A stretch of DNA of 63,227 nucleotides, the filler included, from Salisapilia sapeloensis CBS 127946 (taxonomy: Eukaryota > Protista > Oomycota), in the NCBI GenBank assembly GCA_023334545.1. It is 9 parts of 9 records of this genome, joined end to end, with 100 filler letters (N's around TTAATTAATTAA, not from the genome) between each part and the next. Parts side by side here need not be neighbours in the genome. Positions count along the whole stretch, not along the records: positions 17,351 to 30,288 come from JAADVB010000401.1; 8 more parts are not named here. The stretch is one strand, 5' to 3'. The notes under the pieces were generated by a model. The model made no database searches and was not told the origin of the DNA. It worked only from the letters and a program-made list of their open reading frames with translations. Below, in pieces: positions 1 through 63,227 of this stretch; the stretch's first letter is position 1, and each line of letters opens with the position of its first letter. The position numbers were made by a program, and so were the translations under genes.

Positions 1-141
1 AGCGCCTTCTCGCTCGAGGAGTGGAGCTTCCTCGACGTCGTTGGCATCCAGACCGTCACCTTTGCATTTGAGTGGACGCTCCTCTTCAGCCTCCTACGCG
101 TCCTGCCCACCGCACCCAAGACGCACGAACGCCGATTTTAA
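1..141 (+). CDS. 3' end of an unidentified, probably membrane protein (5'-truncated)
   Basis: Frame 1 is open from base 1 to TAA at 139-141 and reads SAFSLEEWSFLDVVGIQTVTFAFEWTLLFSLLRVLPTAPKTHERRF. It is GC-rich and coding-like, followed by an AT-rich tail. Confidence 0.5.
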   Translation, partial: SAFSLEEWSFLDVVGIQTVTFAFEWTLLFSLLRVLPTAPKTHERRF

Positions 142-287
142 TCAAATGTATTTTAGGTAGGACATGCGTCTACTTGTCGTTGATGTAGGCGAATACGTTA
201 ACATTATCAATGTAGGTGGTCTAGCAAAAAAAGTAGTAGTGAACGCGACGGAAATAATTCTTCAAGTAAAAGATGACAAATGCTTAG

Positions 288-2210
288 TTACAGAACAATT
301 TTCTTCCGCTCATCCTTCTTGGCATGCAGGACGATGCCGTCGACAATGTACTCGTTGAAGAGCAGCCCATCTCCGTTAGGGAAACGCAGACGCTTCTTGT
401 GGACCAAGTCCGGATAGAGGTCGTCCGTCAGGATCTGGACGTACTGCGCCGCTGGCGTCGTGTTCGGCCCGACCTTAACTCGAGACGTAGGTAGCCAGAC
501 GACTGCGATGGCCATCACAAGGAGGAATGCGCATCCAGAGAACGAGGCAGTAGACGAGTAGCCCGGGATCTCCAGCATGATGGTCGTGTAGCCATCCTTT
601 AGTCGTCGCGAGGGGGAAGACGCGACGTGTGCGTGACGGAAGAGATAGGTGAGAGGAAGCAGAGGGTCGGGAGTAGGAAAAGAGGACGTGAAAGCATCGA
701 CAAGAGGGTTGCAGACTCTAGCTGGAATGTAGAACATGGGTGTCCACGTCGTGTAGAATGGTGGAGCAGTCTCAGATGGGAGTATGGGAGGGGAGGTAGT
801 GTAGAGAATGGCAGGCTTAACCTCTTCCTGCTTGAGGTAGAGGGCTTGGCCTGTGGACAGGTGCAGGACGGCTGCTGTGCACGAGTCGCAGTCGACTACG
901 TCGCTTACGTCTTCGAAAGAAAGACTGATCTTTTGCAGCGTGATGGATATGAGTTCTGTCGGGACGTTGTCTTGGATATCGACGGAGCGATCAATGGAGT
1001 AGACGAAGGCTGATGTGTCGTCTTGAACACAGCTGTCCATTTCGCTCTCCTCGCAGTGTGTTTTCCAAGGACCGATGATGGACTTAGGATGGAGTCGACT
1101 GTCTATCTGGTGTGTCAGAACGCAACTGTTGTCTCCACAATGGACACTAGAGTCGTTCTGAGGAGTGACAGGGATGTCGATGTTTAGTGTCAAGATCGAG
1201 ATGGACGTCGATGGCTCCGCGTAGAACGTTGTCAGCTTCACTTTAGACAGATCTGCGTGAGAAATGTAGGAGAGCGTTTCTCGTAATGATGTGGCAAGGT
1301 ACGCTTCTTTTTGTGCCGTCGTAGTGTCCATATTGAAAGCATGTCCATGCACACCCAGATCCTTGTGAAGGACAGACTGCCCTTGGATCCACAAGTGGGT
1401 GAGTGTCGAAATCTCTAAGCTATCTCCCAGTCGGGGTGTTTGGAGGAAGAGATCTGCAATAGTGAACTCACTCGAGTCTTCAGAGCTGGAGGGCACCATG
1501 GACGATGCATCGACTTGTGAGCTCCATTCTGGCAGGATGAAGCCAGTGGTGTGGAGTGTCGAGTCGACGTCTTCTTCTTTGAAACCTTCGAAAGACATGT
1601 CTGAAAAGTCTCCACACTTGTCTTCTACGTGGAACTCTGGGTGTGTTCTGATCATGGACTCGGAAATATACGATTCGAGAGACTCGAGACGTCTGTCGTT
1701 CTCGCGCATGGGTCGCTGGGTGACATAGATGCTGGTGAAGCTGACTGTCATGAGGATGATGACCAGCTTGAGTCCCCAGAAGATCGCTTGGGACTTGGCA
1801 TGCGACCGTACTCGCTTCGGATCGTCGCCAGGGAAGAGATGGCAGTTGTGAAGGTACGTTTCGAGTGTCGGAAAGATGAGTGCATCCAGGTATATCTCGT
1901 ATAGCTTGCTTAGAGAGAAGGTGACGAGTGCATAGACGGTATTGTAGTTCTCGACAACGTCCTCGGCGCCCTTGGCGACGGTCGTGGTGAGCGTCCACTC
2001 CATGTTCGAGACCGTCGCAAAGGCAAAGGAGAAGATGAAGGCAAGTGCTGCGACGACCACGAAGCGCATGGTCCGGAGACTCATGTTGATGATCGAGTGT
2101 CGATCCGTATTCCGGTCTTCAGACGAGTGATCATCCGTCAATGTCGGCGGCTCCTTGGCCAAGCTGTCGGACGCCGGACTTGGCTGGTCTAGCAATGTAT
2201 AGTTTTCCAT
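288..2210 (-). CDS. Uncharacterised oomycete-type membrane protein (3 N-terminal TM segments, large ectodomain, C-terminal TM); paralog of 2357..4471
   Basis: Intronless 640-aa ORF. It shares LHNxxxFPGDxP, RRL motifs and the C-terminal QxxTxxxYPxLxxKKRxRx motif with the divergent neighbour. Confidence 0.8.
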   Translation of the reverse strand: MENYTLLDQPSPASDSLAKEPPTLTDDHSSEDRNTDRHSIINMSLRTMRFVVVAALAFIFSFAFATVSNMEWTLTTTVAKGAEDVVENYNTVYALVTFSLSKLYEIYLDALIFPTLETYLHNCHLFPGDDPKRVRSHAKSQAIFWGLKLVIILMTVSFTSIYVTQRPMRENDRRLESLESYISESMIRTHPEFHVEDKCGDFSDMSFEGFKEEDVDSTLHTTGFILPEWSSQVDASSMVPSSSEDSSEFTIADLFLQTPRLGDSLEISTLTHLWIQGQSVLHKDLGVHGHAFNMDTTTAQKEAYLATSLRETLSYISHADLSKVKLTTFYAEPSTSISILTLNIDIPVTPQNDSSVHCGDNSCVLTHQIDSRLHPKSIIGPWKTHCEESEMDSCVQDDTSAFVYSIDRSVDIQDNVPTELISITLQKISLSFEDVSDVVDCDSCTAAVLHLSTGQALYLKQEEVKPAILYTTSPPILPSETAPPFYTTWTPMFYIPARVCNPLVDAFTSSFPTPDPLLPLTYLFRHAHVASSPSRRLKDGYTTIMLEIPGYSSTASFSGCAFLLVMAIAVVWLPTSRVKVGPNTTPAAQYVQILTDDLYPDLVHKKRLRFPNGDGLLFNEYIVDGIVLHAKKDERKKIVL

Positions 2211-2356
2211 GATCTAGATTGGGTTGAAACGGATGTGAAAGATACCTTTAGTAATGTTTTCGAGCCCCATCGTCCGTCAACAGCTCGCTCCAAACGGTCG
2301 CAAGTGGGAAGAGCTCGTCGCGGAGATGCCGATAGGTACAGACGTTGGGACACCCC

Positions 2357-4471
2357 ATGCGCTCGTTCTGGGTTTTTCTGCATAGAAAGAAGAGGATAAA
2401 GATAGCGTACTTTTACGAGACAGACATCGTGCCGGATCGAGCGCGTGGGTACATCGAGGTAGAAGGCATGACGCGACGCGACTTCCAGCTCCAGTCATCC
2501 AATTCCGCTTCCTCCGACGGAGCCTTTGACCTCGAGTCCCCCGCCGTCATGAGCCATGCGGACTCGAACGAAGACCTTGCGACTGCACCACGACTGCAGA
2601 AGCAGTTTCTGAACGAACGACGCAATAGCGCGTCCTTCAGCAGTGAGTATCACGAGTACGAGGCAGCGACCAAGAAGCCTCCTCGTCCAGAGATCATCCT
2701 GCGCTGGAAAAGGTTTCTCGTGATTGTCCTAGCTGCCTGTGGCGTCGTCTGCGGCATTACGGGAGCGCTCCAGAATGGAATAATGCGGACGGACTTGAAG
2801 GCCGAGGACGCCGAGACCGAGACGGACACGTACAATATCTACTCTGGTGTCGTCGTTGGCGTCCTCGAGTCCATCGTGATGGAACTCATGGGCTTCTTCT
2901 TCCCTGTCTTTGTCGTGTACCTGCACAACCTCCCGTGGTTCCCAGGAGACAACCCAGCCACGAAAGTCTACAAGTTTAAAAAAGTCGTTCTACTCTTGTT
3001 CATGCCCATTGTCATGGTCGCCGTCGGCAACAGCATGTCGGCTGTTCAGTTCAATCAAGTGGCGGAAGATACGTCCAGGCGTCTCCAGTTGGAAGAGCCA
3101 TACGTCTCGACTTCTTACGAATCGTCTAGCCATATCTGGAAGGCTATGCTACCTGCATCATTGGAGCTGGATCATCCGTTGTCTTCATGCACAAAAGACA
3201 TGGAAGGCGTGGATGGATTGCTGCGAGCTGGTGTGGAAAGCCTGCGCGTCGGCGTCGAGACTGGCTTTAGCGTACATGAATGGAGTCATCAAGTGCTTTC
3301 AACGCCGTTGGAGGCTGTAAAATCTGTGAAAAGCAGCGTAGCACAGACTTTGATGTCGGAAGGACAGAAACTGGTGGGTCAAATGCTACGTACAGAGGCA
3401 AATTCATCTCTCGTTGGATTGGATTCGATTGTAGACACTGTGAATACTGCGCTAAAGACAGATGTGTCCAAGACAGACATCAAGGTGGAGACGGAGGTGA
3501 AGCAAGGACTGGACCTGGTCTACAAGTCTGTTCTTCTTGATGTGCCTGTGGAGGACATCGGGTCCTTGGATCTGAACAGCATGAGCAACGCCTGTGGTGC
3601 CACTGGCTGTCTGGTGGGTGAGCAATCTCAACTGAAGCTACCTAGAACCCAGGTCGTTGCCAGTGGGTGTGGAAATGGATTCTTGGTGGCTGGTATATCG
3701 GATTATGCAACGTACGAATCCTGGTCGAAGGCCCAAGTCTCTGGGGTAACGCGTATGATCCGGCTGTCTATTGGAAAGCTCACGTGGTCTATGAAAAATA
3801 TGTTATCGCTGACTCTGAAAAATGGACGCCATGCAGTCGTGACATCCCACCACCTCCCTTCAGTTATCCACGACACCAAGTTGCTACAACTTCTAGAACC
3901 TCGTTCGTCAGATGGACGTACTGCTGTGCCTCTCAAGCTGACAGGGTCATCACTAAGTTCCTGTTCAGCTGCAGTGGAGAAGTACCTAAAGTACACTGAG
4001 AAGAATCACTTGCAGATCGGAAAGGAGATTAGCAGTGTTGCGTTGGAAGCATCTCTTTTACTCGTATTCCAACACGCGGTCCTTGTCGGATCGGACGACG
4101 TCAGTTACGATGCAGCAATGAAGGCGGTCGAGCGACGATTGCAGACGACGCCGGACAATGTGGAAGTACTGCTGAAGAATACGTCGGTCGGAACTATCTT
4201 TGCGTGGATTGCCAGTGGCATTCTGCTGTTGCTGACGATACTCATGCTTGTGGTGCCAAACGAACGAGCGCGACTGTTCCCTCCTCAAGGTGGAAACGCT
4301 CGAGCGGAACGGTTTATTCAGGTACAGACGGAGCAGATTTACCCGAATTTGATCTATAAGAAGCGCTTCCGGATCGGCAAGACAGGAGAGAAGCTCAAGT
4401 TTAACGAGTTTGCCGTAGAATCTGTGAGTCTGCATCACCGACTTGAAGAAGATGAACAGATCGTTCTATAG
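2357..4471 (+). CDS. Uncharacterised oomycete-type membrane protein, paralog of 288..2210 (start codon uncertain: 2357, 2468 or later)
   Basis: ORF of about 700 aa with the same hydrophobic layout and shared motifs (LHNLPWFPGDNP, RRLQ twice, QVQTEQIYPNLIYKKRFRI). Confidence 0.8.
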   Translation: MRSFWVFLHRKKRIKIAYFYETDIVPDRARGYIEVEGMTRRDFQLQSSNSASSDGAFDLESPAVMSHADSNEDLATAPRLQKQFLNERRNSASFSSEYHEYEAATKKPPRPEIILRWKRFLVIVLAACGVVCGITGALQNGIMRTDLKAEDAETETDTYNIYSGVVVGVLESIVMELMGFFFPVFVVYLHNLPWFPGDNPATKVYKFKKVVLLLFMPIVMVAVGNSMSAVQFNQVAEDTSRRLQLEEPYVSTSYESSSHIWKAMLPASLELDHPLSSCTKDMEGVDGLLRAGVESLRVGVETGFSVHEWSHQVLSTPLEAVKSVKSSVAQTLMSEGQKLVGQMLRTEANSSLVGLDSIVDTVNTALKTDVSKTDIKVETEVKQGLDLVYKSVLLDVPVEDIGSLDLNSMSNACGATGCLVGEQSQLKLPRTQVVASGCGNGFLVAGISDYATYESWSKAQVSGVTRMIRLSIGKLTWSMKNMLSLTLKNGRHAVVTSHHLPSVIHDTKLLQLLEPRSSDGRTAVPLKLTGSSLSSCSAAVEKYLKYTEKNHLQIGKEISSVALEASLLLVFQHAVLVGSDDVSYDAAMKAVERRLQTTPDNVEVLLKNTSVGTIFAWIASGILLLLTILMLVVPNERARLFPPQGGNARAERFIQVQTEQIYPNLIYKKRFRIGKTGEKLKFNEFAVESVSLHHRLEEDEQIVL

Positions 4472-5401
4472 ATTGGCATCCAGAGCATCGACGGATGCTC
4501 TACTTGCATATTTGACGGAGCCAGATAAGTACATACTGTGAGGATGAATGAAACTTTTAAACATTTTTTGGTAAGTTGCGGAAATGATAGTGGTTTTGTG
4601 CATGTACGGATGGGGAGGTATTGTGCAGCTCATAGAATATCCTGGTCATAAGTGCCATGCTTGCATATAGCATCCATTCTACCTCTGGATGTAGAATACA
4701 AAACCTGTGAGCTGCTTTATGCTTTGTACTTTGTCCTACGACTTATGAAAGCAGATGAGCGCACAATGCACTAGGTGATGCATACAACCACCTTATGAAG
4801 TACAAATAAAGCTCCTCTTCTCTTTCATGCAAAAGCAAGAGGGAAATGGCATTTCCTATGTAAAATCAAAAGTTGTAGGTTGATAACCATGTCGAACATG
4901 GATATATTTTCCGCAGCAAGATCTGAAACTTGAAAAGTGACGTAGCTGAAAAGCTAAATCGTTCAGAAGGAAGCTGTATAATAATATAGTCTAACTTACT
5001 CAGTAGGATTCTAGGTTACCACTGAAATGTAATAGATCATGATTTGTAGACAGGGATGTAGTTAAATTACAACTAAACGGCATGAAAGCTTGGAGTGTTC
5101 CTCTTATAAACGCACGATATGGTGATAAAAGTAAAAGTGAACTATACCATGTCGAATCAGTATCGCAATGCCGCGGATACCTACAACTGGAGCGCCCTGG
5201 ATTAAAAATGATGATAGAAGGAATCTGTCGTCATACAATACTTGAGGAAAATAGCCGAGTCTTTTTTTTTCACCCACTGGTACCGGAACTAACCTCAGCG
5301 TCTTCCACGCTTGCTTCTGTACCTGAAGATAAGACTGTGAAACCAATACAAGAGGTTAAACGGCATGTGCTTTTTCATTCGACATCTTCATGCCTCGACT
5401 C

Positions 5402-5818
5402 TTACTCTTGCGCATCAGGCTGATTGAGCTCATACACGAGCTTATCCGCCCACGCCACACCATCCCTTGACTGTTTCGAAAAGCATAACTGGAACGTCCG
5501 CACTTCCATCGGCTGCATCTCGACAGTCGTGCCGACGAGCTTCTTGCTTGCTTCCGGTCCGCTTCCAATACCTTCTTCCTCTGTCTTCCACTCCATCTTC
5601 CCGCTGTTCACTTCGTTCAGGTCCCATACGCCAGTCAGACTGAGCTCCTTGACGCTCTTTAGCTTTGACTTTTGGGCAAAGAAGAGTTTGCTAAAGTCGA
5701 TATTGGCGTTCTTGGAAAGCTCCGAGTGTTCACCGACGGCGTACAAGTGCGACAGTCTCGTCATGACGCATCCGTCTCCAATCATCTCGAGCGTCGTCAA
5801 TCCAATGTTTGGAGGGAA
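5402..5818 (-). CDS. Lysosomal-type alpha-mannosidase (GH38), C-terminal fragment cut by the contig end
   Basis: TRLSHLYAVGEHSELS..IDFSKLF, VKELSLTG and VEMQPMEVRTF match the recalled GH38 C-terminal beta-sandwich motifs (RLxHLYxxGE...LxPMEIRTF). Confidence 0.8.
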   Translation of the reverse strand, partial: FPPNIGLTTLEMIGDGCVMTRLSHLYAVGEHSELSKNANIDFSKLFFAQKSKLKSVKELSLTGVWDLNEVNSGKMEWKTEEEGIGSGPEASKKLVGTTVEMQPMEVRTFQLCFSKQSRDGVAWADKLVYELNQPDAQE

Positions 5819-5918
5819 NNNNNNNNNNNNNNNNNNNNNNNNNNNNNNNNNNNNNNNNNNNNTTAATTAATTAANNNNNNNNNNNNNNNNNNNNNNNNNN
5901 NNNNNNNNNNNNNNNNNN
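5819..5918. other. Artificial contig spacer
   Basis: 44 N + TTAATTAATTAA (stops in all six frames) + 44 N. Confidence 0.98.
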
Positions 5919-6140
5919 GATGAGCTGATCGAACATGACGGTGGTGGGGTGTTCACGGTGGTGAAGGTGAGCGCTCGGACCGGCAGGAACGTGGACACGG
6001 TGGTGCGGTGGCTGGCGCAGCGGTGGTCGAGCAGCACGTCGGTCGCATTGACGAGCCGAGTGAAGGCACAGTCGGAGCGCGGCAATGCGAGTGCGTCGCG
6101 CGGGGCTGCGGACGGGAACCGCGTGCACCCGACGGCGTAG
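5919..6140 (+). CDS. Arf-like small GTPase, C-terminal fragment
   Basis: DELIEHDGGGVFTVVKVSARTGRNVDTVVRWLA contains a G5 SAxTG motif followed by the xVxxxxxWL helix typical of Arf/ARL proteins. Confidence 0.6.
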   Translation, partial: DELIEHDGGGVFTVVKVSARTGRNVDTVVRWLAQRWSSSTSVALTSRVKAQSERGNASASRGAADGNRVHPTA

Positions 6141-6326
6141 TTGAAGTTGTGTTGAAACGACGTGTTAACTGCTTCTTTTGAGGATTTGACCGAAAAGCTC
6201 GTTGTTCCACCCGAGTCGATAGCAGGGGGCATGGAGCCGCTGCGACGCGAATGCATGGATCGAAAAAGACTCGCAGACGGACGTTGTCCTTCCAAAGCGG
6301 TACGGCGCGAGCAGTATAGAAAGAGG

Positions 6327-6350
6327 CAGATGCCGACCGACCGGTGTATC
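6327..6350 (+). repeat. Left arm of a 24-bp inverted repeat (partner 8166..8189)
   Basis: CAGATGCCGACCGACCGGTGTATC is the reverse complement of 8166..8189 at 22/24 positions. Confidence 0.8.
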
Positions 6351-6595
6351 AGCGATGGCGTTCGCACCCGTTAGCAGGCACATACATTCTCCCATAGCAG
6401 CGTCGTCCACTGGCGCTTCAGAACATCCAGACGGACGAACACGATCCGCAGACCAGAAACAAAATCTTAAGCTCCAGCCACTTGCACCCCAAGCGACTCA
6501 ACAGCAACGATAACTAAGTGGTACAGATCGGAAACACTGTTCGTATTTGCAAATATAATGATCTCTGTGCTATACTCGCTTGCGTTCAACATGTA

Positions 6596-6620
6596 TGTGT
6601 GTGTGTGTGTGTGTGTGTGT
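6596..6620. repeat. (TG)n microsatellite
   Basis: Twelve perfect TG units plus T. Confidence 0.95.
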
Positions 6621-6787
6621 ATGCGTGGAGACTCTCGACCGCCGAGAGCTCCGCCCACAAACCGTGCCGAACGGAAAACGAGCCTTCGCATCCGTAGTAG
6701 TGTACAAAATGCCGTTATATGACGATCCGCGCCAGTCCCTCCTCGACATGAAGAAACAGCTCCGCTGAAATTGACTCAAAACGCTAC

Positions 6788-7189
6788 TTATGCCTGCGCG
6801 CGCACTGCCGCCGACGACGATGACCTCCTAGATTTCGACTGCTGACTCGCCAATGCACGCACAAGCGACCTCAGCTCGGCCATGTGCTGTGTCGCGACGC
6901 CTACTTGCTCTTCAATCGTCTGCACTGACTTTCGCAGACCCGCGAGCTCGTCGTCGTACTCCGGGTCTTCATTCAAGCGCATCCGCTTTCGATCTGCCTC
7001 CATGTCTGTTTCGTCGAGGTCAAAGTCATCCGGCACAAGTGCTGCGCTGTTCGTCCGGCGCCGTCGTCGAGACATGCACTTTTCATGCGGAGACATCGGT
7101 GGGACCGAGTACTCAGATCCACTGTCACTGCTGGAAGGCGAGGAAGTCGAGACTGGGCTCGATACGCTTAGAGGAGAATTGACGTCCAT
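6788..7189 (-). CDS. Small hypothetical protein (Ser-rich N-terminus, basic NLS-like stretches, coiled-coil)
   Basis: 133-aa ATG ORF with coding-like GC. It contains RRRRR and RKRMR basic clusters and a heptad-like segment LAGLRKSVQTIEEQVGVATQHMAELRSLV. Confidence 0.55.
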   Translation of the reverse strand: MDVNSPLSVSSPVSTSSPSSSDSGSEYSVPPMSPHEKCMSRRRRRTNSAALVPDDFDLDETDMEADRKRMRLNEDPEYDDELAGLRKSVQTIEEQVGVATQHMAELRSLVRALASQQSKSRRSSSSAAVRAQA

Positions 7190-8165
7190 TGTTGCAAGGT
7201 GTGAGTTTGGTATTGCTCCGTGGGTAGTAAGTGTGCACCTTCGTCCTCGAGCGCAATTTTAATTGTGAAGCTCGAGTCGAAAGTGGTCCTCAGTCATGCC
7301 AACCGGACCGAGCATACAAACGCAAGTCAGATGGCGGGCGAGAGGGTCCCTGCGACTTTCGGCCAATCGGCGAGAAGGAACGCACCGCAAAACCTTCGCA
7401 CCCTGGTCGCGCTGCTGCGACTCGCGCCCAGTATGCGCGCGCCGGTCGGTCGGAGATCTCGCTGAACTTCGCGCACCTTCGGCGCCAGTTTCTCACACTT
7501 CAACCTCGAACAGCTCTTGATGCCGGCGGTCGGTGACGATCAATGGGGAGCTCTGGAATCTTTTTCCAGGTTTTCCTGGTTCTCATTTCGAGGTTAGTCG
7601 CATATCAAGTTCGTTGGCGTCGTGCACTATTCCTACTAGTAGAAGTCTTTTGGTGCTAGACTCGAGTTGGCGAGAGATACGAATACCTATCGATGCTACT
7701 CTGCAAGTTGATAGGAACATTTTCAGTTCCGTGTGATGGTAGTTAGTTTTCAGTAAAAAGCTGGAGGCGGGGGCGTCTCGTGACGACCCGGCGCACAAGC
7801 CATCCACTCGGAGCGGTGTAGCTACAGTAAGAGATAGTGCAGAACACACTTCGAGGTGCTGTCTGGCAATATCCGAGACCCTTGCTGCCGTGCTTCCAAC
7901 ACACCCAACCGTACGCATACAAAAGACCCACTATACGGAAAGACAGACAGACTTCTTCCAAAAACAGTGCAGATGCAGCGCTGTAGAACATTGACCCGCA
8001 CTGCTTTCGGGCGTACAGGACATAGTACAATCTTGCGGCCCGGCGGTCGCGTTTAGTACGGATTCCGACTTGGTTACTGTAGGGTCTGGGAGACGATTGG
8101 TGGACGGCCGGTCGGTGGGCTTATAGGCACAACACCAGCTGTCGGGCAACCCAGAACACGCCTTG

Positions 8166-8189
8166 GATACACCGGTCGGTCGGTATATG
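8166..8189 (-). repeat. Right arm of the 24-bp inverted repeat (partner 6327..6350)
   Basis: GATACACCGGTCGGTCGGTATATG. Confidence 0.8.
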
Positions 8190-10061
8190 AAAAATTGAAT
8201 ATTGTGAGAAAACAGCGCTGTCGAAAGATAGAGAAGTTCGTTGCTTATCAGGCGCCGAGGACGCCTGCACGTGTCCCACTTCTGGTATGTGGGTGCAGAG
8301 GACCATGGCCTCTCTGTCGCGGAATCTGATGCGCGTGCCTAATTTAGGCGACCTCGAGCCGAGGACAGGGCCGACTCGTCCGTAAGTATCTACCAAGGGC
8401 GAGTTTCAGTCCAATTACGACATACAATCAGGATGCCAAAAAGAATGTATGTAAAATTAGGCCGCGTTCGCGTTAAATACCGATTTGGTATAATTGGGAT
8501 AACACATTTTGTTATTCTGTTCACGATAGTAAAATCAGGTAATTCCGCGTTCGCTGAGAATAGCCGATCCAGAGTAGCTACACGACACTGCAGTGCTTTC
8601 ATAACATGTCAATATAACTTTCCCACTATAGTTAGAGTACGAAAGCAAATGATGGATGGTACAAATGGAAATGCCTTTTATGTTATTGATCCAGCTCACG
8701 TCTCGTGCTGCATCCTCTGTTTGAACCGAGGTTTCAATTGTTATACTCGTTGCAGCATGATTTGTGTAGAAATTGCAACATATAGATGACGTTTTCGGAA
8801 CAAAGTAGGCCTGAATCGATGTACCCTTCGACATCATCTACCTTTTCCTAACCGACGGAAAAGGCCGATTCAAGAGGCATAATACCGATTACAGTTTGCG
8901 CATGCTCGTTCTCGTTCTCTTATTGTATATTTTGCTCCGAATAATCTCCGATTGTCCCCTCAACGAACACGACCTTACTTGTTTCTGGTGTATCTCTGTC
9001 TTCTTCTTTGATGCAATCAAGATGAAACGTTCTTCGAGAAGACTTCAAGCCACGCCTGGGTCTCGAAATGTGCACATTTGAAAAAGCGCGCGAACGACTC
9101 GGTTAGCTCTTCGCTTTTATTTCGGTACAGGCATCGTACAGTGGTAGACGAAATAATTGGGCGGTATTTGTGGCTTGCACTGTACTCCGTCCCACCGAAA
9201 TGGCGAAGAGCTCAATAGCGCAAGTAAATCGAATGCAACTTCAACCTGAATGACTTCGACGAGAAACCACGATACGCTTGACACCATTCCCCGCCAAGAC
9301 ATGACAGAGGATCTGACGGTAGACGTGAAAAGTAATAGAAAGGTGGATAGCGACGTGAGGATAGGACGAACCACCAAAGACTTGGGCATTGATTTTCATT
9401 ACGCTTTCTGTGTTCGTTTTCATAATGCCGAGTATTCCTTACATACCAACGAATTATCTGCTCTACGAAGGTATCCTAAACTTAGTTGTGAACTGTGTTT
9501 TTTCGAAAGAAAGAAATCAAAATGTGTTTTGAGTAGCCCTGCTATCGATACTGTAGAAGCATCTTTAAGCGACAGCTTTGCGAGTCATGCGTTACGTACA
9601 TGCAGGGCGGTGATTAAGCAATCGCAAAATAGATTGATGTCGTATATGAGCTAAAGAAGGAACCCCAGCTCGTCCTGGCTTTCGCATTCGATGAGTGCCA
9701 GAACGGGTATCTGCGAGGACGGAGGTATTGCTGGGTTGGTCATCAATGTCGAATTTGTAGTTGAATGGAGTCCAATACAAGAACTAGAACCCTTTAGCGC
9801 GTCTTCGCGTTGCATGCGCGATATGCACGCCACCATATACGAGGTCCTGACCGTCCAATACGGCCTCCTCCGAGACGAAGAGGATATTGCGAGACTGATC
9901 TCGAGTCGTCAACAAGTAGATACCACAAATTAGCTCTTGTATATTTCTCTGTGGGTGTTAAAAGCATAGTAGACATACTCGCCTGCCTCTCAATCTACTC
10001 GTGAGCGTCCAGATACCATCTTCTGGCCTTTCGCTTTCTAGCTTGAGGTGTGTTCCTACAA

Positions 10062-10481
10062 ACTCAAGTGGAGATACTTGAAAGGATGGATGAGGTTTTC
10101 AGTGAGCTCTCATGAGGCAAGGAATGGCATGTAGAGTCTCTGGACCATCCCATGATACGCTTTGGAATGCGCTTTATCTATCCATGCCGAAATTAGAAAT
10201 TCGAAAAATCAAAGGTTTTGGTGGCCGAATCGCGATCGCTACCTCGCTGTCCGCAAACTCCGGTGTTCGCTTAATCCGCGACTTTTCGAGATAATATAAA
10301 ACTAGTGAGCCAGAATTCGCAACACTTTCCTTACAGTCAGCGCTGTTGTTTTAAGTGACTAGCTTTTGTATACCTCAGAGCAGTCAAGCCGCCAACAAAT
10401 CATCCTCGAGCGCAAAACCCAACGTAGCGATCGCGAGTCGGCCACCAAAACCGTTGATTTTTCGAATTTCTAATTTCGGCA
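10062..10481. mobile_element. Non-autonomous long-TIR (foldback/MITE-like) element, right side cut by the contig end
   Basis: 10185..10242 and 10424..10481 are inverted repeats (56/58 identical). 10062..10185 and the core align with the element at about 45948..46500. The outer boundary is approximate. Confidence 0.75.
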
Positions 10482-10581
10482 NNNNNNNNNNNNNNNNNNN
10501 NNNNNNNNNNNNNNNNNNNNNNNNNTTAATTAATTAANNNNNNNNNNNNNNNNNNNNNNNNNNNNNNNNNNNNNNNNNNNN
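10482..10581. other. Artificial contig spacer
   Basis: 44 N + TTAATTAATTAA + 44 N. Confidence 0.98.
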
Positions 10582-10682
10582 ACGGAGTCATCCTGTTCAG
10601 GGCTAAATCCGGAGCTGGTTGAATTTTGTGCTGCCACTACGGTAAATAGTAGCGAGCAAAGAAGGATGGTTAAACCTCTCAT
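10582..10682 (-). CDS. 5' fragment (signal peptide) of a third paralog of the Cys-rich membrane protein array
   Basis: Reads MRGLTILLCSLLFTVVAAQNSTSSGFSPEQDDS versus MRGLAILFFAFLSALVAARNSSDSEVSLGQDGS in 11451..12014. The upstream DNA is also similar. Not in the ORF track. Confidence 0.75.
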
Positions 10683-11450
10683 GAGTTGTACGGGGCAAAA
10701 GTTGGAATGAGGTAAATAGTAGCTGTACGAGATTAAGATTTTATCGTTGACGGTTCTACTTAGCTGCTATTTTATGTACCCATAGATGTTGACATCATGT
10801 CAGACGCAGTTGGATATCCACTGGATAGTCCTTCCAGCAGGAAAAAAACTTCGTGCTATCTGTGCATAAACGAGGGTGCAAAAGTCAATAGCGGCGCTGA
10901 CTTCGGTAGGTCTCTGCTTATGCCACAATACAAATTTTTCAAATCATCGGTTATCATTGGTGTCAGAAGAATATCACTTGAATTTTTACACAGGTAGACA
11001 TGATTTTGCGGGGAGATCGAAGTGCAAACGTCGATTATACTTTAAGACGAAGTTTCCATTCACATAAAGTTTTAATGCTAAAAACTAATAGTATATGATG
11101 GTTTCTTTAGCTACGTTGTGATAGTTAATCGAACATAGTTGGCCGACAAACCTTGCCCTAGTAATTGTATCGCGACTAGCGAGTTCTTGAAGTTGCTTGC
11201 GAGTTATCACTCCGCACGGTTGAACATTTCAAAGACAACACAAAGAGATTCTTCTCTCTTTGTAGGATTTGGAGTACCCTGTCTCGGGGCCTAGATTGCC
11301 TACTGCTTACTTGGAATTCTTCTTCATCTCTTTGTTAATGTTTGCTGTTTTGCAAAGGATTAAAAGTATATTGAGCAAGCTTATCTTCATGGACGGCGTC
11401 CTCTTGTTGTACATACCGTAATAGAAATATAAACAACTTCGGTGGTATGC

Positions 11451-12014
11451 TCATGCACGTGGAGGGGTCCGAAAGTTAACGGGACTGATGTTGTACGGTA
11501 CAATTTGAATCGTGGCTACCGTCATGGGACTTAGCGGCGCCATGTACGCTGCGCGGTCTCGATTATTTCTTCTGTATTGACGAAGTCGGTATACGATCGC
11601 GGCAATGCATAAAGCGATTGATACAATCAAGGCCAGACCAGTCACAAGATACTTCCACCAGGAGCCAGTATGGCTAGTATCATCGTTGCGAGTTTTCGAG
11701 CGACTACTATCGTGAGTGCATCGACATTCACCGCTCCTTGACTCGCAAATGGTGTCCATTGGACAGCAGCATGGACGAGTAGTTCCTTGCTTGTCGACCC
11801 AATCATAGCAATATTGACCCGGTTCATCATTGTATGATTCAGAGCAATCACCAGCGTTCGCACAGATTTGGCATTGGGATTGTCCAGAGGAAGAGGAAGA
11901 CAAGTTCGAAGCGACGGATCCATCCTGTCCAAGGCTGACTTCAGAGTCGCTTGAGTTTCTTGCTGCGACCAAAGCAGAGAGGAACGCGAAAAATAGGATG
12001 GCTAAACCCCTCAT
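11451..12014 (-). CDS. Secreted/type I membrane protein with a Cys-rich CCCP ectodomain
   Basis: 187 aa from the ATG at 12014. It has a signal peptide, the motif CxxCxxxGxC...GQYCYDW...CCCPxxxxC...CxC, one TM segment and a basic cytoplasmic tail. Confidence 0.8.
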   Translation of the reverse strand: MRGLAILFFAFLSALVAARNSSDSEVSLGQDGSVASNLSSSSSGQSQCQICANAGDCSESYNDEPGQYCYDWVDKQGTTRPCCCPMDTICESRSGECRCTHDSSRSKTRNDDTSHTGSWWKYLVTGLALIVSIALCIAAIVYRLRQYRRNNRDRAAYMAPLSPMTVATIQIVPYNISPVNFRTPPRA

Positions 12015-12972
12015 GTGTTGTACGAAGCAAATGCTATAATGAAGTAGGTGATAGCTATATTTGAATGATATTCTCAGCACGCAAATCTAAGGAGATAGAG
12101 TATGTGTACCTATACCATTTCGTGTACCCATCTTTTTGACTACGTGTCCGACGGGAATAAATACTTCCGTAGAGATCACTATTTGGGGGAAAGTGATGTA
12201 CATTGATTTCAAGTTACAAGAGATCACTACCTATCTCATGGGAAACTTTCAGCTAGCATTGACATCGAAAGAATATGACTCGACAGTTCGTGTTAATAGG
12301 TTTGCTTTCCGTGGGAAAGAAGCGTGCAAGCGCCTATTTAGCATATCAACGGAAAAGTATTCTTTCTAGCGAGTTACCTATCTCACCATACTAAGAAATA
12401 GATCCTTTCCAGGTCTGCTCTTGCTTTCTGTCCCATCGGACGGTCGCACACGATGCTTCTTCAAGCTGCTTTAATGTGCAATCGAACATGGTTGACCTAC
12501 AAACCTTGTTTTAGCAATTTGATCACGACCAGCGAATTTTCCAAGTTGTTTCTCAATTACATTATAAGCGCTAGGAGCCTTCTATCGCAACACAAATAGC
12601 TTTCCCAGTCTCATTGCATGGCTTAAGAAACCTGTCCTATAAGCTGGATGGCGACGTCTTTACTGGATATTCCGTCTGGTCTAGCAGTTGGTGCTGGAGC
12701 AGTGACGCTCCAATTTGAATTGTATTAGATGTGAACGCTTGAACTAATCCGATTAAAAGTCTTTAAGACGGAACGAACATTATTAAAGGCAAATTTTCTT
12801 AATTTCCTAGTACTGACAATCTCTCACTATCTGTAATATCTGACTCATAGCGAACTACTAGAAAAAATCTCTTTGTTTGCTCTTTATCATATATACATGA
12901 CTAAAAGTTGCCACCATTTTCACCAGCAATAATAGCCCCAGAGCCCATACCATCGCCACATCCATTCTCGTA

Positions 12973-13545
12973 CTACACAGTGTGTACGTAACCTGGCTGG
13001 CGAGATACAAATTGTTGAGGGTAGTCGCCTGGCTGGTTATAAGCACCTTGTGGAGGGTAGTGAGGGTAGTCGCCTGGCTGGTTATAAGCACCTTGTGGAG
13101 GATAGTAATCTGGTTGACAATAGGCGCCTGCAATCGGAGTTCCGCTCTGATCCACCGGCTGTGCCATATAAGGTGCATCTTGCTCAGTGTTTTGTTCACG
13201 ACGGCGCTTTTGCAGTCTTCGCACGATCATGCACCCGCCAATGCAACTAGCGATGGAGAAGATGACACCAACGATTATCAAAATGATAGCGACAGTGCTA
13301 ATCGTATGATACATTTTTTCGGGATCGTCTAGAAAGTTACCATGATCATCCAATTTTAAGTAATCATTGTCATCGAAGTTCGTGAGCTGGACCCCGTTGT
13401 ATGAGCACAGGCATTCATCGGTTGAAGGCTTGCACACCGCATCCGTTGGACAGCAGCATGGACGACTAGTTCCTAGATTGTCGACCCAATCATAGCAATA
13501 TTGACCACGTCCGCCTTTGTACGCTTTAGAGCAGTTGCCACCGTC
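12973..13545 (-). CDS. Paralog of the Cys-rich CCCP membrane protein with a P/Q/Y/G-rich tail (5'-truncated)
   Basis: The frame is open from the contig end: DGGNCSKAYKGGRGQYCYDWVDNLGTSRPCCCPTDAVCKPSTDECLC, then a TM segment (TVAIILIIVGVIFSIASCIGGCMIV). Confidence 0.8.
   Translation of the reverse strand, partial: DGGNCSKAYKGGRGQYCYDWVDNLGTSRPCCCPTDAVCKPSTDECLCSYNGVQLTNFDDNDYLKLDDHGNFLDDPEKMYHTISTVAIILIIVGVIFSIASCIGGCMIVRRLQKRRREQNTEQDAPYMAQPVDQSGTPIAGAYCQPDYYPPQGAYNQPGDYPHYPPQGAYNQPGDYPQQFVSRQPGYVHTV
13017..13106. repeat. 45-bp tandem duplication inside the CDS (encodes YPPQGAYNQPGDYP twice)
   Basis: Units 13017..13061 and 13062..13106 differ at one base. Confidence 0.9.
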
Positions 13546-13645
13546 NNNNNNNNNNNNNNNNNNNNNNNNNNNNNNNNNNNNNNNNNNNNTTAATTAATTA
13601 ANNNNNNNNNNNNNNNNNNNNNNNNNNNNNNNNNNNNNNNNNNNN
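13546..13645. other. Artificial contig spacer
   Basis: 44 N + TTAATTAATTAA + 44 N. Confidence 0.98.
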
Positions 13646-16600
13646 AAGAGCCGGCCGCACAGCGTGTTGTCTCCGATGAGGAAGCAGAGTATGCACGACC
13701 GCTGGTCTGTCTCCACGACCAGAGGCTCGGCGCGGTTCAGACGCAGGTGAGGAGGGAGCACATCCTGCTCCGTTGCTGCCTGGCTGATCTCGCGCTTTCC
13801 CTCGGAGGTTTTCCCCTCTTCCTTCGCTCGCTGCTCCTGCTTCTGACGCACGCGCTGCTCGTACTGCTCGCAGATAATCCGCACCTCCTCCTCTAGATTC
13901 TCCGCGCCGCCCTTGGCAAGCGATGTAGCGACGCCTTCCGGAAGCGGTTTCCGGTTGAGCTCGGCTAGATGCAGCACCGCCGGCGACAGTCTGTTCCGAG
14001 CGCCGTCCATCAGCTCCTGACACACGAGAAAGCAGGCGCAGTTCGTCGCCTCCATGACCATCGTACCGACACTGCTCTTGTCGCGAACGCTCATGCCGAC
14101 GCTCGAGTAGAACTGGCTCTCCTTACGACGCTGGCGACGGAGGAAGGCCCGCGGTCCCTTGCAGTACCGCTTAAAGCGCAGGTATCTCGTGGCCTTGGCC
14201 AGCAGCTCGTCCGAGACTTTGAGACTCGTCAGTCGTTGCCGCCACTGAGACCGCATACCGGCGCAGTTGAGCGCCATGAGCTTCAGTCGCTCTTCTCCGA
14301 GACGCAGCACGTACAGGTAGACGGGGACGTACTGCCGCCAGACGTCGTACTGTCGGTTCTGCGCCACCTGCGACTGGATCTCCCGCCATTTGCCCCTGCT
14401 CTGCGATCGGATGGACTGGATCCTGGTCGTCAGCAGCGCCAGCTTCCATGTCTCCTGGCTGCTCTCCTGCTCTGTCGCGACGCCGCCGTCCGCACCTGCT
14501 AGCAAGTAGCTCCGCTCCTGCGGTCTACACGAGGCGCAAATGTACAGCGCGTCCGAGTCCGAGACGAGCTTCTCGTACGTGCTGTGGTCGTTCACGAGCA
14601 GCGAGTCGCACGCCGGGTGGATCCAGCGCTCGCACGCGTCGCACTGCATGAGCTCGGACGAGCCGACGTCCCACTTCTGGTCGCACAGAGGGCACTTGTC
14701 CATGCCCTGCCGCTGCTTCCGGCTGTCTGCATTCCATATCTGCACGAGCTCCTTGTTACCCTTCTTGCTGCCTCCGAGCACGTTGGAGTCCGTTAAAGCA
14801 GCCTTGCTGCACGCTAGACACAGGCTCTTGTCGTAGCTGTAGTCCCGGAGGCCCAATCGACGGTGGCACTTCCGACACGAACCGACGCACCGGGAGCAGT
14901 GCAACACCGTCTGCTCCGCCATGAGCCTGGCCGTCTCGCCGAGCTTCTTCTGGAAGTTCTCGTTCTCCTGGAGCTCCAACTTGGTCGACGACAGCTCCAA
15001 GGACGGACTGAGGCACGAGCCGTGAAAGCCCCGGAAGCAGCTATGGCAGTCGTAGAAGCCGTCGCCGAGACTGCGCAGCGCCTCTTCCGTGCCGGATTCG
15101 CTGCAGACTTCGCACAACTTGCAGTTGGGGCAGCGCCAGAACCCGTGGTCCACGGTCGCCAGCTTCTCCGCCGTCATGCCAGGGAGGCAGAACCAGTGGA
15201 AGGCCTCGGCACAATCGACGCAGAAGAGTAGCTGGTCTGACAGACCGGCACTGCCGCACTTGAGACACAGGTCCAGTGAGCTGTTCAGGTGGCTCTCCTC
15301 TCGCGACTGCTGCACCTCATACAGCTCCACCTTGGATGTCAGGCCTTTGGACTCGGGCAAGGACGTCTGTAGCGTCGGCAGAGGCACGCTCCGCATCGGC
15401 TGCTCGGCCTTTGACGGTGTTGGGGGAGCTGCTGTCGACTCCTTTGGACGATTCTCCTTCGTTGCCTTTGAGGAAGGTTGCTCTCCGTTCATCTCCACCA
15501 ACTCTTCCTTCTGAGCCTCCTCCACACTCGACTGTTTTCCGTCATCCCCCTCCTCGCGACCCTCCTGCGCCTTCCCATCCATCCTCGCCACAGTCGTGCT
15601 GTCTCCAGCGCCGCCAATGTCCACCGACTGCTTTCCAATGAGAGAGTTGTTGGGCAGCTGCCGCTTCGCCGCCGTCACCAGTTGGTCGTAAAACTTGCCG
15701 CCCCGCTGCTTCATGTTCGTCTTCGGGCACGACTGCCGCAGGATCTTCTGGCCTTGGCCGTAGAAGCGCCAGGCCTCCCGCCAGATCAAAAAGTCCCTCT
15801 CTCTCGAGTTGAACGTCACAGCGTTGAGACACAGGAGCTCAAAGTCGTCTCGAAAGTCCCGGAACGACGCCAGGCCGTACTCCCTCCGCATCGCCTTCCG
15901 CTGCATCGTCGACAGGTCCATCGGCTGCTTGATCACGTCAAAGTACGTCGGCGCGATCTGTTCCGTCACGGGATCCTTGAACAAGTCCATCTTGTCCTCC
16001 TGCAACAATCTCGACAGGGTCCGGAGGATGCGCAGACTACGGCACGTCGGACACTCGTAGTCCTGCCATGTGCTGTAGTCGTAGTCCTCGTCGAAGCGCA
16101 GATCCATCGCGAACGCCTCGTCCTTCTTCCGCTGCTTCCCCTCCTTCAGCGACGCATCCGAAGAGGCAGAGGTAGAAGCTTCTGTCGTCACGGACGTTCC
16201 CTGCGTGGCTGGCTCGGTCGAGAACGGCAGCTGGAAAGATCGGTCAAGTCGACTTGGATGGAAAGAGAGACTCGGGTCCGGCTCGCACTCGGCGTGGGTC
16301 CACAGGTGGCAGTTGGAGCACCCGAGTAGACGCAGCCCCGCACTAAACATCTCTTCTTCGCTCAGTGCAAAGTAGCATACGGAGCAGAACACGCCGCCTT
16401 CGTACTTTGGCAGACATGACGAGCACACAGACACAGCGGACAGAGGCAGTCGCCAGCGGCCGAACGCTCCACCCGACTCGGAAGAGCGGCAGCCGGCACA
16501 GACAGTGCACTCGCTGCACACGAACGAGCTGCTCTTGTCTTCGTACAGTACCTGGTTCTCGTCGTCCAGCACCTGGAAGAAGTCCAACGGAGGGTCTGAG

Positions 16601-17250
16601 CAGCTCTGATGGAACGCCTTACAGCAGTTTTCACACTGTACCATCGACGCGTCGCCCTCGTCCATGACATCAACCGTCGGTCTGCATGGCAGCCCACATG
16701 CATCGCACGAAGGCTTGTTCGAGAGAGTCGAGAGCACCGCGTCGGGCAACTTGCCGGCGGTAATCGACTCGTCCGCAAGCGAGAAGCACACGCGGGTGGC
16801 TGCGTCCGCAAAGTCCACAAAAGTCCACTCGCTCAAGTTCGCCGAGACGTCGATCTCATCCGAAGCAGTCGGAGGACCCTCGTCATTGATAAGAGAGAGC
16901 ACATGCTGTCCTTTGTCTTCCTGATAACTCTTTACCACAGCCTTCCTGTCGTCTCGATGCAGTCGGACCTGTATCCCGACGACCGCTCTGTTCAGTCGGG
17001 CTACCACGTCCTCTTGCTCCACCCGTCCACGCAGCGTCTGCATTGTCAGTTCCTTGACCTGGTCACGCGCCTGTCGTTCTCCCTCGGCGATCTCGTCTAC
17101 ATCTAAAGCCTGACACATGTACTTTGGCAGCCACCATAAACAGTTCCCCACTTCTCCTTCCTTCCCACCGACGGCTCGACAAGACGCGAACACGTGAACG
17201 AGTCGGAAGTGGCGACTGGCATTCACCTCCTTCTCCACCTGCGACCCGAA
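13646..17250 (-). CDS. Trithorax/MLL (KMT2)-like chromatin protein, internal fragment: multiple PHD fingers, bromodomain, start of extended PHD
   Basis: The frame is open across the whole contig. It has several C4HC3 fingers (e.g. CLKCGSAG..LLFCVDCAEAFHWFC; CPLC..MQCDACERWIHPAC), a bromodomain (YFDVIKQPMDLSTM..LCLNAVTFN) and ends in DQRSCILCFLIGDNTLCGRL, like the MLL ePHD start. The SET domain is not in the window. Confidence 0.8.
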
Positions 17251-17350
17251 NNNNNNNNNNNNNNNNNNNNNNNNNNNNNNNNNNNNNNNNNNNNTTAATT
17301 AATTAANNNNNNNNNNNNNNNNNNNNNNNNNNNNNNNNNNNNNNNNNNNN
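17251..17350. other. Artificial contig spacer
   Basis: 44 N + TTAATTAATTAA + 44 N. Confidence 0.98.
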
Positions 17351-17425
17351 GTCCTCCGCCGCCGCCAAGGACACTAGCACCGCCGTGCAGGCCACGACGA
17401 AAGCCACAGCTCGTCGCATGCTCAT
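17351..17425 (-). CDS. 5' fragment (signal peptide) of a secreted protein
   Basis: The ATG at 17425 gives MSMRRAVAFVVACTAVLVSLAAAED (basic n-region, hydrophobic core, AAA cleavage site) and runs into the spacer. Confidence 0.6.
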
Positions 17426-17834
17426 TCCTATTCTTTCCTTCTTCTCCGATTGAAGATACTAAATGCACGTGATTGGCTTGAATGAGTAATTGCCATGTGG
17501 TGTCAACGGTAACTTGGGATGTGAAGGTTTCGATGGTGCCATGACTGATTGAAGACACTGATCTGGGGCGGTTTCGAGAGAATAGCTTTAATTACCTCTC
17601 GTCCTATTGATTATCGTGGTCGTGTGACTAAAAATAAAATGACGGTTTACTCGTTCTTTTCAAGTGCGTTGATCAATCTCTATCGCTGTTTGCTGAACAG
17701 GACAGCGAGGTCAAGCTAAGGCCAGGCGAGCTTCGTGAGCTCGATCTGTCATAATAAAACTGAACGAGATAGCCTCAGAAGCTAGAAGTTTCGAGTGCGA
17801 ATTGCGTTGTAGGCTAGAGTAAGCGCATAAAATT

Positions 17835-19890
17835 ATGGGTGCCGGAGCTTCAACAGAGAAAAGTACCTTGTCCAAGATGCAAGGACGATCGCGGCTCGTG
17901 ACCAACTTGCTTAACTTTAGCAATAAAACAAACCCCGCTCCTCTTGTCGCTGCAAACACACAGTGGAAAATCACTACGCAATACGCTGGGACTGGAGATG
18001 GGAGCGAAATTGCGACAGTAGAACAAGAGTTGTTAGCGGTGTTGATGGACCCAGTCGGTCAAAAGCATATTGGTGCTTTTGCAAAGAAGATCATGACGTC
18101 CGAAACTTTCTTTTGCTGGGTCGAGATCAAGGAATTTGAGGAAGCTCCATCGTCCAGCTATCGGCGGTCCTTGGCGAAGCTCATCTACAAGAAGTACATC
18201 AAGGCTGGTTCTCCAATGGCTCTCGGAAGTATTAATTCCGATCTAATTGCCCATTATGATGTATGTGCTGTACTTTAGTGACGATACCTGGAATGCCTAT
18301 CATCTTATTATCCATGCGAATAGCGTAAAATCCAGGAGACGAGCCCTTCGTCAGTCCATGTGCCAACAGACTTCTTTGACGAGCTCTTGTCGAATATCAT
18401 GACAGACATGTGCCAGAACACATATATGCGCTTTAAATCATCTACAGATTACGCCGTGTATAAAAAGGAGCTCAAGGATACGTACAATAAGGTTACTGCC
18501 GACGACTTTGAGTACCTGGAACTCCTTGGTAGTGGCGGCTTCGGCCGTGTGGCCCACGTCCGAAAGAGATCCACCGGCAAGCACTACGGTAATCTGTGTA
18601 CACTTTCTTGCAGTGATTTTAATCTAGCTCACGTTTGATGTGAATAGCCATGAAGATCCAGCTCAAGTCTGGGTTACTGGAAGAGCACCATGACCAGCTC
18701 AGCCAGATCACATCTGAAAAGGATATACTCCAGATCTGTCATAACCCATTCATTCTGGATATGCATTATAGCTTCCAGACGCCAGCACATGCCATTATTG
18801 TCACAGAGCTCGTTCGAGGAGGTGATCTGAATGAAGCGCTTCGGTCATCGCGTGACGGATGTCTATGCGAAGATAGTGTGAGGTTGTACGCCGCTGAGAT
18901 CGGTCTCGCGCTGAATCACATGCACGAGCTCGGCCTTATTTATCGAGATCTGAAGCCTTGTAATGTTTTGCTTGGGGAAGATGGTCATATCATTTTGGCA
19001 GATATGGGTTTAGCAGCTGGATACGACCCTACATGCCTAAAGCGGGATGAGCATGGCATTCAGCACTATATTCCAAAGGAAACCAAGTCGGGTCGGCGCA
19101 AGACGACTGTCGGCACAAGAGGGTATATGGCACCAGAAATTATCGCCGGCAAGTTGGTGAAGCGAGACCAGCGGCCTGGATATACATTTGCGGTGGACTT
19201 TTGGTCACTTGGAGTCACTATCTTTGAGCTGTTGGTTGGATTTCAGCCATTTTTGCCACACTCCCTTGGCAACTTTTTCCAGGAAGTGGCAAATGAAGAG
19301 ATTTTCCGTCTATCGCCTCGTACGCAGCACAAGATCGAATTGCAAAAAATGACACAAGGAGTGACGTTTCCGTCCCACGTATCCAAGATAGCACAGGACT
19401 TTATACAGCGATTGCTGGAAGTGAATCCGGAGAAACGACTTGGTTGCAACAGTGAAAACGGATTCCAGGAGTTCATGGAGCACCCGTTTCTCGCAGCAAT
19501 TGACTGGGAGAAACTGATGATGAAGCACCTCGATCCTAAATCTAAACCGAATCTGCCTTTACTCACAGACAAGAAGATTTACAACTCGTATGAGCACATG
19601 ATGTCCCACTTTGACATTCGTGACAAAGACTTCGTCCGATGTACGTATCTTGCTATGATATACTGAAGAATTCATGTGGATTGAATGGCGTGATAGATGA
19701 CTGGTATGCGGTTCCTGCGCCCGAGCTCGAAAAACACTTTGATACTTGGGACTACATCTCTCAGCATACCCTTCGAGCCGAATTGGGCATAGCGAAAGAG
19801 TTGGACGAGACAAACATCCCATACAAAGTGCTGCAATTGACAGGAGAAGAAGCACGACGCAAGTCGAAGAGCGCGAGCAAGCTCACGTAG
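17835..19890 (+). CDS. G-protein-coupled receptor kinase-like protein (RGS domain + AGC kinase), 4 exons
   Basis: Exons 17835-18260, 18324-18588, 18648-19640 and 19697-19890, with GT-AG introns in consistent phase (first acceptor could also be 18335). RGS-like helices precede GSGGFG, AMK, YRDLKP, ADMGLA (DLG-type rather than DFG, as in GRKs), VGTRGYMAPE and RLGC. Confidence 0.85.
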
Positions 19891-20383
19891 AAAGCAGCAT
19901 AAATGCAAGATGTATAGATTTCAAATAAAGTTTCTTTATTAAGCAGACCCTCAGAGTGGAATTAGGTTATCTATGGAAGATTTCTCCTCATCTTTGTCAG
20001 TGTGGTGGTACAAGTTATCATCATTGGGCATGGTATTAGTGAAGGAGCTAGCTACAGACAAGTGCGAGGGCGTTCCTGTCAGGAAAAAATTAGAGTTAAT
20101 TTCGAGCGTCATCGAGTGAGCGCTTGCGACGCCACGCTCTGCTACGAAGCTGTAAGATTTTCATCCTCAGAACGCCAGTCAACGCTCTCGCTACTACGTC
20201 TCCAAGTCGAAAATGATCGATAGCTCGAGCTTTTCTTATTCTTATCACGATTTGTGTCCAACCATTTTGTATGGGAAATTGTATGAGGCAGTGGTGATCT
20301 TCTACCGTCGCTATCTTTGGCAGCCCTGATAAGGCCTTCAAGCGCTCTTACGCTCGCTGAAGACTATCGGGAGGTAAAATGTA

Positions 20384-21420
20384 ATGGGGATCTTCTATGC
20401 ATTACCATCAGCCCAGCGGGACGCTTTTCAACGAGCATACAGCTCCAACCCGGAGCTCGTGAAGCGACTAAATTCTGTTGGCATCGGAAGGTCGAACTTG
20501 TATGCCATCCACCGCGTTTTCGTCGCGATGGATACTGACAGTTCCGGAGAAATCAGCCTTGTGGAATTTTTTGATTACGTCGGTGAGTATTCTAGCTGAG
20601 GATGCATGCAGGTATAGAAAAGTTGACTTTTTGCTCTGAATTAGATATTAAAATGAATCGATTTACGAAGAAAGCTTTCAGCGTCATGGATACCGATGGG
20701 AGTGGCGAGATAGACTTTATCGAGTTCGTATTGGCATTATGGAACTATTGCTCATTCACCCATCCAGCACTCGTTCGCTTCGCTTTTGACTTGTACGACC
20801 TTGATGGGAGTGGCAGTATCGATCGCAGTGAAGCTGGTTGCTGCATTCGGGAAATCTGGGGCAGCTCTTGGGAGACGAGTTCATCGGCGAAAAAAGTACA
20901 TTCAAAGCTGGAGATGCTCATTGACAATTCCACTAGCGGGACGATTTCAGCGCCAGCTTTCCAAGAGTTTGTCGTCCGGCATCCGATACTCCTTTTCCCA
21001 GCTTTCCAACTACAGTATGAGCTACAACAGCGAATTCTCGGTCATCGATATTGGCGAAGAGTAGCCAAGAAGCGAGGCAAATGGAGTCCACAGCAGCTAT
21101 TAAAGGGTCAAGTCGCCAAAATCCTGTCGCCGTCGGCACCAGATGAGCCGCCCATGCCACAGTTTTCCAGACAAGCGAGCGAACTTTTTTTGACCGCTTG
21201 CGAGGATGAGCTACATTTCCAGCCAAAGACTTCAACCGGTAAGAAGAGAGGGTCAAGAACAGGATCGAACGAGCGTGTTGTCATGGATATAAACGAAGAG
21301 ACTCCGACATTAGTTGTTCCATTGACAAGGACGCCATCGACCGGAGTCAAGAAGCATACGAAGGCGCAACGAGCGAGCACGAGGACTCTAGCACACGATC
21401 TCGAAATAGAGGACATGTAA
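20384..21420 (+). CDS. EF-hand calcium-binding protein (calcineurin B/NCS-like), 2 exons
   Basis: Exons 20384-20582 and 20645-21420. EF loops are DTDSSGEISLVE, DTDGSGEIDFIE and DLDGSGSIDRSE, plus a degenerate fourth, followed by a low-complexity basic tail. Confidence 0.8.
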
Positions 21421-21484
21421 TATACAATTCGCATGATCTACAATTTCTTTATTCAAGTTGGAGGACGGATCAGTCGCCACCACG

Positions 21485-24458
21485 TTATGCTTTTTCGTGT
21501 TTCTTGGCGTCGGCCGAGCGCCGCCTCTTGGCAAAACCTTTCGCAGCCACGGCCTGCAACGCTGCGCGGTGTCTTCCACCACTCCTCCACCACTTTCGCA
21601 CTTCGTCACAGACGAGGACGCTGGAGGCAATGGTGCAAATGTACGCGAGATCTCCTAGTGACAGCGCTTCGGTGTGGAAAACGGACTGGAGCGGTGGGAA
21701 ATAGATGACGAGCAATTGTCCGAGAATGGAGGCTCCGACGGCAAAGGCGAAGAACGTGTTGGACAGCAAACCGATCGAGAAGACGGATTTGTCAGACGAT
21801 CGGCACGAGAGCGCATTGAACATATCGAACATGACGAACGTCGTAAAGCTCATGGTGCGGTCGCGACTGCTAACTGTACCGTCGTCCGCCAGCTCCTTGT
21901 AAAAGACAAAGAGCGTGCCACACACGATGAAGCACGCCGAGGTCAGCACTCGTCGCAGCATGACGCGCGTGATGATATTCGTGTCTTTCGCGCGTGGCCC
22001 TTCCTTCATCACGTCGTGGTCGACAGGTTCGACGCCGAGACTTTGTGCCGGAGGACCATCCATGATGATATTGATCCACAGGATTTGCATCGCGTTGAGT
22101 GGAGACGGCAGATTAAACAGTGTCGAGAAGGCGATGAGTGAAAGTGCCGAGATGCTCGTACTGAGTTGGAAGCGCAGAAAGTGCTTTAGGTTGTGGTAGA
22201 TGGACTTGCCTTCTTCCATGGCGCACACGATCGTGGCAAAGTTGTCGTCTAGTAGAATCATATCCGACGCCTCCTTCGACACGTCCGTGCCACTCGTACC
22301 CATCGCGATACCAATGTCAGCGGCTTTCAACGACGGCGCATCGTTCACGCCATCTCCAGTCATGGCGACTTGCAGGCCAGCCTCTTGGAACGCACGCACG
22401 ATCTTCAGCTTGTCTCTCGGCCGCGTCCGATAGAAGACATGGGTGTTCAAGATGCGTTTCTCCAGTTCTTCCATACCCATCGTCTCCAGCTGAGTGCCGG
22501 ACACGGCGAGGTCTTCCGCCTCACTCCATTGGCTCTCGTCGATGATACCGACTTTACCGGCAATCGCCAGCGCCGTCTCTTTCGAGTCGCCCGTAAGCAT
22601 GACAGTCTTCACGTTACATGCGGCGAGCTCCTGTACCGACTTAGCGACCTCGGGGCGTGGAGGATCTGCCAGGCCAACGAGACCACTGAATGCCATACCG
22701 CCTTCAATCTCGTCACCGAACGCCAGCGCCAACACGCGTAGACCTCTCGTGGCCATCCGCAGTGACTCGTCTGTGACCCGCCGCTTGTCGTCTGCTGTGA
22801 GTGCGCGCAATTGACCAGTGTTGTCTTCCAGCAAATCGCACCGAGCAAGAATGGCTTCTGTCATGCCCTTCGCGTACCATGTCCGCGCGCCGTCCTTATC
22901 GCAGCAGACTGCCATCCACTTCTTCTCCGAGGAGAAAGGAATCTCGTCTACGCGTTGGAAGCCCGTCAAATGACCGGCCGTGATGCCGCTCTTATGTGCG
23001 CAGAGCAAGACGGCGCCTTCGGTGGCTTGGCCGAGCACCTCGCCGTTGACGATAGAGGCGTTATTGCAGAGGGCGCCTGTCAGCAGGCAGTGGTAGACGT
23101 GCGGGTGGGAGCTTTCGGTGACACCTTGCTGATCAATCGTCACGTGTGGCGTCTTTTTATCGGCATACACGTCCTCAGACGTTGTCTTCCGCTGTCCGAT
23201 GTTGTTCACTTGCGCGTATTTTGCCTGGAACGGAACAAAAACTTCCGTCACCTCCATTTGGTTGGTGGTCACGGTCCCTGTTTTATCGACGCACACGACA
23301 TTGATGCATCCGAGAGCTTCGACTGCCGGCAGCTTCTTCACGACAGCGTGGCGTTTAGCCATCTTCATCACGCCAAAGGCCAGCGTCACTGTGACGCAAA
23401 TAGGGAGACCTTCCGGGATGGCAGCGACAGCGAGCGACACGCCGATCTGTACCATGGACAGCAACCCTTTGCCCTGGATGACGCCGATGAGCACGATGAC
23501 GACGATAATGCCGATCGAAAAGACAGACAAGTGCTTGCCGAGCGTGTCCATGTTGGCCTGCAGTGGCGTCTTGCGCTCCTCAACTCGGTGCATCGTGTCG
23601 AAGACGAGACCAAATTCCGTGCGCGAGCCTGTACCATACACAACAGCTCGGCCCCTCCCAGAGCGGACCAGCGTGCCCATGTACACAATGTTCTTACGCT
23701 CCGCCACTGGATGCTTGTGTGCGTCGACGATCGGTAGTGTGTGTTTGGCCACTGGATGCGTTTCTCCAGTCAGGTTGGACTCATCCACTTCCAGTTCAGC
23801 GGCTTCGATGAGTCGCGCATCGGCCGGGATACGGTCTCCGACGCTGATGACGATGACATCGCCAGGCACGAGATCTCGAGCGTAGATGTCTTGTACTTCT
23901 CCATCGCGGAGACAGTGGCAACGAGGCGGCACGAGCTCCTTGAGTGCCTCGAGTGTCTTTTCTGAGCGGTATTCCTGCACGAATGCGACGGTGACGACGA
24001 TCGAGATGGCGACACCGATGGAAACGGCGTCGTCTGTATGACCCATGAGCACACTCACAGCGCCGGACCCGAGTAAGAGTAGAATCAGTGGGTCTTTGAA
24101 CTGTCCGAGGAACTTGCTGAGCATCGATTCCTGTGGTACAGCAGTTAGCGCGATCATTAGACCGTAGACAAGTGTCGAATAAAGCTACCTCGTCTTCTGA
24201 CGTGAGTTCATTATGCCCATGCTCTTGCAGTCGGTGCTCCACGCTATCTGAGCTCAGTCCTTTTGACGGATCTACTTCCAGATCTAGAGCAAGCTCATCA
24301 AGTGCACGGGAGGAGGCACGCAGGCGGAAGGTGGAAGGTTCCGAGTCGCTCAAGGACGCCGTGTCCGCACCTCCCGAGGACGAGAGAAGATGGGCACCAT
24401 CTTCCTCTGTCGGTTCGCCGGCATTGATGTCGATTTCAACGTTATTCGGGGACTCCAT
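21485..24458 (-). CDS. PMR1: Secretory-pathway Ca2+/Mn2+ P-type ATPase (SPCA/PMR1), 2 exons
   Basis: Exons 24458-24189 and 24130-21485. Motifs: DESNLTGE, VAAIPEGLP, DKTGT, MLTGD, TGDGVND, QILWINIIMDGPPAQSLGVE. Confidence 0.92.
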
Positions 24459-24639
24459 GCTACGTAGGAGGATCCACTGTCGTCCGTAAGGTACACTGCG
24501 ATCGGTCGATGAGCTCCTTGCTCGTAGGCTAGATGGCGCGAAGATGATTTTGCACCAATGACAACGCATAAATCAAAATAACAACCAATGACACGGAATG
24601 AGATCAGGAAAGGCTGCAGCGTTCTTATTCCCGTGACGA

Positions 24640-25320
24640 CTACTGCGTGAACCCGAGACTGCGCATGGTCTCCCAGTCGCTAGCAGACGCGAGCTTCTGC
24701 GCAAAGGCAGTCAGCTGGCGTTCGTCCTCGGCGGAAAAGCCGTGGGTGCGAGGGCAGTCAAGATCGAGCACGGCGAGTACCTGGCCTTGGTCGTCCAGAA
24801 TGGGCACGACGATCTCAGATTGAGAAGCATCGTCACAGGCGATGTGGCCTGGGAAGTCGTGGACGTCCGGGATGCGTTGCGTCTCCTTCGTTCGGGCAGC
24901 AGCTCCGCACACACCGTTCATGAGGCGAATGCGCGTGCAAGCAGGTTTGCCCATAAACGGACCGAGGATGAGGATCTCCGAGAATTTGTCCGACTCCTTC
25001 GGGTTCACGAGCGGACGTAAGAAGTAGACTCCTGCCCAGTTGAGAGGACGGTTGGCAGCTTGAAACGCGTTCCAGACAATCGAGGACGCATTCGCGGCGT
25101 TTGCCACGACATCGCGCTGGCCGGTCGTGTACGCGTTGAGATCCATCATGGCGTCCGAGTAGTCCACCGGATGCAGGAAGTTGAGCACGTCCTTCGCCGA
25201 TGGGCAGTCTATGTCATTGTAACGTGAATAAAGGTTGAGATATGCATGTAAAGGAAGCGGACCTGGGGTCCACCCGATGACTGCGGCAAGTTGCTCAATC
25301 TTCGATTCAAGACTGTCCAT
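24640..25320 (-). CDS. GAF-domain free methionine-R-sulfoxide reductase (fRMsr/MsrC-like); possible extra 5' exon at 25592-25452
   Basis: NWAGVYF, LGPFMGKPACTRI, GVCGAAA, DVHDFPGHIACD..SQSEIVVP and LDLD are the fRMsr signature segments. Confidence 0.88.
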   Translation of the reverse strand: MDSLESKIEQLAAVIGWTPGPLPLHAYLNLYSRYNDIDCPSAKDVLNFLHPVDYSDAMMDLNAYTTGQRDVVANAANASSIVWNAFQAANRPLNWAGVYFLRPLVNPKESDKFSEILILGPFMGKPACTRIRLMNGVCGAAARTKETQRIPDVHDFPGHIACDDASQSEIVVPILDDQGQVLAVLDLDCPRTHGFSAEDERQLTAFAQKLASASDWETMRSLGFTQ

Positions 25321-26409
25321 GTCCGTAATGCAGGCTTGCTGATCGCCGTTTTTGAAGATCAGGAATGCATTTTCGTTTCCAGTGCAGCCTAGTACGATCT
25401 ACCGACGTGCGTCATTGACATTGCTACATTCCTTTTTTCCTAGATCCCTACCAGCTCCGGCCGTCCGTCGAGGAAGAAGCTGATCGGCTTTACAAGAGCT
25501 TCTGACCCTTGCTCGCTAGTTGACTGCACGAGCAGCACCGTCTTGCCGTCCTTGGCTCTCGCCTTCGCGTCTACGCTATCGCTTCGCTCCATTGTTGATA
25601 GATGGTATTCTGTAGAGGATAGTGGCACTCGATATAGAAAAAGTGAGTCTTGACTGTCTGAAAAACCTGCGTGAACAATAATCAAAATAATGTAGACTGT
25701 GTTCGTCCAGCGGAGACCCGGGGCTTCTACCAGGCGTATCCGGCCTTGTGAATGCGAGCACCTTTTCAATGGAGTTGGTACAATGCCTTCTGAATCGGAC
25801 TTTTAAAAATAGACAAATAAGGCAGGCTATGGAAAGATATCTTCACTTCTAGATTTCCATGTCCTTGAATAGTTCTCTAGCTGGTGCGATTCTTTTATTA
25901 ATCATGTTACAGTGAGCATGAAAAAGGAAACGTCAACTGCAAGAGAGGAAAAAGTACGAGAGGCAAACTGAACAAAGATAGGAAGCGTCATCTTCATCGG
26001 CACTATCCATCACTTACTTTCGTATTCAAAACATGAAGGGAAGCTTGTATTGAAGCGATATGAAAGCAGCTTCATGACATGCAGCTAATCAAATATCCAA
26101 TTGTCAGCGAATGAAGAGTAGACCGATGTTCCGAAAGCTGTACGCGAGTGTGCATACCGACTCGAGAGAATACTATTCCAGCCAAAGCTGAAAACTTGAG
26201 CAAGGAAATGCGATAGGCGATGCATTTTTCGTCCCGTTCTGGCCATCGAGGAAGCAAAAAAGTCCCAAACGAGCCAATGAGCGTACCACAACCCTAGCCC
26301 ACCACTTCAAGATATATATTTGTCTTAAACGACATACAAAGGTCATGATGTTTATGGCTGAAATGAACGCCATTCGTCAGTATCGGCCACGCAATCCCAG
26401 AGAACGAGT

Positions 26410-27423
26410 ATGGGAGCGACTTCGAGTCACATAGCGGAGCCCACGCCGGCGCGCAGCAACAGGCGCCAGGCATTCAATGTGCTTGCAACGAGTGCCGCAG
26501 ACCCTGTGAAGCCTCAGGTGAAAGAAGAGGAAGAGGAACTACCAGTGTTTGTGCAGCAAATGCAGGAAATCGAACGTGAGCGATCGATGCTTCCGAATCC
26601 AGGTTTATATGAAAGTGCGCCGAACGAGCTTAAGCCGCCCGTGTCGCCGGATGCCTTCGACGGCTTCCGATTCGACTTTACGCGTATCATGGGCCAAAAG
26701 TTTTCCACCTCGCACTCGTTTTTGCTCGGCAGCCCGATGATCCCGGGCGGTATCTACCAGTTCGGCGCCAACGTCGTATGTGGCGATGCAGCAGACCCGT
26801 CCACTTTTTTGATGAGCAAGTTGACGCCGGACGGGTTCTTGGACGCCCGTTGGAACCAGAACCTAAGTGACCGATGGAAGATGCGACACAAGGCGCAGCT
26901 CAAGCCGGAAGAGCACGGCAGCCAGGTCGTGTCGGACTTTGACTACAACGGAGACGACTTCACGTGGAACATGAAGCTGTCGAACGGACCGCTGGTGGGC
27001 GTCTCGTACTTGCAGAGCATCACGCCACACTTGGCCATGGGAGGCGAAGCGTACTACCACGGCAAGCACCGACGTGTCATCTCGGCCTACTGCGCTAAGT
27101 ACTCGACGGACGACTGGGTTGGCATGGCGACTGTCGGCACGGTCGGCACGTTGCAGCTACAGTACTTGCGCAAGCTAGGCACGCGCATTCGTTATGGGTC
27201 AGAGCTGGTGTACAACCATGCTTCTGGCGAAAGTCAGGCAACGGTAGGAGCGGAGTTGGACTTGGGCGGCACGCACATCGTGTCGAGTCTGGACCAGACA
27301 GGTCGCGTGGCATCCAGCGTCGATGCGCGCGTGCTGCCGAACTTTACCTTGTCGTTGTCGGCCGAGGCGTACCCGCTGAAAGATGAGTTCAAATTCGGCT
27401 ACGGCGCCCAGATCCAGTTCTGA
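26410..27423 (+). CDS. TOM40: Mitochondrial import channel Tom40
   Basis: 337 aa with LPNPGLYE, FDGFRFDF, FSTSHSF and YQFGANV, an amphipathic beta-strand pattern, and a C-terminal KFGYGAQIQF beta-signal. Confidence 0.92.
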   Translation: MGATSSHIAEPTPARSNRRQAFNVLATSAADPVKPQVKEEEEELPVFVQQMQEIERERSMLPNPGLYESAPNELKPPVSPDAFDGFRFDFTRIMGQKFSTSHSFLLGSPMIPGGIYQFGANVVCGDAADPSTFLMSKLTPDGFLDARWNQNLSDRWKMRHKAQLKPEEHGSQVVSDFDYNGDDFTWNMKLSNGPLVGVSYLQSITPHLAMGGEAYYHGKHRRVISAYCAKYSTDDWVGMATVGTVGTLQLQYLRKLGTRIRYGSELVYNHASGESQATVGAELDLGGTHIVSSLDQTGRVASSVDARVLPNFTLSLSAEAYPLKDEFKFGYGAQIQF

Positions 27424-27495
27424 GCGTCCTTTATAGAGGAACGGTCGGGAAAGATAACAAGGAAAAAGTTTGCTTTTAGCACGTCGTAGTTTTGT

Positions 27496-28406
27496 TTAAA
27501 AGGGCCAGTCCGCAGCAGGCTTGGACGAGGCGGGGCGACGGGACGGCTGACTCGTCGAGTCGTCAGCAGTTCTGTTGCTGGCGTCAGTACAAGAGTGTAG
27601 ATGGAAAAGGTAGAAGCGTACGGTTCGACGTCCAGGACGGAGTGGAAGCCGTAGAGGCGTGGTAGAGCGTAGACGAAGAGCTCTCGTAGCGCTCGGCTTT
27701 CACCCAAGTCGATGATGGAGGCGGCAGACGTGCCGTCTTCCGTCAGGCGGAAGAGCACACAAGGCTGACCGTCGGCTCCTTGCGTCTGCTCTATCTCGAG
27801 CTGCTTGGCGCGACCCGTCTCGGTCGCAGCGTTCATGTTGGGCGAGTGGTTGAGCGTCAACGACGGCACGCGACGATCTAGCAGTTCTAGCACGAGTCCA
27901 ACCTCGGATGGGCTGAGACTGAAGAACTAGAGTCCAAATTAGACTATCTTTTGACTTTATGGTGCAAGCTGCCAAGTGCATACCATTTTCTTGTTGTAGT
28001 CATACCCACTGTTCGTCGCTTTCGCCCACGACAGCATCATGCCGCCCTATAATGCATAGTGAGTACAGAGTTGCGACAGTGTCATTTGTGATTCATACGA
28101 GTCGTTTTGTCTTGAGGTAGTTGCCGCTGTTAGCTGTGGCGTATTGGGGCGCATTCGGGAGCACCTACTCGGACATGACGTACAAAGTGAGGATGAGCGA
28201 GTTTACGTGCATCTCGTGACCGTACTTGAAACGCAGAGTCACTGCCGTAGACGCTAAAATTCGGAAAGACACGAGTAGCTATTTGCATATGGATTGTAAG
28301 TCGTCTTACTGACGGGTCAGTGTGGAACGTAGCAAGTACCAAACGCTCGTGCTGCTGACCCAGCAGCCATTGTCGGTCGACGCGCGCCTAGAGTACGCAA
28401 CAACAT
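27496..28406 (-). CDS. Whirly-family ssDNA-binding protein with a mitochondrial-type presequence, 6 exons, 209 aa
   Basis: Exons 28406-28340, 28278-28226, 28164-28099, 28046-27984, 27926-27622 and 27571-27496 (630 nt); all five introns are GT-AG, 50-61 nt and phase-consistent. Product motifs RVFPNFSVY, APQY..NSG, YDYNKKMFFSLSPSEVG, NHSPN and GESRALRELFVYALPRLYGFH are collinear with recalled plant Whirly motifs. Confidence 0.85.
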
Positions 28407-29807
28407 GCTTTGGCTCGCTTCGTGTTTCGATTCGATTTGCCAGGTTGCAAAGCAGCTACCAGATAGCCAATCAGCTAAACAGCCACCCATGCGTTTCCAG
28501 TATTTTGACCTGTGGTCGACATACCACGCCTCGATTGTTGTGGTAATTTCTCTCTGGTCGATTCTGATCAACTGTATTCGAGGAATGGGTCATGGACAGG
28601 AGTATACGATCTTCAATGCAAGATGAGCTTGTATTTGCCAGACATACTGGAGTAGTACTTGTCATCGATTTACTGCACACTGCACAATTTACATGCTTGT
28701 AGTCTTTTTGTGATCTTTTCTTGGGTTATGTTCGGCCGCGATCAGATTCAATTCTGATGGAAGATGGCCCGAAATAATCTTCTTCTCTACCCTCACTTCC
28801 CAATTTAGTATACATCGAGCAGTTCGACCATTCTTGACTTTTTGATCAAATGCAAATAGAGGAGTGTGAAGCTTGCAGGACCATTAGCCTTTGACTTAAC
28901 AGCGCAAACGCCACGCAGCACTGATTGTGGTCTGCTATCTGAGACAGAATGAATGCGGTGCATTCAAATCGGTCGACAATCGTTGCCGTGGCGAGCATGT
29001 GTAGACACGTAGCGCACGATCCGGAGCGGACTTTGCTACTAGGATATGAATATACGATATCTCCTCGAGTGGATAGCGAGCTGCAACAATGTACGTACCA
29101 ATCCTGCCAGTGAAGTAGGTTCTATGCTTTAAGGTCGGAGATTGCTGGTAACTTCCGATTGAGGCTGCTTCGTCTTCCCGGCACGCACTCCACTCAACCC
29201 AATGGCTTCTGGTCCTGTCTGCGGTGGCTTCGTTCTGCACGCATCATGCTGTGAAACGCTTGAACAAAAACACTCTCGGTGTTCCGTGGAGAAGCTATCG
29301 GAAATAAAGAATAGTAGTCTGGAGCGGATGCTCAATGTTGGAAGTAGAATGGGACTCTATGGAGGTAGAGCAGCTGCGGAAGAAAACCTGCCATCCAACA
29401 TCCGATAGCAGAGGTGGCCAGATACCTTTGTTTATGTAGGAGAAATCTGGAGCCAGAAGCGGGTTGTCGCCTCGTCTGCCCAGGCAAGTGAGCAGCAACC
29501 ATTCGTTGTTGGAGAAACCTCACTCCGATCCTCATGCGCCTCCCGACGCTGCCATTGCCAAGTCATGTTCACCCTATAATCATAATCAAGCTCCGGCAGC
29601 ATTTCCATCCTACTTTATATTGTCTCCTTTGGCTCAGCTGAAGTCCTGATATGGTATCTTTATCAACCACCTGTTTTCGCTCATCAAGATGACAGCTCCC
29701 TCTCGCGTGCTCATTTCCAGATCAGCGTGCTACGCGGCAAAGTTTCTCCGGATCTAACTAAGAAAAAGTAGTGTTAAGTGGAGTAGTGTCTTCGTAGTGG
29801 TATAAAC

Positions 29808-30288
29808 ATGGGAAACGGAGAATCGACGCAAGGAGCTGCTGAAAGAGGTCATCGCGAGGGCCAGGATCAGCAGCAGTATGAGAGCTCAGTTGATGTCAGT
29901 GTTAGCCCTCCAGTGGCAACACCGGCAACGGAAATGCAGGAAGGAGAAAAAAAGAGTGAGGCAGTGGCGACTGCAAAGGGATCGGAACCGGAACTGGAAC
30001 CTGGTGCTACCACCACGGTAGCCACGACCTCTTCCACCAGTTCCATGTCGACAGCGCTACCTGCGCAGCAAACCGCTTCAAAGCAGTCAGTCACGAAAAC
30101 AACTTACACGACGACTGTGACTACAACTACCGTCACAACAAACGCGACTGCGACTCGCCATAAGGTGATGCGTTCGTCGTTGGACTCGGAGGTCGTGTAC
30201 AGCGGCTATGCTCCTGTGAGCGTGACGGACAGTGCGAAGGTGAAGCGTTGTGAGCACGGAAGCAAGCGTGATGTGGAGGCAGACTCTA
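29808..30288 (+). CDS. 5' fragment of a low-complexity Thr-rich protein with an N-myristoylation-like start
   Basis: The ATG ORF starting MGNGES is Thr/Ser/Ala-rich and stays open into the spacer. Confidence 0.6.
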
Positions 30289-30388
30289 NNNNNNNNNNNN
30301 NNNNNNNNNNNNNNNNNNNNNNNNNNNNNNNNTTAATTAATTAANNNNNNNNNNNNNNNNNNNNNNNNNNNNNNNNNNNNNNNNNNNN
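30289..30388. other. Artificial contig spacer
   Basis: 44 N + TTAATTAATTAA + 44 N. Confidence 0.98.
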
Positions 30389-30529
30389 TAGTCTTCCTCT
30401 CCAGAGCGACTTCGGTGATGCCTCTAACGCGTACGTGTGGAACTAGGTGGTTTCGCTGGACTAATATCGGCTCTGACTGGCGTTGGTGGTGGCATCATTC
30501 TCATACCTGTACGTTTTCAATTTACTCAT
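30389..30529 (+). repeat. 141-bp perfect inverted repeat, left copy (partner 34075..34215)
   Basis: Base-for-base reverse complement of the other contig end. It covers an intron tail, a 62-nt exon (30447-30508) and 21 nt of the next intron. Confidence 0.95.
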
Positions 30530-31350
30530 ATTTTCTAAGTGCAACCGTGATGCCTAAAGTTCCCACAATCGATATCGTGTAGGCTCTTGCACGACTTACA
30601 TCGCTCACACAGCAAACTATCAATGGTACATCTCACGGCGCAACAGTGTTTAGTGCCTGCATCGGTGCGAACAACTACTATGAAAAGAATCATTGTAATT
30701 GGCCTCTTGCAGCGCTCATGACGGGACCTGCCATCCTATGTAGTAAACTTGGCGTCCAAGCAGCTCAAAAGATGAGTAGCAAAAAACTTTCTTTCATCGT
30801 AGGTGTAGCGATGCTCGCGTGTGCTCCTTTAGTCTACTTGAAAAACAATGAATACCTTCAAAAGCGGCGAAGTGAGATCGTACGAGATAAGCTAGACATT
30901 ACATTCTTTACATCAGATACCAAAGGAAGTCATCGACAAGAGGGTGCTGTGGATTGGAAAGATCTGAAAGAGAACAAACTAGAAACACTAAGAGCCAACG
31001 CAAAGTACCTCGTAGCTGGAGCTGGGGCGGGGTTTGTTAGCGGTTTATGTGGAATGGGTGGTGGAATGCTACTATCGGCGTATTTAACAGCAGCGAGCGA
31101 TATGCCTCAGGAAGCAGTCATCGGAACGTCCTTATTGTCCATCGTGCCAACAGCAGGAGCGAGTGCACTTTACAACATCAAAGCCAAGGCATTCCACTTA
31201 CCGACGGCTGTGACTCTTGGAGGTGCGTTGGTGGTGTCCATGTACGCTACTTCCAAGTTTGTGACGCACCAAATTCCAGATGAACATCTTCGCGGTGTAT
31301 TGTCAGGCACATTAATGTTAGCTGGAATTAGCCTTATCCTCAGAGGCTGA
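30447..31350 (+). CDS. TauE/SafE (DUF81) sulfite-exporter family membrane protein, copy 1 (5'-truncated)
   Basis: Exons 30447-30508 and 30583-31350. It has the two family GGG repeats, GGFAGLISALTGVGGGIILIP and AGFVSGLCGMGGG, plus GTSL motifs. Confidence 0.85.
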
Positions 31351-31413
31351 ATCTGCTTCGAAAGCTGATGATGGTTGTATGTGATATGAATAAATAGTTT
31401 TAAATGCTTTCGT

Positions 31414-32178
31414 TTACATAAATCCACATCCTTTTAAAAGATAGTATTTTGCCTTGAGGTAGTTATGTGGTCGTTCTTTCGCCAAAGCTTCTCGAGCAGC
31501 GTCGATGCGGTTCCGCTCTTCTCGTAATTGCAATACCTCGTCATCTTTGACGTAAAGCATCCTTTCGACGTCCTTGTTCACCTCTATCAGCTCATCCACT
31601 TCTTTCTTATGCCTCGCTTTCAAGTCACATAGCCACTTGATGAGATAAATATTCCCTCGAATACCCTCAGGGAAGTCATCATTTAATTCCTTGTTCTCAC
31701 CTGTATCGCAGACAACCAGAGAAGCACATGCACGTAAGGAGTGTGGTAAAGTGGTGAGATAGTTGTGGGCAAGATAGAGCTCTTTCAATTGCTCCAAAGT
31801 GCCTAGTTTCTCAGGAAGTTGGTTTAGTTCGTTATGTGATACATCTAACAGCTCCAGCTCATGGCAATGAACAACTTCCGCTGGTATTTCTGTCAGAAGG
31901 TTGTGAGACAGTTGTAATTTGCGTAGATGAGTCAGAAGCCTGATAGATGGTGGTAAGGATGGCAAGCGATTGTAACTCAAGTCTAGTTCTCGAAGGAGGT
32001 ACAAATTACCAATGTCAGAAGATAGGCTGTTGATCTGGTTGTACGATGCATTGAGCACTAGGAGTGAATGGGAAAAACTGTAGACAATTGGGTCTAGTGT
32101 AACCCAATGTTGGTTGGATAAATCAAGCAGTCCGTTTGCGTCCGGATGAAGTGATTCTTCGAATAGAGCGACTTCCAT
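31414..32178 (-). CDS. Leucine-rich repeat protein with a C-terminal coiled-coil (start may be 32178 or 32307)
   Basis: About six LxxLxLSxNxLxxLP repeats, then a charged helical tail ending CGFM. Confidence 0.85.
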   Translation of the reverse strand: MEVALFEESLHPDANGLLDLSNQHWVTLDPIVYSFSHSLLVLNASYNQINSLSSDIGNLYLLRELDLSYNRLPSLPPSIRLLTHLRKLQLSHNLLTEIPAEVVHCHELELLDVSHNELNQLPEKLGTLEQLKELYLAHNYLTTLPHSLRACASLVVCDTGENKELNDDFPEGIRGNIYLIKWLCDLKARHKKEVDELIEVNKDVERMLYVKDDEVLQLREERNRIDAAREALAKERPHNYLKAKYYLLKGCGFM

Positions 32179-33244
32179 TCCTGATACACGCACTTGGTGC
32201 TCAGAATGTGCAGTCGACTTCCTCCTATCTAATACAACTCTCCTTTCTACAATCTCTAAAGTTGTGTCACGAAACGTCTGTAGTGCAGTGTAAGTTACGC
32301 TAACCATGCGAGCTATTCATGGCAAATGTACATCGATTCCGATAGTAGTCGAAACTTTTATACCTGATCGAAGGAATGCAATTGTGAGCACAGGCATTCC
32401 ACGATAGTGCTTGGTGGGATCCATAAGATGTATACGAAAAAATGCTACAAGCTCTAGCACACAGTAAACGAATGCTGCTTACAGAAATGGTAACCTGGCA
32501 CTAGTAGTAACTGAAGCTGAGACAGCAAGCATGTAAATGCAAAAGAGACACCAGTAGTACTGCGTGTAGAGAATATTCTGCCACATCTGTGGGTGCAACA
32601 AGAAAGCGCAGATCTACGCAGTAGAGAAGTCTATGCATTATCACAGGAATGATAGTACTCTGTAGATGCTCTTCCAAAAGTTCTTTATCGTCTACTTCCT
32701 ACTCCTCTTTTCGCTTTTAATTCGGCATATTAGCAACATCGGATGTCGGATACGCCACCAAAAAAGCTACTTCGATAGCTCAACAGCGTTCGCATTACAT
32801 TTGGATCTCGTCTTATCCGAGACCAATCGAGTCTCACAAAGTATCAGACTTTACGTCGCAATAGAAGCTACGTTTTGTAGCAGTGAACGGCCCTAATTAC
32901 TTCCCGTTCAATGGCGATAAAGCCGATCGCTCATATTGAACCTCTTCGAATACATTTATCTGCCTGCTTTTAAATACGCTATAGCCACCCAAACCGAAAA
33001 GAGCAAAAGTTTACCTGACCTTACTGCCTAATACCAATTACTAGTCGGCCACACATTGCTTGTCTATCTCATCTGATACCGAACCTAGTTCACCTACTCT
33101 CCTATCTATAGCTTTGATTTCGCGTCAACACGTACATGCCCTCTTCCTGAAGACGACCTTTGACTGATACGTCAAGCAACACAATACTTCCAAACTTTGT
33201 TGACTGCAAAATGATATATTGTAGTCTATTAGATGATTGCTTAG

Positions 33245-34157
33245 TTACAAGGCGCGGCGCATCATGCTAATGGCGGCCGCCGCCAGTGTTCCCGACAATA
33301 CAGCTCGCAATTTATCTTCAGGCACTTGATGTGTGACGTACTTGGAGGTACCATACACAGCAACAACTAGTGCACTTCCCAACGCGACAGACGTAGGCAC
33401 GTGTATCGCCTTCGCCTTGACGTTGTAAAAGGTGCTTGTAGCAGCCGTCGGGACAATAGACAGCAGCGATGTTCCGATCACCGTCTCCTGCGGGAGATCA
33501 CTTGCAGCTGTTAAGTACCCTGTAAGCAAGATACCACCCCCCAAGCCGCACAATCCACTGATGAACCCAGCGCCAACACCAGCCAGGAGGTACTTTGCAT
33601 TCGCCTGTAAGGCATCAAAAGGTCGTTCGGCCAAGTCACTCAGGTATAAAGGTCGAGTATCCTCCTTGGAATAGATCGGACTGTCGTCTAGCGTGTAGAA
33701 TTCCAAGTCCAGATCGTTTCTGTTTCCATGGTTCCGCAGTTTCTTGAGCCAGTCGCTGTTTTTGACGTAGATAAGAGGAGAACTGAGCAGCATAGCACTT
33801 CCGACGACGATCGATAGTTTTTTACTACTCATCTTTTGAGCTGTCTGGACGCCGATTTTGCTAAAGATGACGGCTGGAACGGTTGTCAGCATCGCTAATG
33901 GCCAGTTGCAATGATTTGTCTGGAGGTAGTTGTACGCGCCGACGCCAGAGCTCATTACAACAGCACCAAGTGAAGTGCCATTGATAGTCTGCTGAGGCAG
34001 CTTGGTGAATCGAGCAAGAGCCTGTATAAACGCAGTTGTGATCAGCCTCTGATTTAGCGCAACATGAACAGAAGATGAGTAAATTGAAAACGTACAGGTA
34101 TGAGAATGATGCCACCACCAACGCCAGTCAGAGCCGATATTAGTCCAGCGAAACCAC
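33245..34157 (-). CDS. TauE/SafE (DUF81) family membrane protein, copy 2 (5'-truncated)
   Basis: Exons 34157-34096 and 34021-33245. It has the same 74-nt intron position and motifs as copy 1; body identity is roughly 60% by eye. Confidence 0.85.
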
Positions 34158-34215
34158 CTAGTTCCACACGTACGCGTTAGAGGCATCACCGAAGTCGCTC
34201 TGGAGAGGAAGACTA
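34075..34215 (-). repeat. 141-bp perfect inverted repeat, right copy
   Basis: Reverse complement of 30389..30529. Confidence 0.95.
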
Positions 34216-34315
34216 NNNNNNNNNNNNNNNNNNNNNNNNNNNNNNNNNNNNNNNNNNNNTTAATTAATTAANNNNNNNNNNNNNNNNNNNNNNNNNNNNN
34301 NNNNNNNNNNNNNNN
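34216..34315. other. Artificial contig spacer
   Basis: 44 N + TTAATTAATTAA + 44 N. Confidence 0.98.
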
Positions 34316-36158
34316 AGCACTGGCAAGCTGTTCCGCCCAATTGAACTTGAACGTAAAGTCGACTCCTATTGGAAGACATCGATGCATATTTCAAGGTGAA
34401 ATTATTGACAACTGGAAGATAGACTAGCGAATACTGGAAATTGAATAGTAATGTACGTACCAAAGTGCATCAGAGTGAAGCTAAGGACATACGTCACGAA
34501 CAGGATCATGTGACCTTGTATCTGGCAACTTTCATTCTCCAGCACATACGCGAGTTGATGTACTGGTGAAAAGTTAAACCGATTCTTCAAAAGGTAATGG
34601 AGAAATACCAGTGATAGCACTTCCAGTAAGATGAAGACCGAAAGATTGGTCACTACCATTGGCAAGCTCTCGCTTGTAAGGTTGCGCGAGTGCTCGTAGT
34701 AAACAGCGTTCGGGAGGTGATAAAGAGCCATCAGATACACAAGATACAAAACCGGAAGTACGATTTCGCAGTACTCGGAAAGGAGACAATACTCTACATG
34801 AAACAAGAGCTTCAAAGCTTCGCCTACGACAAGATCGTCTCGTGCATGGCTTGCATTCTTTCCAGTCACTTTAGAAGTGATAACATTCGTTAAAGACCGA
34901 TCAGCACCTATCTTCACTATAGGGCCTGTCAGCGATTCACCTTGATAAGCGACAACTTGATTCACTTTAATCTTAGCTTTACTTGCGGGTAAGTTTAGAG
35001 GCAATGGTCCAGTCTTAAGAGAGCCAAATAAGGTAGGTCTCGCAGCTCTTATCTCTGATTTCGACTTCATCTCATTCGGGAGTATCCTCTTCTTTACTTT
35101 AGATTTGTAAATTAGCTTTATCACAGTTTCCAGCAAGTCTTTTCCTGAAGAGGAAGTTGTTTTTAATCTCTTCATCTCAGTGAGCAACGCTTTGCTATCA
35201 TGCTGCATTTCCAGCAAAGAACAAATAATCTGTGCAGCATCGATGACAATGATGGCAATAGATGTTGCGATGCTTTGTGCTGTCTGCATAGAAATAGAGA
35301 CGAAGAGAGCATTAAACACCTGCGCATCTAAGATTAGCATACTATATCAAATAAATAATAGAATTGATCAAGTAGATTCACCTCCACACAGAAGATAGTG
35401 AATTCTGGGATAGTTTCTTGTCTGTGAGAAAGTGTCCATGCATAAACATTCTTCATGAAAATCTTAAGCACTGGTAAAAGAGGTACTGCAAAAACTTGTT
35501 GCGACGATGTCAGTAGTTGGAACATGGCAATGAATCCAACATACATAACCACAGTACAGACATGAAGTGCGAAGACACAGGCTTCCCGCCATAAGATCCT
35601 TATGTCTTCTGGGGAGTTTCGAATACTTTGCCAATCCGAAAACGACACTAAAAGCAAAATGTACGTCCCAGTAAACGGGAATGCAATGAACATGATCCCG
35701 AAAGGAAATGGATATATCCAGCGAGCAGCGGCTAGGACGTAAACGCCAGTTGCTGTAGAGCTGGTTCCCAAAGTTAGCAGAACGACTTGCCAGCGGTTCA
35801 TACGTAAGATTGGGAGCAAAGGTGCAAGCTGAAGGGTAAAACCGATCGAAATGGAGGTCGCAAGGATAAAGTAGCGAATCCAAATCCCAGTATTTTCATT
35901 CCAAGCTTTAAGTGGAGAAGCTAGAGGGATCATATCGATGCCAATCGCTGCGATCAAAGCCGAGAGTGGGGTAAGGAGGCAAACGAAGAGGACACGTACA
36001 GAAGATGCTTTTTCGCAATACTCTTGAAAAGATTGCAACCTCTCAATTGTGTACGCTCCTTTGTTGTAGACTTGAATCTTGAGGTACAGTCTGACTAGCC
36101 AATTGGTCTTGGACAAGATCACTGAGCGAGCATAACCTATACTATTGTCGATGAACAT
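34316..36158 (-). CDS. Uncharacterised oomycete multi-pass membrane protein (family copy 1), 3 exons, 3'-truncated
   Basis: Exons 36158-35382, 35319-34461 and 34365-34316. Motifs GAYTIERL..F.EYC, VE|VFNALF..MQ, HLPNAVYY and MHFG|VDFTF are shared with 59530..61467. Confidence 0.8.
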
Positions 36159-36669
36159 TGACAGCTTTGATACCAAATGCTTGACCTCGCTTGGTATAAA
36201 GCTTTCGTGGTGACTTTTTCTATATTGCTATTCATAGCTTCCCTATTACGAGATATGTTATTAAGCAACCTATCTTCAAAAATATCACCGCCGGTGAGTT
36301 TTCATCGCGATTCCGATCCATAGTTAGCGTTCTACAGTAGTAATGACCTAGGCAATATCCGCTAAATACATCCCGGATAATACATGTCGTGCCATTAGGC
36401 ATCCGTATGATTGAGGATGGCGAAGGATAGCTCGAATCTATCATCCCTTCAGAAGATGCTCCTAGTACTTCAAGGTACGCAATGAAGGTTTCTTAGCACG
36501 GTCAACATTAGAGTGGCAGCCCCAAATTATTGCATTGTCACATTACCAGTAACCCAAGCCTTATGGATGCACCTGCAGCGTGGAAACCGCTTATAAACAT
36601 CATTCCTGGTTAATTGGAATGAGTGAAAAGTTATTAAGGACATATTGAGTAATGCCACTGAGACTTTAA

Positions 36670-36867
36670 TGTACCTTTGGGGATGCGTTCATCACTGCTA
36701 CGTCGCTGCTGCTCATCTTGCTGCTAATTACAATTGCAGCGGACGATATCGTCTTTCGGATTTGGACGGAGGACGAAGAAGTCTTGGCTTTGTGTTCTAC
36801 GGCGCTAGTGGCATTCGGAGTATGCATCGTGGTTGCAATCTGTCGCTTCATGCAGTCCGGAGCGATG
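36670..36867 (+). pseudogene. Hydrophobic coding-like fragment, possibly MATE-transporter-related
   Basis: Reads DAFITATSLLLILLLITIAADDIVFRIWTEDEEVLALCSTALVAF, resembling the MATE IxxxFTxDxEV motif. There is an in-frame stop just upstream and no clear acceptor. Confidence 0.3.
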
Positions 36868-36967
36868 NNNNNNNNNNNNNNNNNNNNNNNNNNNNNNNNN
36901 NNNNNNNNNNNTTAATTAATTAANNNNNNNNNNNNNNNNNNNNNNNNNNNNNNNNNNNNNNNNNNNN
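36868..36967. other. Artificial contig spacer
   Basis: 44 N + TTAATTAATTAA + 44 N. Confidence 0.98.
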
Positions 36968-37108
36968 CTGCACATCCTTTTACTATAGATACACCTACTT
37001 TAGCAGAAAGGACACTCAACTTAGCTCATCTAATCTGGATACGAACAACATACCGACACAATCAGTCAACAATAAAAGCAACCTAAACAAGTGACACACC
37101 CCGTGACA
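36968..37108 (-). repeat. 3' LTR, first 141 bp
   Basis: Starts TGTCACGGGG on the minus strand immediately after a polypurine tract. Confidence 0.75.
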
Positions 37109-37120
37109 CCACCCCCCTCT
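37109..37120 (-). promoter_or_regulatory. Polypurine tract (plus-strand primer) of the retrotransposon
   Basis: AGAGGGGGGTGG directly abuts the LTR TG. Confidence 0.75.
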
Positions 37121-37353
37121 AAAACTGCGAACACACCCACAAGCAAGCTAAGGTATCCTCTGGCTTGTGTACCTTTCTTCTTAGTTGCCAAGTAGTCGTC
37201 ACCAATATCCGTTGGTGACTTTGGATCTTTGCGAGGCAACACATTCAGTGAGAAACTTGATATCGGCAGACCGGCAATATTGCAGGCGCGGTCACCACCG
37301 CGCCACATCCTCATTTCTTCACTTTCCTCGGCAAAAACATCCTCGTCATCGAT

Positions 37354-38886
37354 ATGGACAACTCCATGACTTCTTCATCAATGTCAACATCATCAGCAAA
37401 TCTATCATCGCACGCACCCGCTTCAACGAACACGGATGTGATCATGACTTCACCGCCGACTTCAATGCGCACGACAGTCTCGGGACCCAATCCCTAGACG
37501 ACTCGATCCACGCTTAACACTGGGGAATATGAAGGGAGAGCTGCGGCGCCGACAACATCGGCGCCTTCATCATCTGCATCGGTTCAAGCAACACCACCCT
37601 CTTCAAACCGTTCAAGAGTCGGTGGACAGCGTTTACCATATCATCGTGTCATGGAAGGCACGCTAGATTTGTATGAACTGACGGGCGTAGCAAATGCCCG
37701 TCCGCTTGACGAGATGAACGATCTCTTCAGACGATTCCGCCAAAGACGTGGAAAGTCCATGTCAGTCAAGACGGCAAGTCTTCGACAATCATGGAATGCC
37801 TTTATTAAACGGTTCAATTATGAACCCGACTTTGAAGCGGTGCACAACGAGTATGAGACATCGCGCGACCGTCGGGCAATTGGTCCGTTACGTGACCGAT
37901 GTCATGAACAGTGTGATGGAGAACAGCGAACCTGCTATTCGCGTGTTGTCATGGGCTGTTATCGGTGTGAAGACGTCGATCTTCGGCGTCGGACTTTGGA
38001 AGACTGGGAAGAAGAAATACGGTTATACCCATTGGACACACACTTGCAGGCAAGTGTTACTCGTTTGAGCCGTGCTCTCCATGAGGCTCGCACCTGGGCG
38101 CCGCTCCGGCGGCGCCGTTCTCGATCTCGTAGTCCCGAACAACGTCCGGGACATCCTCTTGAAGTGAACTATGCGGCTCCCACGTATCGTGGCTCGGACC
38201 GAAACCGAGCCAGCGCACCCTATAGTAGCGAGAGGTCGTCGATTCTGCGTTCACGAGATGGCCGGACACGCCATCGCGAACCGTACGACGATTACGACCC
38301 TCGCCGTGACGACGATCGACCTTACGATCGTTACCTCCGGTACGACGATCCTCGTGGTCGACAATACGATCCACAATCCATCGACGTTCACCATTCCCAT
38401 CAAGGATCGGAGGTGGACCACTGCGCTCGAAGACGCGGCGATCACTATCAGCCGCGTCCTTCCTCTGGCGGATATCGGACGACCCAGTCGTCTCATGGCC
38501 CACGTGTCCACGATCATCCGCAAAGCTCCTAAGATCCGAATTCTCAGACGCCACCCCCTGTGGCGTCGACAGCGATGGCTCCAACAATTGGCGCCGCTGG
38601 TCAGGGTCAGACCGAAGAACCTCTGGTTCGTCCGATGGGTCTGTCGGAGATTGTGAACGAAGCGGATAATCGTACACGCGACGCTGAAGCATTGGCCTAC
38701 GACCTTGACAGTCGTGACAAATTTCGCAAGGCTGAGATTCAGGGGCTCCGTCAACAGATTCGGGTGTACCGGAACAACCAAAGTCAGACGAATGACAACG
38801 TTCGTGAGTTGCGGGAGCAACTGGCGAAGTTAAGGGAGGAGCTTCGGAGTCGTGGGTCACCCCACGACGGGTCAGGGAAGAGGTGA
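37354..38886 (+). pseudogene. Antisense additional ORF of the retrotransposon (~510 codons, two in-frame nonsense codons)
   Basis: One frame runs from ATG 37354 to TGA 38886, interrupted only by TAG 37495-37497 and TAA 38530-38532. It joins track ORFs 37651..38532 and 38560..38886. Confidence 0.6.
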
Positions 38887-39820
38887 CCGCGGAAGGGCTA
38901 GATGCCGGCTCATACCGTTTTAATCGACTTACATAAAAGGTCGGATGCAAGCGTATTGATGATGGTAGGCTCAACGTGTACGCTGAGCCCTGCCCTGCAG
39001 TCACTTTAAACGGTCCAATATATCGAGCGTTGGTCTTTGTCGACTCTGTCTGTCCTAGTGCTTGTGGTGGAAGTCCTGCTGTAGATAGCAGGACTGCATC
39101 GCCGGGTCGAAACGACTCAGTGGCCCGGCAGCCATGTCGATCGGCATTCTCATTTTGGCGATCGACTGCAGACGCCACTGCGTCTCTCACATAGCGAAGG
39201 GCTCCTTGTCGCGACTCAATCGCGACGTCAGCTTTTCTCGTGCCGTAATTATCTCGTTCGGGTGATAAAGATTCAAAGTTACCCAGTGATGACTCGTCCA
39301 TCACTTTTATTTCTTCCGTGGCGTGGTACGGGACCACGCCACGTGCGGACGTTTTGTTGGACTCCGCTAAGTCCACTCGAGATGATTGCCCCGTAGCAAC
39401 TCGGGTTTTGGGTGTCACAAGCCTCGACCCTTTCGATGCTCCTAAAACGACATCTCGGTATGATCTGGATGGGCTATCCAAAGACACGGCCTTTCCGTGT
39501 CCCTCATAACGCACACTACGTGTGATTGATTCTGCCTCATCTATCTTGTCATCACTGGACCGATCAGTGATGTCTTTTGCACTCAGAGCTGCCTCGCTCA
39601 AGATGACGCTCTCGTCATCTTCTCTCGTGTCACCTCGTGTGACTGTTCGCGACGCATTAGTTTTCCAGTTCTGTAGTCGACACGGTCTGCGTTCCGCCGC
39701 CGCTCTTGAAGTCACCGACACGTCCAGTGACTTGTGAACTACGTGTTCTGACGTGTTTTTTCCTCGCATAAGGTGGCTTCTCACTGTCACTCTCATAGAT
39801 ACCAGTCCGTCTGGTATCAT
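38057..39820 (-). pseudogene. Pol C-terminus: integrase GPF/Y module and chromodomain
   Basis: FRPGDAVLLST..RYIGPFKV..YTLSLP..LHPTFYVSRLK; chromodomain WIVDRIVDHE..YRVRWLGFGPSHDTWEP at about 38120-38385. Confidence 0.9.
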
Positions 39821-40950
39821 CCGCTATCCTGCTACGATTCGCACTTTCGTACGCCTCAATTGCGTCGATGCTCTTCACTTGTGTATCGTCAACAAGAGCG
39901 GAATTTTCTTTCTCGGCGTCATTACGCTCATTGGGGAATTGCATGCCGTACGCGCGTGTAGATCTCTTCCTGTTGGCTCTCGTGCCGTCGGACACATTGC
40001 CAGCCCGTCTGGCAATTGAGGATTCTGCATTAAGCGGTATTGTCGAAGCAGATTGCGTCACAGAATATGTCGCCTGTGTAGAAGCGTCAGCAGGTGACGT
40101 CGGCGGTTCCGACGTCCGCTGTTGACCCACAGACTGATTCGACGACGACGTCGCTGTTTGCGACGTCTCTCTCCCTTCTAAATGAGAGCCACGCATGTTC
40201 GGTATTCCGAGCACGGATGGAACGCGCGGGTGACGCGCGTTATTCACAAAGAATGGAGTCACACCATTAGAGGAATGCGGGCTGTTGTTCATTGCAAACT
40301 CGGCCATGGGGAGTAACTCACTCCATGACTCGTAACTGGCGGTGTAACTACGCAAGATATCTTCCAGTGTGCGATTTACACGTTCCGTTTGCCCATCTGT
40401 CTCGGGATGGGCCGCCGTGGACATATCCAGGCGAGTACCGAGGCGTCGGAATAACCGACGCCAAAACGAAGACGTAAATCGTGGATCACGGTCCGAGACA
40501 ATGCTCTCGGGCAAGCCGTGATGTCGGAAGACGACGTCCAGAAAGATCTCAGCAGACTCTTCCGCTGAGACCGTCGCCTTCATCGGTGCAAGGTGAACCA
40601 TCTTGCTGAAGCGGTCAACGAATATCAAAACACTCGTGCGACCATACTTGTCCGCGGGTAATCCGAAAGTGAAGTCCATGCTAACGGACTGCCAAACGTC
40701 ATTAGGTACTAGCAGTGGCTGCAGAGGCGCCTGCTTCACAGGCGCCGACTTCACTTTTTGACAAGTCTCGCACGTTCGCACCCATTTGCGAACCCACTTG
40801 GACATATGTGGCCAATATAAATCACGAGACATAATATAATATGTCTTTTCTCGCCCAAAGTGACCAGCAGTAGGTGAATCATGGAACTCGTGAATAATGC
40901 GAGCTCTGAGGTCGTTATCGTTTGGAATGACGACTCGTGGAGTATCAAGT
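39657..40950 (-). pseudogene. Integrase zinc finger and catalytic core (frameshifted from RNase H near 40955)
   Basis: HDSPTAGHFGREKT, CETCQK, SVSMDF, IVSDRDPRF and GQTERVNR. Confidence 0.9.
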
Positions 40951-42810
40951 TGATAATGCGATAGTACAGCAAATTATCCTGTACTGAATAGCGAGAAAGA
41001 CGCGAGTTGACTCGCGCCGAAAGCTTCTTCTTAGCTACCTCACTAGGTGCTTTCAAGTATCGCATGATGGGCGAACAAAATTCATCCTCGTCATACGCCT
41101 GTCGTATATCGTCAAATAGAGGAAGACGCGGAGCGACCCGTGTCGCATTGACTGCCTCTGGAGGACACTTTGGAGATGGCGAAGACTCATACTCCTCGTC
41201 AGACTTTGGATCGTAATCAGGACGACGACTCAAAGCATCAGCTATGATGTTCATCTTGCCCGGTTTGTAGAAAACTACAAAATTGTATTGTGAGAAGAAC
41301 GAAAGCCATCTAACCATTCGATCACTAAGGTGCGGAGACTTAGTCGCTGTTCGCAGCGACGCGTGATCCGTATAGATGACGAGTCTCTCTTCACCTAAGA
41401 GATAGACGCGAAAATTTGTCAATGCATAGCGCATAGCTAGGAGTTCCTTATCATGAACCGGGTAGTTGCGTTCAGCCGGCTTCATCTGTCGTGATTGGTA
41501 ACTCACGACTCGTTCCTGCCCCTGTTCATCGTGTTGCATTAAAGCACAACCGATGGCAAAATTGCTGGCATCACAAACGACATGAAACGGCTTTTCATAG
41601 TCAGGCAACGTCAACACCGGTGCCTCCTGTAGACTCTTTTTAACAGCGTCAAATGCGCTTTGATGCTTCGATGTCCAAACCCACTCAACATCTTTCTCCA
41701 GCAGCTGCGTAAGCGGTTGCACCAGGGCTGCGTAATTCTTCGTGTACTTATGAAGATAATTCGCCAAGCCCATCCATTGGCGAAGAGCCTTAGGTGTTTT
41801 AGGCACAGGCCAATCACAAATGGTAGTAACCTTTTCTGGATCAGGGCGACAACTGTTCCTACTTACGTAGCAACCGAGCACCGGTATCTCCGGTGCGCAG
41901 AAGACGCACTTCTTGAGGCGAGGATAGAGCTTGTTCTCACGCATGGCCTGGAACACCTTCCGAAGGTGTATAAGATGCACGTCCACTTTGGAATGTGTCT
42001 TCGTCTTTTGACTATGCACGAAAATGTCATCAAAATAACATGGAGCGAAGTCACGGTGTGGTCGCAAGACCTGAGAGACGACACGGTTGAAGGGTGCTGG
42101 GGCGTTCTTCAATCCCATAGGCATGACTAACCACTCCCAGAGCATGCCACTGGGTGTACTAACTGCAGTAAGTGGGATATCGCTTTCCCGCATGAGGACT
42201 TGATAGAAACGGTCCATCAAGTCGATCGTACTGAAGATCGTACTACCTGACATGGCGTCTAGGATCATGACTTTACGAGGGATTGGTGTCTGAGCGGGTA
42301 CAGTAGCATCATTAAGCTTATTGTACGCATGCACGATGCGCCACCCGCCAGTAGACTTTTTGACGCAGAAGGTTGGAGTTGAGTGGGGAGAAGAACTCTC
42401 GTGTACATGGCCTGCCTTGCGGCGGCCCTCAAAGAAATCGTCTATCGCTTTGACTTGTTCTCTCGGAAGCGACCACTGCCGCGTCACACAATACTTACTC
42501 CCAGGCATGAGGTCGATCTCGTGCCGCACACCCCGATCGGGTGGTAATTTCTCCGGTACTTGCTCGGGGAATATATCACAAAATTTCCAGGCAAGATCAT
42601 ATACCGGGTTCCCTGAGGCTTTAAGCGCTTCCCAAGATTGTGAATCGAAGCGCTCCTCTTTAGCCGTCTTGGTCGGGACGTCAGCCACTGCTGGTGTCGA
42701 AGGGGATTCCTTGATAGAGCACACTTGCTCGATACCATCACTTCGCAGGCTATCTAGGAATCCTTCAAAACTTATCTCTTTGAGTTCGGTGGTCTCGCTA
42801 GCCAGACGCG
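40951..42810 (-). pseudogene. Reverse transcriptase and RNase H
   Basis: WRIVHAYNKLN, FSTIDL, WLVMPMGLKNAP, YFDDIFV, VCDASNFAIG, DKELLA and YTDHASL. Confidence 0.93.
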
Positions 42811-43770
42811 GGGGGGGTTCTCAATCCGCGTCGTCTTCCTCACTGGGCCTTCTGCCATGTGAGTAATCATCTCAATCTCAATAGCATCGGACACGACATC
42901 GGATCGTGTCGACGCATCTCCCCTGGAAGGGACACCCTTTGTCCTCTTCGTGCTTGACGCTGGCACTCTCTCAACATCACCACGTGTGATGTTCCGTTGC
43001 GTCGAAGCGGGCGACTCTATGGTTGTATCCTCATCTACTTCATCATCTGAAAGAACATCGTATCGGTTCGACGAGTTCTTCCGTAATGCAGAAATAGTAT
43101 CGCGACAATCGCGTGTAATCTTGCCTCTGGTCTTTGATATTGACCGAGACGAGATGGAGGAGACAGTGTTGCTTACAGGGCCATCGCACTCTGCAGAGGC
43201 AGTACTGCCTGATAAAGAAGGCTTGGATGTGTTGACAACCCGAACGTGACGCCACGTCCCTGGCGTCTTGCGAAGCGACGCACAAACCTGATCCACATTC
43301 AGGCCTCGCTTGTTGTGTACGGATCTTGTCAACCAATCGATACTTGGACGGTGACGCCGCAGCCATGACATTCCGAGAATGACATCAAACTTTTGATCGA
43401 GTTCCACTACTAGGAACTCGTCTTCACTCTTATAGCCATCGAAACCGTACGTCACAGTCACCGTCCGCCGCGGGACCTCCCGCAGCTTCCCGTCCGCATA
43501 TCGGAGTGAAATACATCCACTTCCTTCTTTGATGGAAGTGCCTTTCGGCAATAAACGTAAACTCTGTGCACGAACGAAGTTATTCGTCGCGCCAGTGTCT
43601 ACGAGGGCATGAAGCAACCGCTTCATGCCAGCTACATGGAGATCAATGACTAGAAGTCGATTGTCACCACGCATAGTAGTGGCGTATAAACACGCTTGGC
43701 GTGGTTCGAGGCCAGGTGTCTGAGACGCCACATGACTCAGACTACTTCTCTGACAAGTAGGGGGCCTCGG
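42811..43770 (-). pseudogene. Aspartic protease region (separated from RT by a frameshift in a G8 run at 42810-42817)
   Basis: ALVDTGATNNFV and FDVILGMSWL..IDW. Confidence 0.9.
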
Positions 43771-43772
43771 AC

Positions 43773-44700
43773 CTACTGGTCTTCCCCAAATGTGAAAGAC
43801 CTTGTGTCACCCTCCCTAACAGCATTAAGGGTGACCGGGGCAGGTGCCCGACACTCACAAGCGTAGTGTCCCTTCTTCAGACAACGGAGGCATTTCACCT
43901 GCTTTGACCCTTTCGAAGCTTGCTTGCGTTGGCTCTGACTCGTCGTCAGAGCGTCGATAGCCATCGGCTCGGGACCACTTTGACCCGTAGGGTTGTTCAG
44001 CCAATTCGGTAGCTGTTGCCCATACGCCTGGCGCTCCGTGTAGTTTTCGTCCAGCGCCAGGCGAATCACTTCCTCGAGAGTATCCGGACGACGACGGAAT
44101 AGTTCCTTCTTGACTGGTCCGTCGTTGAGGCCCTGCACGAAAAGGAGGACATGAGTTGTCATGTCAAGTGGTGCCTTTCGGATACATGACACCATGTATC
44201 GCACCTGATGACAAAACTCAGTCAAGGCCTGCTTGCCTTGCTTGATCCGCAGGAGTTCAGAACGAACGCGAAGTTCGTTCTCCGGTGGCTCGAACGTTAG
44301 CTCAAGTTCATGCTTGAGCTCGGCAATCGTGGGGAAGCAAGACGGGTCAGCGAGACGCCGACCATAGGCCCAATTTTTGGCCTGATCCTTCAAGCACGAC
44401 ATCATGAATGCCACTTGCAAGAATGGATCACTGATGTTCCGTGCAGCGATAGCAGTCTCTGCTTCCACGAACCAGCGTTGGAGGGGCATCTATCCAGCGC
44501 CTCCATACGGTGAGACCGGGATCTTCAAACCCCGAAGATTTCGGTGTTGCACTCGGTGCGGCCCGTGCCGTCACTGTTTCCGAGTGTAGCCACTCGACCG
44601 CCGCCCTTCGGTGGTCTTCCTCTGCAACGGGAAGTTACATGAATGTATCCCAAGCTGGGGTAACATTCCGGATCTTGAAGTGGGTCCTTGTATTAGAGCA
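43773..44700 (-). pseudogene. Gag (stop at 44490-44492, frameshift and further stop upstream)
   Basis: LKIPVSPYGG*MPLQRWF..AFMMSCLKDQAKNW, LFVQGLNDGPVK and the zinc knuckle CLRCLKKGHYACEC. Confidence 0.85.
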
Positions 44701-44766
44701 TGTGATGCAAATACAAAGGTACAAGGAACACGAATGGTCGTTAGGCCTTTCCATACTAAGATGAAG

Positions 44767-44866
44767 NNNNNNNNNNNNNNNNNNNNNNNNNNNNNNNNNN
44801 NNNNNNNNNNTTAATTAATTAANNNNNNNNNNNNNNNNNNNNNNNNNNNNNNNNNNNNNNNNNNNN
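44767..44866. other. Artificial contig spacer
   Basis: 44 N + TTAATTAATTAA + 44 N. Confidence 0.98.
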
Positions 44867-44867
44867 A

Positions 44868-45206
44868 ATGCTCTTTATGGGCTTATACGCCTCATTCTTG
44901 ATTCGACATGTATCTGCAGATTTCCAAGAAGCCATTTGGATCTTTGCATCAAGCGTCGTTGTACTACTGGGATGTCTGGTCATCTTACCATTGGCGTATA
45001 TGGTAAATATGCCAGCAACAAGCTTGCTTAGTTTCTTGACAGGATCAACCTTTCTGTGCACAGCCCTTGTTATGGGGCTCATGCTAGCACCAAAATTTAT
45101 GCGAATTAAGGAGCTATCATATATATCAAGCGTAACAGCAACCTCAGGTGTTCCCAAGACATCACATACAACTCAGATGCCTGATTCAACACAAGCAGAA
45201 GACTAA
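44868..45206 (+). CDS. Class C (GABA-B-like, 7tm_3) GPCR, last TM helices (5'-truncated)
   Basis: IRHVSADFQEAIWI (RxVxxxFxE loop) and the final helix ending LAPKF are typical of 7tm_3 TM5-7. Confidence 0.65.
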   Translation: MLFMGLYASFLIRHVSADFQEAIWIFASSVVVLLGCLVILPLAYMVNMPATSLLSFLTGSTFLCTALVMGLMLAPKFMRIKELSYISSVTATSGVPKTSHTTQMPDSTQAED

Positions 45207-45947
45207 TGCACAAGATTAGCACGCAATACGGATAATAAGCGAATACTAAAGAGCATACATCTGCTAGACAAACGAAAGGTTAATACACTACATCACTGCT
45301 ACAATTCCACCAGCTAAGTCTATCGTTATACCATTAAATATGAATTGAGGACCCCAATGCCAAATTGTTCGGCCGTGCTCACGTTGGCTACCGATTTGTA
45401 ATATTAGCATCCAGCTTTTTTATTTTACTCCTGAAAATCGGATCGGGCAGTTCCGCGTTCGTTAAGAATAAACGATTTTGTTTTCTATATGGTAGGTGGC
45501 AAAACAAATGCAACACATCAATAGGGACTTTCAGACTTCGCCATCTCTGGGATGAAATTACCCGAGGGATGACAATATCGATTAGAAGGGTTTTAGTTCT
45601 GGGCTACCTTTGTATGCTGCTCAGAAATCACACCTATCGGCTATACTGGTCAACTGCCTCTCTCAAGCAGCATACCAGCATTCATACTGATATTAGAGCC
45701 AAGCAAGCTCTTGTGAGAAACGATAGTCGCGGACTCCAATGCTTGCTTATCAAGTAGATACTAGACAATAACAACGAAACCGATTCTTTAATTTTAATTT
45801 GACAGACAGCTAGATTTTTTTCTATGCCCGCATAGACTCCTTGTGTCAATTTAATCTTCCATACATGTGCATTGCTTAAAGTCGAAGCACTGATGTGCCT
45901 CTATGCTGTGACTGCACGCGCATGACAATCTCGGGCAGCAATCGACC

Positions 45948-46500
45948 CTTCAAGTACACGGTGTACCTTGAACGGTCGTGGACATCTTTTGGGCTTTTAG
46001 AGACGAAGGAATGGCATGTAGACACTCTAGACCAGCCCACTAGGCATTTCTGAGCATGCTCTATTCGTATAGGCCAAAGAAAAGAAATTGATTTTGAAAA
46101 AGAATTGGTGGCCGATTTGGTCGCTACCTCGTGATCCTCGCTCGAGGATGTTGTGTTAGTGGCTTGGCTCTTCCGAGGCATACAACAACCTAGTCACTAT
46201 AAGCAACGAGGCTGGTTGTAAGAAAAAGGTTGCGAATTCTGGAGACTAGCTTTTTGTATGTCCTCGCTCACGCGCTGGTCAATCGAACGCTATACAGCCA
46301 GGAAGCCAAGTTGCGAGCTCGCGAGTCGACGAAAAATTCTTGTCCATCAATTTCCCAATTTTGGCCTAGGCGAATAGAGCGTATTCAAAAGCGTCCAGTA
46401 AGATGACCTAGAGGCCCTACGTGTGCTTCCTTGCCTCATAAGAGCTCACTGAAAACCGATCCACCTTTTCAAGCTCGCTTTGATGATGAAGTTTTGTAGA
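45948..46500. mobile_element. Non-autonomous long-TIR (foldback/MITE-like) element, same family as 10062..10481
   Basis: About 45948..46130 aligns to the reverse complement of about 46300..46500 (e.g. GCTCTATTCG..AGGCCAAA / TTTGGCCT..CGAATAGAGC; AAGGAATGGCATGTAG). The core aligns to the reverse strand of 10290..10450. Ends are approximate and no TSD was resolved. Confidence 0.7.
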
Positions 46501-47217
46501 GGTGCTTGAGAGTAATATCATTGCACGCCAATGGCAAAAATGTCGTCCCAAGATATTTCTACGTGTACCGTATCGGTAGCAGGACTGGTCAAAAAGACAT
46601 TTTTATTCAGTTCACTCAAGCGATAATAATAAATACATAAATGTGTAGATTGATCTGTGAACTTGCATGTAAAACATCTTTGATCGAAGTTTCGAGTAGG
46701 AAACTGAGCTTAAACTCCGAAAACGAAATGATCAATGAATTAGACTATATTTTATCCTTTTCCTTTGCGCAGCCGTGGCTTCTACAGCTAGATTACTGGT
46801 ATTGGAACCCTTTCGCATCTACAGCGCTCAGAGTGAGGTGGACTGATTTAGAACCTCTTTTAGGTGTACAAAGAAGCGATATGGAGGCAGTCCATCAAGA
46901 AGTGGATTGCACTTTATGTACGACCAACAGATAGTAGACTGCGCTGTTTGCTGCTCTCCATGATTTGCACAAGTGACTGGATATACAGCTTTGCGGACGG
47001 AGTCAATACTAAGACATTGTATATTCATTGACTACGATATCAACTCTCCTTTTTCGCTTCAAGCAAAACCGAATACATCTCCTTGTTAAAGACAACACCA
47101 ACAAATCATTCAACAGGTCTTGCGTTTCATCTCAACAAAAACCCAAAGCAGACACTACTTTCCTTTCAAGTACAGGTAAAACAGACTTTGAAATATATTC
47201 ACATGGATAAACTCGAA

Positions 47218-48537
47218 TTAAATCGTCACTATGATGTCTCCACTCGAGTTGCGTTCTGGGAGCGTAACCTCGGTAGCCTTTCGAGCAGTTGGACGCTCGG
47301 ATTTAGGCGAGCTTTGGCCAAGTCCAAAGGATACAAGACTGGCATATTCGACATTTCCCAGATTAATATCGGACATTGAACTGGTTTCTAGTGAATAACT
47401 CCTCAGAGTCAAACTGGTAGCATCTTCCATCGATGCTTTCAAGTCATCACGAATGCACACATCTGCACTCATGCCACGTGCATTAAGGACGCATCCCTTG
47501 CAGAACGAAAAGTTCTTCGCCTTCAAGTTATCCCGATCGATATGGAGAATGATGCGCCGGCGAACCTTACATCGACCGCATAGTTGCTGATGGCAAATGA
47601 CGCAGATGCCGTGGCTGATCCAAGACTTGCCAGATCCACACCGACCAGCACAATCTGATGTTAATGAATCGGTGGATGCCGATCTATTCTTAAAAGCTCG
47701 TTGCATCATCCAGTGAAGCTTTCGGGACAACCCGGCCTCAGCGAGTTGGGCAGAAGTCGCAAGGAACATGGTCACCGCTTTTGTCGATGCGATTTCCGGA
47801 ATCGATCCCATTGTCGCTAGAAATCCAGAATGATAGATTTCAACAAAGTTCGGGTCAAACTGACGTCTGAGGTAGCAGAATGAGCCTTGGGCTCGCACGC
47901 ATCCATTGTTCTTTACGGTCTCACGAATATCGATCGAATGTGCGATGAAGTAGCCAATTTGTTCCCCGTCTCTTCCTTCAGTCATCCCCATTTTAAAGAG
48001 CATTAGAACGTCTCTCACGTCGATGAAAGGGATGATCGTGTTGCCCATCGTTAACCACATGATAGCAGCTGCCTCATACGGTTTCTCCGTCGTCGGTGTT
48101 GTGATCGTGTGCAAGTATCTGGTGTTCACCAAGTTGTCTCCAACAAACATCGATCGAGCGTTCCATTCCATTGCTGTAGCTGACAGATCACCGTACTGGA
48201 AGTCAGCTACTGTTCCTGGTACTTTGCCAACGAGAAGAAACTTCGGGACCGATTGGCTCGGGTCAATGATCTTATAGCCACCCTGAGGTTTCTTGAGGAT
48301 ACGAGGATCTTCACGCGTGCGCTTCCGATCTTGGAACATTTGCCAGTGGTCAACGCGTTGGACAGGTTTCCAGAAAGTAGTGTCCACTTGCCGATTGCGT
48401 TTGCCTCGATAGTCGTCGAACTCGTCTATTGTTTGTTGCAGGATTTCTTCCGCCATGTTATTTATTAAAGCTTCAGACTCTGGGCGTAGCGTGATGCCTT
48501 TGGGAGCATCGGCCAAAATTTTTTCCATGGTTGGCAT
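47218..48537 (-). CDS. START-like domain + FYVE-like zinc finger protein (oomycete-expanded family)
   Basis: 439 aa. The N-terminal helix-grip-like region (W..V, DVRD.L...MG...GEQIGY..AHSI) is followed by CAGRC..CVICHQQLCGRC..FCKGC. Confidence 0.75.
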   Translation of the reverse strand: MPTMEKILADAPKGITLRPESEALINNMAEEILQQTIDEFDDYRGKRNRQVDTTFWKPVQRVDHWQMFQDRKRTREDPRILKKPQGGYKIIDPSQSVPKFLLVGKVPGTVADFQYGDLSATAMEWNARSMFVGDNLVNTRYLHTITTPTTEKPYEAAAIMWLTMGNTIIPFIDVRDVLMLFKMGMTEGRDGEQIGYFIAHSIDIRETVKNNGCVRAQGSFCYLRRQFDPNFVEIYHSGFLATMGSIPEIASTKAVTMFLATSAQLAEAGLSRKLHWMMQRAFKNRSASTDSLTSDCAGRCGSGKSWISHGICVICHQQLCGRCKVRRRIILHIDRDNLKAKNFSFCKGCVLNARGMSADVCIRDDLKASMEDATSLTLRSYSLETSSMSDINLGNVEYASLVSFGLGQSSPKSERPTARKATEVTLPERNSSGDIIVTI

Positions 48538-50756
48538 CGTGCAGTAGAGTACGGAAGTTCTTCAGCGAGCAGCAAGTTGTAAAATGGCAGGATGACAGGA
48601 AGTGAATGGTACGAAAGCATGAACAAGTTTATCACTTCGGATCAGTGTATCATCCAGGGAATCATACATTTCCTTCCGACCAGCTTTACCTACCTCTACA
48701 CACTGTCGCCATTGACATAAAGTATCCTTAGTCACGATGCACATGTGGTAACTTTAAACCTGCATGTTAACAATCTGGTCCGACGATGGTGCATAAGTAT
48801 TCAAGTCTAAACAAACTTTACTACTCGATGCAAGCATCTTTTTAAGTAGATTGAGTAACAGTCTATTAGGTTAAACCAAAGATGTGTGGGATACTTATAT
48901 ACCATGAGTTATCTGGTTTTTCGCATTCTATGTGCTCCAGTAAAAAGTGATGGGACCGCTATCTGAGCTGATGCAGGATAGCCAACAGCATCATCTGACC
49001 TTTGCTCATGACCACTCAACCAGATGTGTAAGTCGCGTTGCTCTAGACCATGCAGACACTTTTTGACCTACAAGTTTGTGTCTTAGTCTTGAACTCAAGA
49101 CATGAACAATGATTGAAACTGTGTAGGTATCTAAAAATGGATATGCCACCGACTATATCGTACTGAAGGCAAAGAGCTTCAGCTACACAGGGTTCGTACA
49201 CCTGATGCTACATGACCAGCAAATCTTCGAATGATTGCCTAGCATGAAATTGTACTCGAGGGCTGCTCAAGTGCTCAAACATATCAAAACTGGATCTTGT
49301 TCATGCCTTAGTAATGCATCCCACCGATACGATGTCTCGATCAGTGGTAAGTTTGCTTTCTTGTACTAGTCGCTACTCTGCAAATATGCAGACAGTGGAA
49401 GTTTAGCGAGAAAATGAAGAAGATAGAGTTCAGTCCTAGTAACGTCCCTCGCGGTCTAGAGCATGTCCAACTTAGTGGTCAAGTGAAACGCAACTGCTGC
49501 GGCTGCTTGCACGATGGTATGGCTTACTTCCACCACTACAGAGTGGTTTAGTGTACTATACCTCATCCGTCGCGTCAGACGATTTGTAGCATGATGCCAG
49601 CATAGCTATTTATAAGTTTCTGAAGTGGGTAGCGTGATCTATTATTTCAATTATAGGAAGTCTCGGTATAGCAAAAGACATGTTCCTCCATACTTCGTCA
49701 ATATTGATAACTTCTAAAACAATATATGGTATCCCAGTTTGTTATGCATTGCAGACTTTCAATTCTCCGCTTCTCATGGATGCAATTGGATGTGATATAA
49801 GAGAGTTCAGTTTTTGTGAATCCATTCATTCATTATCATCGCCATCAATATTCTTTGTTTAAGGTCAAGCAACTCAGAGTAACTTTGTTTTCTACAGTAA
49901 AAAATTCTTCAATTAGTATGAATTACTCGCAGCAATCAAGCTCTTGCTTGTTTGTCTACTGCAGCCCGTAGGGCCAGTTGAAGCAAAGAGAAACGCTAGG
50001 AAATGCCTCCTGCACGAACGATGGATTTATTACCTCGCCTTGTTGATTGAAGATGATGATGAGGATGCACAAGTCAGGTCGAAGAAACCCACGAAGTACG
50101 ATAGTGTACATGTATCGGGTTACTTACAGCTCGCCCATATCGTGAGTGACTACGTATCCTCCGCATTGCGTACACATCGAGGAATTCCAAGTGCAGCTAC
50201 GCCCTCTACTGTACCTTAGTCGTCATTTGTTGCAGCGTGAGCAACGCAGTTTGCATCGACTTCAAATGTACAGGAGGCAATCCTACGGATGTGATACACG
50301 ATTGAAGTGTTACTTCAAGAACCATAGAGTATCTGGTGACTGAGTGAAAGCTAGCAGAACGACTCAAAGCGTACTAGTTCATCCTTATATCCAGTTTCTT
50401 TGTTGTCGTTTTGAAAATAAAAAAGATGTCCGGTGGCTTTCCAGTCTTGACGTCCATCGTTCATTGTAGGCAGGTTCAAGTAGGAAGCAAACGACTAGAT
50501 CAGAAAGATTTATCGCTTCGTCTGCTGTAAAGGACGGACGAGCGATATAAGACATTTAAGCACAAATCTATTTTAAGCTCCGAAAGAGTGGCTCCATCCA
50601 GATCAGGAGTTCTGAAAGTATTACTTTTACATGTTACAATCCGAGGGTTCGTAATCCGTTTCTAGAGGTACTCGAGTGGAAATCTTGACCACCCCTGAGG
50701 ATAAATCGACCCCTTCTCATCCGTCCAAAGCGCTCCAGTAGAGACAACGTCCAAGG

Positions 50757-51319
50757 ATGCTCCTATCGCGTATTTCTCGATGCTGGACAAGGATTGAGAA
50801 GCAGTCGAACTTGTCGACACTGCCCATCTTGTCGCAAACATATCGGTGTCTCAGTAGCAGTAAAGTACCCATTGAGCTCGATGAAAAAGACCTGGACGAA
50901 TCCTTCGTGAAAGGCTCTGGTGCGTAAATTATCCGTTCCCCTCCATATCCATGAGCTTAGCTGCGATGCGCCTAGGTAAAGGAGGTCAGAAGATCAACAA
51001 GGTACGCAACTGCGTGCTATTGAAACATTATCCGACTGGGATCGTCATTCGATGTCAGAAGACAAGGTCGTTGGATGACAATCGTCGAGTAGCCCGCAAA
51101 TTGCTTAAAGAGAAACTCGATCACCATTATAACGGTGCCGATAGTACTCGTAGTCAAAAGATTGACAAGCTAAGAAAAAAGAAAGCCAAGAAGCATGCAA
51201 AAGCAAAGAAAAAGCATTCGAGTGATATCCTATCAGACGACGAAACGGAAGACGGACAAGATGCTACACAAACTAATCTAGACAACGAGGAGACTAAAGT
51301 AGATGAATGGAAACTTTGA
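50757..51319 (+). CDS. MTRFR: Mitochondrial translation release factor in rescue (C12orf65/MTRFR-like, RF-1 domain), 2 exons
   Basis: Exons 50757-50919 and 50976-51319. A presequence-like N-terminus precedes [45 protein letters not shown]..DNR and a Lys-rich tail. Confidence 0.85.
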
Positions 51320-51433
51320 CATGGGCGAAACTCTTTTTTATTTTCTAGCGATAATTTATCATTCGTTCCGACTGCGTGCACGTGGGCAAATGTAAAAACT
51401 TGGCAAAGCTCTATCAAAATCACAAGTACTCGC

Positions 51434-52156
51434 TTACGAGTGGGAAGTACGCATTAACGACACGTGCAATGGAGGTAGCATCGGCGGGTTCGACGAACTC
51501 GTCTGGCGATTCGTTTCAATCTTGGGCAATTTCTGGAACAAGGACGCGTGGGTGCCCAGAAGCGTCAAGCCAGGGGCAGCAACGTGGGAATATTGAGCAG
51601 ATTTCATCTGCATCGCGTCATCGATCTTGCAGCTTGCCGAGTGTGTGCGCTTGCGTCCGTGCTTGGCGGGCGAGTTCGGGGCAGATGAACGGGATCCGCC
51701 GCTTACAACGCTGCAGTTGTCATCGTCCTCGATGCTACGGATAAACGCAGCGCGGAGGGATTGCAAGTGGGATTCCGCCTGATGCTTACGAAGCTTAACG
51801 GATGGTGAGTCTCGGGCGCACGGGTAATAAGCGCTGCGGCCGATCTTGGGACTGATTTTAATACCAGCAAACAGGCATCCGGGCACGAGCTTCTTGGAAA
51901 TCCGCATCGGGTCGCAATGCAGCTGCTGGGCCAAGTAGCCACGGAGCGTCGTTCCGTACTGGATCGGGAGGAGACCGTCGCAAAAGTAGCGGATGGTCGC
52001 GGCGGCATACTCTTCCTCTGCACGCGTCCACTTGCCTCGACGCAAGGGACCGGTGAGCAAAGAGCTGCTTTGCGGCTGCCCCGAGTGCGAAGGCTCACAT
52101 AGGGCCGAGAAGGAGGGGAGCGTGGTAGTCGTTTGGTACGCGTTCGGCGTTGTCAT
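51434..52156 (-). CDS. Stramenopile-type conserved protein with a Myb-like GKWT..EE / PMRISKK domain
   Basis: LRRGKWTRAEEEYAAATIRYFCDGLL...GTTLRGYLAQQLHCDPMRISKK, flanked by low-complexity regions and a basic NLS-like GRKR. Confidence 0.75.
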   Translation of the reverse strand: MTTPNAYQTTTTLPSFSALCEPSHSGQPQSSSLLTGPLRRGKWTRAEEEYAAATIRYFCDGLLPIQYGTTLRGYLAQQLHCDPMRISKKLVPGCLFAGIKISPKIGRSAYYPCARDSPSVKLRKHQAESHLQSLRAAFIRSIEDDDNCSVVSGGSRSSAPNSPAKHGRKRTHSASCKIDDAMQMKSAQYSHVAAPGLTLLGTHASLFQKLPKIETNRQTSSSNPPMLPPLHVSLMRTSHS

Positions 52157-53367
52157 TGTTTATAGGTAGGGATCTCGGGAGATAGGAAGCAAAAGAAGAA
52201 GTGAGTGTTGTATTCGAAAGGTTTTTGCGCTTGTTGCGCGGTCGCGCCCGTCGTTCTTGATCGGGGCTACGTCTTGAAGTGCGGTCGCCAGATCATGTTC
52301 TGTATGTAACAATATCGATGGCCGGCCCGATGGAAATGCCAGGACAGTCGAGGCACGTGCGGTAGCCGTGTGGCTAGTAGTCGACAGGGCGCTGGCGTAG
52401 GACTGGAGATTTCTATATTCTTTCCATGTTCTAATAAAAACGTATCCGAGGGCTCGATGGAAGCATTTTGCACGCGATCCAACGAGCCATCAGTTGACGT
52501 GCGACGAGACGACCGCAGATGTAGCCATCTCGGGATCGCTCGGTTCGTATGAAAACGAGTGTGATGTCTGCTGAAATGCTTACTTACTCGTGTGTTTAAT
52601 AATCGAGGATGGAGTATCCAGCGTTGCAAAGCGCTGCATCTAGTAAGTGCCTCGTAACTAGTTTGTAGATTTTAAGCGAGATATATATTTGTGCATATAT
52701 TGATCCATCCAAGGTCCGAGATCTGGACAAAGAATGGAGAGTGCCAGCTGCACTGGCATTCGCAGACCATCGCTGTCGCACCTCAATTCCTCGACAAGAG
52801 TAGACGCGGGCATAAGCGTGAGAAAAATGGCGTCAGAATGGGCACCCGCTGCAGATGCGGACTGTTCTGAGAAACACTCTAGGTACGAGGATCTGAGAAA
52901 GTGTGCACGAATGAAAGCGCTTATTGACTTGGGCATGTCCTTTCAGGACAGAAGGCGGATAGTCTTGTTGAAGTGACGACAATCAAGTGACATTGCTCGC
53001 GCTCTCGCTCTCTCACATTTCGCGTTTCGAGCAGGAACTCTCTAACGAAGAGACAGAGTATCCATATCACAACACCATTTTTTGCATCTTCGATGCTTGA
53101 CAGGAACAAGAATCGCATCTGTCCATCGAATGCAAGAGCACATCCGTTCCATCCGAACTATCTGTCTCCAAATCCCAAATCTATCACGCCAAATCCGTAA
53201 AAATGATCCAAAATCCTGACGGACGCACCGGATGGAAACCCGACTTCCCGATTGAAAGTTGCGCGAAGGTTGCACATACACAAACACATTAGCGAGCAAG
53301 TGCCCACCGCAGGACGGCCCATCGGCTATATCGATCGCTTCTACCTGTGTCTAGAGAGACGCTGGAC

Positions 53368-54988
53368 ATGCCAACGTTAAATCCGAATGCCGGCGAGTTC
53401 GTCCCAAAGTACGTCTCGCCACCACTTTCGTCATATCGACTCGCATATCAGACAAGTGCGTTCTGATGGTGTATGATGGATTATAGTTTCCCGTCGACCA
53501 GTACGTCCAGCGAAGCTACTGCACCGATCACTAGTACGGGAAACAGCGACAACAAGAGATCAGATTCCACTACAACCGCTCCCACGAAAGAGATAAAGAC
53601 AGCAGCGGTACGAATCAATTTCATATATCATCCATCTACCGTGCATGCGAGCCTAGATACTCTACTAGACACATCTCCATATCTAACTGGACTCTATCGA
53701 TAGCCACATGCAGCCCAAGGATCGACTCAAACGTCTCCACCAGTACGAATTCATATTCTATAATGAATCCTAGTCACCCTCCAACCCCTTCCTCTAGGTC
53801 ATCGGCATCCATGACCACGGTCGACACACTTACTCCGTCCAAGAACTCCTCCAAGTACCTCCATCTCGCTCTTCTTCCAGTATCTCTACTAAGTACCACT
53901 ATAGTACCAACCGCTGTACCGTTCGGTCCCTCCAGGATTTAACACGACGCAAATACCGGCGAAAGCCGCGAGTACAAAGTCGAAATCCAAGCGTGGGAAT
54001 CGTCGGCATGATCAGCAACTACCGTACGACCCGACACTCGTGTGCTACTTTAATCCGAACGAGTACTCTGCTGCGATGCACATGGGTTTATTCACATCTC
54101 CTGGTACAAGTTCGACCGAATCTGCATCGAAAGACGTCAAGAAAGCAACACAGAGCCCGATTGAAGAAGCCGTGAACGCTAAACGCAAGCTCGCGACGTA
54201 TGTACTCGTCATCTGTATCTCGATTAGAGCCTCGTTCTCATCGGCATTAGGTTACTGGATGAAGTCGACGCGTCGGACGTGAACAAGTCGCTCGTGGCAT
54301 GTGAAGATCTAGTCATCACATGTCCCGAGACGCTCACACAAGTCACACACATCCTCCTAGATCATGCTTTACGGCATTCTCCATCGTATGCCACTTGTAC
54401 GAATATCACAAGAATACTTTGTAATTGTATACCCATAGGGACGTATATGGACAACTCTTGACAGGCCTAGCCGACCGTCTCCCGACCTTCCAAGACGGTG
54501 TCAAGAAGATAAATTTTCGTCGGATACTCGTCACATCCTGCTACGAGGCCCTTGTCGAAACCTCGGATCTCGAGCATCCGAAAATCCGAAAAACACAGAT
54601 TTTAGGAAACGTAGAATTAGTTGCGGCGCTATTTCGACGCCAAGTCTTGCCTGAAAATGTCTTGCATGTCTGTATCGCGCTTTTATTAGAAGAAGAAGAG
54701 TCGCCAGAGCCGAAGTATATACTTGCTGCATGTCGACTCTTTACCCTCGTGGGAGATCTACTCGATGGATCAAGTCCAGCGTCGAGACGGACGATGGATG
54801 AGTACTTCGATGTGCTCCAACGTCTCGAGCAACATGCGAACATATCCGAGACTTGTAAACGACAGATTCAAGACGTATGTCCTCTATGGTATATCTCCAA
54901 GTGTCCAATACTTTTGACACGAACGTAGACGATTGCATGGCGACGGAAAGGATGGCCGAAGCGAAGACAGAGCATGGAAACGTCCTAA
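53368..54988 (+). CDS. PAM2 + eIF4E-binding-motif + MIF4G protein (compact eIF4G/PAIP1-like), 8 exons, 393 aa
   Basis: Exons 53368-53408, 53487-53607, 53704-53742, 53798-53854, 53905-54197, 54251-54385, 54439-54874 and 54929-54988 (1182 nt, phase-consistent GT-AG introns). Motifs: LNPNAGEFVP, YSVQELL and MIF4G helices (NFRRILV..CYE, LGNVELVAALF, AACRLFTLVGDLLD, WRRKGW). Confidence 0.75.
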
Positions 54989-55013
54989 GACAACATGTAT
55001 GATTCGAATGGAT

Positions 55014-55969
55014 TTAGCCAATACGAGTCTTTGCAGACGATTCAAAGCGTAAGAATCGAAAGTATCCGTCTGAATCGACTGTCGGACGAACGTAGTGATA
55101 GCAAAGACTTGGTACATCCGTCGATGTCGCTTGTAGAATGAACTCGTCCGATGCTAGTGGAAGATGAGCGTTGCATAAGAACATGAAAAAAATGGAATTG
55201 TATACCGTCGGTTGAGTTGATATATAGAAGAGTACACCATCGTAGGAGAGGATCGGTATCTGCTACGAAGGATGCATGTGGATCGCAGCTAAGTACGATC
55301 GTAGCGAACGGTGAGGACGACTGCATAAACCCGAGGGCTTCGTACAAGTACGCAAGTGTCGGGTATACACTCGGTAGTGGTCTGCTAGCAGTTATTAGTA
55401 TATGTATTTATGTAGATTAAAAGAGGTACAGACGCTGGAGAAGGGAAGAAACGATCAAAGCTGTCGATGAGCAGCACGTTCACTTGTTTCTCCATCATTG
55501 AGAGAGACCATGTTAGTTCCTGTATTTCACTCGCTGAATGCAAGTACCTAGTCGCATATATTAGAAAGAGATAGATATGAGTAATGAAAGGCATGTACTT
55601 GATCTGAATACGCTGCCAAATGAGGTTATCGGCACCGACTTTGGCTGGTGCACCGCACTGATGACATGGCTCCAAGTGAGCGATTTCAGGTCCATCAGTA
55701 CCAGACGTTTGTGTCATGGCATTGCTATTTTCTTCTGTATTGCTATGTAGAATGAGAAGGACATTGCAGCCTTCACTGGCGAGAGAGAAGCCTCGCTGGA
55801 GTAAAAGAGAAGTGCTGCCACTGGCATCAGGGGCTAGTAGCAGCTCTACTGCTGGTATACGTGGTGTAGTGGTATTTGATGATGCAGGTGGAAGATCGAA
55901 GGCAGGTGATAGCTCACATGGAGTCTTTCCATGAGAGAAAAAGGCTTCCAGGTCGTGGGTACTGGTCAT
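55014..55969 (-). CDS. SWSAP1-like RecA/RAD51-fold protein, multi-exon (one internal splice junction unresolved)
   Basis: LLLAPDASGSTSLL (degenerate Walker A), RIQIK|YLHS..E and VLLIDSFDRFF (Walker B) parallel the recalled SWSAP1 layout. A 51-nt intron lies at 55548-55598 and the likely stop is 55014-55016. Confidence 0.6.
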
Positions 55970-58900
55970 GATTCGCGTTTGATGCTTTCTTGTCAAGTTA
56001 AGTGTCCTGTTCACAATATTATATATCTTTCATGTTTGATTTATAATATGTAATAGTGTAACTTTTATGGGACACGCGTGCTGTTAAAGGTCGTACAAGG
56101 CCTTGCGTCAGCATCCGGTTGGCATTGTGCTACGTCGTCGATTGCGGATGAGTTGTTGGATCGATTGCATAGTAGGTCCGTGGTAACATGGGACACTTGC
56201 TTATTGATGTGTGCAAATCGCCAGGAGCAATCAATGCCTACCTCCATCGGTATCTTCTCGAGTGTAGAGGCGATTACCATACGCTTGACACAGAAGAGGA
56301 TCAGGTGGGCATGTCACTGCTACTAGAGACAGGCAATGCACCGAGGAGAATATTCGGAGCGACCATGAACAGACAGGACCATTCTTGGTCTTATTCCTGT
56401 GACAAAGAGGCTCTGCGATAAACAAGAGTCAGAGAGCCTGAGCCTGGGTCTTTTGCACTCGAGTAGAGGACGAGGCACATACGAAACATGACACTTCTGT
56501 CGAGTACGGAGCGGCAGTCCGGGTCTTCCAAGCCCGCTAGAAATTAGGTCCTTGTACATTTGAAATATTTTAAGCGATCGGGAGTGAGTTAAAGGCTTTC
56601 TTCGTTGCATCGTTAAACGAATGACCGGTAAGCTCTTAGCGTGAAGACAAGGAAAAAGTAGCACGCCGAGGATGTAGAATCGTTTGTAGTGGAGCACTTT
56701 CACTTGTAAGCATAATAATATTTGCCTCGGCGAACCAAGCATCAAAATAACAATTTACTCTAGTGGGTACTAACAAGTCGAAGTGGATTGGGTCGAGCGA
56801 CTGGTATATTAACTGCAAAGTCTTCATTACCAATAGATGGCTTTCATCTATTTAAATGATGCAATAGAAAGCCCATGCATCCACGAAATAGGCATTGGCT
56901 TAAGCTATAGGCATCGCTTCCCACTTGCATTTTAATAATAAATTCCTACTTTGCTGTATATTAAAATACAAGTTTTCTCATTGTATTTCAACCGTCTTCA
57001 TCAGCGCTTACAAGAAATATGCTTTTGACTTATCTTCATATTCTGAATTGGCTCTTTGGGTGCATCTATCTTTCGATAAAGCTTCATGCCATTCTTTGAC
57101 TATATCACAACTCAAGCATCGTTTATTTCCTTTTTATTGGTTCTGCAGTAGCCAAGTCATTCTGTCAGAGTCTCTTTTTAGCCATCTTTAGCCATGCTAG
57201 CTGCTGGCCACGCTCGTAGTCAATTAGATCAAACTCCAAAATGTTGCCTCTCCACGGCTTTTCAATCAGAAACTCAAATTCCTCCTCATCTTCTCCAGCT
57301 ACTCCATTCCCAGCACCTCCATCCGAAGGTCTTTTTGACTTCTTCAACTGCAGCGATGTGAGTAGATGGTGTCACCTGGTCAGAAGTATTCAGGGATTCC
57401 TCAGTCGAAGGAGTAGGTTAACCTGAATCGAGCTCAGAGTTCGTTAGCGCAGGTATTATTGCTTGTCAAAGAAGCTGATCTTTCCGTCAGCTGAGTAATC
57501 ATGAACGGCTCTAAGATGGTGGATCCATTTTCATCTCCTTCATACCTCCCAGGCAGAACCTTTTGTCGAGCAACGCCGTATGAATTGACTCAACTAAAAA
57601 TTTGGTCACCAGTGAGGCAGAGATAAGCCTTCTTTGTCATCAGCTTTAACTGAGGAACTACATCGAGTAGATCGATAAGAAAAACGTCTTTCCCACAGAC
57701 AAAATAATCACACAAGGTGCAGGGAAAATTTTTCCTCTGAAGGAGTCATGAAAACTTCTTTCGATTCGCACAATGTGCAGAAGACCAAATGTCTATAAGT
57801 GTACCAGCCAACGCAACCACAGCGATAGAGTCAAGAAAATTGTTTGCAAATAGTTTGTAATATGCTTTGCTAAACACTTCAACCGATGTAGTAGAAATGG
57901 GTTTAAATAGGACACAAGATAGTAAACAATTTCGTATGATGCCTCGTTTTTCAAGAGGTGGGGCAGATGGTAGATCGACTGAATGCCCAAGGTTATACCC
58001 GATGAACTTATCTTTGCGAACGTGCAGCACTCTAGTCCATCGAATGTATAAGCCATTTCGGTCTTTGACTACCCTTTAAAGTGCTGGGCTTGGACTAGCA
58101 GCAGGATAGTGGAGATTAAGGCAGCGATAAGAATACTCTAGACTCGGTTCCTCGATCTTCGAATGGATCTGAGCATTGGTCATCGGTTGTGAAACATAAT
58201 GCACACTTTGCAACAGTGTTGCTTCGTCGCTGTTTACAAAAGCGAATAAGAGGGCATCCATGTTATTCGCAATCGTCCCATTGCCCACAATCACACGGGG
58301 CATTTGCCATCCAGCGCTGTCAGTGTATGAATCGTTGACTCTACGCCGAGAAGGGTATCGCTCACGGTACATGGTCACAATGTTAGCTGTCTTAATCGGC
58401 TTTCAATGCTTGCTATCCAATGCGTCGTCATGGGCTTGAAGTCTGTGGTAGCTTGCCAATTTTAAAATAGAACGATGATGCAGTGCCAATCCTTTAGGTG
58501 GAAATGACACAGAGAGAATCAGTGCTCATATTCTTTATATGTAGCCTTCTGTCACGTCTTACTTGCCTCGTAGCGATATGGTTATGTACTTCAGATAGAA
58601 ACGAGAGTTGTTTACTTCAATACTAGGGAACTATGGCAATCCGATATGATTCTTATTTTGAACTGCTATGGTAAAACAAACCCAATTGATGCTTATAAAT
58701 GCAAAGGAATTGGAGTAAAAATTACTAGAGGCAATGTATATAAGCGATAAATAAACGAAATCATCCTATGCTGTTCACTTTATGTCCTCCAGTGCTTCTA
58801 TTACCAACGCCTTTGTATCTTCCGAGGGAATAAGATCAATCCCACTCTCGTCAAAATCTTGGTCATGTAGCTCGTAGTGTTATCAGACTGCTTGATGATT

Positions 58901-59529
58901 TTATTTGATGCAAACTATTTGCTTGATGATATGATTGTTCGTTAAACGCAGTCTCAACCATCGAGTCGATGCCTCCACATGACCGATGTTGGGTCCAAGT
59001 ACAAGTCGCTTCCATATTCTTACTTACCATTGCAAACATTTGCTTAGCTTTTATTCATTAATGCGAGGGCAATGCTCATAGATAAAAGAAAACGTGATGC
59101 TTTAATTGTGCACTAAACATTGATTATAAAATCTTACGCATATGGTATCGTCACAGGTATCTAATTTTGCTAGTGGGAAAAGAGATGTTTTACGTTTACG
59201 AGGGTAAACCAGGCATGAACGCAAGTTTATTACTCGCATTAATCTGGCAAATTTTCGATTTTTTATATATTTGTAGCACAGAGAGAGCTGAGATTTACCA
59301 TAGCGAAACGGAGGTGGTGACTGGGACGCAGCGGACGGTGTAGCAAGTTCGGAATAGGACGCGTCCATTTAATCTTCAGCTTTAACGATGTTCAAAAATA
59401 AAGTCTTCTTCCCACAAAGATATATCTATAAATACTCGTGAGGTAGTTGGTTTCGCTAATTGCATGTATCTGATATATTAAGAACCACATCACTTTCATT
59501 CGAAAGGTTGCGGCACATTGCTCGTAACG

Positions 59530-61467
59530 ATGAAAGTATCCGCCTCCACGTTAACCTCAGAAGCTCAGCAAAAACAGAGAGACGAAGCCTCAGCTGCTTC
59601 GTTCAAGACTGTACTGTTGAAAATCCTTCAACAAAAATTTATCTCTCTTTACGATGCGTACCTGAAAGTGCAGATTTACAATCGAGGTGCCTACTCCATT
59701 CAAAGTTTGTATGAGTTCGACCGATACTGCTCTAAGACTTCTTGTTGGCAAATACTATGGTATTGCGTGCTGGTGACCTTACCAGGGCTTATCATGGAAA
59801 TCGTTATTGAGCTCATCACTCTAAACTCACCACTTGACCATTGGAGCCATAACATAGTCTTTTGGGTCAGAAGTGGCTTATCAACAACAATTGTAACCTT
59901 TTCATTTGTCTACCAGGTTCTACCTTTTGTCCCGGATGTACAGATTCATGCAGGCAAAGTCACGCTCCTTGCAATTACTACTGGGGCGGGTGTGCTTGGT
60001 ACGAATTTGGTTTTAGCTGCATACTGGACCTTTCCTATTCCATTCACTGCAGTAGTCTCGTCCATACCTTTTGTCGCAGTACTCACACCGTTATTTTACC
60101 TCTTACTCAAGAAAGTCGGATATGATGGTAGTCCAGGTCAAATACGTGCGCTCAAATCCCAAGGCGTTGTATTATCGCTCCACATAGCCATGCTAATAGT
60201 CTACAACGGCTACAACGCTATCTTCCAACTGCTTCCTCACACAGAACAAGTCTTTTTCATCGGTGTGCTTCCGCTATTAAAATTTGGCCTGAAAAACCTT
60301 TATGCATGGGCTATGTCATCCGAGCTAGAGTCAATCCCGGAACTTACAACGTTTAGTGTCGAGGTACGTTCGTATATGTATATAGGATGGTAAATGCCGA
60401 TGTTTTATCTTCGAACGTGGATGCTTTAGGTTTTCCACGCACTCTTCGTCTCCATCTGCATGCAGACAGCCAAGTCGATGTGGGCGTCCGTCATATTCAT
60501 TGGCATCGATGCTATACAGGCTTTGTTGTCTGTGATAGAGATGGAAAGCGACAGCAAGACACTACTGCAAGAACTAGAACGATATAATAGGACAAGCACA
60601 TCGGAGCAAGATTTAATCGCGAGTGTTATGAAGTTATGCCTCGACTCTGGGATCCGACGACGAGTAGAGGCATTAGGCGCGCAACAGAGCTTTCGATTGG
60701 CACATTCTATGCTGAGCGTTGGGCCGCCAGAGGTCGATGTCAATGGTCTTGCAGGTAAAAAGTCTGGTGTTGATCGAAAGTCCAAGGCAAATACAATGAA
60801 AGAGCTTATAGCCAAATCGAAGAGGCTTGATGTAAAAGTACAGCAGTTAAGTACCAAGAGCAGTGTATCGGGATTTACCACCAAGATAATGCCGTTTACT
60901 CGAGCGGCACGGCAAAGCCTCGATCCTGAAGGGCGTTTCCAATTCAATTCAGGAAACGTCAAGCTCGTTTATGAGGCACTCAAGCTACTTTATCATGCTG
61001 AGTATTGCATGATGACCGAGCTAGTTGAAGTTTCCATCCCAGTGGTGTATGTCTTGCATACATCCGTGCTATTTCACCTGCCAAATAGATTGTACTATCC
61101 ACATACACGCAATATGACATTCGAGGAACTTCAACTAGGAGCTGCCAACATACTCTTGTATGCACTCATGGAAGCGATTACGCTACTAGCTTTCCACTTC
61201 ATTCTCGAAAGGCGCTTTCGATTCTCACCGATGAAATTACTTGGCTATGCCTTGAAAGCTCAATGGCGGCAGATTGCAGCGAGGAGTACCTTGACTATCT
61301 GGTTTGTCCTCGGGTTCACTTTGATGCACTACGGTAAACAATGCATTCTGTAATCTATGGTTGTCGGATAGCTTGGACTAACTTGGCTGATGCATCTAGG
61401 TGTTGATTTTACTTTTAAATTTGATTGGGCAGAGCAGCTAGACATTAAGCGTGAGGAAGGAATGTGA
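59530..61467 (+). CDS. Uncharacterised oomycete multi-pass membrane protein (family copy 2), 3 exons
   Basis: Exons 59530-60363, 60430-61333 and 61400-61467, with the same two intron positions as 34316..36158. Confidence 0.85.
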
Positions 61468-62064
61468 AGTGGTTCTGATCGTGGAAAGGTAGCTTTATCT
61501 ACTTGTTTCTGTTTGTATACCAAGATAAGGGGTAAAAGACAGACCATTCAAGCATGCATTAGTGCAGTATACAATTCTTGTTTCGATTTAATGCGAACTA
61601 AGAAGGTGGCGAGCAGATCCCGACGCCGTGTTACAGATCCAATGAGGATGCCATTCATTATCAATTGACATACGCTAGAAGTTTTTATAAGAAGCTAGCT
61701 CGATTATATGAACAGACTAATCGTAACAGGAGCAGGACAAGAGCTTTCGATGTTTTTGGTTTGGAATAAGCGATAAGTATGCGGCAAGTTGATGGAACAA
61801 AGTGTATCGTAGTGATCTAAATATATCTTTTTTCCTGTTTTTTGCGTTGATGGATGGGTGAACGATTGCTGGTAGACAGCCTACAGTCTCTTGATAGAGT
61901 GATGTGTAAGACTTAAGTGTCATACGCCTTCTCCATCAGCCAATTCATAATCTTTCACTTGAACGACTCGGCCACTACCGAGGAGCTCACTCTGCGATTT
62001 TCTCCTTCGCACCAAAGCACTCAACAACCAAAACACCAACAACACTTTCGACCTACTTGCAACG

Positions 62065-62670
62065 ATGAAGAGCTCCAGCTTGTTCCTCGCTACCGTTGCT
62101 ACCATGGTCTTGACGTCTCCACTTTCGTGTGCTCGCGCTGAAGAGGAAGAGAAGAAGGAAGAGTTGGCCGATGGTAAGAAGGAGGGATACCAGAAGGATG
62201 AGTATCATCCAAAGGAGTACGACTACGGCTACAAGGACTACAAGAAGGATGATTACTATCCCAAGAATTATGGCTACGGTTATGGCTATCAGGACTACAA
62301 GAAGAACGACTACTATCCTAAGGATTATGGCTATGGTTATGGTTACAAGGACTACAAGAAGGATGACTACTACCCGAAGGACTATGACTGTGGCTACCAG
62401 AGCTACAACAAGGATGGTTATTATCCCAAGAACTATGGCTATGACTACGGTTATGGCTACCAGAACTACAAGAAGGATGACTACTATCCCAAGAACTACG
62501 GCTATGGCTACAAGAAGTACGACTACTACCCGAACTACTACGATGGTGGCTACGGTAGTTATAGTAGCTACCCTGGCTACTACGATGATGACTGTAATGA
62601 CTATGGCAAGAAGTATGCCTACAAGGGCTACGGCTATGGCAAGAAGTACGACTATAACTGGTACTATTAG
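62065..62670 (+). CDS. Secreted tyrosine-rich repeat protein (oospore/cell-wall Str-like)
   Basis: A signal peptide ending CARA is followed by about seven YxxYKKDDYYPKxYGYG-type repeats; 57 of 201 residues are Tyr. Confidence 0.85.
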   Translation: MKSSSLFLATVATMVLTSPLSCARAEEEEKKEELADGKKEGYQKDEYHPKEYDYGYKDYKKDDYYPKNYGYGYGYQDYKKNDYYPKDYGYGYGYKDYKKDDYYPKDYDCGYQSYNKDGYYPKNYGYDYGYGYQNYKKDDYYPKNYGYGYKKYDYYPNYYDGGYGSYSSYPGYYDDDCNDYGKKYAYKGYGYGKKYDYNWYY

Positions 62671-62801
62671 AGCTGTGCATCCCAAGTAGCATCCGCAAGT
62701 TAAATGTATCAAAAGGAGCAAGTAATAGTCGCAGTAATAGCAAATGCATTTCATTGAAAAGCTTCTTCGCCTTATAACTTACTCAGTAGTCCTCCATTTC
62801 G

Positions 62802-63227
62802 CTATGGATAGTCCGAATAATCAAATTGGAATGTCAGATCCATACCTACATGAATGTACAAGTTACACTTGGCAAACCTTATTATAACGAATAGACATAC
62901 CGAAGTGTGGGTATGGAAACTGTGTCACGAATACAAGGATCAAGACTGATCTTGCAACAACGACATGCCCTTGTGCTTCAAAGGTAAAGCCAAGCAGCTT
63001 CAACGGACTAAAGCCAAACTTCCACTGGATATAAGAGACGAATGCTATGAACGAAAGAAGCTCCAGACCACCGTACAGAGCGATACTGTAGATAGAACTG
63101 TACAGCGTCTCTTCGGTTAAATGTCGAAAGTTGGCATGGTACTTGACGTTCGGCAAGTGAAACAGGGCCAGCATGTAAATGATATAAATGAAAGGCACCA
63201 CAAACTCTACATACTCTAGCGACGCCA
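62802..63227 (-). CDS. Uncharacterised oomycete multi-pass membrane protein (family copy 3), 3' part
   Basis: Exons 63227-62901 and 62845-62802. Motifs EYVEFVVP, FHLPNVKYH, FSPLKLLGF and HFG|MDLTFQF, with the same last intron position as the other two copies. Confidence 0.8.

Follow-up and report, generated by a model that had tools for sequence, protein, structure and literature searches.

A transcribed six-exon Whirly gene in the oomycete Salisapilia sapeloensis, encoding a presumed mitochondrial single-stranded DNA-binding protein

Gene structure and neighbouring genes

The window analysed here, a stretch of 63,227 nucleotides joined from nine parts of the Salisapilia sapeloensis CBS 127946 genome with filler between parts, carried a six-exon Whirly gene on the minus strand, running from 28406 to 27496 (Table 1). 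The joined coding sequence of 630 nt ended in a TAA stop (27498-27496, minus strand) and encoded 209 aa, an exact match to the spliced product proposed in an earlier sequence-only reading of this DNA. All five introns were short (50 to 61 nt) and bounded by GT..AG. As had been remarked in that reading, exon 5 alone was conspicuous in the list of open reading frames (ORFs), within a 164-aa ORF (27399..27893). Exon 1 encoded M1 to F22 and the first base of codon 23, comprising a basic leader devoid of acidic residues that ended in R-A-F↓A-T (the arrow marking the leader end), and exon 5 contained the conserved helix segment GE.R.L.EL..Y.LPRLYGFHSVL.

Table 1. Features of the Whirly locus and neighbouring genes, in window positions (L001 is an assembled orthologous locus)
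Feature	Position	Strand	Length (nt)	Description
Extra upstream intron	28456..28509	-	54	GT..AG; organism A contigs only
Whirly exon 1	28340..28406	-		ATG at 28406
Whirly intron 1	28279..28339	-	61	GT..AG, phase 1; alignment column shared with L001, P. infestans and Aphanomyces
Whirly exon 2	28226..28278	-		Start of Whirly domain (RVFPNFSVYGSDSAFQ); GSDSAF replacing KGKAAL
Whirly intron 2	28165..28225	-	61	GT..AG, phase 0; in L001 and Aphanomyces, not in P. infestans
Whirly exon 3	28099..28164	-	66	Length identical in L001
Whirly intron 3	28047..28098	-	52	GT..AG, phase 0; kept in all four compared loci
Whirly exon 4	27984..28046	-	63	Equal length in L001, P. infestans and Aphanomyces
Whirly intron 4	27927..27983	-	57	GT..AG, phase 0; kept in all four compared loci
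Whirly exon 5	27622..27926	-	305	Second half of Whirly domain
Whirly intron 5	27572..27621	-	50	GT..AG, phase 2; kept in all four compared loci
Whirly exon 6	27496..27571	-		Low-complexity linker and C-terminal D-W-P-F, then TAA
Whirly 3' UTR	27469..27495	-	at least 27	Contigs (records 4 and 7) start at 27470/27469
Tom40/eukaryotic-porin gene	26410..27423	+		Convergent; Porin_3, 132.5 bits
P-type cation ATPase	21485-24569	-		ORFs 23796-24569 (Cation_ATPase_N) and 21485-24157 (E1-E2_ATPase and rest)

That the P-type cation ATPase was split over two overlapping ORFs implies either an intron or a shift of frame near 24157. Further genes at 17835-21420 and 24640-25320, namely an RGS-domain ORF and those for a protein kinase, an EF-hand protein and a GAF-domain protein, displayed no obvious link to the Whirly gene.

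Transcription and splicing

Eight public runs labelled as RNA (a guessed label) contained part of the stretch, and four of them were compared over positions 27300-28700. Transcript contigs from runs X1 and X3 (organism A) were 100% identical to the window, and those from runs X5 and X6 (organism B, a second organism) about 97% identical. Intron-free Whirly contigs were present in all four compared runs. Their joints were located at 27571/27622, 27926/27984, 28045/28098 (cut shifted by +1), 28162/28224 (cut shifted by +2) and 28278/28340, i.e., at the five predicted junctions once the cuts are shifted, the last joint missing from X6 only, where the contig ends. The five junctions put forward from sequence were thereby matched by spliced contigs from four runs and two organisms. 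Eleven differences were listed between organism B and the window in the coding sequence, comprising 8 synonymous changes and 3 conservative replacements. The Whirly locus is a real, transcribed gene.

The plus-strand Tom40-like transcript showed a poly(A) loose end at 27481, and the Whirly contigs of organism B extended to 27469/27470, so that the 3' ends of the convergent Tom40-like and Whirly mRNAs overlapped by about 12-13 nt, which accounts for the organism A contigs that merged both genes. Upstream of the Whirly ATG, organism A contigs ran on for a further 630 nt or more; colinearity with the window held over 28510-28700, the 54-nt intron at 28509-28456 being the only interruption. This intron is either a 5'-UTR intron of the Whirly gene or part of a neighbouring upstream minus-strand transcript, the latter being conceivable since contigs of the same organism merged the downstream gene as well. 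In its spliced form, the stretch upstream of the Whirly ATG contained five ATGs, and the ORFs upstream of the Whirly gene (28474-30287) gave no Pfam match. The sequence-only reading had raised the concern that a first-exon frame open upstream might allow a longer N-terminus; this concern proved unfounded, as the spliced frame of the ATG at 28406 met a stop at 28592-28590 with no ATG between, so that the N-terminus is not extendable within the covered transcript sequence. All orthologues likewise opened with a short leader of comparable kind.

Assignment to the Whirly family

Whirly domain profiles recognized the gene and its orthologues. Exon 5 alone scored 22.5 bits against Pfam PF08536 (E 1.1e-4, profile positions 54-108), just under the cut-off of 23, while five oomycete orthologues (P0002, P0003, P0005, P0006 and P0012) scored 39-58 bits against the same cut-off. 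The spliced window protein scored 87.8 bits (E 6e-26) over residues 15-195 against our own profile of non-oomycete Whirlies, the best of 2000 shuffles reaching 6 bits. This profile was built from 35 proteins, 33 of them with PF08536 on record; two short fragments among the 35 (P0093 and P0095) carried a C-terminal helix of oomycete type and may themselves come from oomycetes. The Pfam scores refer to exon 5 and to orthologues, and the AlphaFold model to an orthologue; identity between these orthologues and the window protein did not exceed about 54%.

The fold was assessed by proxy on an AlphaFold2 model of P0054, the orthologue from P. megakarya, whose identity to the window protein in alignment A3 was 54.5%. 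Its core (pLDDT above 90) displayed the Whirly arrangement of two antiparallel sheets of four strands, with a helix after each sheet, the second of them long; the C-terminal tail was modelled at a pLDDT below 50. In a Foldseek search of this model against the PDB, the top 16 matches were all plant Whirly structures (1L3A, 3N1H, 3R9Y, 3R9Z, 4KOO, 4KOP and 4KOQ; E 3e-11 to 5e-9, TM 0.67-0.78 by target). PUR-alpha and MRP1/2 appeared in the same search at E 3.5e-4 or worse, the MRP1/2 structures 2gia and 2gje at E of about 4e-3 (TM 0.62-0.64 by target). A profile search of PDB sequences with alignment A3 retrieved 1L3A at E 3e-43, a value not independent since A3 includes canonical Whirlies. ESM Atlas neighbours comprised Whirly clusters from Oomycota, Streptophyta and Euglenozoa.

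The profile match and the Whirly fold anticipated by the sequence-only reading were hence both recovered, the latter on the orthologue model with plant Whirlies as best PDB matches. Judged by profile and by orthologue fold, the window protein is a member of the Whirly family. Within the clade, conservation was highest in the C-terminal helix segment, in agreement with a predicted homotetramer ('whirligig') formed through these helices.

Orthologues, phylogeny and conservation of gene structure

A word-index protein search with the exon-5 ORF returned a single 91-aa fragment (P0001, 45% identical), through which two assembled loci were reached, L001 and L002. Full-length annotated orthologues came from an exhaustive profile search with alignment A1, made of the exon 5 sequences from the window and L001. 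Named relatives belonged to several Phytophthora species, Peronospora, Hyaloperonospora, Plasmopara, Bremia, Peronosclerospora and Nothophytophthora, as well as to Globisporangium, Pythium, Lagenidium, Albugo and Aphanomyces. Over the full length, identity between the window protein and any database orthologue was at most about 54%, and exact look-up of five other ORFs of the window in the protein collection gave no match; the gene therefore belongs to an oomycete lineage with no close annotated relative in that collection. Six large low-complexity proteins (P0015, P0016, P0020, P0021, P0025 and P0026) repeatedly matched the variable loop only and were set aside as probably compositional.

In the maximum-likelihood tree, the window protein and L001 fell within an oomycete clade together with all 17 named oomycete rows (support 100/98), in keeping with the oomycete origin assumed for the gene in the sequence-only reading. 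Both were placed on the non-Aphanomyces (peronosporalean) side (support 93/97), which is as fine as the placement goes. Thirteen non-oomycete Whirlies, including one from Ochromonas, formed a separate clade (support 99/95). The tree was built without plant rows, and sisterhood to plant WHY2 or to ochrophyte Whirlies falls outside its scope.

Gene structure was conserved along with sequence. L001 could be modelled with six exons, its five introns agreeing with those of the window gene in position and phase, and its exons 3, 4 and 5 (66, 63 and 305 nt) in length. For P. infestans (L003) and Aphanomyces euteiches (L004), the annotated protein was mapped onto the DNA of its own locus: the former locus carried introns 1, 3, 4 and 5 of the window gene, and the latter all five plus two more. 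Shared introns in L001, L003 and L004 occupied identical alignment columns with identical phases. The convergent Porin_3 neighbour was likewise common to the window, L001, L002 and P. infestans. The gene order WD40-repeat gene, Whirly and convergent Porin_3 gene was found in L001, L002 and the P. infestans locus, and only its Porin_3 side was recognisable in the window.

Several public orthologue models (P0064, P0062, P0067, P0013 and P0009) appeared to be broken by the short exons. The Bremia model apparently retained an intron, which adds 21 aa ahead of the FF of exon 5, the Plasmopara model was devoid of FFSLSPSE, with which exon 5 begins, that of [Pythium] brassicae had no C-terminal helix, and those of P. 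fragariaefolia and Nothophytophthora were chimeric or truncated.

Motifs specific to the oomycete clade

The KGKAAL hallmark of higher plants was absent from the window protein. As had been read from sequence, it was replaced by GSDSAF (G34-S-D-S-A-F39 in alignment A3), so that both lysines of the motif were substituted, by G34 and D36. The position equivalent to K67 of the potato protein StWHY2 was occupied by Asp or Glu in most of the oomycete clade and by Gln in Pythium insidiosum (A3). In StWHY2, K67 links tetramers into 24-mer shells, and is needed both to bind long single-stranded DNA (ssDNA) cooperatively and to protect from ciprofloxacin damage in planta, while being dispensable for the tetramer and for short-ssDNA binding (PMC3245945). 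As a hallmark, KGKAAL characterises higher plants only, being absent in green algae and Marchantia according to a 2022 review (PMC9070903). Since the lysine required for 24-mer shells in plants is missing, this higher-order assembly is probably different or absent in the oomycete Whirly. Binding properties may differ as well in oomycetes, because replacement of KGKAAL in a plant Whirly abolished ssDNA binding (PMC3245945).

A C-terminal [DE]WPF ended 16 of the 17 orthologues, the exception being the broken Bremia model, and read D206-W207-P-F in the window protein. The tip of bacterial SSB ends in IPF. Mimicry of the SSB tip by [DE]WPF was ranked below homology to the plant Glu-Trp tail. In StWHY1, Glu271 and Trp272 contact Lys188 of the domain, and mutation of Trp272 raises ssDNA binding (PMC9070903). 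The oomycete end resembles this autoregulatory Glu271-Trp272 tail, an equivalence by position only, and an autoregulatory or partner-binding tail has likely been retained.

N-terminal leader and proposed function

The sequence-only reading had described an Arg-rich start free of acidic residues, and the N-terminal 22-24 residues of the window protein were indeed basic with no acidic residue, likewise in 16 orthologues. All 17 full-length orthologues carried such a leader (18-31 aa, with 3-4 R/K), rich in Ser, Thr, Ala and Leu, its sole acidic residue being a Glu that directly abuts the Whirly domain. Across orthologues the sequence of the leader drifted while its composition stayed constant, and near its end an aromatic residue preceded a Ser or Ala (R20-A-F↓A-T in the window protein). 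An R-x-F↓A/S end fits the R-3 type motif for cleavage by the mitochondrial processing peptidase. From its composition and this motif, the leader fits a mitochondrial matrix presequence; the UniRef name of the P. megakarya orthologue is 'Mitochondrial protein'. Plant WHY2 protects mitochondrial DNA (mtDNA) and limits microhomology-driven rearrangement. The leader, taken together with this plant biology, leads us to infer that the oomycete protein is mitochondrial and helps to maintain mtDNA.

Altogether, the window encodes a nuclear, intron-rich and transcribed oomycete Whirly, which we consider likely to act as a mitochondrial ssDNA-binding protein that limits microhomology rearrangement. The product would be imported into mitochondria, its basic leader serving as a matrix-targeting presequence to be cleaved off by the mitochondrial processing peptidase. 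Tetramers of the mature protein would assemble via the strongly conserved C-terminal helices and, within the mitochondrial nucleoid, bind ssDNA, and possibly RNA too, on the blades formed by their beta-sheets. Like plant WHY2, they would shield resected ends, limit microhomology annealing and rearrangement, and stabilise mtDNA. Shell formation is probably absent or altered without the KGKAAL lysines, and a probable task of the acidic-Trp tip is to temper binding or attract partners.

Localisation and ligand are the two points on which other functions might be envisaged. A nuclear or dual-localised Whirly, acting on nuclear DNA at replication origins, telomeres or promoters, would have precedents, as TIF1, a distant Whirly homologue of the protist Tetrahymena, acts in the nucleus (PMC2377264), and plant Whirlies occur in nuclei and organelles (PMC9070903), with reported nuclear roles of WHY1; moreover, annotated 158-aa 'variant' products of P. 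nicotianae start after the leader and would be leaderless if real. Such a location is nevertheless unlikely for the oomycete protein, given that the basic acid-free extension of 18-31 aa is present in all 17 full-length orthologues, drifting in sequence but not in composition as matrix presequences do, and that a basic NLS-like cluster was not seen by eye.

A Whirly-fold protein that binds or chaperones RNA in mitochondria, like MRP1/2 or WHY1 in RNA splicing, rather than maintaining DNA, also seems improbable. Plant Whirly structures matched the orthologue model about 7 orders of magnitude better than MRP1/2 did, and Pfam assigned the oomycete orthologues to Whirly and not to MRP, although that model matched MRP1/2 (2gia and 2gje) too, the neighbouring Euglenozoa cluster of the Atlas mixed Pfam Whirly and MRP annotations, and a change of ligand could accompany the loss of the KGKAAL lysines. 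Finally, an artefactual or decaying pseudogene reading of the spliced frame, which might have been suspected from the single exon visible as an ORF and from the exon-5 score 0.5 bit below the Pfam cut-off, is refuted by the spliced transcripts matching five junctions in four runs and two organisms, the mostly synonymous substitutions, the intron positions kept across orders and the full-length score of 87.8 bits.

Starting from the preferred mitochondrial ssDNA-binding role, a wider proposal can be put forward tentatively, with somewhat less than an even chance of being right: oomycete Whirlies may constitute a distinct, anciently separate mitochondrial subfamily that lost the 24-mer lysines, kept the acidic-Trp tip, and would be a main guardian of mtDNA against short-repeat recombination in a plastid-less lineage. 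If true, Whirly-based surveillance of organelle genomes would not be an invention of the green lineage, and ochrophytes would carry a separate, probably plastid-directed copy.

Prior annotation and significance

The sequence-only reading had cautioned that automated annotation might already list such genes, and rightly so. PF08536 was found in the precomputed annotation of nearly all oomycete orthologues, including those of Phytophthora, Plasmopara, Pythium, Albugo and Aphanomyces, and public annotations spanned more than 20 oomycete species. The name 'whirly isoform 1' was attached to the proteins of P. cinnamomi, Plasmopara halstedii and Globisporangium splendens, and 'Plant transcription factor' to the P. 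cactorum orthologue. Novelty is therefore limited, Whirly in oomycetes being already recorded by automated annotation. In the searchable literature, no relevant paper was found on a Whirly of oomycetes or stramenopiles or on PITG_13252. [quoted passage not shown]

A conserved and expressed Whirly with a mitochondrial-type leader across the sampled oomycete orders makes the family wider than plants. Oomycetes would offer a plastid-free system for the mitochondrial role of Whirly, with no redundancy from plastid paralogues, and the natural loss of the KGKAAL lysines provides a ready test of whether function needs the 24-mer assembly. Oomycetes include major crop and fish pathogens, and no Whirly is known from animals; for these reasons the oomycete protein could have practical interest. 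The weight of these points is limited, because the orthologues are already public with the Whirly domain assigned and their function is presumptive.

Comparison with known systems

Among the closest known counterparts were the annotated oomycete orthologues (e.g., PITG_13252 of P. infestans), which shared with the window gene the clade, the motifs, the [DE]WPF end, the intron positions and the Porin_3 neighbour. They differed by an identity to the window protein of at most about 54%, and intron 2 of the window gene was absent from P. infestans.

Ochrophyte-like Whirlies, i.e., that of Ochromonas (MMETSP1177, P0079) and metagenomic sequences, had the Whirly domain (92.6 and 134 bits on PF08536 for P0022 and P0024), and their named member belongs to the same supergroup as oomycetes. 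Unlike the oomycete proteins, they formed a separate clade (99/95), kept YKGKAA or YKSKAA and FFHDPNMG, and started with hydrophobic, signal-peptide-like N-termini instead of a basic leader. Among P0079-P0092, several N-termini continued with Phe after the hydrophobic stretch, resembling the bipartite plastid targeting of ochrophytes; such proteins would be at odds with the survey's report that stramenopile algae lack Whirly (PMC4827209).

Tetrahymena TIF1 and trypanosome MRP1/MRP2 are likewise non-plant proteins that are related to Whirly or share its fold (PMC2377264). TIF1 differs in being nuclear (PMC2377264), and MRP1/2 in binding guide RNA and in a structural match of E about 4e-3, versus about 1e-10 for plant Whirlies. 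Another Whirly outside the green lineage was P0023, from the transcriptome of the euglenid Ploeotia vitrea, with 105 bits on PF08536 and a basic N-terminal leader, in the phylum that holds MRP1/2.

With plant WHY2 (StWHY2 3N1H and AtWHY2 4KOP), the oomycete Whirly shared PF08536, the same fold (TM 0.77-0.78 by target for the orthologue model), a presumed organelle-type leader at the N-terminus, an acidic-Trp pair two residues from the C-terminus that resembles the plant Glu-Trp tail by position, and probably the protection of ssDNA in the mitochondrial nucleoid. It differed from plant WHY2 by an identity of 22-25% in structural alignments with the orthologue model, by GSDSAF in place of KGKAAL (K67 to Asp) and HSPN in place of HDPN, and by a host devoid of plastids, in which it is apparently the single gene of its clade.
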